Shown piece after piece: positions 1 to 64,000 of a DNA stretch of 64,000 nt. A program made the translations under genes and the position numbers. Location of the stretch: positions 51,552,773 to 51,616,772 of the forward strand of contig JARDVH010000110.1 of NCBI GenBank assembly GCA_030324005.1. The letters run 5' to 3'. The notes below the pieces were generated by a model. The model ran no database searches and was not told where the DNA came from. It saw only the letters and a list, made by a program, of their open reading frames with translations. The stretch comes from Negaprion brevirostris (taxonomy: Eukaryota). Within the stretch, counting starts at the first letter, position 1, and every line of letters begins with the position of its first letter.

Positions 1-1334
1 GGATGCCGTGGTCGGGGGAGGGGCAGTGGGAAGGCCGTCTCCACTGTTTACCCTGCCACTAGTATGATATCAGCAGAAAATGGTAGATGATGCGTGCAGT
101 GTCACCTGCCATTCCAACTTATTTTTAGCAGTCCCTTGCTTTCCAGCCCACTATCGGGGAGGATTAAAAATTCTAGCTCACAATTCTTTGATTCTGTTTC
201 CCAGTTTTCTCCAATCTCTCTTGAAGATACTGCTCATACACACTACTATTTTGTTCCATGCTGTTAGCCTCCAGAATCTTGCCCAAGTGGGGACTCTTCC
301 ATTTAGACAGTTTGCTTCAGTCTCCAGTTTTTGTTCCAGCCTTGTGGAAAGTGATTCATTTCAGCTCATCATAGGAAAGCGTAGATACACTGATATATGT
401 TAGACTGGGATTGTACCTGCTTAGATCTAATACTCAATGTTTAAGTAGCCTGCCAACACCAGCTGTGTGGTATGGGAAATCAAGGAGATGAGGGCTATTT
501 TCCTTTATTCATTTACAGGATGTGGGCCAACATTTATTGCTCTTTCCTGACTGCCCTCGCCCTTCAGAGACTGTTTAAGAGTCAATTACAATGCTGTGGG
601 TCTGAAGTCACATGTAGGCCAGACCAGGTAAGGACGATAGATTTCCTTCTGTAAAGGACATTTATGAACCAGATGAGTTTTCACGACACTCAACAATAGT
701 TTCATGGTCACCTTAGACTTTTAATTCCAGATTCTTTTTTATTGAATTCAAATTTTGCCCATCTGCCGTGGTGGGATTTGAACCTGACTCTCCAGGCCTT
801 GCCCTAGATCTCTGGATTATTAGTCTAGTGACAATATCGCTAAGCTACTTCCTCCCCTAATGGTCATAATTACAAATACAGGGTGGCAGTGCCTCAGATT
901 ATCATTGGGAGGACTACAGGTGCACTCCGACTCTTCTTGTCTCTAGATAAATAATTGAGCATTTATGCACTCGCTCTGGCACCAATAAAACAGGTCAGAA
1001 AATGTCCACTACACATTCTGATCCATTCTGATGGGGAATGTATGTAAATTGCCAATTGAAATTGGTCTGTTGCCTCAAACAAGTGCTTTAGGGCCCAATG
1101 TTAACCCACTTTGAAAGTGACTGTGGCAGAGGATGATGGTAACAGGGTGGCAAGTCTATCATTCCCATTTTGAGATCATTACCCTCTTGCTAATATTTAT
1201 TCTACAAAGTTTAAATTGAACTCCCATTGTATCTCATCTGAATAATCTAAATCGACTTTGGCAATTTCTTAATATTGATAAATAATAGTCAGGGAATAAA
1301 TGTTTTTTTTCTCTTTCTCACTGATTTTTTTTCT

Positions 1335-1910
1335 TGAGCATTATTGAAAAACGAGACATGATGCTGTCAAAGTTTTTCACCTTGCATTCACCAGGAGGGA
1401 CACAAGATTGCCAAATTTCAAAGGGAACATTGATAATTGATATAGCATGAGAAGAGGGGTGCTGATTGGTTGGCAAGGCCATTCTGATTGGTCAGGACAT
1501 TGGCATGGCAAATGTACCAGGGGGCTGCTGTCGCCATGCTTTTAGTTAATGAAGCAAGGTGCAATGTTTGGATATATTCCTTTTGCCTAAAGAAGACAGG
1601 TGCCTGCATTTGAACTGATGTAGCTTTTAGCAAGCAGAAGTGAGCTACATTGTGAAGCCAACTGATAATCTTTATGTAATTCTTAGCAAACTCAAGATTT
1701 TTCAGAAAGTGCTGCTCAGTTGTAGAATTGCGGGTTGGTTGAGTATGGTCAATACCCTGCTGATCATGAACAGCTGCAAGCTGAAAGTGCATATTGTTTG
1801 ATATGATCTGCCTTATAGGGACATACGGCCTATGGACCTGGAATTGCACTGGCATTGATCGTCATATACCCCATTAATTATTTGTGTGTTAGGCAGGATG
1901 TCTTTTTGGT
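1335..1910 (-). mobile_element. Penelope-like element 3' part (decayed GIY-YIG endonuclease and tail)
   Basis: Translates to fragments GVYDDQCQCNSRSIGR and AHFCLLKATSVQMQAPVFFRQKEYIQTL, like PLE GIY-YIG. The tail has a degenerate hammerhead core near 1360-1395. Confidence 0.7.
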
Positions 1911-2394
1911 CTGATGTCTAAATCTTATTATTGCAAATCACCACTTTTGCTGCTGCCGCAATGCCCCCTGGACATTGGCAACTTGAGCAGTGCCAAGGGG
2001 CCCAGGTTGGCACTACCAAAGTGTCAATGCCAAGGGGGCACCCTCCCAACACTTAACCCACTAGGGCACCTCAATTGTCCCCCCCTTCACTCCAGTGGGG
2101 TTGGGCTGCCAGTTCCCCACAAATAGGGAGCTAATGTAGCTTCTGTGGGCTACTATAGCTACTAGTGGGCCCACAGATTTCAGTCCCAGGCCCACCACTA
2201 GCATTGTTATAGCATACAAGTTACCTGCTGCATAGTGCATTAAGCTCAGTGCCTATTTCGGGTGTGGAGCGGATGGTGCCAGAAATCCGGCACTAGGGGA
2301 TGCACTCAGGCCTGGATGCCTAGCTTGGAACCCACAAATCTTCAATCTCCTGACCCGTTATGCTAAAAAATCAGTGCAGCAAAATGGGAGAAAC

Positions 2395-2785
2395 ACTCCC
2401 ATAATGCAATTGGACAGCACTTAATGAACAAGCTCAAATGTGCTAAGAGTTACTAACAACTAATTTAAGATTATCAGTTGGTTTGCAATTTAGTTCACAT
2501 ATGCTTGCTAGAAACAACATATATTGATTACACAGTGACCTGTCCTCTGCAGGCAAAAGGAACATGACCAGATAATGCAGCACTTTTTGAACAAAAGCAT
2601 ATAACTCCCGGGTGCATATGCCATGGCAATATCTCAACCAATTGGATCCAACTTGCCAACCAATCACTCTTGCTTTCTTGGGCAGCACAAATTGTTATTT
2701 CTTCTGAAATTTGGTATTCTTGTGGCTGCCTTGATGAGTGCAAAGTGACAAGCTTCTATATATTTTTTCAGTGATACTCAAATTC
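2395..2785 (+). mobile_element. Penelope-like element 3' part (same family)
   Basis: NAIGQHLMNKLKCAKSY...LLETTYI...PVLCRQKEH, then TTGATGAGTGCAAAGTGACAAGCTT (degenerate hammerhead core). Confidence 0.7.
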
Positions 2786-3559
2786 TTTACCACCAGGAAA
2801 TTATTTTCTCTTTGCCAATTTCACCCCTTTTCTCAATGATATCATAGGATTTGTACTATCTTCTTCATTAAATCCAGGTGTAAGCTTATAAAACATCATA
2901 TAATTGAAATTCTCAAGGCAGCCATTTGTAATTGAAATAAATAGGGATTCCAATAAAAAATATACTGTTATATTTCTGCTGTTACTCATTCTTCAAACTA
3001 CCCAAACCTTTTGACTAAATTATAGCCTTATAATTGTTTCCAAGTATCTATTACTTAACCACCTGAGCCTCTCCTGGGATTCTTCCCAATTGTCTATTGT
3101 TCCTATAATATTTACTACTTCACAACTATATTTACACAGACTAAAATAGTAGCACTCACTGGATAGTCATGATCTAAAGCTGATGATTTTCCAGGCTCAT
3201 AATCAAACACACTCCTTGGTTTAGCACGATAGCCACAGGCATCAACTTCGTCATTTGTAGGTAACGAGTTGCTTCTGATGAAAAATGTTCAAATATTAGC
3301 AATAAATTTCATGTTTTGCATTGTTATTGTCAGTACACTATAATGATTGTATGGTGGTGCGCGCCTAGGCAACACAATACCGTATGGGTCTGTTTCAATG
3401 ATTTGCCAGAGAACTAATTGCCATTCTTGACTGGACGAGAAGAAAAAACATTGTGAAGTACCTCATGGCCCCAGGTCTTTCCTGCTTCCCAAAAGCAGGA
3501 TGTAACTACCATTGTCATTGGTGTTCCCTGTAAATGGGGCAGTGAACCAGTACTGGGCA

Positions 3560-3900
3560 GATGTAAGTATTGCATTTCCACTGGCGGGTGAAACTAGAGC
3601 TAGCAGGCATGGCCTCAAAATAAGGGGGAGCAGATTTAGGACTGAGTTGAGGAGGAACTTCTTCACTCAAAGGGCTGTGAATCTGTAGAATTCCCTGCCC
3701 AGTGAAGCAGTTAAAGCTACCTCACTGAATGTTTTTAAGGCAAGGATAGATAAATTTGAACAGCAAAGGAGTTAAGGGTTATGGTGAGCAGATGGGTCAG
3801 AGGAGCTGAGTCCATAAAAAGATCAGTCATGATCTTATTGAATGGTTTGAGGGGTCAGATGGTCTACTTCTGCTCCTAGTTCTTATGTTTTTATTATGTT
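3560..3900 (+). mobile_element. CR1 LINE 3' end
   Basis: FRTELRRNFFTQRAVNL ORF2 end plus a 3' UTR ending ctacttctgctcctagttcttatgtt. Confidence 0.8.
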
Positions 3901-5509
3901 CCCATTTTTTAAACTGTGGATAATAACTGGAAGATATGTCTGAACTTGAAAAGTAATTGGTTATAAAAACACGGTAAAGGTGCCAGGGCAGGTGATGCAT
4001 TGTGGCTGCAGCCCTGGGAGTTGGTTGACGTCAGCATGGTCCACATCAACAATAAATATCTACACCTCAAGGAACATTGGCTCAGAGTTGATGCACTGGA
4101 GCCTGAACTTCAGAGACTGCAGTACAACAGGGAGGGTAAATGTTACCTGGGCATTTTATTCCAGGAGGCAGTCACATCCATTAAGCTAAGTCCTTCTGAT
4201 TCAGTCCGTGATCAGGGATAGGAGGTTGTGATGCAAAGGGGTAGATCTAGGCACCCATAAGGTAGCAATAGAGAAATCTCAACCCCTACAATTGTCCATC
4301 AAGTTCAAGATTCTTAGCAGTTTGTGTGGATGAGAGCAGGGACTGAAAGGTGGACAAGTTAAGCTGACTGTAACACTATTGTGAAGGAAGGTGGTGGGAG
4401 TAAAAGGAATGTAGTTTAATAGGAGACATTATCGTTTGGTGATGGACACTGTTCTCTACAGTCGAGAGAGTCCCAAAGGCTTTGCTTGCCCTCTGAGCTC
4501 TTGATGTTGACATTGGCATTGACATTACACAAAGGTAAGGATTGGTTCCCACACTTGTTATCGCACCATTTGATCAGCAAAAGGTTTCACTGTGCCCCAA
4601 CAAAAATTATAAATTGAACAATAATGACTATTTTAAATTGATAATTATTTGCTTATGATTAATAAGGTTGATTAATGAGAGTCTGGAAAATGTTAGGGGC
4701 ATTGGCCAATCTAAATTTTCCCTCAATGTACTTGAATGGGCGCCAGAGTGTGTACGCAGTAACTTCTTTGCAGGGGTAATGTAAGCCTACTTGTGACACA
4801 AAGAAATAAACTTAAACAAACTGAACAGCTTCACTCCTATACTCATCAATTCCAGAAAGAGATCTGCCTACCCCAGACAGTTTATTGATTCAAAGTCTGG
4901 CCGAGACAGGTCAAGTCAGTTCTACATAATGTAGTGCAACTGAAATTATGTTCAGCCTCAGTTCTTCCATCTGTGAACTGACGTACTGTTCTGGAACTAT
5001 AACCAGGAGACCATTGAAACTTCAATTTCTTTAAAGAAGAAATGAATCATCTCATTGTTGGTGTTCTTATCTGAGCACACTTACATCTAGGGAAAAAAAG
5101 ATAACAGACTGACAGCACACTGGACTGAACATAGTAGGATTATAGTTGAAATTTACAGCTCATCTCAAAGAGCATTGAGTCATGTCCACGTCCTTTAGAA
5201 TGACAAAGCTGCAGTATAATGTTCTAGAGCTATTTCAATTTCAATTTCAATTAGGTTTATGGGCAGGGCACACTATTTTCAGCTTCAAATGCTTTCTTCC
5301 GTGTATATCAAATCCCTCTAATTAAATGGGATATTTTATATGTCAATGAGCATTGATAGGAATGGTGGTATTGTCCCATCATCAAAGTTAAGTTATTAAA
5401 AATTGGAAGGATCCACATTATTGGGTAACTATATTTGTACATGAGCGGTCAAGCATCACAATAAATCCACGGACAATTTCTCCTTTCACTAACTGCGAGG
5501 GACACTTAC

Positions 5510-5580
5510 CTCAAATTCGTATACCCATTTCCCCATTCAATGCTGAGGTTGAGACTTGTAATTTTTGAAATAGCATCTCT
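5510..5580 (-). CDS. Candidate next exon; in the expected phase it reads EMLFQKLQVSTSALNGEMGIRI-stop (TGA at 5511-5513)
   Basis: cactcag| acceptor and perfect GAG|GTAAGT donor. The reading frame is ambiguous (see findings). Confidence 0.45.
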
Positions 5581-6438
5581 CTGAGTGGCCAGAGTAGATG
5601 ATAACTCCCCCCCACCCCCCCACCCGGCCCCCCCGCCCCCGCCTGCCCCGCGTGCCCCCNNNNNNNNNNACCCATCTGTGGTGCAAACGTCAGTTTCAAC
5701 ATGGCCAATTTAAGTAAAGGCTGCCCAGTGGCATTCGGTTCAGGGAGCTCCCTATAGGAGCAGAATGGGAAGAAGCACTGCCCTTAAGCAATGCCCTACT
5801 GTGATTGCAAGCTGGCCTCAGAAGAAGAGCAATGGATCCAGGACTAGTGGTAATCCCGGGCTTTTACGGCAGGAAGGAATATGTCACCTGAGGGAGAGGG
5901 TGGCAGGAGAGGGTGGTGACGTGTTTAGGAGGCCAGAAGAGGAAGCATGAGTGACGGGCATTGTCTTTGGGAGATGCCCCTTAAGGGCAACAAAGCCCCC
6001 TGCAAAGGACATACTTGTCTTCCTTCCTGCCTTTTAACCAGTTGTGTTTAAAAAACTGAGTTCTAGCCCCTGCCCACCCTCTCATGCCAACCTCATTTTG
6101 GTGTGGGCAGCATAATATTTGAGTCAATTATCTTGTTACAAACCTCAGATGCCCATTAATAATTTTTTTTATTAAAATGGTAGGCAGGCTGCCTGATTTA
6201 CAGGGACTGTGTTGGGCGGAGAGGGGGCAGGTGGGAGGTAAGGTGGTGGGCTAGCCACAGCCACCATTATATTTTATGTGCCTCCTGCCAGAATATCTCC
6301 TGATGAGATGAGTGGAGGTGGGTTATGAGTTGTGTAAAATGGAAGTACCTCTCTGCGGTTGCTCTGTGACCCAAGCAGCTTGTAATACCTGGAGCCTTTG
6401 TTCAATAAATTCCTTAGGGTAAGAGATACACAACTTAC

Positions 6439-6877
6439 TCTTCACCAGTGGCTTTGGTAGGAGGACACGAATGAGGATCTTTTGCTGCCAGTGAATTGCA
6501 GGGTACTTCTGCAGGTTCTGTAGGCTGACAAACACTTGGAGGGGCTGTGCAATTCTGACTGAAGGTGTCACGAAGGTCAGCTGATAAAGATATTGTGCAG
6601 CTTTGATCACTTTTGCTGTCTGAAATGCTGGGATGCAGACACTGTGATTGAGGGTTGCATTTTTGATTTTCACGATCAGAGCTGCTGAGTGGTCCTGGCA
6701 AAAGTGGCCCTTTAATTGTGCAGCTGTCCTTTGTTGTTGAACTGCAGGGCAAGTGTCTGGTTAGTTGAGATCTTGATCTATAATCTGTGGCAGGACAGGA
6801 AAGGGGCTGCTGTTTTGTTGAATTGGGCTCCCACTTCTTCATCCTGGCATCAACAATAGAAGACATCCCATAATTCT
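6439..6877 (-). CDS. Large coding exon KNYGMSSIVDARMKKWEPNSTKQQ...PPTKATGE
   Basis: Acceptor ctctctattgcag|, 439-nt open frame (ORF track 6435..6866), donor AGA|GTAAGT; phase 1 to 2. Confidence 0.75.
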
Positions 6878-7204
6878 CTGCAATAGAGAGGCAATAATAT
6901 AATTAACTGCCTCAACAAATTGTAAGCTTCCCAAGTATTTCCACATTTTACGCACAAAAATGTTCACAGATAAGCTTCAAGCAGTGATCAAAAAGGACAC
7001 AAATAATTTAAAGATGAACAGCTTTGAGTTAAATCTTCTTCCAAGTGGTGACTTGCACAACTATGCAAACTTCAATTGGGCATCATGGTTAAAATAGTTA
7101 TTCCGTAATTTAAAGCTTTATGGATATTGGCTGGAATTCTATGACCTCATTTGCAACAGGAATTTTGCGGTCCTGCTTCAATGAACAGAGCTTTGGTTTT
7201 TCTT

Positions 7205-7565
7205 TCATATTATTTGTGGGGCAGGGACATCACTGGCTGGCCATCAATTATTACCCATCCCCAGTTGTTCTTGGAGGGCAATTGAGAGTCAACCACATTG
7301 CTGTGGTTCTGGAGTCACAGGTAAGCCAGCCCATAAAAGATGGCAGATTTCCTTCCCTAAAGAACATAAGTGAACCAGATGGGCTTTTCCAACAATTGAC
7401 CATGGTTTCATGGTCATCAGTAGATTCTTAATTCCAGATTTTTTAAAAATTGAATTCAAATTTCATCATCTGCCATGGCAGGATTCAAACCGGGTCCCCA
7501 GAACATTAACTAAATTTCTGGATTAATAGTCGAGTGATAATACCTCTGGGCCATTGCTTCCCCAC
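7205..7565 (-). mobile_element. tRNA-derived SINE with a LINE-derived tail (third SINE family)
   Basis: Similar copies at 505-860(-) and 9500-10175(+, interrupted by an HE1 copy); the tail is shared with the LINE at 19190. Confidence 0.7.
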
Positions 7566-7785
7566 TCGGCTGTGCGCCAAGTTCTCCATTCTCACTGTTA
7601 GCAGTAGCAGGGCAAGCGAGACTGGAGAATTCTGGCCATTATGTCATGTGTGCAGCATGGACAACTATTTCTACAGGCAAGCCCATACTTGTAAAGTACT
7701 GAAACCTGAGTTTCTAGGCACTGTAGCCTCGCAAGCAGCATATCTGACTGCAGAATAAATCTCCAGTCCTTGCTAATAAGCTTAC

Positions 7786-7882
7786 TGACTGTAGCAGGGG
7801 ATACTTTTTGCCCTCTAGGTCCTTTCAATGAACGTGTAGTAATCTGACAGATTACATCTGCCAGACTACATTGTGTATCAAG
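7786..7882 (-). CDS. Coding exon LDTQCSLADVICQITTRSLKGPRGQKVSPATV
   Basis: Acceptor ttaactttattctgaatcag|, donor TCA|GTAAGC; phase 0 to 1, bridging the flanking exons exactly. Confidence 0.65.
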
Positions 7883-8286
7883 CTGATTCAGAATAAAGTT
7901 AAACAGAGGCAAGACTAGCAGATGAGAGTACGTCAGGTAATTCCACAGTATTCCTTTCGAAGCAAGTCAGGGAACTGTTTGCTGTTTAATGTAAATACTG
8001 TGTGCTCTTGTTTGAATGGCTCTTGCCTCCACTCAAATGGCAACACTGAAAAAGAGAACTGGGAAATGCTATAGATTATTCTTTTGTCAGTCAGACTCTG
8101 GCCATGACATTGTCAATTAACATCAGCTCCAGACACCAAGGGTGAAATGCCTGATGGAATAGACTCATATCCCCTTGGTGAGTCAGCAGTAACAAATAGC
8201 TCTGTGTCTTTACTGCAGCCTGGTATTCACATTTTTAAACAGTTACATCTTTCTGAACAGACGTGTCCTGAACATGATTCCCTTAC

Positions 8287-8372
8287 CCCTGAACTATTAA
8301 TTCCTAGATGAAATGGACAATTACTATGGCAGCAGTTTGCAAACAACTTGGTAAATAGTTCTTGCTCATTTC
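8287..8372 (-). CDS. Coding exon GNEQELFTKLFANCCHSNCPFHLGINSSG
   Basis: Long polypyrimidine tract ending cttcag|, donor GGG|GTAAGG. Only the phase 1 to 0 frame is open, and that is the frame required. Confidence 0.7.
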
Positions 8373-10335
8373 CTGAAGTGTCAGTAAAAGCACCAGAGAA
8401 GAAAAAGGAGTTCAAAGGCATCTTAATAACAATTAAACATAGAGAATGTATGTACTGCAAATAGTCATTTCAGCTAGAGTAATGATCAATGTAAAATAAT
8501 CACAACTATAAATCCCTGTAAAATTATCTACACAAAGTCTATTATGGAAAACAAACCAACAAATCTTTTCTCCATTTTAGCCACCACAATAAGATATGTT
8601 GTCCTTCATTGTCAGTGATAAATGATGTCCCTTCAAGATGTGAACAGAACAAGCTGGTTTGTTAACTGTAATGAAAGAGTGCTTAACCTCTCTGCTAAGA
8701 GATCAGAGATCAAATTCCAGCCTTGGCTGACTTATCTGAGCTGAGGACATGAAAATAAAGTTGGGGGAAATTGAAAGAAAACAGAAAAAGGTCCCTGGGA
8801 TATTAATATATTTTTCCCATCTCAAGTATTAGGTTATTCAGTTCTGAGAGATAGGCCACTGAACCATGATTCTATCCTTACCCTATGGTCCTGCCTCCAA
8901 TAGTAATCAGATGGAGTGGACTGTGTGTAGTTTTCCCCTACCTTTTGCAATGAGTTCAGAAATCAGGAATCTGACAGTGTATTCCAACTGAACACAAATA
9001 AATCATTGTACTTTTATGTGAGTTCTCAGATTGCAAAATGCAGTCAGTGATGTAGATGAGATCTGTACTAATCCGCTCTAAAAAGCTAATCATTATTTTC
9101 ACATTTCAAAACATTCTAATAAAAGCTACAATAGAATGGGGGGAAAAAGATTATCCTGAAATGGTCATTTNNNNNNNNNNAGTCTAGGAGACTGGCAATG
9201 GGATATATAGACATATACACGGATACATTACAAAATGAAGCTTTTCCAAACCTTCCTGATGACAATTGCTAACGAATTTTTAAGTGCAATGTACTTTTCC
9301 AGTCCAGAAATGTATTGTTCCAAAACACCAGTTATCCAAAAAAGCCAAGCAGCTTATAGCATTGATTTAGCACAGTACTTTAGGAGCAGAAAGCAAAAAT
9401 ATTTTTCATTACTGCTTTATAATGTTTTATCACTTTTTCATGTTGCAGGTAAATATTTGTCTGCAGTATGTTCACGTACTTGTACTTAGGCATGCTTAGG
9501 GGGTGCAGTAGTAATGTCTTTAGACTAGTAATCCCGTCCTAATGCTCTACAGATGTGGGTTCAATCCCCACCATAACAGCTGATGAAATTTAAATTCAAT
9601 TAATAAAAGGCCTGGAATTGAAAGCTAGTCTCAGGAATGGTGACCACGGCAGTGGCACTGTTATTAGCACTCTTGTTTCACAGTGCCAGGGACCTGGATT
9701 CAATTCCAGCCCCAGGTGACTGTCTGTGTGGAGTTTGCACACTCTCCCCGTCTCTGTGTGGGCTTCCCCCAGGGGCTCCGATTTCCTCCCACAGCCCAAA
9801 GATGTCCAGGTTAGGTGGAATATTCATGCTAAATTGCCCCTTAGTACCCCAAGATGTGTAGGTTAGGGGATAATGTGTGGGGTTAAGGGAATGGGGCAGA
9901 GTGCATGTGGGCTTGGATAAGATGTTTTGTTGGAGAGTTTGTGCAGACTCGATGGGCTTAAAGGCCTTCTTAGGATTCTATAAAATTACTCTATGGATAA
10001 ACCCTTTAGGGAAGGAAATCTGCTGCCATGCTAACCTAACTAGCCTACATGCAACTCCAGATTCACAGCAATAACACACAATTGCCTTCTGAAATGGCCT
10101 AGCAAGCCACTCAGATCGAGAGCAATTCAGGGTGGGCAACAAATGCTGGTCTTGCAGGCTTATGTCTACATCCCATCAAAGAGTAAAAAAAACTCAAGTA
10201 ATTCCATAACCCAGGAAATTCCGAAAGCCAGAAGTGATTTGTTCCAAGTATTCTGGGCTGGAGAGGTTATATAGTTATATATTTGTATTAGTTTTAATTC
10301 CATGTAAATGCAACAGAGAATGGAACGTTGCTTAC

Positions 10336-10408
10336 CTGCCTTTAGTACACTGTAATCATTTTTAAACATTGATTTATACCAAGCCTTTGATTCGTCCTCA
10401 CCTGAAAC
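10336..10408 (-). CDS. SoHo-like exon VSGEDESKAWYKSMFKNDYSVLKA
   Basis: Acceptor ttcatctgtttcag| and consensus donor CAG|GTAAGC; phase 0 to 1. SKAWYKSMFK resembles the SORBS SoHo core (S/P)KDWYKTMFK. Confidence 0.75.
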
Positions 10409-11175
10409 CTGAAACAGATGAATTAAATCAGTATTTATCTCAATATTTTACCACATTGTTACAAAATGCAGGAAACATGTTTCCCCCAGTGTTCCTATCT
10501 AGCATCTGCAAGATTGTTAACCAGTTGTGATATTTCATTAATTTAGTCACCAAAGAATATGGTGCAGTGATTCTACTCCTTACTTATTCAGTAGGGTCAG
10601 GCAACGTGTGAGAAAAATTTAATCCAATTGATAAAAAAAGAGAATATAAGATGTGGAATTGCCAGTAAAACACTTATTCCCAATCCTCAGAAACAGTTTC
10701 CCTTCATTCATTCTATTTGATCCATTGATGATTGTAAACAGCTCTGTGAAATCCCCTCTTTTTCACAGATCCTTTTTTGCTCTATGGAGGACAAACCAAA
10801 CTTTCTGTGGCCTGTCCATATCACCCCTAGAACTTTTCTTCTGTACCCTCGCCAAAGCTTTCATGTCCTTTCTAAAGTGTGATTCCCAGAATTGGATACA
10901 ATATCCCAGTTGGATCTGAATTAGTGGCTTATAAAAGTGCAGCTTAACTGTCCTGCCATCTTCAAGGATTTGTTCACAAACATCCCCTTATCTCTGTCTG
11001 CACAGCTTTAAAATTGTATCACTGAGCTTATCTTATCTCACCTCACTGTTAACAAAATGCACCACCTCACAGCTTTCCATGTTGAATTTTGTGTCTGCTC
11101 ATTGCACCAGTCTGTCTATGATTTCTGCAACCATTTTTCTGATTACAAAAATACGGCATTAAGTAATATTGTCAC

Positions 11176-11351
11176 CTCGAAACGTAGGACCTGTGGGGTT
11201 ATTATTTCTGCATGAATTACTGTAACTGAAATTGCAATTGTTACAGAACTTTGAACTTGTTACAACAAGAATGTTTTCTGATAAAAGTAAGCAATTATGA
11301 ATAATTCCTCTGTTGCAGTTGTCCCCAAACTTTTTCCCATTGTCTAGTTGT
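11176..11351 (-). CDS. Alternative candidate exon QLDNGKKFGDNCNRG...NNPTGPTFR
   Basis: ttatcctag| ... GAG|GTGACA, open, phase 2 to 1. It would join the SoHo exon through the acceptor at 10401. No recognised homology. Confidence 0.3.
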
Positions 11352-11587
11352 CTAGGATAATAAGCTATCAATTTAATCTAGAACATTATGTTACAGTACA
11401 GGATATCCCAAGGGACAGATTTAAAAGGTGTAGTTGAGGAACACACAGTGAGCAATAACTTTTACCAGAGAAAATCATTTCAAAAATTCTGCAATCATGC
11501 AGATGACTTGTTTTCGAAAAATCAGTCATTTTCTGGTAGGCATCCAAGTTCTAAATCATTCCTTCCTGTCCAATTGTAAATGCTAAC

Positions 11588-11657
11588 TCCATAATTCTGT
11601 AATTTTTCTTCATGACTGACATCAGTGCAAGTATCATACGTGAAGGTTTTTCTCTGT
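11588..11657 (-). CDS. Candidate exon (K)QRKTFTYDTCTDVSHEEKLQNYG, N-terminal part of the SoHo-like region
   Basis: Phase 2 to 0 fits its neighbours. The splice sites are weak (aag|, GGA|GTTAGC). DVSHEE recalls SORBS1 DVSMDE just before KDWYKTMFK (from memory). Confidence 0.45.
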
Positions 11658-11729
11658 CTTGCAGTGGTTGAAAATAACCACAAATTATTTTATCATTTTG
11701 TTTTTCCCCTGAAATTAATAATTAGATTG

Positions 11730-11970
11730 AAACCTCGGGATGTGCTGGTTCAATTTTCATCTTATTTTCCAATGGCTTCAGTCCTCTTGATCTCTGTAAC
11801 CTTCTCTAGCCCTACAATGATCCCAGATATCTGTATTTCTCTAATTCTGGCCCCTTATACATTCCTGACTTTAATAAGTCTAGCTACTGGTGGCCATGTC
11901 TTCAGCTGCCTCGACTGTAAGCTCTGGAATTCCCACTCTCTCCTCCTTCAGATATACCTTTTTGGCTGAA
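11730..11970 (+). mobile_element. L2-type LINE 3' relic
   Basis: ...GGHVFSCLDCKLWNS matches the L2 ORF2 end GGRAFS..AP.LWNSLP. Confidence 0.55.
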
Positions 11971-13637
11971 GTTAACCAAAGGATCACAGAAAATGTCAGC
12001 AGACTCTGTGACACATCACAAGGGACCCATTGTCCAAAACACAACTCAGCACCAACTTGGAGTGAAAAAAAAGAGAGCTTTCATAGAATGATAGAGATTA
12101 CATCACAGCAGGTGATAACTGAGTATCCGGAACTCTCTCCTCTAATCCCATCCAACCTCACACCCTTTTATATTTCTTCTTTTTAAATATTCATTCCTTT
12201 CACTTTTGGTTTTTGTTGCAGACTGTACCTCAACAGCCAATTGTAATGAATTACTCAGCCATCTAATCTATAGTGTGAAAAGCTTTCTTCTTTCTTCCCT
12301 TTTGGTTCACTCTCCTAGTCACTTATCAGTGGAAAAAGACAATCTTTTAGTATTTACCAAAGGTAACAACCCTCCCCCCTAGCCCCTCCATGTTTCACTC
12401 TCTCCTTTATCACTGCTCCTCTTTCAATGTCATTCTCACTTTACCTTTGTCTCTCTCTCTCTCTCCCTACTGCTTGAGTCTAGCACCTCAAAATCTCTTC
12501 CCCATTCCCTAATCCCCAGGCTCTTCCCTCAACAGCAGGGTGGCACAGTGGTTAGCACTGCTGCTTCACAGTGCTAGGGATCTGGGTTTGATCCCTGGCT
12601 TGGGTCACTGTCTGTGCAGAGTCTGCATGTTCTCCCCATGTTTGTGTGGGTTTCCTCTGAGTGCTCCAGTTTCTGCCCACAGCCTGAAAGACGTGCTAGT
12701 TAGGTGCATTGGCCATGTTAAATTTTCCCTCAGTGTACTCAAACAAGCGCCAGAGTGTCTCAACTAGGGGATTTTTACAGTAAGTTCATTGGACTGTTAA
12801 TGCAAGCCTAAGTGTGACACTAATAATTAAACTTTAAAACTGATAACCGCTCATGCCCAAACTCCTTGACCCCTGATCAGCAACCTTTCTGCTGAGACCC
12901 TGCCCTCAGCTCGATTCTTTGTTGGATGGGTTGGGGAGTTGGAGGGTTTAGTGAGTAAGAGTGACTACACTGTGCCAGGGACAGCTCTGCAGTTCAATGC
13001 ATGATACAGGAGGGAGGTTTCTGCACAGCAATTTTAAAATGTGAAGATTTTTTGAGAGGGGAAACCTATGTCCCATTCTATGAGACTCCCAGGCAACCTG
13101 GTCAGGGGATGTGCACTGAGATAACTGGGCCAGGAATACACTGGATGTTCAGACTAAACCGGCTAAGTGTACAAAAACTAAAAAACCTGTTCTATGTACG
13201 AACAATGCTATTTACACTTCAGAGCAATTCATTGGCTTTAACGTTTTTTGACATATCCCAAGGACCTGAAAAGTGTTGTACAAGTACAAATCCTTTCCTT
13301 CCTTGTGATAGATTTAGTAGAGGTAAGTAATTTGAAGCTTGGCTTCCCTCTAGTGGTTTCACACAGTCTATCCTCCTGAACTGAAAATGTGCAACAATCA
13401 TTTCCTCTCCAATAATTTAATCACAAATTAGAGAGTGAGCAGGTGCAATGCCAGTGGAGAGTGACTTTGGCCTATTTAATTATGTCTAACACTTCTCTGA
13501 CCATAGCTATGGTCTTGCTAGAAACCAGCCATGGATTACTTGTGTAGAATTATGCAATGAAATAAACAAAGAATGATTATTGACTAGGCTAGGTCTAACA
13601 TAGCTCAACTAAATGAAGGAGGAGATATTTAAATATA

Positions 13638-13785
13638 AAGGGAAGGAATGGGGAAGGAGAAAAGGGGGAATAGAGGGGAGGAAGGGAAAGAAGGGTGGAA
13701 TGCAAGGAAGGGCAGGCGGAAAAGAAAGATAGAAAAGGAGGAAGAAGATGGAAAGAAAGGAAGGGAGAAAAGAAAGAAGAGAGGT
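13638..13785 (+). repeat. Purine-rich (GA) low-complexity tract
   Basis: Almost exclusively G/A for about 145 nt; explains ORF 13648..13833. Confidence 0.9.
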
Positions 13786-16779
13786 ACTGTTATAATTCAG
13801 AAGGGAACAATATGTGAAGGAATGCAGTTTTAATATGGAGTAATAAGCAAATCCAGTTATAAATAATCAAATCCTAAAGTGCAGAAGGAGGCCATTTGGC
13901 CCATCGAGTCTGCACCGATCACAATTCCAATCAGGCCCTATCCCCATAAGCCCATGCATTTACCCTAGCTAGACCCCTGACACTAGGGTTAATTTAGCAT
14001 GGCCAACCCACTTAGCCCCCACATCTTTGGATTGTGGGAGGAAACTGGAGCACCCAGAGGAAACCTATGCAGACACATGGAGAAAGTGCAAACTCCACAT
14101 TGATGGTGACCCAAACCAGGAATTGAACCCGATTCCCTGGTGCTGTGAGGCAGCAGTGCCAACCAATGTGCTACTGTGCTGTTCCATGAGTTATAAGGAG
14201 CTGGTCTTTACATCATCTCAGCAAGGCATTGATAAGTTGTAAAATAACACAACCTAACAATGGATAACCTTAAAAATTAACTTGATTAATGTGTCAACTG
14301 AATCCTAGAAAACTGAGTGTTGTGACTATTATTGACACCTCTCAGTATCCTGTTTGTTTGAAAGATGTTGACTAGGATGAAGGATGTTGGTGCGTTGTTT
14401 AGCATGAATGCTCAATATACACCTCGCTGGTGTATATTTCTTGCACGCTATACAAAATATACCATACGTAGAGAAGGAAAGGAGAGGGTGTAGAATGTAG
14501 CGGAAAGAATTAGAATAGAATTTTAAAAGTGTAGAATGAGAGTAAAAGATAGAATTAGAAGGTATGTTGGGCATAGCTTGAAAGAAGTTACCACACTGGC
14601 GCCATTTTGGATTCAGTTCTTATATGAATATTGGAGCCACACAGTAAGAGTTCTAATTTTTAAAAAAACATTTTGAATTCACTCCAGGATTTCTCATGGT
14701 AAAGGTATAGCTGCTGTAGTATAGTGATGACAGTTCTCCACTTGGAGATATCTAACTAGATTCTATAACTTTCTAGTCAGAGGTTTAAGGGAGGAAAATA
14801 CAGTAAAACAGGGAAATGAGAATTCTGGTCTCAACTGGTCTTGTATACCTTAAACTGGAACACCAGTAAAACAAGAAAATATGAATATTGGTCCAAGCTG
14901 TTTTTTCCTTCTGGGGGTAAATAATACTTTAATTATTGTTGGGTATCTTAAGTATCTCTCTGTAACATCAATAAATTTTGGACCTGAAATTTCAAGCTGG
15001 CTTTGATAAGTTAGGGGGGAGTCCAGCCTTGGAGAGTTATCAGCCAATCAGTTTGGTAGGCAGCTCTCCAGTGTCTCCAGGCACAGGGCTGCAGTGGCCG
15101 GAAGAGGCACTGCAGAGAGCTGCCCAGCACCAAGTTCCGGCAACCAGAGGACAATGTGAGTGGCATGTGTCTCAGGGCAGGGAGGTTCAGAAACATCCAG
15201 GGGGGGATGGTTGCCAGGTGGCAATTAGGGTCTAAGAATTAGGGCCAAGGTGGTAGAGGGAGGTCCAGAGGTCAGAAGTGGACTTCCAATGAAGACGCAC
15301 ACTCCATCTTCCCACCTGAGATCCAACTGTCTTTATTTATGCGTTTCTTCTCCTCAGCTATCTTCTGCCTGCCAATCTAAAATTTGTGACTGGGTGGGAA
15401 GTGGCCCTGAAGTGGACGTTAAATGGCCACTTAAGGGCCTTAATTTGGAAAAGAGGAGGATTCCCCTGAGGGTCGGCCTGCCCTATCAAAAAAATCACGG
15501 AAGTATCCAAAACTGAATGCAGTACTCTTGATAAAATCTGACTAAGGCTCTACATTTTCAGGCTGCTCTTTCTACTTCATGTTGTGCCATCTAAAGATGC
15601 CCACTGCCTGCTTTGAAGTGGATTATAATCCTAGCCCCTTTTATAGAACATTCTAGCCACACGTATTCCTAGGGAAATCACTCACTAAAGATTGAGAAGG
15701 ACAGGCCTCCCAGACATATAGATGGGTCTGAAGAACTGATCTAACTCTCCCCAGTGGAAAAGAACCACCAGAGAATATTCCAAACATCCAGTTTTAGTCA
15801 GCTGTACCTCAGGACAGTTCTTAAATTTTGAGGTTGAGGGTTGATCTAATCAAGAAATTTTGTAAGGTGGATGGAGAAAACCTATTTGCTCTGATAGGGA
15901 AATTCTGAATAATTGCAGAATAATTTTAAAATTAGAGATAGATCATGGAAGGTGTGAAATTGAAAGCAATCTTTCAGATAAAGGGTTGTGGACACTTAAA
16001 TAATGTTTCCAAAAATGCTGTGGATGATGGGTCAACTGAACCTTTCTAGACTGAGCTTGATAGATGCCTGTTTGCGAAGAATATCAAGACGTATGGAGCA
16101 AGAAAGGCAGATAAATGGAGCTGAAGTATGCCTTAGCCATGGTACTTCATTGCAGTGTTAAGGTAAGCCTACTTGTGACTAATAAATAAACTTTTATTCT
16201 AACTTAAGGATAGAACAATTGTGGAGCTGTAAGTCTTATTCCTGTTCCAATACACCACTCCCACTTGTGCAGATTTCCTCAAAGCTACCAATAAGTTAAC
16301 TCCACAGGCCGCACAGGTGATAGCCACTGACACCCTCACATCTCCACCACCACCCCCACCCCCTCAAGGTCCCTAAAATCCCATCCCTCCCACCCAGGAA
16401 GCCAATGTAAGACTGCATAGCACTTGGCACTGCTTGAAGCTACACATTTGCATAATTTATTCTTTAAGAGGTAAAGGGACAATTTTCCAATGCTGTAGAT
16501 CTAGAGTAAAAGGTGAAAATGCTAGAATCGCACAAGTGGTTTGTTAATAACTAAAAAGAAAAAAGATACGTTAATGCTTTGAATAAATACCTTTCGGGGA
16601 TTTTCTTGTTTTAAAGTTCAAATCAACAATGCACCTATTCTCTGATCACATGTTAACACACCAGCTGTACATTTACAGTGTTACTGTTTCCTTTTAAACT
16701 GGGCCATGGGATATAGTAAGTTGACAGTCCAGCTGAATATCAATGCTGTGCTATGGATTGCATATCTCAAAGATATTAC

Positions 16780-16975
16780 TTTTCACAAATATATGTAGTT
16801 CCTACTTTCTTTGCTGCTAAAGGTGGTGATCTTTTGCCTTCTGAAGTCAACAGAGCAGTAGGAGGTGATCTGAAGACAACGTTCATCTTTTCACTGACTG
16901 TCCGCAGCTTGGCTTTATAGACTGGATCCAGGTCATTCTCTGAATCCAATGGACTATTCTCTGTGACCTGCAATT
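16780..16975 (-). CDS. Coding exon ELQVTENSPLDSENDLDPVYKAKLR...KKVGTTYICEK
   Basis: Acceptor tttcattcaataag|, 196-nt open frame, donor AAA|GTAATA; phase 1 to 2, continuous with the previous exon. Confidence 0.65.
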
Positions 16976-17551
16976 CTTATTGAATGAAATATAACATTAG
17001 GAACTCAAAATGTTTGCTTAAAGACTGAAAAAGAACCTACAAGCAACTGGCCCATATATTTGACTCAGCTGTTCCTTATAGTGATTTTAATGTCGTCAAT
17101 ATATTTCTCCAAAGAAGTAAATCATGAATTGGCCCCTTTGACTCTTCTCACTTTCCATTATAACTCTAAAATAGTCATTGCAGATCCACAGATTAATTAC
17201 TTAAGGAGAAATCAAAATAAATCATTGGAATATTTGCAAATATTTGGTTATCCAGTCACAATGTGCCTGAATTCCACACACCGCAACTCCTGTTTACGAG
17301 ACAGGAATGAGGACATCTGTTAGGCTTCTATCAGTGCCATGCTGCAGTCAATGGAGCAACCCAGAATTACATTCTAGTTTTCCATCTGTCTTTGTGGATA
17401 CGAGCTTGGTCTTTACTTAGTGCCTTGTCAAATTTCACAGCTGCGTTTGGAAATCACCATGTGAGGAATCCTGAGCACAAATAATATTGAGCACCAGTTG
17501 CTAACTCGCAATTCAACTTGTCTTAATTTGCAATCCATTAGACTGGGTTAC

Positions 17552-17864
17552 CTGTTTCATCATTATGCAGGTGCCTAGGGTCAACTGAAGACCGAGAGTT
17601 ATCCACTTGCTCGTTATACAGGATTTGACATGTTGCACTGACTGAAAACACTGGGCTTTCCGTTTCAGTGGTGGATGGTACATTTTGACTAGGACCAAGA
17701 GTATATGATAGGTTTTCTGTTTCTGTGTTATATGGGATGTTGGACTGAGTTATCAATGAAGAAGTGTCTCGGTTTGGTAATACCGAAGAGAAAGTCTCTT
17801 TTGACCTCGCATTGTGGCTGTTTTCTCTGATGTCTGCCATCCCATTGTGGACTGAAGGCTGAAA
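17552..17864 (-). CDS. Coding exon, Ser/Thr-rich: (FQ)PSVHNGMADIRENSHNARSKETFSS...PRHLHNDET
   Basis: Acceptor cttatttctttgtcag| (alternative tttcag| at 17858), open frame, donor CAG|GTAACC; phase 0 to 1. Confidence 0.7.
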
Positions 17865-19189
17865 CTGACAAAGAAATAAGCAAATAACTTTATTCCATAG
17901 AACATCAAATCAAAAAGTTAATGTAGCCCAGGCAACGACATACACAAATTGTATCATCACTAATTTAAATTAAATGACATTTAATTCTCAGCTCTGGTCG
18001 ACACTCCATCGAACAAACTCTCTTTGACCTAAAGTTTTTGCTCCCGGGTCAGGAGCGCCAAGTTGAGACGTTTTCTGATTCTGTGAACCTGACCCAGGAA
18101 TATGAGACTAAGTAGGTTTTTGTTCTTGGAGGTGAACTGGATTTGAAGTTGGACCTTGTGATCCCAGACCTAGTGCAGAACTGACTGGTGCCAGGGGCAA
18201 GCTGACTGGAAAGCTTATCTCTATGCATTGGCATTGTGTGAAAGATAGAAAACATTAAAGCAAAGAAATCCCTCCAGCCCTTATGTTTCACCCTGTTCAT
18301 ACCCTATCAATGTGAACCCATGCCACTTCATGCCCCTATACCCAAAATCCATGGCTGTCCCATACCCCGTGTTAACATACGCCCCGTACCCAATGAAAGC
18401 AATTTTTTAAAACCACCCCCGACAATTTTTTTTCAAAGATTTAACGAACAGTTCTTTTAAATGTCTTGAGAGCTTGACAGCTCCCTTAGGAAATTTTGAC
18501 AGGTCCTCTTGATAGTTCTGCTAGGTCCTCTTGACAGCCTTGACAGGCATCTTGACAATTCTGGAGGTTTCCTTTTTTCAAGTGTTTCTGTTTACAGTTT
18601 CAATGAGTTTGACACTGATGAGTTCATGCAAATTTTACATTTCTCTCTGATCTTAAAAATTTCCAAAGGGCATCTGACCTCTCACAAAGGGTATCCTGGG
18701 ACAAGATCCAAAAGGAGTAATTTACCTCTCCAAAGACGTACCGGCCTATCCAAAAAAATCCCCCAAGTTCAGATCCAATCTCACCAAGTCTAATCTGCCA
18801 CATTTTGCATTTCACTCTCCTGGCCTAGCAAAATCCCACTTATGTGGAGGCAGCCAATGATTTAAGTGGTCAGCTATTTCCTGGAGCAATTCAGCGTCCA
18901 TTTATTTGTAAAGCGCCATTATTTGTCTTGCTATTGTTATGTTGCAATTAAACATGAACTCACCTACGTTTAACTTTTTAGTGCCTAAGACCAAGGGCCA
19001 GATTTTCACTACCAAGGCAAGTGGCGAACCTTGGAAAGTTTTTTGGTAAAGAGCTCTGATGTATACAATTTTAATTGCAGAAGGGAGGGTGATGGGGGTG
19101 GTGGGATGGTGATTGGGGATAGAGATAAGCCTGTTGACCCTGGAAGCAGGATGTAGGTGGTTAAAAGGTGCATGTTACACTTCGCTTTT

Positions 19190-20230
19190 TTTAATTTTTG
19201 GGACGTAGACATTGCCGGCTAGACATTGCCCATCCCTAATTGCCCTTGGGAGGATGGTGGTGAGCATCTTCTTTGATCCCACGAGGTGTAGTTACACTCA
19301 CAGTGCTGTTAGGGAGGGAATTCCAGGAATTTGAGCCAGCAACAATGAAGGAATGGCAACATGTGCAAATTACTTAATACTTGTGTGAATTTTACTAGCT
19401 ACTTGTTAGCCCAACCCTTAATATTGTCTAGGACTTGATGTATTTGGATGTGGGCTGCTTCAGTATCTGAAGAGTTGCAAAATGGTGCTGAATGTTGCGT
19501 AATCATCAAACATCCTCACCTCTGGCATTATGAGGAAGGGAAGGTCATCGACGGATCAGCTTAATATTCTTGGACCTAAGATACTACCCTGAGGAACCCC
19601 TGCAGTGATACCCTAGAACTGAGATGACTGACCNNNNNNNNNNNNNNNNNNNNNNNNNTCTTTTGCTCTTGTTTGAACCATGGCTGTAATGAAGTCTAAA
19701 CATAAGAACACAAGAAATAGGAAAAGGAGTAGGCCATCTAGCCCCTCGAGCCTGCCCCACCATTCAATAAGATTATGGCTGATCTGAAAGTGGTTCAGTT
19801 CCACTCACCTGCCTGCTCCCCATAACCCTTAATTCCCTTAATGATCAGAATGCTCCTGGTGAAACTCAAAATGGGTGTCCATAAGCAGGTTATTGCTCAG
19901 CAAGTGCCGTGTGATAGAACTGTTTATGACCCTTTCCATCACTTTAGTGATGATTGAGAGTAGACTAATGGGGTGACAATTGGTTGGAGCGGATCTGTCC
20001 CACTTTTTGTGTGGAGCTTCCTCCTCCAGTGAGTTGTTTGTTGTCCACTCTATTCATGAGTGGATATGGCAGGACTGCAATACTTAGACATGATTCATTG
20101 GTTGTGGATTCACGTAACTCTATCCAACACTTACTGCATATGCTGTTTGACATATACGTAGTCCCTTGTTGTAGCACCACCAGATTGACACCTCATTTTT
20201 ATAAATGCCTGGTGCTGCTTCTGATATGTC
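19190..20230 (-). mobile_element. LINE 3' region (family with tail ...aagggcaattagggatgggcaa...), interrupted by a CR1 tail at about 19700-19850
   Basis: Shares its tail with copies at 41530-42230 (-), 43025-43145 (-) and 45700-46040 (+). The clade is not resolved. Confidence 0.6.
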
Positions 20231-21627
20231 TTCCTGCACTCTTCATTATCTCAGTTGTTTTAGAATTTATTAAGCCCTTTGGCCCTCAAGTGATGAAGGA
20301 GCAGCACTCCGAAAGCTGATGATTCCAAATAAACCTGACTTTAACCTGGTATTGTGAGACTTCTTACCATGCCTACCCCAGTCCAATACCAGCATCTCCA
20401 CATCAGAACAGGTAAGCAGGTTTCCTTCAGTGAACAATGCTGATTTTCATTTATTCCAGATAGTTATTATTTATTTTCCCAGTCACATGAAGAAATTAAT
20501 CTGGGGTTACTGAGTTATTAATCAAAGAGCATAGCCACCATATTCCTTAATATGAGTAAGTCCTTTACATTGACAGTGATGTTCCTTTCTCTATGAATAA
20601 GATTTCAGGTGAAGATTTTCTGATTTATCTAATTATAAGAACAATGTCTTTGGTAGAAAGAGATATTTAGACTTTACCTGCACTGGTGATTTTCTGCCAG
20701 ATGCAAGAAACTTTGGTCTCACACTACGGAAACCCTTTGCCGCCAAACTGTTCTGGGGTTTCCCTTCTGGCAAACTTGGATTCCAACCTACGAGAAAAAT
20801 GTAAAAGGAGAAAGGAATGGACATGAGTATGTTTGTTTTCAAATGGAAAGTGTTTCTTTCTGCATACAATGAGCCGGATTTTCAATTACTGGTGGATTGT
20901 TGGTGCTACTGATAATTGTGTTTCTGGAGGGCCTCTCCAGACCCCAACTGGATTTATAAATTAATTCAATTTGGATGTTGTTTGTGAGTTCAGGGATTGG
21001 TTCCACACTGGGCCAAAGAAGTCATTTTGTAATCTGTATGATTTTACAACCTAAAAATCCACACTCATGTATTGAACAAGAATTATTCTACCAACCAGCC
21101 AAAAACAGATGATTGAATGTGCTGTGTTCCACAAACATGTTAGGATTGAAAAATAAGTAATTAACCAACTTCAAGGCTTGAAATATACTAACATCAATAT
21201 GTTTAAAAATATTAATTTGCTGTTGTACATTTTGTCTTTGGGTAAGATACCACTGATAGCAAATCTAGATTTTTATCCATGGCCATCTGGATAGTGTGCA
21301 GGGTAATGTTTGAGGATTAATACAAATTCAGATAAGGGAAACATCATAAACTCCACGGGCACAATGGTCAAATCCAATAAAATTAACCCAACTGCAACAA
21401 CTGAGCAAACGAACAACTGTTAAACGACAGACTCAATTCAAGGTGAGGTAATGTTAATACAAAGGTTGAAAACTGAGGTTTTGGAAACTACCTTTGTTAA
21501 TTAACAATGAGAGAAAGAGAGTTATTCATCAGAATTTCAAGCGCTCCCTAGGACAGGATTTCATGGAAGTCACTGTCAGCGAGGAAACCTCAAATCTATT
21601 TACACTTTCACTTGGACTGATCGACAG

Positions 21628-21932
21628 GGGCAGCACGGTGGCACAGTGGCACTGCTGCCTCTCAGTGCCAGGGACCCGGGTTCGATTCCCAGCTTGGGTC
21701 ATTGTCTGTGGGAAGTTTGCATGTTCTCCCCACGTCTGCATGGGTTTCCTCTGGGTGCTCCAGTTTCCACCCACAGTCCAAAGATGTGCGGGCTAGATGG
21801 ATTGGCTATGCTAAATTGCCCTAAAGTGTCAGGGGGACTAGTTAGGGTAAATGAGGATAGGGTCTTGGTGGTACTGTGGTCGGTGCAGCCTTGATGGGCC
21901 AATGGTCTCCTCCTGCAATGTAGGGAATTCTA
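21628..21932 (+). mobile_element. HE1-type V-SINE, tail A (CR1-like tail ...gatgggccgaatggcctccttctgcactgtagggattcta)
   Basis: tRNA-derived head with A/B boxes (tggcacagtgg, gggttcgattccc) and V-domain gggtttcctc..gtgctcc.gtttc. Other tail-A copies: 9646-9985(+), 13868-14185(-), 41140-41315(-), 53957-54215(+), 59230-59550(-), 60450-60910(+). Confidence 0.85.
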
Positions 21933-22072
21933 TAAATAAAAACCACAAGTTGTAAAGGTCTATCATGTATTTGATAAGTATGCCTTTCCCTTTTAAAAAT
22001 AAACTGCTTTTTAGGATGGAAATGGTGGGGGCATGGACCGTGGTATCGGGATGACAATAATACTGCATTGTG

Positions 22073-22378
22073 ATGGCATGGTGGCACAATGGTTAGCACT
22101 GCTGCCTCAAAATGCCAGCGACCTGGGTTTGATTCCCAGCTTGGGTCACTATTCTGTGCAGAGACTGCACTTTCCCCCCGTGTCTGCGTGGGTTTCCTTG
22201 GGTGCTCCGGTTTCCTCCCACTGTCTGAAAGATGGGCTAGTTAGATGCATTGGCCATGCTAAATTCTCCCTCAGTGTACCTGAACAGGCGCCGGATGTGG
22301 CGTCTGGAGGATTTTCATAGTAACTTCATTGCACTGTTAATCTAAGTCTACTTGTGACACTAATAAATAAATAAGGCT
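22073..22378 (+). mobile_element. HE1-type V-SINE, tail B (...gtgttaatgtaagcctacttgtgacactaataaataaacttt)
   Basis: Same head and V-domain with a different tail. Other tail-B copies: 4691-4817, 12535-12840(+), 23436-23715(-), 24749-24895(+), 43355-43648(-), 62510-62790(-). Confidence 0.85.
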
Positions 22379-22494
22379 TTGCTCCTGATTTGTATTCAGT
22401 GCATCCCCCATGTCAGTGCAAAGCCCGGGAGGTACTGGAGGGGCGGGCGGGGAGAGGAATCATGTTCAAACGGGTTTTAACCTTTGTAGTCAGT

Positions 22495-22870
22495 TGTGGT
22501 TCTGGGGATAACCGCTGAGCATTCTAACCTCTGAGTCATGGGTTTGAGCCCAACCCCATTCAAAACAAGTTTAATGTGGTGATCAATACTGCGTGAGTGC
22601 TGCACTGTTGGAGCTGCTGTCTGTGGGTGAGATATTATACTGAGACCTCTCTCCTCTTGGGTGTACACGGAAGATCCCATCTGGCGAAAAGCAAGCAAGT
22701 TCTCCTGGTGTCATGGTTCGACATTGTCACCAGAAACAAATTATCTGGGCCTTTATCCCCTTTTTCGTGGGAGCTTACTGTGCGCAATTTGCCGAGGTGT
22801 TTCCCACATTAAAACATCATCATCCATAAAATACTCTGGAATGTTCTGAGGTCATGGAAGTTGAGGGCAT
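22495..22870 (+). mobile_element. DeuSINE (SacSINE1/AmnSINE1-like)
   Basis: Deu-domain-like gctgcactgttggagctgctgtc...aagatcccat...gtgggagcttactgtgcgcaatttgccg. More copies at about 25250-25500(-), 25550-25880(+) and 30620-30780(+). Confidence 0.7.
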
Positions 22871-24920
22871 AGAAGTGCCACCTGGCACAGTGGTGTAGTG
22901 GTTAGCACTGCTGCCTGACAGCGCCAGGGACCCGGGTTCACTTCCCGGCCTCGGTGTGCAATTTGCACATTCTCCCCCAGTCTGCATGGGTTTCCTCGGT
23001 GTGCTCCGGTTTCTTCCCACAGTCCAAATCCCGACGAAACCCATGCAGACACGGAGGACATGCAAACTCCACACAGTCAGTCACCCAAGTCTTGGAATCG
23101 AACTCGGGTCCCTGGTGCTATGAGGCAGCAGTGAGACAACATAATGTCAGAGAAATTAACCCATTAACAGCCAAGCATTATCCAATCAGGTCTTGCTTTC
23201 CAATTAGCAGTACATCACAAGAATGGATGTGTTGGTCAATGAATGGCTGGAATGTGTAGAAAGATCATGTGACAAAACCTCCCGGAATACTTTTAATCAC
23301 AGCTGACAGCCGCACACAGAGTTGATTTAAGATATTCCAGTTTATGGATGTGCTTTATAAAGGCCTAGCAAAACCTCAAAGGCAAAATATAAGCAGACTA
23401 CAAAGATGTGCAGGTTAGGTTGACTGGCCATGTTAAATAAAGTTAAAGCTTATTTAATAGTCACAAGTAAGGCTTACATTAACACTGCAGTGAAGTTATT
23501 GTGAAATTCCCCTAGTTGCCACAGTCCCCTAGTTGTTCGGGTCAAAGCACCTAACCAGCACGTCTTTCTGACTGTGAGGGGAAACTGGAGAAAACCCGTG
23601 CAGACATGGGGAGAATGTGCAAACTCCACACAAACAGTGACCCAAACTGGGAATCAAAGCCGGGTCCCTGGCACTGTGAATCAGCAATGCTGACCATTGT
23701 GCTACTGTGCCGCCTCTTGAAAGCACAAATTGTTCCTTAGTGTCAGGGGGATTAGCAGGGTAAACACTTGGGGTTATGGGGATAGGGCCTGGGTGGGATT
23801 GTTGTTGGTGCAGGGTCAATGGGCCGAATGGCCTCCTCCTGCACTGCAGGGATGCTATGAGTTCTTTAAAACTAGAAACGTGCAGCAGGCCTCAGGCCTC
23901 ATCAGCTCAGCAGGTTGGTGTTTAGATTTTAGTGTTACTTACTTTAGTGCTCCACTCCATTGACGTCAACGCATCTGGAATCCTTGGTTTTAATTATCTG
24001 CTCAGCAAAATATTGGAAGGATCAAAGCCATTGGTTTTGGTTCCTGTCACAGTCCTCATCCATTCCTCTCCCTGGCAACTGTCTGCGATTGAACCAAGTT
24101 GTTTACTGTCATTATCAGAGCCGTTGCTAACAAATCCATTGACATACAGCAAACGGGTGTAGGAACTGGGAGCCTCAGGCTGATGCTTAGATAATTGCCA
24201 ATCTTCACATCAAATTCTGTGCTTGGACTTGAAGGGAGTAGGACATGCTGTGAGTTTCTTTAACCTAATGATGCAATGAAAGGCCAGTCATAAGTGAGAT
24301 CAGAATTCTTGATGCTTCATCTCCCACGTCAGTGAATCAGAGACTATTTTTGTGATTAATGATTTTCGGGTCGGGGACTTTCACTGACATTATACTGCCC
24401 GAGTGATGTCGCAATTTTGGGATATCTTTGCAGAAATATTTTTAAAGATTTGCCCATGGTGATGACAAACTCCACTGTGTTGTAATGATGGACACAACTC
24501 AACAAAGTCAAAAGTGGCAGATACAAGAGGACAATTTCAACGTGGCAGCCAAAATATATCATGGAATCCCTACATTGCAGAAGGAGGCCACTCGGCCCAT
24601 CGAGTCTGCACCAGCCACAATCCCACCTAGGCCCTATCCCCATAACTCNNNNNNNNNNNNNNNNNNNNNNNNNNNNNNNNNNNNNNNNNNNNNNNNNNNN
24701 NNNNNNNNNNNNNNNNNNNNNNNNNNNNNNNNNNNNNNNNNNNNNNNNATTGGCCATGCTAAATTCTCCCTCAGTGTACCTGAACAGGCGCCGGAGTGTG
24801 GTAACTAGGGGATTTTCACAGTAATGTAATTGCAGTGTTAATGTAAGCCTACTTGTGACGATAATAAATAAACTTTTAAAAACTTTTTAAACTTTTCTAT
24901 TTAAGAGAGAGCAGGATAAC

Positions 24921-24983
24921 AGCGAGAGAGGGGAGGGTAACAGCGAGAGAGGGGAGGGTAACAGCGAGAGAGGGGAGGGTAAC
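24921..24983 (+). repeat. Minisatellite, 3 perfect copies of 21-bp AGCGAGAGAGGGGAGGGTAAC plus a degenerate copy upstream
   Basis: Read directly: 24921-24941, 24942-24962, 24963-24983. Confidence 0.95.
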
Positions 24984-27900
24984 AACATGATAATGTTGTG
25001 GTAACCAAATAACTTTGTATTTGTTATAAAACACACCTGATGTCATCTTAAGGTCACTCAAAGGTTCCGCTTCACCTGTAATCTGCAGAATTTTTATAAA
25101 GTAAAATTGATATTCATTCTTCTGACAGTTTCCATGCATTTTAAAAATATCAGTTTCAGATATTGTACCCCCCAGCCCGCCCTCATCCTCCCTGTAATAT
25201 CAAAGCCTGTGAATTTGTTGGTTAAAGTCAGGTATCTGTTAAAGAAATAATTTAGCATTTATTCAGGACTTTTCACAAACTCAGGGCATATTGCAATTAT
25301 GTACTTTTGAAATGTTGGATTGCTGTAGTATCATTTGGATAAATGACCAAATGATCTATTTTGGCGGATGTTGTCTGAAGGATAAGTATTGGTCAGGGAA
25401 ACAGGAGAATTCCATAGTTTTCTGTGCATGTGTCACAGGATCTTTTATATCCACTGAGAGGTTAGATTGAATCTCACTTTAACCCGTTATCCGAAGTATA
25501 TATCCCAGGATTATTGTATTCATATAACCTTAGTTCATTGGTGCTACGATAATTTTTGATACAAAAGGTTAAATGTCAACTCCAGGGTTTGAGCAATTAA
25601 TTGTTCAGTGCGGGAGAGCTGCATTGTTGGCAGAGTCTATTATATGAGCCACTAAGCTAAGGCCTCTGTCTGTCATTTTAGGTAGTTGTAAAAGATCTCC
25701 TGGCACAATTTGGGAACATTGGCCAATATTGATTCATGGAACAACACCATCAAAATGGATTAGATGGTCATTCATCTCATTAGAAGATCATTGTACACAA
25801 ACTGGCTGTGAATTTTATTGACACAACAGTGGACTACACTTTAAAAGAATTCCTGGAAACAGTTTGTGAAATATTTACAAGGAAAACCATTACAAAAAAT
25901 GTGTTCCTTTAAGAGATTCAACTTGTCCTTTATTTTACTCAACAGACATGAAAAGCTAGGCACCATGAAATGCCTCAGTTACTGTTTAAATAACAACAGT
26001 CTGAACTCCATTTACTGATTAACTGCTGTTACTGCACCCTGATATTTTTGGCAGTAACATTATTGACTCAAAGGTTGCAACCAATTTAACCTCTCTTTTT
26101 ATTAAAAGAAAACATCCCCAAGAAACCAAAATAAGACAGGAGCATTTTAGCTAGATCCTTTTGCACAAAGCAGGATTTGTTTCAAGTGGGCTTCACTGCG
26201 GTTTGAAGCGAGGTGCGTTAATATTCAATCAATTTGGTCATACAGCAAGTTGAATCTCCCGAAATGTAGAAAAATACAAAAGCTAGTTGTGTTATCATAA
26301 TCTATGACCTCTGTTTGAGTCACCAACAGATTCATTACACAGACTGCAGAGTTGTCCTTCTCAGTGCAGCTTCTCCATTCTGTGGTTTTATTACTTAAAC
26401 ATTCTCAGCAGGTGGAATAACAAATTCAGGAGTAGAGGCAAATGAAAGCATTTCCTAAAGTCCTCTGCTATGGAAATGGGGCCCAAGTCTTCATAAATTT
26501 GATTTCCAAATGCAAAACGTATGCATATATGGTGAGCTGACTGATTTTGAATTGCATAATAATGTAGATATTGGCACAATAATTGAAATCAGAAATGCTG
26601 GAAGCATGTAGAAAGCTTGATACATTCTGTGGAGAGCAACAAGTCAACCTTTTGAATATGCTGTTTGTTAGAAGAGTTTGCGATGAAGGGCAATGCAAGA
26701 AAATGTTGACTTGGCAACTCTGGTTAGATGGATAATCCTGGTGATTTCATCAAATAACATCTTCAGAGTTCCCATTCAATCAAACAGCCTGTTTCCTCCA
26801 ACCTCAATATTTAGAAATAAAAAAAAACACATTTTTGTTTAATGTCACAGTATTGCTGGAAGTAGTGTCCAGGAGATTAATCTCAAATTCATGGAGATTC
26901 TCAGATAATCCTGAAGGGATTGGCAACAGTAGAATTACAGGAAAAGGTGGGTTTTAGGAGATAGCGGGATTAAGGGGACAGCCATAAATATGTGAACTGA
27001 ACCCCATGACTGGTTTGAGGTCTATTTTTGCTCTAGGCTGATATCGAGTTCTTCTTTCAACATAAAGTTAATTCTGTTAAATTGTTACGCTTCTTCAGCC
27101 ACCACAAAACTGCACAGTAATTAACTTTTACAGAACTTAAAATCTTAGGTTGTAGCATTTAGTTCAACTCAGTGAGTGACGGGAATCCAGACCGTAAGCC
27201 TCACCCACTGGTTACACTCTGGTACAACAGTTGTCGCTTCTCTTTTAGAGTGCACTTCAGTTTGAAAAGTTTAAGTAGAGGGAATATAAACAAAAAGGAT
27301 AAAGAATTCCAGTAAAAGAAAAGAAATGTCAAGCTCAAGAACTGGAGGGAGAAAACAGAGTTTGTTTTATTTTAGCTTTAGTGTTCTGTTTATAACTCAC
27401 AGGATTAAGGTTGCAAATTATGTTTATTTAACTTTTACTCACAGAACAATGATTCACAATAATAATTTACAACCCCTTGTAAATGCAAAGTATAACCATA
27501 AGAATTGGTCCAAAACCTGTTGACGTTGAGTGTTTGTTTTTGCCTTTCGAGTTTTTGTTTTGTTATAAATTATAACCGAATCAGAAATTATCCCAAGTTT
27601 CATTCTGCTATTTTGAGTGAAAAGAAACAAATAATTATAACTCTTTGTGCTTACCAACTTTGGATTTTAGTCCGAAAAACACCAGCAGTAATTAATTTGG
27701 TACACTTCCCTTTCCCAACACCAAATTACACGATTAAACTAGAGCCTGTATTACAGCATGAGGAAGCAGTCACGTGGGGCAAAGTCAATGTAAGTTAGAG
27801 AAACAATATTGGTGAACAGAATCAGGGTAGGGTGTTTTGTCAAGAATTGCTATGCAGGTATATGGGAAGGGAACGTTGACGTAAATTTCACAAATGGCCC

Positions 27901-29459
27901 GAAGCATTCTTGGATAATTAGGTCTGCTTAAATTCTTCTCTGTTTTTGCTAAAATACAATAACACGTACCACAGCTGTAGCAACTGGAAAAATAGAACAA
28001 TATGAAATTAGACATACCTGGAGGAAATTATAAAGTACTCACTTTTTAAAGAATTGAAATCATGAACAGTAAGAGCTTGGCCTAAATAGTCTTTGACATT
28101 CTTGAAGATCCTAACAGGTTATATCCGCTATTTAGCCCCTCAAACTTGTTCCTCTATTCGTTGAGAAAGGAGCTGATCTGAAAATCCACTCTTACACCAT
28201 ATCCTTTAATGCCATTGACTTAAAGAAAAGCTCTCAAATTCAGTTTTTAAATTGTTACAATTATGAGCTATAAAAGGCTGTTATAGTCTGGAAGTGTCAG
28301 TGGAATCGTCTACTCTAAGGGCCATAATCTGCTCCAGGCCTCCATCCAAGCGAGTTCTGACATGTGCATGCCACATATTTCCAGACATGTTTTGGATCAG
28401 CGTCAAATTCCACTGATGGCTGAGGTGAATTTGGTGGGGTTGTGGGTAGCGAGACAATTCAAATTGTGTGGTCATTTGAATCCTGACAATGGGATGCAAA
28501 ATATTTTCCTCACGGCTTCTGGTGGGAATGGCAACCCACCATGATGGTTGGGACTGCAATTTCCTGCCATCAGGAAGCCCTTTTTTTTTAGCTCATTCAA
28601 TATTGACCATGCCTCCCCCCACCCGCTCCCTTCAGCCATGCACCCTGACACTGGTGGGAAGGGACAATTATGCCCTTTCAAGGTAAAATGAAGGAGGTCA
28701 CTTGACCTGTTCTGAAGCCTACTAAATGAATGGCATGGCCACCACAAATTAAAGCTGGGGGGGTGGCCTAAGTTGTTTTGCTGGAAAGAAGCACAATGTG
28801 TTCACACTTGTACACAATTACAGCAGCATTTGTGTTTACAGTGGTTAGACCACTTGTATCCAAAGTCCCAGGAAGGAGTTGAGAATGTTGGGTTGTAAAA
28901 CAGTTGTGTGTTAAACTATCCAATTACTTCCAAGTGGGAAAAAAAGAGTTCTCGTCTCAAGGACAGCTAATCAGCTTTTCTATCTGGATCCAAGGCCCAT
29001 ATAATTCACATTGCCACGGAAATAGGCTTTGAGAGAAAAAGGTTTCTAAGCTATCCATAAAAATCACAGACATAGTCAGATTGCCAGAATTTTGGAGAGA
29101 AAGCAATTGTAAGCTGAAAGTCTCTGTAGCTCACTTGGCAGGAATGTAGGCTAATGACCATGTTTGAATTAAATAGCCTAAATTTGTGAGGAGTTAAAAT
29201 GAAGCTGGAAGATTTGACTAGCTTGCACTAGGCAGAGAATCTCAAAGAAAACTCTCACAGTGAAGGACAGTTCTGGGGTGGCTAGATACCAGGCTGCATA
29301 AGTTGCCAGGTAAAAATAATGTTTAGTTAATAATGCTCTTAGTCTGTGCTTTACAGTAAAACTATTAAAATATCATGTTGTGTCATTTTTTTTGCTATCA
29401 ATTGGATGTTCAAATTTCTTTATTTTGATATTATCAGTCTCTATGGGGATTGTAACAAT

Positions 29460-30030
29460 ATGAGCATTTGATTTTGCACCAATTGCCATTTGCAGTCAGG
29501 AGTTTCAAATCTCTCTCAAACTCTGCATGATGTGTTTCCTAATTTCACTCCTGTGAAGTATGCTTCTAATTATGTCTCCAGTCCTACAATTTCTATCTAG
29601 CGGAAGTAGGTTCTCCCAATTTACCCATCTGTTCCCTTCAGTAACTTAAAAACTTAATCTCTCCTTAACTTAGGAATCATTCTAGTGAACCTACACTGCG
29701 TATCCTCCCAGGTAAATCTCCTTCCTGAGGTGCAGTACCCAGAACTGTTCAAAGTATCTATGTGCAAACTTACCACAGCTTTGTATGGCTGAAACAAGAT
29801 TTCTATCTCCTTGTTTGCTGGTCCTTTAGATATAAAGGTCAGCCCATCAGTATTTTTAATTATTTTCTGAGCCTGCTGATGACATTTTAATGATCTAAGT
29901 ACCTGGGCCCCCAAGTCGCTTCAGACCTTGACTGTTTCTAGTTTTTCACCATTTAGAAAAGTAACCAGTTTGAACCTTTTAAATTACAACTTGGGTGACT
30001 TTACATTTAGCCACATTGAAACCCCATAAC
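29460..30030 (-). mobile_element. CR1 LINE fragment
   Basis: LGAQVLRSLK..QAQKIIK, YKAVVSLH, QCRFTRMIPKLR are CR1 ORF2 C-terminal motifs. Confidence 0.7.
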
Positions 30031-32012
30031 AGCACCCAGACCATCCCTGGAGATTTTTATTTTACAGAAGAATATTATGTAGTTCAGTGCAGTCTCATTT
30101 AATATTTGGAAAATTCCATTATACCCAAGATACTTGTAATCACTCCCATTATGTTATCCTTTTATCAAAATATAGAGCACAATTTTACACTCCCCCACCG
30201 GTGGCTTTGCAGGCCGGGGGATTGGGATGTAAAACTCCTCAGATGGCCTTCCCAGCGGCTTCTTCAACTCTGAACTCTACATGGGATAGATGAGGCCTAG
30301 ACTGGGCCTGCACTTGCCCCAGTTAAGGCCCTTAGTGGTCAACTAATGACCACCTCTGTGCCATTTTCAGGCTGGCAAGAGGTGTAGAGTGGCAGGAAAG
30401 AAGTCCAGGCTTCCCGTAGGACACGAGTGTGACACCTTCACTAATAGCCTCCTTTCAACATCAGGCACCACCTCACCCCCTCAAAAAGGTCTGTCCCTTG
30501 CAAATGCTCCCTCACCCATTGCCTCTCCACCCACAGCCCCATACACCCCCTTCTAACCCTGCCCTCTGGTCACCTGTGGGTACTTAGGTAACACTCTTAC
30601 CTCCAATTTGGAAAAAAATGTGTGTTTGTCTCCAGTTTGCCTCTAGGTTGATGATTCAGTGTGGTACCGAAGGGGCGCTACACTATCAGAGATGCTGACC
30701 TTCAGGTGAAATTCACTTGAGGCCTTTTCAGTTTTTTCAAGTACTATACTATAAGGAATCCCATGGCACTGCACAAGCCAGCCCACAAGCGACCCAAGAG
30801 TGAAATATTATTTAGAGGTGCTTACATAATACACTTCTGAGGTTTGATATGAAGGCAAATTATTGGTCAAAGTACGTTCAGGATATCTAAGCTGCAATAT
30901 GCTGAACTAGAACTGCTCATTGGTGCTATTATGTGCCTGTAGTGCTAATGTCTCTAGTTCCTTCTGTGTTAACATCCCCATCCCTTAATGAATACAACAG
31001 CAAAATATCAAAGTTAGTCAAAACTGGGATATAGCAACTGCAGCTTTTTGCTAGCTTGAAAAATGAGCATCATTTAAACATTCCAGTAAAATTTATCTGG
31101 TGTAACAATAAACCAATGTCCCACCCTTCTTATCTATGGAGTCCTGTATTACAGTGACTGGTTTTACAATCCACACCTTTGTTTACCTCACTGCTAATAG
31201 TGGTTCTTTTTATCTCAGTATATAGTAATGTTCCCGAGTTACCTAATCAAGGACACACCTTTCCAAGTCTTGTAATACCTAAAACAATCTCTCATAGCAT
31301 TCACTTTGAACTTTGGGCAGCCTGAAGTAATGAGGTGGCTGCGTTCATACCCGTAGCAGAGTTCAAAAGTTAAATTCCAATCCAGCTTTCTGTGAAGCCT
31401 CCTAAAATTGAAACACTTGGTTCATCATACTATCACAATTTAATATTTTGATCGTTGATCATTTAACCATCGGTTAAATGGTTAAAAACTCACCGTATAA
31501 GAATAAGATTAAACAGATCAAAAACCACATCATACAAGCTTGTATTGGTTCTCTCTACTACACACTAACAAAATGAAAGCATTTGTTGTGTTATCTGATA
31601 GAATTGGACATCTTAGAAGCTTAAAATACAAGATTTCATTGTGTAGAATTCAGTGATCTGAATCCCTTTATCCCATTGTCAAACACTCACACTATAATGG
31701 AGATCACATTATCTGTAATCTCTATCACACAATAATACATTAGATTGTTCAGATGACATCATAAACTATAAAAGACCGAGTTGATACAAGCAGTCTAACA
31801 GAACTATAGGATATAACAACTAACAATTTCCACAGTTTTCTCTTAAATTCCTCAATAATTTATTCTTTTTAGAAATAGCCCAGAATATTTTGCAGAGTAT
31901 TAATCCAATAGCTAAAACAATCTGAAACTCAATATTCTTTAAAGTCCTTAGGAAGATCACCTTCTTGGAATTACAAGACAGTGTTTTGCTAAGTTGAATT
32001 TCTTATACTTAC

Positions 32013-32108
32013 AAGGTCTGGAGTTCTTCTGGTCTCACTGAAAATCAAAGGGCAGTGGGTGGATAGCTTGTTTGTCACTCCACACAATTTTTTGCTCATT
32101 GATGCCAT
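32013..32108 (-). CDS. First coding exon of a divergent SORBS (SoHo)-like gene: MASMSKKLCGVTNKLSTHCPLIFSETRRTPDL
   Basis: caaATGG start with an in-frame upstream TAG. Candidate acceptors are ttgttccag|32162 and ttttgttcag|32190. Donor CTT|GTAAGT is phase 0, matching the next exon. Confidence 0.6.
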
Positions 32109-33519
32109 TTGAAGGAGAGTATAAAATGGGTGGCCAGTCTAATGACACACAACTACAGCATCCTGGAACAATTAAAATCAGCCCCAATATCTGAACAAAA
32201 GCTGTTATTTCTGTTGAAAATCATTGAGTACTTATTATGGGTTACAATTCTGCACGGTCATATAAACTGAAGGTTAAAAGAATAGCTGGTCATTATCTGA
32301 AAGTTTGGAAGCTTTCCAGTGAGAAAATATATTTAAATTGGGAGCTGGTCAACTGTTGAATGTGATGCTTAAATGTAACCTCAAATGTAACCCCTAACTT
32401 GTGGTAGAGGGAATGTTGTTGGTTGTGATTTTCATGCGTGTCCATTATTTTAAAGTAGCTGTCATGTTTACAAAGCTAAAAATAGAGTTAAGTTTTATTT
32501 CTATTCTCTAAAAATGCTTGTTACTGATTTTTAGAAAGTTGTTAGTCTTGGCAATTAATAAACTACTTTCAGCCATTATGTTGGGAAATCTATAGTTCCA
32601 GGTTTTCAGCGGCTAGAGGCCTGAACTAATGAACAAAGAACAAAGAACAGCAACTGGAATAGGCCACTCAGCCCACCAAACCGGAGCTGACACATGACAC
32701 CTTGCTAAGCTAAAGACATTTTGCCACTATGCAGTCTGTATCCCTCTGTTCCCTGCCCATTCATGTATCTGCCTAGTTGCCTCCTGAATGTTGCCATTGT
32801 GTCTGCTGCTACCATCTCCTCTGCTAGACGCAATTATTTTAACTGCTGGGACTCCTTCCCGCCTCTGGTCAGCTACCTATACCAAATGGGTAGTGAGTGA
32901 TCGCTGGCCAGCAGGCAGCAACAGGATTTCAGCTGGCACAATGCCATTCATGGAATTATACTAATAGTGACCTTCATCTTCAGCTCCGTGGTCAGCATTT
33001 CCAAGACCTGATGAACCAATGGGACTTGGAGCTGAAGGCAAAGGCCCCCATCCACCTGCACAAATAGCTAAAACTCAAAGGGCTCAAAAACCCGGAGAAG
33101 CAACAGAGACAGAGACAGAGAGAGGTAGAAGCTGGTATATGTTATTCTAAAAATCACAACATTGAAACTGTGGCAATAACTTGGATCTATATTTATGTTG
33201 AGCTAATGTCTCGATATGAGATTAGCATTATGCTGGAACTTCTGTCCTGCACTTTGGCTTTCTCCTCTTTTTTGATCATGATACCACTTTTTTCTCATAC
33301 TTCCTTTTTCTATCTGACATAACAGCACTCAAAATATTAACACAAGAGCAAAATACTGCCGNNNNNNNNNNNNNNNNNNNNNNNNNNNNNNNNNNNNNNN
33401 NNNNNNNNNNNNNNNNNNNNNNNNNNNNNNNNNNNNNNNNNNNNNNNNNNNNNNNNNNNNNATACTGCCGCTGTAAATCTGACATAAGAAGAAAAAAAAG
33501 ATAATCTTTCTGTGGTGAG

Positions 33520-33840
33520 AAACGTAGGCATAGATACAAAAACTAGAAGCGGGAGCAGGGCATTCGGCCCTTCAAGCTTGCTCTGCCATTTGTTTTGATC
33601 ATGGCTGATCATTGAATTCAATATCCTGATCCTCCTTTCCCCTCATATCCCTTGATCCCGTTAGCACAAGAGCTGTATCTAATTTCTTCTTGAAATTAGA
33701 CATAGGTTTTAGCCTCAACTACTTTTTGTGGTAGTGAATTCTACACATTCACCACCCTCTGGGTGAAGAAATTTCTCCTCACCTTGGTTTGAAAAGGTTT
33801 ACTGCTTATTCTCAAATTATGATGCCCTTGTTCTGGAAAA
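33520..33840 (-). mobile_element. CR1 LINE 3' end
   Basis: Same 3' UTR and RRNFFTQRVVNV motif. Further copies lie at about 10650-11120, 48190-48440, 53585-53950 and 60910-61150. Confidence 0.75.
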
Positions 33841-36009
33841 CAGACAACCATTTCAAAATATTAAATCTCATATGATCTGAATAAATTATTTGTGAACTGT
33901 GTTTTTAAGGAAACCAATGTTCCCTTTGTACAGTTTACATTTCTTTTGTATTATTCACATCTTTCCAAGTCAATGGCCCAGCTTTTGCGATAGCTGGAAC
34001 TGAAGCTATCTGTGCTCAACATTATTATGGTGGAAATTGGCATCCACACATGCACAGTCAAACATGGAAATCCACATTTCCTCATTCTTTCTGGAATTCC
34101 CATCAATGTCCTTGTTCTCTCTGATGGCAAACACAGGCTGAAAAATGTCTTTTGCTCGAGGGCAGTTCAGAGAAAGTAGGAGATGTCCCTCAAAATTCTT
34201 TCATAGTATAGAGATGTGCCACGAAATTAAAAGTTTGGAGCCATTGAAGACTGTGTCAGAANNNNNNNNNNNNNNNNNNNNNNNNNNNNNNNNNNNNNNN
34301 NNNNNNNNNNNNNNNNNNNNNNNNNNNNNNNNNNNNNNNNNNNNNNNNNNNNNNNNNNNNNNNNNNNNNNNNNNNNNNNNNNNNNNNNNNNNNNNNNNNN
34401 NNNNNNNNNNNNNNNNNNNNNNNNNNNNNNNNNNNNNNNNNNNNNNNNNNNNNNNNNNNNNNNNNNNNNNNNNNNNNNNNNNNNNNNNNNNNNNNNNNNN
34501 NNNNNNNNNNNNNNNNNNNNNNNNNNNNNNNNNNNNNNNNNNNNNNNNNNNNNNNNNGAGAGGACCTGGGTAAGATCCTCTGTCAGTGAGTTGGTGCCGA
34601 CTCAATGGGCCGAGTGGCCTCCTCCTGCACTGTTAATGTTTTACAATTCTATGCATTGCTATTTTTAACACAAACTTCATAAACCTCCTGTGATATGTAT
34701 ACCTATAATCTCATTCTTACAGGGTACAAAACGTGCCAAGACAAGTCTAGTTGATGTGACAAGATAAGCTATGGACCAGCAACTACCAGGTTCACTACAA
34801 ATTGCCATAAGGTATCAACTATTATATAACTATATTTAGTTAGAGTTTTTGTATCTGTGTGCCTATAAGATTGAATTATGGATTATAGATTCTCTTCAGT
34901 GTTGCTAACCTCACCACGTAAATCAAAGTGATTCCACAATCATGAGCAATCCAAGCACACATGGCTTCTCTACTCTGCTGGTATAGGTTGACCCTCAATG
35001 GCATGACCCGGAATTAAATCAAGTACGCAACTTCAATTAACAAATTATTAAGAACTGACATACAATGAAATGAAAAGTGAAAGTTAAAGGAGAACATGAA
35101 GATCAGTACAAGGAGTATAAAAGCCAAAAAAATGAAAGTCGGGGACTCAGTAAATCTGCAACAAACACAAAAAGAGGTGTACAGAAAAGCCTGAAATACA
35201 CAGAGCAAGTTATGGAAAAAAAGGAGAACACTAATGGATAGATATTCTTAGCTTAAAAACATTTTACAAGTGTCTCTCTTTAAACATGATTAAATTTGTC
35301 CATCGAGGTGTTCATTGTCTTTCAATTATTTACTTCAAGCCTAATTCTGGGCTTGATTTTTGCAGAGTTGGGCTGACATTAGAGATCTTTAAAAATAGCA
35401 GACAGGCCTCAGATCAGCAGGGTAAATATGAGGGGTTACGAGAATAGGGCCTGGGTGGGATTGTGGTCGGTGCAGACTAGCTGGGCTGAATGGCCTCCTT
35501 CTGTACTGTAGCGATTCTATGATTCTATAAAAACCAAATTCAGCAGAGTCATTTGAGATTAGAGTTGAGTTCTATCTGGCTCGATTTTTGTTACTTCTGG
35601 GCTTTAACCCACAGTGCGGGTGTCACATGTCGCTGGAGCAAACAGAAACATTCTTGGAGAGTGGATGAGATCTGTTTAAATATCAGAATCTGAGGGATTT
35701 TAAATTATCAAAATTGAAAAACAAAGGTTAAACTATCAGAGTTAAAAACATAATCTGCTGGACTGCTCTGATTGATAGACCTTCTGATTTATGTCAGAAA
35801 AAAACCATGACACAGTCTGTTCCACAATTTTAATGGACATTTCCCAAGGGTTATTGTTATGTCATTAAGAATGTTTTAAAAGCCAAAATTATCTTTGCAC
35901 AGGATTCTAAGTTTGATTGACACTTTGAAAAAAGGCCATTAAAGAATTAGCTGTATTTGGTTTGGGTACTGAATAGTAGCTTGTTCATTCTTATAACACT
36001 TTGAACATC

Positions 36010-36230
36010 TTAATCAAAGACCCCATGCACCCTGAACATAATCCCTTCCACCTTTTCCGTTGGTAAAAAGATAAAGAAGTCTGAGAACATATATTAACCA
36101 ACCCGAGAACATCTTGTTCCTTGCTGCCATCAGACTTTCAACTGGTTTTGTCACATATTAAACTAATCTTTCTCTTCGCCCTATCAGTAACTGCAACACC
36201 ACGTCTGTACCTTATCTTTACTTCTGTCCT
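36010..36230 (+). mobile_element. Rex1/Babar-type LINE 3' relic
   Basis: IKDPMHPEHNPFHL/GKR*RSLRT..ENILFLAAIRL resembles the Rex1 C-terminus DPTHPGH.LF.LLPSG.RYRS. Confidence 0.6.
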
Positions 36231-36989
36231 ATGTACTCCATGAACAGTAGCCATGGGTGGGGGTGGGGGTGGGATTGGAAGGGTTGAGAATGTATGGAGT
36301 GCATGGGGTCATGAATTGGCGTAGAGGAGTCATGGTATGTGAGGGGTAAGAGGAGAGGGATAAACAGCATCCAATACAACTAAGACCAGTTCCTGAGAAC
36401 CAACACAGGATTTTAACTAACCTCGCATGCCCCTGTGGACACCTATGATCCATTTCTAGGATTGAAAAGCCAGACTCAATCCCTGCCCGCCTCCCTGCAG
36501 TGAAAATTGGGTCTGGTGAGGCCCTTAAATTCCAGGTAGGTCTGCCAAATTGGGACTTTTCCTGATTCGAGCTACTTGTCTGAGTAGCGAAAATCTGATC
36601 CTCTGTCTCAAAAGCCATTTAGCATAATTATGTCCTTATAAAAAAAAGCCTTGGACTTATTCTTAGCATAGTTTTAGTAAATCTGTGTGAAATTATGACA
36701 CTTGGACTTACTGAGTTGGAATGCATCTATTATTTTTAATGACTTTTCTTATTTGAAGAAGTACTTTTTTTAAATCAATTATTGCTGTGACCTTTAAATG
36801 CTGTCTTCCCATGCAAGTCATGATGTGGAGATGCCGGTGTTGGTCTGGGCTAGATACCGTAAGAAATCTCACAACACCAGATTAACTTGATAGTTGGACT
36901 TTAACCTGGTGTCATGAGACTTCTTACTGTGTTTTCCCGTGTAAGCACAGCAGATGCATGACCTCCATTTTACTCCCTTGCTTCCAACC

Positions 36990-37130
36990 AGTCAGGGCCA
37001 AAAACTTCTTCCTCAGTGAAATATTGATACACACCCCTGTGTATCTGTGTCCTTGGCAGTGTTCCAGTGAAGTTCAGCACAAACTTGAAGGACAACATTC
37101 CATTTTCCAACTAGGAATGTATAACTGCTG
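36990..37130 (+). mobile_element. Penelope GIY-YIG C-terminal relic (different family)
   Basis: QCSSEVQHKLEGQHSIFQLG resembles the PLE endonuclease end RKLEEQHLIFRLG. Confidence 0.5.
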
Positions 37131-37254
37131 TAATGCATGGATTTATTCATTAAATATTTGCCAAATCCTGTCTACCATCATGCCTTTTAATGAAGTTCTC
37201 CAATCTGTCTTAGCCAACTTCATGGGAATGGAAGTTCTCAGGATGACGTTAAAA

Positions 37255-38092
37255 GGTTTCAAGCTGATTTAGACAAGTGGAGAAATACATGGCAGATGCA
37301 GTATAATGTGGATTAATGTGAAATTATACATTTTGGGGCAGAGGAATAGAATGGTGGCGTATTATATAAATAGTGAGATTGGGAAATGTAGATGTACAAA
37401 GGGACTTGGGCTTCCTTGTACATCAATCAATGAAAGCACGCATGCAGCTGCACCAAGCAGTTAGGAAGACAAATAGTACATTAGTCTTCACTGCAAGAGG
37501 AACTGAATTCAGGAACAAAGGTGTCTTACTGCCATTGTACAGTGCCTTGCTGAGAGTACATCTGGATATTGTGTTCAGTTTTGGTCTCCTTAGCGAAGAA
37601 AGGATATAGGTACCATGGAGGTAGTGCAGCAAAGGTTCACCAGACTGACCCCTGGGATGACTGATGAGGAGAGGTTGGGTAGGTCTGTATTCATTGGAGT
37701 TTAGAAGAACGAGAAGGGATCTCATTGAAACTTATAAAATTCTGACGTTGGACAGACAGGATGCAGGGATGATGTTTCCTCAGGCTGGCATATCTAGAAA
37801 AGGAGACACAATATCAGGGTATGGGGCAAGCCATTTAGGAATGAGATGAAGAGAAATTTCTTCACTCATGGGTGGCGAACCTATGGAATTTTTACCACAG
37901 AAGGCAGTGGAGGCTAATTAACAGAATATATTTAAGAGGGAAAGAGATTGATTTCTAGGCTCAAAAGACAATAATGGATTGGGGAAAGCATTGGAGCTCA
38001 ATGTTGGGAAAGAGAATCAGCCATGATCTTATTGAATGATGGAGTGGGTTTGAACTGTTAAATGATCTGCTCTTGCTCCTATTTTCTATGTA
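37255..38092 (+). mobile_element. CR1 LINE, RT C-terminus and 3' UTR
   Basis: VQRDLGFLVHQSMK, LYSALLRVHLD, GLYSLEFRRTRRDLIETYKIL, RNFFT; CR1-type tail. Confidence 0.85.
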
Positions 38093-38429
38093 AAGGTAAA
38101 GGGAAGAACAATTTTACATAATGACGGAAGATTATTAGTAGAGCTCATGGTCTGGTACATTTATCCATGTTAGAAATTTCATATGTTAATAGAAAGAACT
38201 CAGTTCTTTGCAGACAGAGTATGTACACACATTGTACCTGTTTCAACTAAAGAAAATGGGTGAAGACTATCCTTTTGTTCATTCCCCAGAGTAATGCCTT
38301 GACAACTCAGCGTCTCTGGCCAGAATTTTACCAGCGTGCCTGCCCTAGTTCCAGGAGTAAGCAAAGCTCAGAGAATGGCATTCTCCATTGGCCTTGGGTG
38401 GGATCCTCCGAACCTCAGGCAGACGTGCC

Positions 38430-38635
38430 TGGTTTTGCATTCAATCAAACTGACTGGTGCATACTCTATGGCAATGCCTCTTCCAATCAGAGATACTTGC
38501 CATCCAATCAGCATTCATCCCCATGGTGTATAAATTGTTGTTTAATTTACTTCTGCGAATGTCCTGATGAGTGTCAGATGCAAAGCTTTGACAAGTCTTT
38601 TTTCAGCAACGCTCAAGTCTTCTACTACCAAATTA
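38430..38635 (+). mobile_element. Penelope-like terminal fragment
   Basis: CCAATCAG motifs, tataaattgttg, then GTCCTGATGAGTGTCAGATGCAAAGCTTTGAC; same layout as the 53340-53490 tail. Confidence 0.6.
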
Positions 38636-39189
38636 CTGTTCAATACTATTTAGCATAATTATGTCCTTATAAAACCTTGGACTCATTCTCAGTAGAGAGA
38701 ATTATTTGGTCTCATTGAGTTGGAATGCATCTATTATTTTTAATAGCTTTTCTTGTTTGAAAATCAGCAGTTCATTTTCATTACCTTTAACGACTAAAAA
38801 TTATGGGGGTACATTCATGCAAATTACAGATCTTTACATTTACATGCAAAACTCTGTACATGAGACACATGAATGTTTTGTCCTCCATCTGTAAATTTCT
38901 CCCATGTTCTATTTGAAGTCATATTATAATCTATATCGGAGCTCAAAGCCCAATAAAATCCAGCCCAATAACACTGATCACTGGTGAGAGCAAAATGATT
39001 AGTGGGTTCACTACTAATGGTCTGAACATTCATACTGCCTTTGGCAAAATGAATTTCCTTGTAAATCATTTGACGCAAGCAAGAGCATCCGAATANNNNN
39101 NNNNNNNNNNNNNNNTAAAATAATTCTAACAACGAATGATGGAGTGTAGCCAAAGGCGGCATGTCAAGGAAGAAATACTGGCCACTTAC

Positions 39190-39233
39190 CTTACAATGAT
39201 AAGCATGTTTCCAAATGGGAGTAAAGAATTTCG
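39190..39233 (-). other. Candidate 5' UTR exon of the minus-strand gene
   Basis: Strong acceptor ctttcttttatctttcatag| and perfect donor AAG|GTAAGT, between the putative promoter and the ATG exon. Confidence 0.5.
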
Positions 39234-39364
39234 CTATGAAAGATAAAAGAAAGTGGATTATCAGGTGGTTATTTCGCAAGTCTAGGACCCTGTTACTTTT
39301 TTTTCTCCCTATGTTTTAAAAATGTAAGCGTTTCTGAGAGAGTATAAAAGGATTCATAGGTGCA

Positions 39365-39550
39365 GTTCTTCCGGGTGCTTGCACATAATCAAAATTGTTT
39401 TGATTACGAAAACCAGATCTGTATTTCCGGAGTGCCTCGGTGCAAAGTTCGACTTTGTTTTATAGCAATCAGCAAACATTAGGGCCCATCTCTTCACTGA
39501 AATAGCATACTTGTGGAAATTCTCCTTGTAGCCAATAGATGACGTGAATC
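39365..39550 (-). promoter_or_regulatory. Putative Pol II promoter
   Basis: Minus-strand TATAAAA at 39464-39458, CCAAT at 39532-39536, TGACGTGA at 39540-39547, and CCGGAA ETS-type motifs near 39425 and 39370. Locally more CpG than the flanks. Confidence 0.45.
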
Positions 39551-40099
39551 GTTGTAGGAATTTGGTAGAAACATGTGCTTCTGTTCAAGAAATTATTGAA
39601 TATTTTAGCACTGACAAACCTTCATTGTTTTTCATAAACTTTTTCTCTTCTTGACATTAGATTCACCAAAGTAGTTTGCAACATATTACAACAGAACTAG
39701 GGGAATGTGTAATGCTGAGACAGTGACAAATCATAGATTTATTCTTGTAAGTTCCTGATCTTGTCTGTGCAGGCAGGTCATTAAGGCAGAGAGCAGGGAT
39801 TGAGCTTTTCTTCAAAGGGAAGTGAAAGAAACAAACAACAGTGGCAGGTAAATGGTGACAGACCATTCTTGAGCTTATCTTCCTAATTGCTCTTCTCCCC
39901 CGTCTCGAGATCCTGTTTCTTAGCTTCTCACCTGATCAGTGGTGACAAGGGCTGTCCCTTCATGAATGAAAGCATCCAACCCACAAATCCAAAGACAGAC
40001 ACAGCAAACGTTGCAGGTCTTCTTCAAAACAGTGGAACTGTTTTGTCTGCATGCAAATGGTCTGTCCTATCAAATGTCTTGCAATAGCATGACTCTCAC

Positions 40100-40800
40100 T
40101 GTGTGCATGCTGTATATGTGTGCAATGATGCCTGAGGATTTCCCTTGTTACCCAGTAGCCACCCTTTGATGGACCATGGTACAACATACTGCCTCAGAAA
40201 GCAGGCATCGTGACTGTTGCCAGGATACCATACATTTATCAGCGCGATGTTTTGCTGGTGGCAACATACTGGTTCCATATTGAAGGGTTTGGAGTCCTTT
40301 TGTGATTGAGTATAGAGTTAACCTGATGTTCTACAAACCACTGCGCATGCAGTTAATGGCATGCAGCACTGTGGGGAAACGTGCAATCCTTTCAAACACT
40401 TGTGTTCACTACATCTGCTTCTCTTTAACAACAAGGAATGAAATGAAGTTATCTGCCTTTGAATAAAGAGCATCAGTCTTGTATGGAACAGTGCTAGGCA
40501 AACTATGAAATAGGTGTGGAAACATTCATCATCATAGTCATCATTGCAACAATGGAAATGCTTTGAGGTTGGAGATGCAGCTGAAATGAATGCCATATTT
40601 CAGTGACGCCACCTTTAGTGATATACAGACATCTCAAACATTGGTTCTTGTTGAGGTTCAGGTCAGAGGGCTACTCTCTGGATACATATGGCCTCCTGTT
40701 GAGGGCTTTGCTTCTTTCCCTTCTCCTCCTCCCACCTCAGCAGCTTGTCTTGCTCTATGTGGCCTCTGCTCATTCTCCCAGTCATTATTAGTTCCCAGAT
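40100..40800 (-). mobile_element. Decayed Harbinger/PIF transposase (HARBI1-like)
   Basis: VCCHQQNIALINVWYPGNSHDACFLRQ and GWLLGNKGNP match the DDE motifs YPGS.HD and LLGDKGYP; frameshifts and stops are present. Confidence 0.8.
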
Positions 40801-41947
40801 TAAGATTAGTACACCCGTGAGTATGGTCTGTTTAGAAATCTTGAAGTCAGCAAAAAAAGCTCTTTTGCTCTTGCTGCAAAATTTCCAGTAGACTTTAGAA
40901 ATGTGAAACAACTGTGGAAATCACCAGAAACATGTAGAAGTGCAAAGAACCTTTACATTGAGGAAATTAGCTCCAGTTTGTCAAGAAATAAACAAAATTT
41001 CTGAGTACAAATTAGTACTGGGGCATTCAAATCGATTAAAAAACTTGAAGTTGGACGATTCGGATTAAGAGTTTTTAATCCAATTAGAAACAGCGAAGAT
41101 GCGGAAGGCGGTGGGGGAGGGGGGAGGGTGATCAATGGTCTTAGAATCATAGAATCCTTCAGTAAAGAAAGAGGCCCATCAGTGCATTGAGTTTGCACCA
41201 ACCACAATCCCATCCAGACCCTATTCCTGTAACCCCGCATGTGTACACTGCTAATCCCACTGACACTAGCATCAATTTAGCATGGCCAATCAATCTAACC
41301 CACACATCTTTGTACTTGCTATCATTTATAGTTGTATTCTAGGAGGTCTTCTGCCAGTGCAGATCATTTTCTCCTCACTTGCCTGTGACAATTTGTTAAT
41401 TGCTGAAAAGCCCGGTCATTACAAACATAATGGGTGTAAGGAGGGCTGGTCACTTGTCCTTTCAAAAGGCTAATAAATGGACCACCATTTAACCAGAATT
41501 ATTCATACTGTTACAGAGGTTTGGGTTTTTTTTATTCAATCGTGGACGTGGGCATCGCTGGCTGATCAAACTGAGCCTGAGGTACGAGTGCCCATTTCCA
41601 AGGCAGAACTCTGTTTTGGGAAAGGGATTGGCATGCCACCTAAAAAGCAAGCTGATGACTGTGTGTGGAATCTTGATTTGGGAACCCCACTGCCATTTAT
41701 CAATTTCCTCATCCCAGCATTTATTGCCCATTTCTAGTTTGCCCTTGAGAAGATGGTGGTGAGCTGCCTTCTTGAAGTGCTGCAGTCCATGTAATATGGG
41801 TTGACCCACAATACCGTGAGAGAAGGGATTGCAGGATTTTGACCCAACGACTGTGAAGTTATGGCGATGTACTTCCAAGTCAGGATGGTGAGTGGCTTGA
41901 AGGGTAACTTCCAGGTGTACTTCCCTTGTGTCTGTTGCCCTTGTCCT

Positions 41948-42147
41948 GATGTGGATATGCCAGCGATGGACTGGGGTAAACACAGTAAAAAGCCTGACAA
42001 CACCAAGTTTAAGTCCAACCGATCTATTTGATAGTAAACTCACTAGCTTTCGAGGTTTCCCTCATACACCTGAAGAAGAGGGAAACCTCGAAAGCTAGTG
42101 AGTTTACTATCAAATAGATCGGTTGAACTTAAACCTGGTGTTGTCAG
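41948..42147. mobile_element. Non-autonomous Penelope-like palindromic element with 11-bp TSD
   Basis: Arms 41992-42063 and 42078-42149 are reverse complements at 70/72. GCCCTTGTCCT is duplicated at 41937-41947 and 42148-42158. Related degraded copies lie at 20290-20405 and 36820-36935. Confidence 0.8.
42067..42100 (+). ncRNA. Minimal type I hammerhead ribozyme motif (Penelope-associated type)
   Basis: CAC-CTGAAGA-A-GAGG(GAAA)CCTC-GAA-AGCT-A-GTG: CUGANGA core, 4-bp stem II with a GAAA loop, GAAA, palindromic AGCU, UH site and a CAC/GTG helix I. Confidence 0.6.
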
Positions 42148-43649
42148 GCCCTTGTCCTTCTGCATGGATGCGGTTGTGGGTTTGGAAGGTGTTGCTGAGG
42201 ATCATTGGTGAATTTCTGCACTGAGTAAGCTTCCTTTTAAATAAAATCTTGCAATATGAGTTTGTAGTTGAGGGTGTAGTTCTATGCAGGTGGATATTGT
42301 AAATAATGGATGTTAAATTACATCTGTTTCCAGGCATTATGCATCCAAATAAGAGTCAACATTGAGTCTGAGATATAATTGCCTATTTCTGATGCAAAAC
42401 TCTGTTTTGGTAAAGGGATTGGCATGCTACTTAATAGCTGGCAGAAGCAAGTTGATGAGGGAATCTTGATTTGGGAACCCCATGCCATTTATCAATTCCC
42501 TCATTCCTGTCATAACTTTACACAGCTGAAAGTGACCTTGGACAGAATGAAGTATTTTTCAAGGGATCATGAACATTAAAAATAGAAGCTGGAATATGCC
42601 ACGTGGCCATTTAATAAGATCACACTTGATCTTCTACTTCAATCATATCTCCCCACTTTCCTTGATTTTCTAAAATGAATTAACATAAATGAAAGTATAG
42701 TCGGAACTGCTCAATAAANNNNNNNNNNTTGAAATTGCACATCGTTCTGATGAACATTATCATCCTTCCCAAAATTCCGGGATCACGAGTTCAAGAGGAT
42801 AATTTCCACTTGTTCTAGACTCCAGGAGAAACATCTTTGGAACGTCAATTCTATTAAGCCCCTTAGAAATTTTACATTGGGAAAATCAATTATTCAAATT
42901 AAGAACATGGTACAGGTCACCCCTCATGGAGTTGCCTACCCCTGGGAATTGGAATAAGTCTGCACAGTGCCGCTCGAAGCAGTGTTATTCAAACACATTT
43001 CACCCCCTTATGTTTCAGTGGGATTTTTGTTATTCTTTCGCAGGATGTGGGCATCACTGGCTTTGTTGCCCATCCCATATTGCCTTCAAGAAGGGGATGA
43101 CGAACTGACCTCTTGAACCATTGCAGTCCATACAGTGTAGGTAAACCCCATTATGCATTCATTGGTTTGCTGTATATCTTGGTTATAGATTTACCTCAGG
43201 ACAATGCAGAAATGACAATAGTTCTAAATTTACAACTGAGATACTTTAAAATATCTTTACTTAAAGGAATTTGACACATGTAGAAACATAAAAACATGAA
43301 AAATAGGAGCAGGAATAGGTGACTCAGTCCTTTGAGACTGCTCTGCCATTCATTAGTTTAAAGTTTACTTATTAGTGTCCCCAATAGGCTTACACTAACA
43401 CTACAATGAAGTTACTGCAAAAATTCCCCAGTCGCCACACTTTGGCACCTGTTTGGGTACACTGAGGAAGAATTTAACATGCCCAATGCACCTAACCAAC
43501 ACGTCTTTCAGACTGTGGGAAGAAACCAGAGCACCTGGAGGAAACCCACACCGACACAGGGAGAGCGTACAGACTCTGCACAAGTGACCCAAGCCAGGAA
43601 TCAAACCCGGGTCCCTGGCTCTATGAGGCAGCAGTGCTAACCACTGCCA

Positions 43650-44128
43650 AAGTGAAGGTTCACTAGACTGGTCCCAGGGATGAGAGTGTTGTCCTATGAT
43701 GAGAAGCTGAGCAATATGAGTTTGTATTTCCTGGAGTTTGGAAGGATCGAAGGTGATTTAATTGAAACATTCAAGATTCTGAAGGGACTTGACAAACAAC
43801 ACTGAGAGGTTGTTTCCTCTGACTAAGGAACTTGGAGCATGGGACCACAGTCTCAGGATAAGGGTCTGATCATTTAGGACAGAGGTAAGCAGAAATAAAT
43901 ACATTCAAAGGGTTATGAAGCTTTGGCAATCTGTATCCAGAAGTTTGTGGATACTCCCTCATTGAATCTGTTTAAGGCTGAGATAGACAGGTTTTTGATC
44001 TCTGAGAATCCCAAAACATAGGAAGCCACTGTGAAAGCTGAAGCCAAAGATCAGCCATGAGAGTATTGGATGGTGGAAATGTGTCATCTGGCCAAATGGT
44101 CCTGCTCCTATTTCTTATGTTCTTATGA
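43650..44128 (+). mobile_element. CR1 LINE 3' end
   Basis: RFTRLVPGMR..SYDEKL...GDLIETFKILKG; tail cctgctcctatttcttatgttcttatg. Confidence 0.8.
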
Positions 44129-44445
44129 ATTCCACTTCCAGCCCCATTAGTTGTAACATACAGGGCAGAATTTTCCAATCATGTCTACCCCAAGGTCAAT
44201 GGACCTTTAAATGGTCCATCAAATTTTCCATCGCACCTGCAACAATTCCCAAGGTGGGCGAGACTGGAAAATCTTTGAATAGTCAAAATGAATATTCTAT
44301 GCATTATGAATACTTGGACGTCTGTACTTAATTTGAATATGTTTGGATTCTCCGGATGAGAATCAAAGTCTCAGGATTTTTATGTGTTCATCTTTTAAGT
44401 TATTGGCTATTTAATTAACTTATTTACAAAATACTTCGGGATTGA

Positions 44446-44663
44446 GGGTGGGATTTTCCAGTTCTGCCCGCATCCCAAGACGTGTTTTTCAGTGGCGGAT
44501 TCAACAGCTCACCTTGGGCCACTAGCAGGATCTTCCAATCCTGCTGATGTCTACGGAGTTTTGCATGGCTAATCTGCTCCTTCACTGGAGAACCCAAAGC
44601 AGCGGCTCACCTTTGATGGGACCAGAAGATACCACTTGAAGGAAGGGCTGGAAAATTCTACCC
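44446..44663. mobile_element. MITE with 16-bp TIRs (Harbinger-like)
   Basis: GGGTGGGATTTTCCAG ... CTGGAAAATTCTACCC (14/16 inverted), flanked by tga/aga. A related shorter copy lies at 44162-44275. Confidence 0.65.
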
Positions 44664-46479
44664 AGAGTTCCTGCTTTGGGGACAGTTGGCAATCCAGGTG
44701 AAAATTGTGCCCAAAATTAGACTCATTTTGAGACTGAAATGAATTGCTGAGCATAAAATCAATTTACTTTAACAGAAAGGTCAATAACCATGGTGGGATG
44801 GGGGCAGGGGGCGCACAGGTTTGAAGTAATTGATAGAAGAATTAGAGGGGAGTTGGGGAGAATTGTTTTCACCCAGCAGGGGCTGAGGACCTAGAACTCA
44901 CTACCTGAAAAGGTGGGATGGCAGAAACCTTTGCTGCATCTAATAACTTCATGGATATACGTAAGCTACAAGCTGCAGACCAAGATTTGGAGAATGAAAT
45001 TCAGCTAGTTAAATCTCTTTCAGCCAGCACAGGCAGAATGGATTGAATAATCTCTTTCTGTGCATATCCATGATTGTATGATAGACCCAGCAACAAGGCA
45101 AATTCTAGATGGCTGGGGATGAAGTCAGAAGTAATAGATGTCTCATGATTCCTGATGCAGTTTTTACTGATCAACTCACTTTTTCATATAGCTTTGCCTC
45201 TTTGCTGTCAATGTTGGAAAAATGAGTCAATACCCTGCGTTCATGAGTCTACCACAGTGTACTTTGTGCAGAAGAAAGGGAGATAGGTGATGCCTTAAAA
45301 TTCAAAGATATCAAAGTGGTTGGGCTGGTGTTTTTTTATCAATTGTCATATTTTGGCATGTGTTCTTATTCCCTTATAAATGTCCTAAGACACTATTTTG
45401 CCTTTACCACTACCAGTGAAGATTAGGCTTTTGGGTGAAGTTGTTTTTTTCACTAAAGCAATCTTTGTTCTATGTTACTCTCTGCAGACATTTGTTGTGC
45501 ACTTGCTGTGCATTTCCCTGTCTTCAAAGTTATGACTATTCATTCCAATACACTGGACCAAAAACTGGGGGTCAGTGTTTAACCTAACAACTTAGTTCCA
45601 TCATACAACCAATTAAATTGTGCCTTACTGTGAACCTATTCATTAAGTATCATTTTTAAAACTTGGAAAATGTTATCATCAGCATGCGCAGGAAGGAATA
45701 TCTTGTGCAGTTCACTGAAGATCCTTAGACAGCACTTTTCAAACCCATGATCATTTCCATCTTGAAGGACAAGGGCAGCAGGTATATGGGAACACCACCA
45801 CCTGCAAGTTTCCCTTCAAGCCACTCACCATCCTGACTTGGAAATATATTGCCATTCCTTCACAGTTGCTGGTCAAAATCTTGGAATTCCCGCCCTAACA
45901 GCATTGTGAGTCAACCCACAGAACATGGACTGCAGCGATTTAAGAAGGCAGCTCACTACCACCTTCTCAAGGGTAATTAGGATGGGCAATAAATGCTGGA
46001 CAGCCAGTGATGCCCATTCCCACGAATGAATAAAAAAAAGAGTAATGATCTCTGTAATTTCTTATGAGTGATATCGTGCTACCTACTTAAGAACTATCCT
46101 TCATGTCCTGTGACTCAATCATTTTGGTCTTCATTTCAAAAGCTTCTTTCCTATTCCACAGTTTCTTTTCTGTAACTTAGCAAAAACTTTGTGAAAGTNN
46201 NNNNNNNNNNNNNNNNNNNNNNNNNNNNNNNNNNNNNNNNNNNNNNNNNNNNNNNNNNNNNNNNNNNNNNNNNNNNNNNNNNNNNNNNNNNNNNNNNNAT
46301 TGAATGGCGGGGCAGGCTTGAAGGGCTGGATGGCCTACTCCTGCTCCTATTTCTTATGTTCTTATGTTCTTATGTTCATCTATAATCTCTAAATACATAA
46401 ATAGTCTTTGTGATACAAACGTCCCTTAGGTCTCCAATTAGATCTATGAGTGTGAAATCGTATCAAAGTAGCATGACTA

Positions 46480-47180
46480 AGCTTGTCAGAGTGCATGAAC
46501 CTGCAACTTACTCAACCTCAAAGTTATTTTGATGATGATGATCTGACCATTTGTAGATTCATAGAAATTGATCATCTGGTTCTGACGTAGCAAACAATAT
46601 AGAGAGTGCCTGCTGATTGGTGCAAAGATTGAATGTTCTACCATAGAGATACATGTGCCATTGTTCACATATGTAGATACAGGTGAATGCAACCACATTG
46701 AGAGTTGTGAGAATGGAAATATCATGTAAGCTGCTGGTCATTCACTTGCTTTAATGTAATGTGAGCATTCAGATCTAATTGCAGTTTCCTGCTACTTCTG
46801 GTGTAACATATGTGTTGATTGAAATATGTGCGGACTGATGGAGATGTTACCATAATCTTTATCATTTCAAATGCTGTTTGCTGTACTATTGTCCTTTCCC
46901 ATTGTGAATTTTTGCACAGCAGTTTAAGAGCCTTTGTAATCTCTGCCTCCTTAGGAACCAATTTGTGATAAAAGCTAATAGTATCAAGGAACAATGCCAA
47001 CTCTTTCATGTTAGACGGTGTCAAAAGCACATGAATGGCTTTGACATTGTTGTGTATAGGCTTCACTCCAGCTGTTGTCACTCTGTAGCCTAGAAAGTCA
47101 ATCTTGAGTGCTGCAGATGTGAATTGGTCTTTTCTGAGCATCAAATTCTATTGTGTAAATTGAGTGAACACTGCCAATAA
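46480..47180 (-). mobile_element. Ty3/Gypsy pol relic: RT C-terminus, connection and RNase H
   Basis: KIDFLGYRVTTAGVKP..VKAI..TPSNMKELALFL..FYHKLVP..QQTAFEMIK, then ICEQWHMYLYGRTFNLCTNQQAL..IYKWS. Confidence 0.85.
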
Positions 47181-47799
47181 TTGTATGCTCTATCCTAATG
47201 GTAAAGAAATGAGAACAGTGGCATTTATTGTTGAGGGGCAGCGGGGAATATATAATGTGGGTGAGTGTGGATTTGTGTGCAGGTATGGAGTGTGCGGTGG
47301 TGGTGCTTTTAAATCCTGGAAAAATACAAATTAATTGTGAGACTTCTGCCAATCTGTAGACTTCCATATTTAACTCCAATGAATTTGGTTGTGTATCTGT
47401 GAGCTCCTTGGTAAAGGGTGGTTTTAATTGCAGGATGTTAATCCCTTAATAACAGAGAAATGAATTACAATTTTAACCTTTGGATCCACGGGTTCCCAAG
47501 CGTCCGGGAACTAGACAGTGAAAGCAGCACAAGGAGGTAGCGGCAATCAAGGGGGTTATTGACGTGTCAGAGAAATATACCAGTGTGAACTGGACCCTCA
47601 CCTCTGCTTTCTTGCTTGCTTGTGTGAAAGGATTTTGTTATGTTTTAATGCAATTTTTATAGGGGGTTGTCACAGTGACTTTATTGCGGTGTTAATGTAA
47701 GCTGACTGGTGACACTTGATAAATAAACTTTAACTTTAAACTGAACTTTGATGCAGGTAGATTAATCAGTACACAAAGGCACAGAGGTGATTCAATGTT

Positions 47800-48060
47800 G
47801 CAGGTTATTTTTGCTCCAACAACTCAACTAACAAAATGTATGTGGCATGTTTCAGTACATCAGCAGAAATGTGTTCAGACATTTTTGAATGGAAGAATGC
47901 CCTTGTGCTAACCTTAAAGCATATTTCATAATTTGAATCAATCTCTCTGCTAATCCATTGGTGAATGGTGATGTGAAGAATTAAGTTACTTCTCCGAAAA
48001 TTCTCAAACACCTGCGAGACAAACTGAGGTCCATTTTCTGTCACAAGTTGTTCGGGTGAC
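47800..48060 (-). mobile_element. Gypsy integrase core fragment
   Basis: PEQLVTENGPQFVSQVFENF matches the integrase P..lvtDNGpqF.S..F..F motif. Confidence 0.7.
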
Positions 48061-50284
48061 CCATAAGATTAAGACCATTAGACGTAGGGTGGGTTACAGT
48101 CTTACTCAGCCTGAAACCGTAAAATCCTACCCGAGGTCAACAGACCTTTCCATTGTCCACTTGTCACCCGCTCCGATTCCATGGTGGACAGCCATAGGAG
48201 CAGAAGTAGGCATTGACCCTTCAAGTCTGCTCCACCAGTTAATGAGATCATGGCTGATCTGATATGATAATGCTCAACTCCACTTTACCGCCTTTTACAT
48301 ATAACCCTTGATGCCTTTACTGATTACAAATCTGCCTATCTCAGCATTGAACACGCCTAATGAACCAACATCTGCAGCTCTCTGTGGTAAAGAATTCCGC
48401 AGGTTCACCATTCTCTGAGAAGAAATTCCTCCTCATTTCATCAGATGGTGGAACTGTAATGATGACCATGAAACTACTGTCAATTGTCATAAAAACCCAT
48501 GTTGAATGAACGATCCCTTATGCTGAGATTTTGGGTGAGACCTTAATCCATAATGTATGAGATTGCCGGAGGAAGTTCATATTTCGGCAAAAATCGGAAA
48601 TTGCAAATCACGCCGGTGTGATAGTGACCTTTGATTATCCCCGCCCATCATCTGCAACGTAATCAGGTTCACATCCAATATGCTGGGAATTTTCACAATA
48701 GCATCTCAGCAATGTTTGTGTAAGCCTACTTGTGATACTAATAAATAAACCTCTTTAAACTTTTAAATTACAGAATTCACCGTCATCTGACAATTCAATA
48801 CAGTAATCTAATGATGGCATCAAATTATACTGTCTGTCGATTCTCTGTTCTGTGTGCTATAAGTCAAGCCTAGGTATAGTTACAGAGAAAGAGAAACTAA
48901 ACTAAAGCAAGATGCTGTAAGCACGACAGCAGACATTTCAAAAGCATCACAAATAAATCTCTCGTTCATACATCAAAATTTTGTCATCTCTGCAGATTTT
49001 CCAGATGCAAAGCAAAACACTTCCTACACATGCAATCGTGGTGCAAACATTATTAATAATGAAGAGAAATTCTGCTAAGACTTTTGGAATTCTGTTCTGT
49101 ACTTTGGCAAATAAATTCAGCTAGGGGTCAGTATCATTCTTTGTAAAATATTAAGGTGATAGTTGGAGTTAATAAGAGGACATAAAATAAAAATCACGTT
49201 CTTTATATTCACACTAATAATTGTTTCTAATGAAGAGTACATTTTTCCAGAACTAAGCAGTATTTTTTTGATAATCAAAATCCTTGCACCTTAGAATACA
49301 TGCTGAGCTACCAGCCTCTTTTCTCTTATTCCTGATCGTCCCTGCAAAATTTGACTAATCACAGAAACTGTATCAATTTTCTACAGGACACCTTTAAAAC
49401 AGAACACTTCATAATTTGTTCTCCCGAAGATTCAAATGATTAAAAACCAGATGTAGTTTGTATCTGGGTCAATGTGTTGCTTTTAGTTAACTGCTCCTAA
49501 GTTGCGTGCAGCTGCAGTGAAAATCCTTTTTATTAAAAACCATCTTGAGCAATAATAAACTTTTCCCTTGGTCTGTGCTGAAACCTTGTTAAGCACACTA
49601 ACCATTATAAGCTGACCTCTGATTAGTATTCTGGTTTGTTTAATACACTTTCACTCTACTAGTTCTTTAACAGTAGAAAAATATTCAGCAGGATTTGTTT
49701 GGTAGTCTAATCTTGACAATGTTCTTCTCAAAGTGAGTGATGAACTTTTTGAGAATTAAAATATTCCTCCTTTTATATAAAGTGTCATTCTGGAGTACTT
49801 CAAGGTGAGGTTAAAAAAAAACAGGTTGGATACAAGTCAGAGTGCTCCTCTCTGCCGCTCTTCCACCCTGACAATCTCTGCCATCCTCTGCCAACAGCAG
49901 TCATGGCTATAGATCTTCTCTTTAAGACTGGTGAATTACTGCCAAATTATGAATCATTTTGTGTTGTGGTGTCATTTTATGTAGGAGCAAAGCTGATACA
50001 GTCATAAATAATATCACTTAGGAATCTTGGCATCTTGCACAGCAGTCCTGTTTGATTAGAAGCTGTTGGAATTTTTTTTTGGTGAGCCTTCCAGTTTAGT
50101 TCAAGACAGTCTTTGGCACAGAAAATAGCCAGTGGAGCCAAACATTAGGTTTGTTTTTGATGTGCCACAATGACATTATGCAAATACAATATAACGCAGA
50201 TTGAGACACTAAAGGATGTGCATTACTAACCTTTCCCAATAAGAATTGTCTACGTTACCATAGGTGGCTCCTATACATTTTATC

Positions 50285-50445
50285 GGCCAACATTTTGAGT
50301 TTAGATGACCCTTCATCAGAGCATCCAGATTCGAAATGTTGGCTCTACTTTCTCCCCATAGAGGCTGGCAGACCTGCTGAGATTTTCCAGCGTTTTCTGT
50401 TTTTGTTTCAGATTCAAACATTCACAGTATTTTGCTTTTATCTTA
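50285..50445. mobile_element. Second Penelope-derived short inverted element
   Basis: gccaacattttgagtttagatg and catccagattcgaaatgttggc are imperfect inverted copies. The minus strand reads CTGATGAAGGGTCATCTAAACTCAAAATGTT (decayed hammerhead). Confidence 0.55.
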
Positions 50446-50494
50446 TATGTTTTATCATGTAGATTTAACACGTATGTTTGGAAGGCGGAGTATG

Positions 50495-50752
50495 AAAAAA
50501 GATAAAGTCGCCATAGTCCCAGATGACCATCAGCTACTCTCTCCTTTGAGCTGACTGGTTGGTGGTGAAAGGTTATTCATGAAAGCCCTGCCTTCTCAAT
50601 CCTACCCCACACCTGATAGTATCACTTGAGGTGTGGGATAGGATTGAGAAGGCGGGGCTTTCATGTACAAACTCAGCCAGTACGGGAATTGAACCCATGC
50701 CATTGGCGTCGCTCTGCCATGCAAACCAGCCATCCAGCCAACTGAACTAACT
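50495..50752 (-). mobile_element. tRNA-derived SINE containing an internal inverted duplication
   Basis: Minus-strand head ttagttcagttggctggatggctgg...gggttcaattcccgtac (A/B boxes); hairpin at 50578-50665. Confidence 0.65.
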
Positions 50753-52599
50753 AGCTTCCAAAGTGAAATTTTGACAGCGGTGGGATCACATGATCATGAA
50801 CCAGGATCATAATGGGCCATTNNNNNNNNNNNNNNNNNNNNNNNNNNNNNNNNNNNNNNNNNNNNNNNNNNNNNNNNNNNNNNNNNNNNNNNNNNNNNNN
50901 NNNNNNNNNNNNNNNNNNNNNNNNNNNNNNNNNNNNNNNNNNNNNNNNNNNNNNNNNNNNNNNNNNNNNNNNNNNNNNNNNNNNNNNNNNNNNNNNNNNN
51001 NNNNNNNNNNNNNNNNNNNNNNNNNNNNNNNNNNNNNNNNNNNNNNNNNNNNNNNNNNNNNNNNNNNNNNNNNNNNNNNNNNNNNNNNNNNNNNNNNNNN
51101 NNNNNNNNNNNNNNNNNNNNNNNNNNNNNNNNNNNNNNNNNNNNNNNNNNNNNNNNNNNNNNNNNNNNNNNNNNNNNNNNNNNNNNNNNNNNNNNNNNNN
51201 NNNNNNNNNNNNNNNNNNNNNNNNNNNNNNNNNNNNNNNNNNNNNNNNNNNNNNNNNNNNNNNNNNNNNNNNNNNNNNNNNNNNNNCAGGGAAAGCAAAG
51301 GAAATGCTAATGAATTCATCAAGGAGAGAGAAGCCTTCACGTAGTTTTACAAACGTCATGCCCAATCACAATGGAGTAATAAACATGCAATAGTGCAAAA
51401 TAATATGTTCTTTTTTCCCAATGGTAGCTCATTGGTTACTATGCTGTTTAAAACTAAGTAACAAACAGCTAATGCCCTGATCTGTGACTGAGAAGTGTTA
51501 ATAGCATCGTCACTGTGCTACAGGTCTCAGAACAGTTATACCTAGATTCAAGACTCACTAGATCCAAACTGCGAACAGTGAACAAAAAAACTGCACCTCA
51601 CGTTAAATTACAAGAAGTGACATCCTATCCAAGAACATTCCTTTCCATAATATTTGTTTGACAACAAATGCATCCATTCTATAACATTCTAATGGAAACA
51701 GAAATGATATCAAAATTCTTCCACCTACACAAGAATGACTGCACTTGAGAGTAATTCATTGCATGCCGAGTCCTTTAGATATTTCGGAGACACAATGTTA
51801 AGTTGCTTTATAATTGTATGCTTTCTCTATTTTAAATTCAATCTTCTTTCAATAACTGGACTAAATATCATGATGCACACATGACTTGCGCTTTATTTGA
51901 TCTTGACAGTTCATTTGATTAATGTTGCACCCAAGGAGCCCATTGCATAGCTTCCATCAATATATTTATTGCAGTGCATAACATATGTAAGTAGGTCATG
52001 CATTGATAAGAAGAGAAATCTATTGCTTAAGTAGCGCAGTAGTAACCCTGTGATTTAATACAATATCGATGCAGTCCTAAGCATGCTTTTAAACTAAACG
52101 TGTTACTTAAAATTTGAACATTAAAGAAAGTCACGTTTCATCTCCAACATCGTCAGCTAAAGGAAAGTAGACCCAATCCTTACACAGAGCCTTGGGTAAG
52201 GCTGACAACCCTCCTATTCAAAGATTAATGGGAATTGTCATCAATGACAAATTAATTGGTCTTTTTTAGATCTACTTCTTTATTCATCTTGTGTTCTTTC
52301 TTCCCGAGAGCTTGCCTTCATCATCTGCTGCCCTGGGGCTGCAGCTCTGTAGTCCTATTACTCAATCCCTTGCCAGACCCCAGCAGGATGCAGGAAAAAC
52401 CTGTGTAGGACGTGACAGCTGTCCCAAGAGAAATCCTGCCGTGTCCCAGCAATTAGAGGAGCAGTTGCTCAGGCACTTTCTGAAGCCATCTGTGCTAGTA
52501 GGTGACATTGAACAGAGCNNNNNNNNNNNNNNNNNNNNNNNNNNNNNNNNNNNNNNNNNNNNNNNNNNNNNNNNNNNNNNNNNNNNNNNNNNNNNATAA

Positions 52600-53500
52600 A
52601 AGGTCATTAATTTGTTGAGAAATAAATGTTCTCAGGTCATTTCAACTATAATGAATTATTCATTTAAAGGTTGGTTCATCTGTAGTATTTAGAGGTGATT
52701 TGTGAACATGCAGCACTCTAACGCAGGTTCTGTGTCAAAACATGCCAAAGTTAAATCCATTTCATTGCAGGGCAGTCAGTGAGTTTTTAAATATTTAAAA
52801 GGCAAAGTTAGCTGAGAAAAAATGAACAACAGGTTAAGCAAGCTGCTTCACACTGCTGCATTGGCTACGAGTGGTATTTCCCACTAACAAAATGCTGCTG
52901 CCAGTCCAAAAAGACATTCCGCCTACCACACAATTGGGCAATGCCATGTATGAATTTCAGTGCCAGTGCAATGCCAGGTACGTAGGTCATGCGTCACAAT
53001 GTCTGGCTGATTGAATTGAACAAAGTATTCTTTTATGATGGACAGATTTCAGACCATACTGAATCAGCTCACACTCTCAATACCCAAAACAACATGTCTA
53101 CTGTTTGATGTGATTCCATGACTGGACAGCACTTGCTAAGCAATTCTGAGAGTGCTAATAACTACACTAATAGCCAATTTAATAATCACTCAAGCTCCTA
53201 AATTGGCTCATTTATGCTTACTAGCCATGACATGCTGTGTAGCAATTTGTTCTCTGCAAACAAAANNNNNNNNNNNNNNNNNNNNNNNNAATTTTAGAAT
53301 TATTCAGGAACTTGGAGTCTGGTTCCAGCTGTTATCTCCACAGTGGCATCTTGGCCAGAGTTGACTTGCAGACCAATCATCACCTTTTTCTCCTATAGTA
53401 TAAATTATTGTACTGATTTGAAATTTGACGTTCTTGTATTTATTCTGATGAGTGTAAGACAAAAAGCTTTAGCAACACGCCTCTCTTTACAACAATATTT
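52600..53500 (+). mobile_element. Penelope-like element, GIY-YIG region and tail
   Basis: RVVFPTNKML...KDIPPTTQLGNAMYEFQCQCNARYVGHASQCLAD, ...GQHLLSNSESANNY, ...VLCKQ; hammerhead-like CTGATGAGTGTAAGAC-AAAAAGCTT at 53445-53469. Confidence 0.75.
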
Positions 53501-54774
53501 GATTTTTTGACATTATTATCCAACACTGAGTTTTGATCATTTAGACCATTAAATGTGACTCCTTGACCCATGTTTCTTTCACTGAAACATAGAAACATAA
53601 AAACTAGGTGCAGGATTAGGCTATTTGGCCTTTGAGTCTACACCAGCATTCAATATGATCATGATTGATCATGCACTTTCAGTTTTCCACTCCCGCTTTC
53701 TCTCCATACCCTTTGATCCTCTTAGCCACAAGAACCACATTCAGCTCCCGCTTGAACATCTCTAATGAACTGGCCCCAACAGCTTTCTGTGGTACAGAAT
53801 TCCGCAGCTTCACTACTCTCTGAGTGAAGAAGTTCTTCCTCATCTCAGCCCTGAACGGTTTACCCCGTATTCTTAGATTGTGACCTCCCCAACATCGGAA
53901 ACATTCTTCCCATATCTAGCCTGTCCAGGCCCATCAGAATTTTATATGTTTCTATGCGGCATGGTAGCACAGTGGTTAGCACTGCTACTTCACAACGGTT
54001 GGAATCTGGGTTTCATTCCTGGCTTGGGTCACTGTCTGTGTGAAATTTGCACATTCTCTACGTGACTGCGTGGTTTTCTTTAGGGTGCTCCAGTTTCCTC
54101 CTACAGTCCAAAGATGTACGAATCAAGTTGATTAGCCATGCTACATTACCACTTAGTGTTAGGGGGACTATGGTAAATACTTGGGCTATGGGGATAGGGG
54201 CTAGGTGGGATTACTTGTCAAGCACAATTTTCCTTTAGTGAATCCATGCTGACTTGGACCAGTCTTGTCACCGCTTTCCAAATGCTCAGTTATTACACCC
54301 TTGATCTCAGCGCTTGACCTTCAGAAGGGTATCCGCGGAATGGATTCACACTCTGGTGCTAGCCAGGATAGATTTAATTTGGGTTGGTTAGTTTGTGTGA
54401 AAGGAACATTCACTAGAAGTGTGCAGAGCAGACAGACCATAATGCCTATCAGCATGCAGTGCAGATTAGATGCCAGCAATATAATATTGAGGCTCAACTA
54501 GCTCCAATTTTGTATTATTTCAAACAGCTGAAATTACATTCAGCAGTGAATAGAGAGCAATGCTATTTAAAGAAATCATCAGTTCCTTTCAGGTTAGTTG
54601 CTGATTGATTTCTGCTGGCTGTTGCTGTGAACATAGAAGTATTTGTGATCTCTAGTATTGTTTGAAATATTTGAAGTCTACCAGGACTCATGGTATGAGT
54701 TGACAGGTTTTGTCCTGACCTCAATGATTCAGCAATAGTTTGTAAAATTCTGGGACTGCAGTACACATGGAAAC

Positions 54775-55980
54775 TCAAAGCAGGACCCAGCCATTTGGCT
54801 CTTCGAGCCTGCTCCACCATTCATTTTGATCATGGCTGATCATCAAATTCAATATCTTGATCCCTATCCCCCCCCCCCACGTTACCTGCATATTCCTCGA
54901 CTCCTTTATCCCAAGAGCTCTCTCNNNNNNNNNNNNNNNNNNNNNNNNNNNNNNNNNNNNNNNNNNNNNNNNNNNNNNNNNNNNNNNNNNNNNNNNNNNN
55001 NNNNNNNNNNNNNNNNNNNNNNNNNNNNNNNNNNNNNNNNNNNNNNNNNNNNNNNNNNNNNNNNNNNNNNNNNNNNNNNNNNNNNNNNNNNNNNNNNNNN
55101 NNNNNNNNNNNNNNNNNNNNNNNNNNNNNNNNNNNNNNNNNNNNNNNNNNNNNNNNNNNNNNNNNNNNNNNNNNNNNNNNNNNNNNNNNNNNNNNNNNNN
55201 NNNNNNNNNNNNNNNNNNNNNNNNNNNNNNNNNNNNNNNNNNNNNNNNNNNNNNNNNNNNNNNNNNNNNNNNNNNNNNNNNNNNNNNNNNNNNNNNNNNN
55301 NNNNNNNNNNNNNNNNNNNNNNNNNNNNNNNNNNNNNNNNNNNNNNNNNNNNNNNNNNNNNNNNNNNNNNNNNNNNNNNNNNNNNNNNNNNNNNNNNNNN
55401 NNNNNNNNNNNNNNNNNNNNNNNNNNNNNNNNNNNNNNNNNNNNNNNNNNNNNNNNNNNNNNNNNNNNNNNNNNNNNNNNNNNNNNNNNNNNNNNNNNNN
55501 NNNNNNNNNNNNNNNNNNNNNNNNNNNNNNNNNNNNNNNNNNNNNNNNNNNNNNNNNNNNNNNNNNNNNNNNNNNNNNNNNNNNNNNNNNNNNNNNNAAA
55601 TCATGCTGAAGCATCCCTGCATCCTCTTCACAGCTCACCCTCCCGCCCAATTTTGTATTATATTCACATTTGGAGATAATACATTCAATTTCCTATTTGA
55701 AATCATTAATATATAATGTGAACAGTTGGGGTCCTAGCACAGGTCCCTGCGGAATCACACTAATAACTGACTGCCAATCAGAAAAAGACCCATTTATGCC
55801 AATTCTTTGCTTTCTATCTGCTAACCAGCTTTCTATCCTCCCTGCAATTCGGTGTGTTTTAATTTAACATAGTGGTCTGTTATCTGAGACCTTGTCAAAA
55901 GCCTTCTAAAAGCCTAACTAAACCACATCTATTGGATCTCCTCAGTCAACTCTTCTAGTTACATCCTCAAAGAATTCCAA
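54775..55980 (-). mobile_element. CR1 LINE spanning an assembly gap
   Basis: RT motifs (VV*LGF*KAFDKV, SVIPQGPVLGPQLFTLYINDF, SKCEYNTKLGG) to the right of the gap and a CR1 3' UTR to its left. Confidence 0.8.
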
Positions 55981-56559
55981 TATGACAAGGAGAATGAGCA
56001 GAGGCAAAACAGAGCAGGTCATGGTAATAGAAGGGGAAGGTAGAGGTCGGATAAAAGGCTTTTCAAAGGTTGCAGGCTTCCCAGGGTATGTGATGTGTTT
56101 CAGCCAGCCCTGGTGAGGTTCCTAAAAGGTTGCTGGTCTGTATGAGACCCCTCAATTTGTCACCATTCAGCTGGGACATCCCCAAATTGTTACAAACTCA
56201 GGTAAGGCAGGCTCCACATTTTTATTCAACTCACCCTCTGCTGCTAGCAACAATATTTAATTGAACAAGGTTCCCTTTCACTTGGATAACTTTTCCAGAC
56301 CTAATATTCATGTTTGAAAAGGAGCCAATTTAAGTTAAGATGGAGTAAGCTTATTAACTACTAAAAAGTTAAGGAGAAATTGTAAAGCACATACATCTAC
56401 ATTCGTGAATTAGAAGTAAGAATCAAGTTCAATAGAAAGTAAATATATGACTCCAATGTATAGACTGTGACTGACAGAGATTGGGGTAGGTGAATGGTGG
56501 GAGTGCGTTGCATTGTGCAGTGTGGGTGAGGATAATGGTGGGATATGGCATTTTGAGAT

Positions 56560-56800
56560 GCATTTACTAATCTTGATCATTCATATGAACTAAAAGAATT
56601 TCTTACGACACTGCAGTCAGGTCCTTGGGACTTGATACCAAGCATTGAATGTCACAGTTATCTGCTCCCAATTGTCTTCACGCAGTTTGTTCAGAGGGCC
56701 ACCTGGCAGAGGACATCTCTTCTTGGATCCTTCATTTCCATCAAAGCATCCAGAGCAGCAACAGAGAACTTGGAGCATGATCTTGGTCCTGTCCTTCAAC
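56560..56800 (-). mobile_element. Harbinger Myb/SANT-like DNA-binding gene relic
   Basis: KFSVAALDALME..RRDVL / LREDNWEQITVTFNA..PRT*LQCRKKF, a trihelix Myb/SANT pattern with frameshifts. Confidence 0.7.
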
Positions 56801-59800
56801 TCACAATTTCTTCTGAAACCAGCACTTGTTCCCCTTTAAGAGGTGCAAGTTGGCTTTAATTTGTCTGGTCTAATAGTGCTAACATCACACATATTTGGGC
56901 CCCTGCTAAGACACACAGCTAATCATCAATAAGTTCAGTATTCGCTGTAAATTAGCAGATGACATGGATCAGGAGCAATGGGCAAGAGTTAGTTGCACTT
57001 ACTTTCAGTCCTTCTCCAATTTTGCAGCCTTAATATCACAGCCTGAGTGGGGCAGTGGTAGAGCCCCTTGTCCTGAGCTGGAGGGCCCTGCGTTTGCATC
57101 CCAGCCACAACTTGTTGACTACAGGAAAATCTAGCCATTGGTGCTGGTGTTCATTGGTGGCAGATCCCAGCCCAGAGAACTAGGGAAGGTTGTTGGCAGG
57201 GAGGACTTTCAGCTCTGAAAATACCCACCAAATCCAAACAATGATTGATGATATGAAACGTGATCTTTCAGCATTGTGGTGACCTCATGTAACCTGGCAA
57301 AACTTGAAGACAAAGTGTCATAATATCGTGAAAGAGGTGATGACATCTGTGTTCTAAATGTGTGGCTGGAATTGTTTAAAAAAATATATAAGCAGTCTTA
57401 AGATGATTTTCTTCACCGAACAAAAATATTACTGTCCAACTCACTGGTAATTTTCCAATGGCTTATAGAGTCTATCTAATGATTCAATTGTCAATCTTTG
57501 TTGTGCTAGGTAATCGTAGACAAAACATTCGTGGGGACTCTACAATTAACTTTAGTGCCCCTTGAGCTTCTGATGAAATTCAGTCAATCTTTCTGTTGGT
57601 AATTATTACCTTGGCTCTCGCCCTCATATGTGAATAACGGGTTAGGACTGGTTGGACACGGCACTGACATTTCACTCAGCCAAAAATGTGTTATAATTCC
57701 TTAGTTTGATTAATAACCATTTGGCCAAGATTCCAGAGGGTGCCAGTGCCTCTGAAAGCAAGCCCTGTCAATAAAAAAACAAAAAAAAAATACATTTTAA
57801 GAAAATAACAAATCACAATCGCAATCATATTCTGCATTCACACAAGACAAGGAACAGCATGTGCAGAGAGTCTATTTTCAGAAATCTGTTCATTCAATTC
57901 AGTTCAGACAATACCCGCAACGTATCTCTGACGCATCTTTGACATCACCATATAGTTGGCGCACTTCCTATTCTTCATAACTGGATATAAAAAAGGGCTT
58001 AAGATGGCAAGGGGAGGATAGTGTTGGTACTTTTATCCCCAAAGATGTTATTGACAACTTCCAGGGCATGTAATATGGCTCAAACCTCATCTGAGAATCA
58101 CACTACACTGGTGTAATGTCTCCATTTCAAGTTATTATCATTTTAATCTCTGAACATAAGAATTGGTGCTATGAGAATGTACTACTGAGAATCTAAAATC
58201 AGTATAACAATCTGTCGATGTCATTATGAGAAATCCAAGTGGAATCCAAATAAAGAAGACAAACTGGACTTCAGTTAAAAAAGAAATTGATTTCTAATTA
58301 AGTTTCAACTCAGCTTCCTTTTAAGTTTCTGGCACAATAAAAGGTTCTGAAATACTCAGCCAACCATAAATAAAGCATAACTTACTGTCACGTTTCAGGA
58401 GGAAGTCAACTTTTGTACAATTTTAAAGGAACCTTTGTTAACTCACCTCAAATTTGGCTTTTTCCTGATTGAAAGACAAGTCAACTTGATGATTTAACAC
58501 NNNNNNNNNNNNNNNNNNNNNNNNNNNNNNNNNNNNNNNNNNNNNNNNNNNNNNNNNNNNNNNNNNNNNNNNNNNNNNNNNNNNNNNNNNNNNNNNNNNN
58601 NNNNNNNNNNNNNNNNNNNNNNNNNNNNNNNNNNNNNNNNNNNNNNNNNNNNNNNNNNNNNNNNNNNNNNNNNNNNNNNNNNNNNNNNNNNNNNNNNNNN
58701 NNNNNNNNNNNNNNNNNNNNNNNNNNNNNNNNNNNNNNNNNNNNNNNNNNNNNNNNNNNNNNNNNNNNNNNNNNNNNNNNNNNNNNNNNNNNNNNNNNNN
58801 NNNNNNNNNNNNNNNNNNNNNNNNNNNNNNNNNNNNNNNNNNNNNNNNNNNNNNNNNNNNNNNNNNNNNNNNNNNNNNNNNNNNNNNNNNNNNNNNNNNN
58901 NNNNNNNNNNNNNNNNNNNNNNNNNNNNNNNNNNNNNNNNNNNNNNNNNNNNNNNNNNNNNNNNNNNNNNNNNNNNNNNNNNNNNNNNNNNNNNNNNNNN
59001 NNNNNNNNNNNNNNNNNNNNNNNNNNNNNNNNNNNNNNNNNNNNNNNNNNNNNNNNNNNNNNNNNNNNNNNNNNNNNNNNNNNNNNNNNNNNNNNNNNNN
59101 NNNNNNNNNNNNNNNNNNNNNNNNNNNNNNAAATGTGAACAATATTAAAATACAATTGAAAACTGACTCCACTGATGCAAATTGAGTTGAATTCCCCTTC
59201 ATTGATCCATCTGTTCTCTGTCACTTAATTCATAGAATTATAGAATTCCTGCAGTGCAGTAGAAGGCCATTCGGCCCAACAAGCCTAAATTAACAACCCC
59301 ACCCAGGCTCTATTCCCATAACCTCACATATTTACCCTGTTAATTCCCCCTGACACTAAGGGGCAATTTACCACATCCAACCAACCTAACCAATATATCT
59401 TTGGACTGTAGGAGGAAACCAGGGCACTCGGAGGAAATCCACACAGACACAGGGAGAATGTGCAGACTCCACACAGACAGTGACCCAGGCCGGAATCGAT
59501 CTTGTGCCCCTGGTATTGTGGGGCAGTAGTGCTAACCACTGAGTCACCTTGCTGTCCCTATTTATGTGAAATAACAAATACAATAAAGAAGGTGTCATAA
59601 AGTGTGCCACAAAATTACTTGCACTTTCACAGTAAGGAAAGATATACTTAAATATTAAGAAGCAATTTTGTTTTGAGACTTTGTTTTTCAGGCTATTGAA
59701 GTAATGGATATTGAAATATTGTCGTAAGTGAAATTCTTCTCTTCTGCTGTTCAAGGCACGCACTTAACCGAAGTGAACTACAGACTTGGAGGCTCTCGGC

Positions 59801-61982
59801 TCCTATTCACAAGCTACTGAATTAAGGTGGTCAAAAGACAATTCATTTGGTCGGGCTTTGCTCTCCATCAGGGAATAGAGATTTTTCTTCCTGGATTGAT
59901 AGATTGAAACAGAGGTGTCAGGGTTGAAAGGGCTATGTGAGCACATCCTTTCAAGCAAGTCTTGGCACTTCATTTCCAAGCTTGGCACAACTGGAATCTG
60001 AGACTGCTGTAATCAATCTTCTTGTAAATGTTCAAAATGTCTTCATGCTAGGTAAGGTGATGAAGTGGGAATGGGGTGGGTAGAGAGAGAGAAGGGAATG
60101 TTAAGTTATCTTGATCAAAGCTTTTGCTCTGTGACACATGTAAGAGAAGTACAAGATACAGTGAATAAAAATTTATTTCAAAAGATTAGAAGTTGAATAC
60201 TTCTGCACTATTTACTTAGGGCAAAATCTTACCAAAAAAAATGGCACAGTGTTGGTACTGGCAAGAAAAACTGCGTTTTTCTTCAGAGAAGCTGATTAAG
60301 TCAACAATGAGAGGCAGTGAAAATCAAAAGGCATGATCTTGCCAGTGAGATTCCCGACTTCTAGGATTGCCAGATCTTAAGTCCCCACAGATGGTGAGTG
60401 TAGGCTCAAGATCACCCCCTTAGTTATAGGGACATGGGAAACAGAGGTGACAGAGTGGCACAGCTGTGCCAGGGACCCAGGTTCGATTCCCGGCTTGGGT
60501 CATTGTGCAAACTCCATGTAGACATTCTCCCTTTGTTTACGGGGGTTTCCTCCAGGTGATCCTGTTTCCTTCCACAGTCAAAAGATGTGGGGGTTGGGTG
60601 GAGTGGCGGTGATAANNNNNNNNNNNNNNNNNNNNNNNNNNNNNNNNNNNNNNNNNNNNNNNNNNNNNNNNNNNNNNNNNNNNNNNNNNNNNNNNNNNNN
60701 NNNNNNNNNNNNNNNTGTTTCCTTCCACAGTCAAAAGATGTGCAGGTTAGGTGGATTGGCCATGATAAATTGTCCATTAGTGTTAGGAGGATTTTCTATG
60801 GCAAATGCATGGGGTTATAGGGATAGAGCCAAGGTGGGATTGTGGTCGGTGCAGAATCAATGGACTGAATGCCTCCTTTTGCACTGTAGGATTCTATGAT
60901 TCTGTAGGATTCTAGGAGGAGGCCATTCTGTCCATTGAGCTTGCTCCAACATTTAAACTGATCGTAACTAATCATCAACCACTGCATTATTTTCCTCACT
61001 ATCTCTATATTCCCTGATTTTGTTAGTATCCAAAATGTATCAATTTCTGTCTTGAGCATGCTCAGTGGTTCAGCTTCACACCCCTCTGAGGTATAGAGTT
61101 CCAAAGGTTCACCACCCTCTGAGTGAAGAAACTCCTCCTCATCTCTGTCTGAGTTGTTTGCTTTTGTTAGAATCTGTAGTATTGTGTAAAATATGCACAG
61201 TATCAACATGAATTGAGTCTGATTCATAAAGGACACAAGATCGAAAACAATCTTTAATAAATATGCAGAACACTCTTTCGCTATTGAGTTCACAGTATTA
61301 TTTCACTTTGTCTCATTGCCTATGTGATATAAACAATGTTTCACAGTAGATAGGTTCCAGTTACAGAGAGCAGTATTGATTGCACTGCTATCTGCTAGTT
61401 GAAAAATATAGGAATTTAGGAGCCCTAACTGCTTTATGTGTTTTTGTCTAGTAGCATAGTGGCAGATAGTCATTACCCCTCAGGAATCCTACCTGTTCAA
61501 TCATGTAAAAAAGTTGGGCTTCTCCAGTTACTATATGAATTGTATTAAGGTATGGTGCATTGTGCTACACAAGTCAAGGTGTTGCATTCCTTGATCCACA
61601 GTCTGTGCTGTATGGCTGCTTTCAACCATGGGCTATGTCGAGTTAGCTGAACTCATGCTGGTTTCATAACTGGAGCACTAAAATTGGTCNNNNNNNNNNN
61701 NNNNNNNNNNNNNNNNNNNNNNNNNNNNNNNNNNNNNNNNNNNNNNNNNNNNNNNNNNNNNNNNNNNNNNNNNNNNNNNNNNNNNNNNNNNNNNNNNNNN
61801 NNNNNNNNNNNNNNNNNNNNNNNNNNNNNNNNNNNNNNNNNNNNNNNNNNNNNNNNNNNNNNNNNNNNNNNNNNNNNNNNNNNNNNNNNNNNNNNNNNNN
61901 NNNNNNNNNNNNNNNNNNNNNNNNNNNNNNNNNNNNNNNNNNNNNNNNNNNNNNNNNNNNNNNNNNNNNNNNNNNNNNNNNN

Positions 61983-62505
61983 AGCTGCTGCTGCAGGTGT
62001 GAGTGCGAGCTGCGATAGTTCTTCCTCATCATGTCTTTCTGACCTTTCATCAGTCCTTGTCTTTCCAGCACTGCTGGGCCAGCTCGCAGTTCTTGGGTGA
62101 TGTGATGAGAGGAAGAGGTGTATAGTTAGCCCAACAACAGCTTCTAAATAAGATAGCATGATGTGGGACCTGAAGAGGACTACTAGGTTATCAGGATTCA
62201 ATCACATTTGATGGTTGTAGTACTGGCCATAGAATGTGCTGCAGTTAGTGGGTTAGGGCATTTGAAGATGTATTCACTGATTGTGATTATTTGCATGAGA
62301 TCATTGATCTTTTGCAGCACTCCCTCAGTCCCTCGCAGCTAGGCGTCAGACACTGACTGCCATGGCGATCTTGTGCCATTGCCCTTCCAAGGTTTCTTTG
62401 GAGTGCCTCCTGGCCCCTTGTGGATAGATGAAATCCCATCACATCTCTACCTCCTGCACCACAGTTCTAGTGCAATGTCAGAATTTTCAATGTGCACGAG
62501 CTTCT
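61983..62505 (-). mobile_element. Second Harbinger Myb/SANT-like gene relic
   Basis: SDIALE/VVQEVE...YPQGARRHSKETLEGQWHKIAMAVS...CCK/INDL, followed by an acidic DEEELSQLALTPAAA segment. Confidence 0.65.
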
Positions 62506-63081
62506 CTAGATTTTAAAACTAGCAAGTATCTATTAGTCACATGTCATTTACATTAACACAGTGAAAATCCCTTAGTCGTCACATTCTAGTGCCTGTTCGG
62601 GTACACCGAGGGAGGATTTAGCTTGGTCAATGCATTTAACCAGCACGGCTTTTGGCCTGTGTGTGGAGACCAGAGTACCCAGAGGAAATCCAAGCACACA
62701 TGAGGAGAACGTACAGACAGTGACCCAAGACAGGAATCAAACCTGGCTCTCTGTTGCTGTGAGCCAGAAGTGCTAACCACTGTGCCACCGTGATTTGTAA
62801 GCCCCGGCCAAGATATAGAGCCACTCAACAACGTGACTAGTGCTGGTTTTCCACAATAAGCATTTACATTCGCAGGCAGCGCAAAAATTGCATACTTCTC
62901 AAAAAGAAGCAAAGGGTGCCAATAATCCAGACTTGCAATCACCTTGCCCATTTTCAGGCACAGCTCAGGTATTATTCTAGGAAATCTATGTGAACTATCT
63001 ACAAATTCACTATCATCCTCCTAAGCTGTGGTGCCTGCTATTGGTGTATGCCATGACTCTGGGTAAAATGGCACACCTTAT

Positions 63082-63839
63082 TGTGAAGGTCCTGATCAGA
63101 ACCCCAAGTTACATTAGGATGTCAGACTTGACTACAACAGTGTTTCTGTTTTGGCATAAATGTGAGGATAGGTATTTTTTCCCAGGAGTGATTCCACTGA
63201 CAGGATAGGGATTTTTAGTGAAACAGCCTTATTTACTAACACAGTTTAAATATAACTCTAATGCATCTTAACGATTAACAGCTGAACAATATTTAAAAAT
63301 GAAAGGAAGCAACTTTACTTTCTAGCTATGATTGTTCCAGTTCCAAATAAGCCACATTCTTGCACAAATCAAAATGACTTTTAAATAAATATAGTGAGCA
63401 AACCCAAACATTTGTTACCAGTCCTGGAGCTTTCTGAGAGATGGGGTTCCAAAAGCCTGCAAAATTCCTCTAACTTCAGCCAGGCTTCTGCTGCAAACCT
63501 AAACTGCTTCCAGCTGAAGTTGTTTTCTCCACAGACCCAGCATGCACAGAAACCACATCATCACATGACCCTGTCAATCACACTAATCAGAAATCCCAGA
63601 GGAACTTAAGTAAATAGAAGTCTATTAGCTCTACTTAAACACTTGCAAGATTGAAATGAGTAATTATCCTGTTCTCCCAAAATCTGAGCTGCAATCCCAC
63701 CAGACATACTGACTGCCTGCATAATAAAACTGAATTTATAATCATTCCCCTCAAATATAAAAACCAAATATATTGTATCCATATCAATTGCACTACTATC
63801 ACCACATTATTAGTGAAATCTACATGATCTCCTATTACA
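63082..63839. mobile_element. Possible solo LTR
   Basis: TGTG...TACA ends with imperfect terminal inverted sequence and no coding content. No TSD found. Confidence 0.3.
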
Positions 63840-64000
63840 AATTGCTAGCTCTAAAGACCCCTATTAATTTCTCCACAGTGGCTTCTCAGAACCTGTCTGG
63901 TAAATCCTGTAATTTTCCAGCACTAAAATGACGACAATATGTTAATCTACTGCTATTGAGACACTGAAACTTAGATACTCTCTTCCTTTCCCATGAGACA

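Follow-up and report, generated by a model that had tools for sequence, protein, structure and literature searches.

A probable Penelope-like element stub with a minimal hammerhead motif, inserted into an older retroposon of Negaprion brevirostris

A 200-bp insert in the genome of Negaprion brevirostris consists of two 5'-truncated copies of a high-copy repeat end, arranged head-to-head, with a tail on the inverted copy only. It lies in a 64,000-nucleotide stretch of contig JARDVH010000110.1, which was analysed as a whole and is referred to here as the window. The locus is very probably a stub of a Penelope-like element (PLE). More specifically, it is probably a dead-on-arrival insertion of an endonuclease-bearing PLE, in which about 100 nt of the RNA end were copied twice in opposite directions, likely from two staggered nicks. 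This insertion layout is already described for PLEs, the locus is one of very many stubs, and its type of ribozyme is known.

Anatomy of the insert

The insert and its duplicated target site are composed of the following parts:

41937..41947, no strand: left copy of the target-site duplication (TSD); its last T also equals the terminal base of the family, and the loose ends of the family precede 41947
41948..41991, minus strand: unpaired, one-sided 44-nt tail (probable PLE end), on the inverted copy only; its end coincides, to the base, with the homologous ends at 36821 and 20405
41992..42063, minus strand: left arm, a 5'-truncated copy in inverted orientation, which ends at G10.1 of stem II and lacks the CUGAnGA core
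42064..42147, plus strand: direct 5'-truncated copy without a tail (14-nt loop and right arm)
42067..42100, plus strand: minimal type I hammerhead motif, with a predicted cut after A42097
42148..42158, no strand: second copy of the TSD, on the right; the 2 nt at its start lengthen the hairpin and agree with the template continuation as given by the left copy

The two hairpin arms (41992-42063 and 42078-42149, 72 nt each) are complementary at 70 of 72 positions, with mismatches at 42006/42135 and 42015/42126, and enclose a loop of 14 nt (42064-42077), just as an earlier note on this DNA had described. The predicted fold has a z-score of -21, and none of 200 shuffled sequences was equally stable. 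The earlier note spoke of a hairpin element of about 200 bp; the insert (41948-42147) does have this length, but the hairpin spans just 158 nt of it, the left 44 nt (41948-41991) being the unpaired tail. The TSD, GCCCTTGTCCT, which had likewise been proposed, is exact over its 11 bp at 41937-41947 and 42148-42158 and allows no extension. Exact 11-mers at both ends were found in 11 of the 58,368 N-free 200-bp intervals of the window, all 11 being offsets of this locus. The final 2 nt of the right arm are at the same time the initial 2 nt of the TSD. The insert termini do not form an inverted repeat (1 of 20 letters match), and a MITE or other transposon with terminal inverted repeats was rejected on this count.

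Read along the minus strand from 42063 to 41948, the inverted copy opens with the first base of helix II of the hammerhead and continues through the 44-nt extension to a fixed end. The left arm is thus an antisense copy without the core, as had been claimed. The direct copy (42064-42147, plus strand) begins 6 nt ahead of the core and ends 44 nt short of the fixed end.

The insert was compared with contigs from four public runs (X1, X3, X7 and X13) of the 24 listed, using a 1.4-kb stretch and a likeness of 88%. In 36 contigs of run X3 the family runs on into the tail past 42147. Both arms carry a variant, 42024C/42117G, that is absent from more than 99% of the family depth, where T/A is present. 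Each 72-nt arm also has one private change: position 42006 departs from the family, and 42126 from the left arm as well as from the two other copies in the window. At 41993 the C of the insert is an uncommon letter, the family having T in 92-98% of the depth. The central joint rests on the assembly, since none of the contig pieces listed spans the hairpin centre.

The hammerhead motif and its predicted folding

The hammerhead core is complete, and its parts are distributed as the earlier note had stated. The CUGAAGA core (42070-42076) lies within the loop and is followed by an extra A at 42077, while stem II, GAAA, AGCU-A42097 and GUG all lie within the right arm. Helix I (CAC/GUG) comprises 3 bp and helix II (42078-81/42086-89) 4 bp; GAA occupies 42090-92 and a palindromic AGCU 42093-96. 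The minimal hammerheads of PLEs are described by Cervera and De la Pena (2014, PMC4209133) as having an extra base after A9, a G10.1-C11.1 pair and a palindromic remnant of helix III. The window motif has the same core, post-A9 nucleotide and G10.1-C11.1 pair and a palindromic 15.2-16.2 remnant, together with C3-A9, G12-A14, A15.1, U16.1 and H17. Its helices I and II, of 3 and 4 bp, are shorter than those given in that source for the Schistosoma families (4-5 and 7-8 bp, respectively). A covariance-model check, put forward earlier, came back empty, with no Rfam hammerhead match, whether judged by the gathering score or with E allowed up to 10.

On its own (42064-42105), the hammerhead fold lies 1.0 kcal/mol above the best predicted fold. 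This difference rises to 4.8 kcal/mol inside the direct copy and to 37.8 kcal/mol when the left arm is included. In a plus-strand RNA the predicted hammerhead fold is lost if transcription starts at or before about 42058 and kept from about 42060 on, so that the suggestion that the long hairpin sequesters the ribozyme is borne out as a prediction. By prediction, two copies can form a properly nested double hammerhead of -16.3 kcal/mol, versus -20.0 kcal/mol for the best dimer fold. Helix III requires a partner, and a scan of the window revealed no second core with this layout near the locus. The left arm was considered as a dimer partner and rejected: its AGCU is followed by U-UCG, which is unable to pair with the CAC that closes helix I. 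The arms out-compete its fold and there is no second core nearby, for which reason the folding models predict an inactive ribozyme, which is likely a passenger from the terminal repeat and inert here. Low activity of such minimal motifs, even as dimers, is reported in parts of PMC4209133 and of a review (PMC6765202).

Within the family, position 42097 (H17) is T in 72-77% of the depth, and no other letter reaches 10% at 42067-42096 among the rows listed (40 of 59; contigs 88% alike). One contig row of run X13 has a joint from 42105 to 42086 that places a second core right behind the first, giving a unit of about 41 nt; such a tandem core pair could form a dimer, in the manner of a retrozyme.

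Relationship to Penelope-like elements

A pattern built from the window hammerhead matched 15 metagenome loci and no viral contigs. Helix II, the pairing of which is not part of the pattern, forms in all 15 (4-7 bp). When the seven loci with identical motifs were dropped, the eight distinct metagenome motifs and the window motif gave 63 cells, all of which pair, with 13 changes on both sides; none of 500 shuffles scored as high. Helix I is uninformative in this comparison, since it is fixed by the search pattern.

Nine open reading frames (ORFs) were taken from the metagenome loci: two are above the Pfam cut-off for GIY-YIG, and four match RVT_1 under the cut-off. In one locus, L012, a GIY-YIG ORF above the cut-off, with a CX5CxxC linker of the Neptune/Nematis type, ends about 275 nt upstream of the hammerhead, and the 57 nt behind the hammerhead align with the window element (score 37, versus 31 for the best of 1000 shuffles). 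Homology to the window element downstream of the hammerhead was absent from the other 14 of the 15 loci. Through L012, the window family shares with Neptune/Nematis-type PLEs (CX2-5CxxC linker, then a C-terminal GIY-YIG) the same hammerhead type and the homologous 57 nt behind it, a distant homology only, and from these sequences we infer that its clade may be of the Neptune/Nematis type. The link to Penelope-type minimal hammerheads made in the earlier note is thereby upheld, by the motif features as well as by the ORF and downstream homology of L012. In the window itself, none of 276 frames (275 of at least 58 aa, among 553 of at least 45 aa, and one exon candidate) matched GIY-YIG or RVT_1 in Pfam; this result, like the downstream homology in just one of 15 metagenome loci, weighs against the PLE reading.

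Several metagenome loci have features of their own. Loci L001, L008, L011 and L013 are hammerhead units of about 5 kb in which an additional long ORF precedes the one for RT and/or GIY-YIG, and appear to be two-ORF PLE-like elements. The additional ORF of L008 has a weak GDSL-lipase match (E 1e-4, under the cut-off), and L008 and L013 have terminal overlaps of 127-138 nt, as in tandem or circular units. In L010, a 94% inverted repeat (1-109 and 983-1091) surrounds an ORF fragment resembling a GIY-YIG C-terminus (no Pfam match); L004 matches L010 and has an RT fragment, and together they may represent a larger inverted PLE arrangement.

The layout of the insert is that of known PLE insertions. 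According to passages in Craig (2021, PMC8557442), these are 5'-truncated, often with an additional inverted 5'-truncated copy and a tail of 30-40 bp at one end; parts of PMC8969392 and PMC6155905 agree. Examples in Arkhipova (2013, PMC3846280) include an inverted pLTR with a 31-bp tail and a TSD of 8-10 bp. The window insert resembles the insertions of endonuclease-bearing PLEs in those portions of PMC3846280 and PMC8557442 in its head-to-head inverted copy, its tail at one end, its TSD of similar length (11 bp, versus 8-10 bp), its position in another retroelement and its heavy 5' truncation. It differs in its slightly longer tail (44 nt, versus 30-40), in retaining only about 100 nt of the end with no ORF, and in its GC-rich target. 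PLE minimal hammerheads are, in the relevant sections of PMC4209133, mostly single and in truncated copies, with pairs on opposite strands 100-700 bp apart also noted; at this locus, unlike in such pairs, the copy on the opposite strand is cut ahead of the core. The non-LTR retrozymes described in part by Li (2026, 10.64898/2026.07.22.740005) are likewise non-coding, with a type I hammerhead and an origin in PLE terminal repeats, but they are tandem units with at least two complete hammerheads, whereas the window contains a single inverted insertion with one core. Identity as a retrozyme was rejected for the single core and the lack of tandem units at the locus.

Other copies of the family

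Two further stubs are present in the window, both of a related subfamily:

36821..36938, no strand: older head-to-head stub, with an inverted copy that has the full tail and a direct copy that ends within the tail
20290..20405, plus strand: single-orientation stub with the tail and a decayed hammerhead

The tails of all three stubs end at the same base. The stub at 36.8 kb differs in its centre from the insert at 42 kb, and its flanking duplication has decayed (13/16). A 23-letter arm pattern matched three times in the window, where 0.01 matches were expected, and not at all in the viral and metagenome contigs.

The four runs gave 17,068-31,035 records each on the 1.4-kb stretch at 88% likeness. 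The summed depth was 10^5-10^6 over the element and about 3-10 over the unique flank, which indicates high repetition and is not a copy number. Between 151 and 247 contigs per run depart from the reference at 41947 into unrelated flanks (agreement 0.34-0.35), and the depth drops from the tail towards the hammerhead, as expected of 5' truncation. Seven other joints from left arm to right arm were seen among the rows listed (497 and 279 further rows), with offsets from -9 to +64 nt; at 88% likeness, some of these joints may be alignment effects. In one joint of run X7 (42003 to 42098, a single row), the direct arm of another copy begins exactly after the predicted cleavage site. Among the loose letters at 41947, a weak majority ends in GTCA in three of the four runs, the copy at 36.8 kb showing the same letters. 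Read along the sense strand of the element, this would continue as ATG, so some copies may pass from the tail into the start of an ORF. The family may already be named in Repbase or Dfam or in published supplementary alignments.

Host repeat, age and surrounding window

The insert interrupts a repeat that has a sister copy downstream:

41526..42200, minus strand: host repeat, interrupted by the insert; 3' end of a high-copy retroposon that is older, A-rich at its end and probably LINE-like
45722..46039, plus strand: sister copy of the host repeat, holding a single target site (45764-45781)

When the insert and one copy of the TSD are taken out, the flanks form a continuous alignment with the sister repeat (45722-45976), in which 201 of 250 aligned columns are identical (80%); the empty site that had been pointed out in the sister copy is thus confirmed. 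The earlier note had called the host a LINE tail. A high-copy, A-rich repeat is indeed interrupted, but no RT was found in the host repeat, and its assignment as a LINE follows from the A-rich end and the high copy number. Of the 11 bases of the target, 7 are G or C, a GC-rich composition, whereas an AT-rich target is typical, though not universal. Since a preference for AT-rich targets is reported, in portions of PMC11167929 and PMC3846280, for Poseidon and Penelope, this counts against the reading of the locus as an endonuclease-bearing PLE.

The contigs of run X1 match the unique flanks without differences, and the flanks in runs X3 (organism label B) and X7 (label C) are about 2-4% different. 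The right flank passes into the direct copy in record 23 of X3 and record 32 of X7, and the host repeat passes into the inverted tail in record 28 of X7; these junction contigs carry 26-28 element letters, which is below the 31-letter rule for bridging. The insert is likely real. Its presence in labels B and C suggests that it is likely fixed and older than the split of these lineages, rather than very young. In the earlier note it had been termed young; this holds relative to the host repeat, than which (at 80% identity to its sister) the insert is younger, yet it is likely not a fresh polymorphic insertion. One private change per arm is in line with the 2-4% divergence of the flanks and gives no sign of constraint. 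Run X13 shares its organism label with X1 and differs by about 2%. At position 42458, X13, X3 and X7 have 7 letters more than the window and X1.

No host gene was found by Pfam in the 276 window frames, which gave six weak matches, all under the cut-off. A stretch of about 155 bp in the tail of the host repeat (41566-41720) is a diverged direct copy of the unique sequence that lies 790 bp downstream, at 42356-42513. The stretch is bypassed (41564 to 41713) in contigs from other copies of the host repeat and looks like a local templated insertion. Elsewhere in the window, 45488-45570 (plus strand) may be a coding exon, with ends that resemble splice sites and an open frame of 27 codons (no Pfam match). 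A tRNA-like sequence at 50674-50756 (minus strand; 32.9 bits, just above the Rfam cut-off) is likely the head of a tRNA-derived SINE, and a weak RT_RNaseH match at 46562-46741 (minus strand; E 3e-4, under the cut-off) is likely a remnant of an LTR retrotransposon.

Mechanism of insertion and alternative explanations

At this locus both target strands continue as antisense (cDNA), the top strand from the tail end and the bottom strand from a point 44 nt inside it. The end of the top strand matches the template by 1 nt, and that of the bottom strand pairs with the template continuation over 6 nt (2 exact, 2 G-U and 2 exact). From this geometry we lean slightly towards two-sided priming from both staggered nicks. 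An RT-GIY-YIG protein would nick both strands, 11 nt apart; the 3' ends of the top and bottom strands would prime cDNA synthesis through these pairings, at the tail end and 44 nt further in, respectively. Both cDNAs would stall at or just past the hammerhead on uncut RNA and would then be joined, and repair would fill in the TSD. Copying ran past the cleavage site (after A42097) in both arms, so the RNA template had likely not been cut, and the 42024C/42117G variant in both arms fits one source. Against two-sided priming stand the GC-rich target and the rarity in the family of the C at 41993, the letter that provides the microhomology at the right end. The shared variant and the C at 41993 could instead stem from fold-back copying or from later correction within the hairpin.

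In vitro, a purified PLE protein nicks and extends both strands (Frangieh 2024, PMC11167929). The same account, in the sections concerned, gives two RT start sites bounding the tail, a predicted dimer and the use of mainly uncut RNA. The window insert would resemble the Poseidon element of Anolis, PAc, in having two RT start sites around the tail, extension of both strands and an uncut template. PAc differs, in the parts of that source that deal with it, in its preference for ATT targets and in starting without target homology, whereas the ends here match by 1 nt and by 2-6 nt. In the open-licence literature we found no paper that states two-sided priming for inverted PLE stubs. It is a tentative idea, and on balance a doubtful one, that small hairpins of this kind preserve, as fossils, a record of how a dimeric PLE protein primed from both sides of its target.

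A PLE origin would also accommodate a hairpin formed by self-priming, in which the cDNA or an antisense template folds back at the hammerhead and joins a short, tail-bearing cDNA at the other nick. Self-priming has been proposed for head-to-head palindromes (in a section of Arkhipova 2013, PMC3846280), and it explains both the variant shared by the arms and the rare, target-matching C at 41993; a loop of 14 nt occurs here and in one other joint among those listed. However, adding the tail would take one more template switch, three of the seven joints listed have offsets of 40-64 nt, which is long for a fold-back, and both strands are extended in vitro (PMC11167929, as far as cited above). We therefore regard this route as unlikely, though well worth keeping in mind.

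The remaining explanations are much less probable. The earlier note had seen in the locus a distinct non-autonomous hairpin element, which would be MITE-like or retrozyme-like and move as a 200-nt unit with its ribozyme. The sequence is very high in copy number, no source element of the family was seen in the window frames or the contigs searched, and vertebrates have non-autonomous PLE derivatives with type I hammerheads (Li 2026, 10.64898/2026.07.22.740005, in part). Such a unit would nevertheless be without terminal inverted repeats (1/20, the left arm starting 44 nt inside) and, at this locus, without tandem units; its centres vary among copies, its depth falls from tail to hammerhead as in 5' truncation, and its layout is that described for a PLE product, so that this proposal has little chance of being right. 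Retention of the locus for a host function, either as a regulated ribozyme or as dsRNA for Dicer or ADAR, is very improbable. The core is intact, the insert is common to three organism labels, any read-through RNA should, by prediction, fold into a duplex of 72 bp, and PLE copies yield small RNAs in a rotifer (Arkhipova 2013, PMC3846280, in the section on this point). Against this stand the single private change per 72-nt arm, which is in line with the 2-4% flank divergence, the lack of a host gene among the 276 frames in Pfam, the dependence of the hammerhead fold on a transcript start within a few nucleotides of 42060 and on a partner core, and the Rfam miRNA matches, which are generic hairpin scores, all far below the cut-offs. 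We give hardly any credence to an artefactual palindrome. None of the listed pieces spans its centre, the junction contigs hold 6-28 element letters and the window has many N gaps; yet there are two differences between the arms, the TSD is exact, and the left and right junctions are correctly oriented in runs of other organism labels (records 28 and 32 of X7 and 23 of X3).

Implications

As a single locus, the insert matters little; it adds one data point, in which both arms extend across the cleavage site and have a rare variant in common. The class of stubs to which it belongs would provide a cheap test bed both for the origin of the inverted-plus-tail layout and for the in vivo processing of the template by a terminal hammerhead. 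If two-sided priming from staggered nicks holds true, the central joints and end microhomologies, examined genome-wide, would show how PLE inversions form. An excess of arms starting exactly at 42098, where one of the seven joints listed starts, would reveal cutting of the template in vivo.
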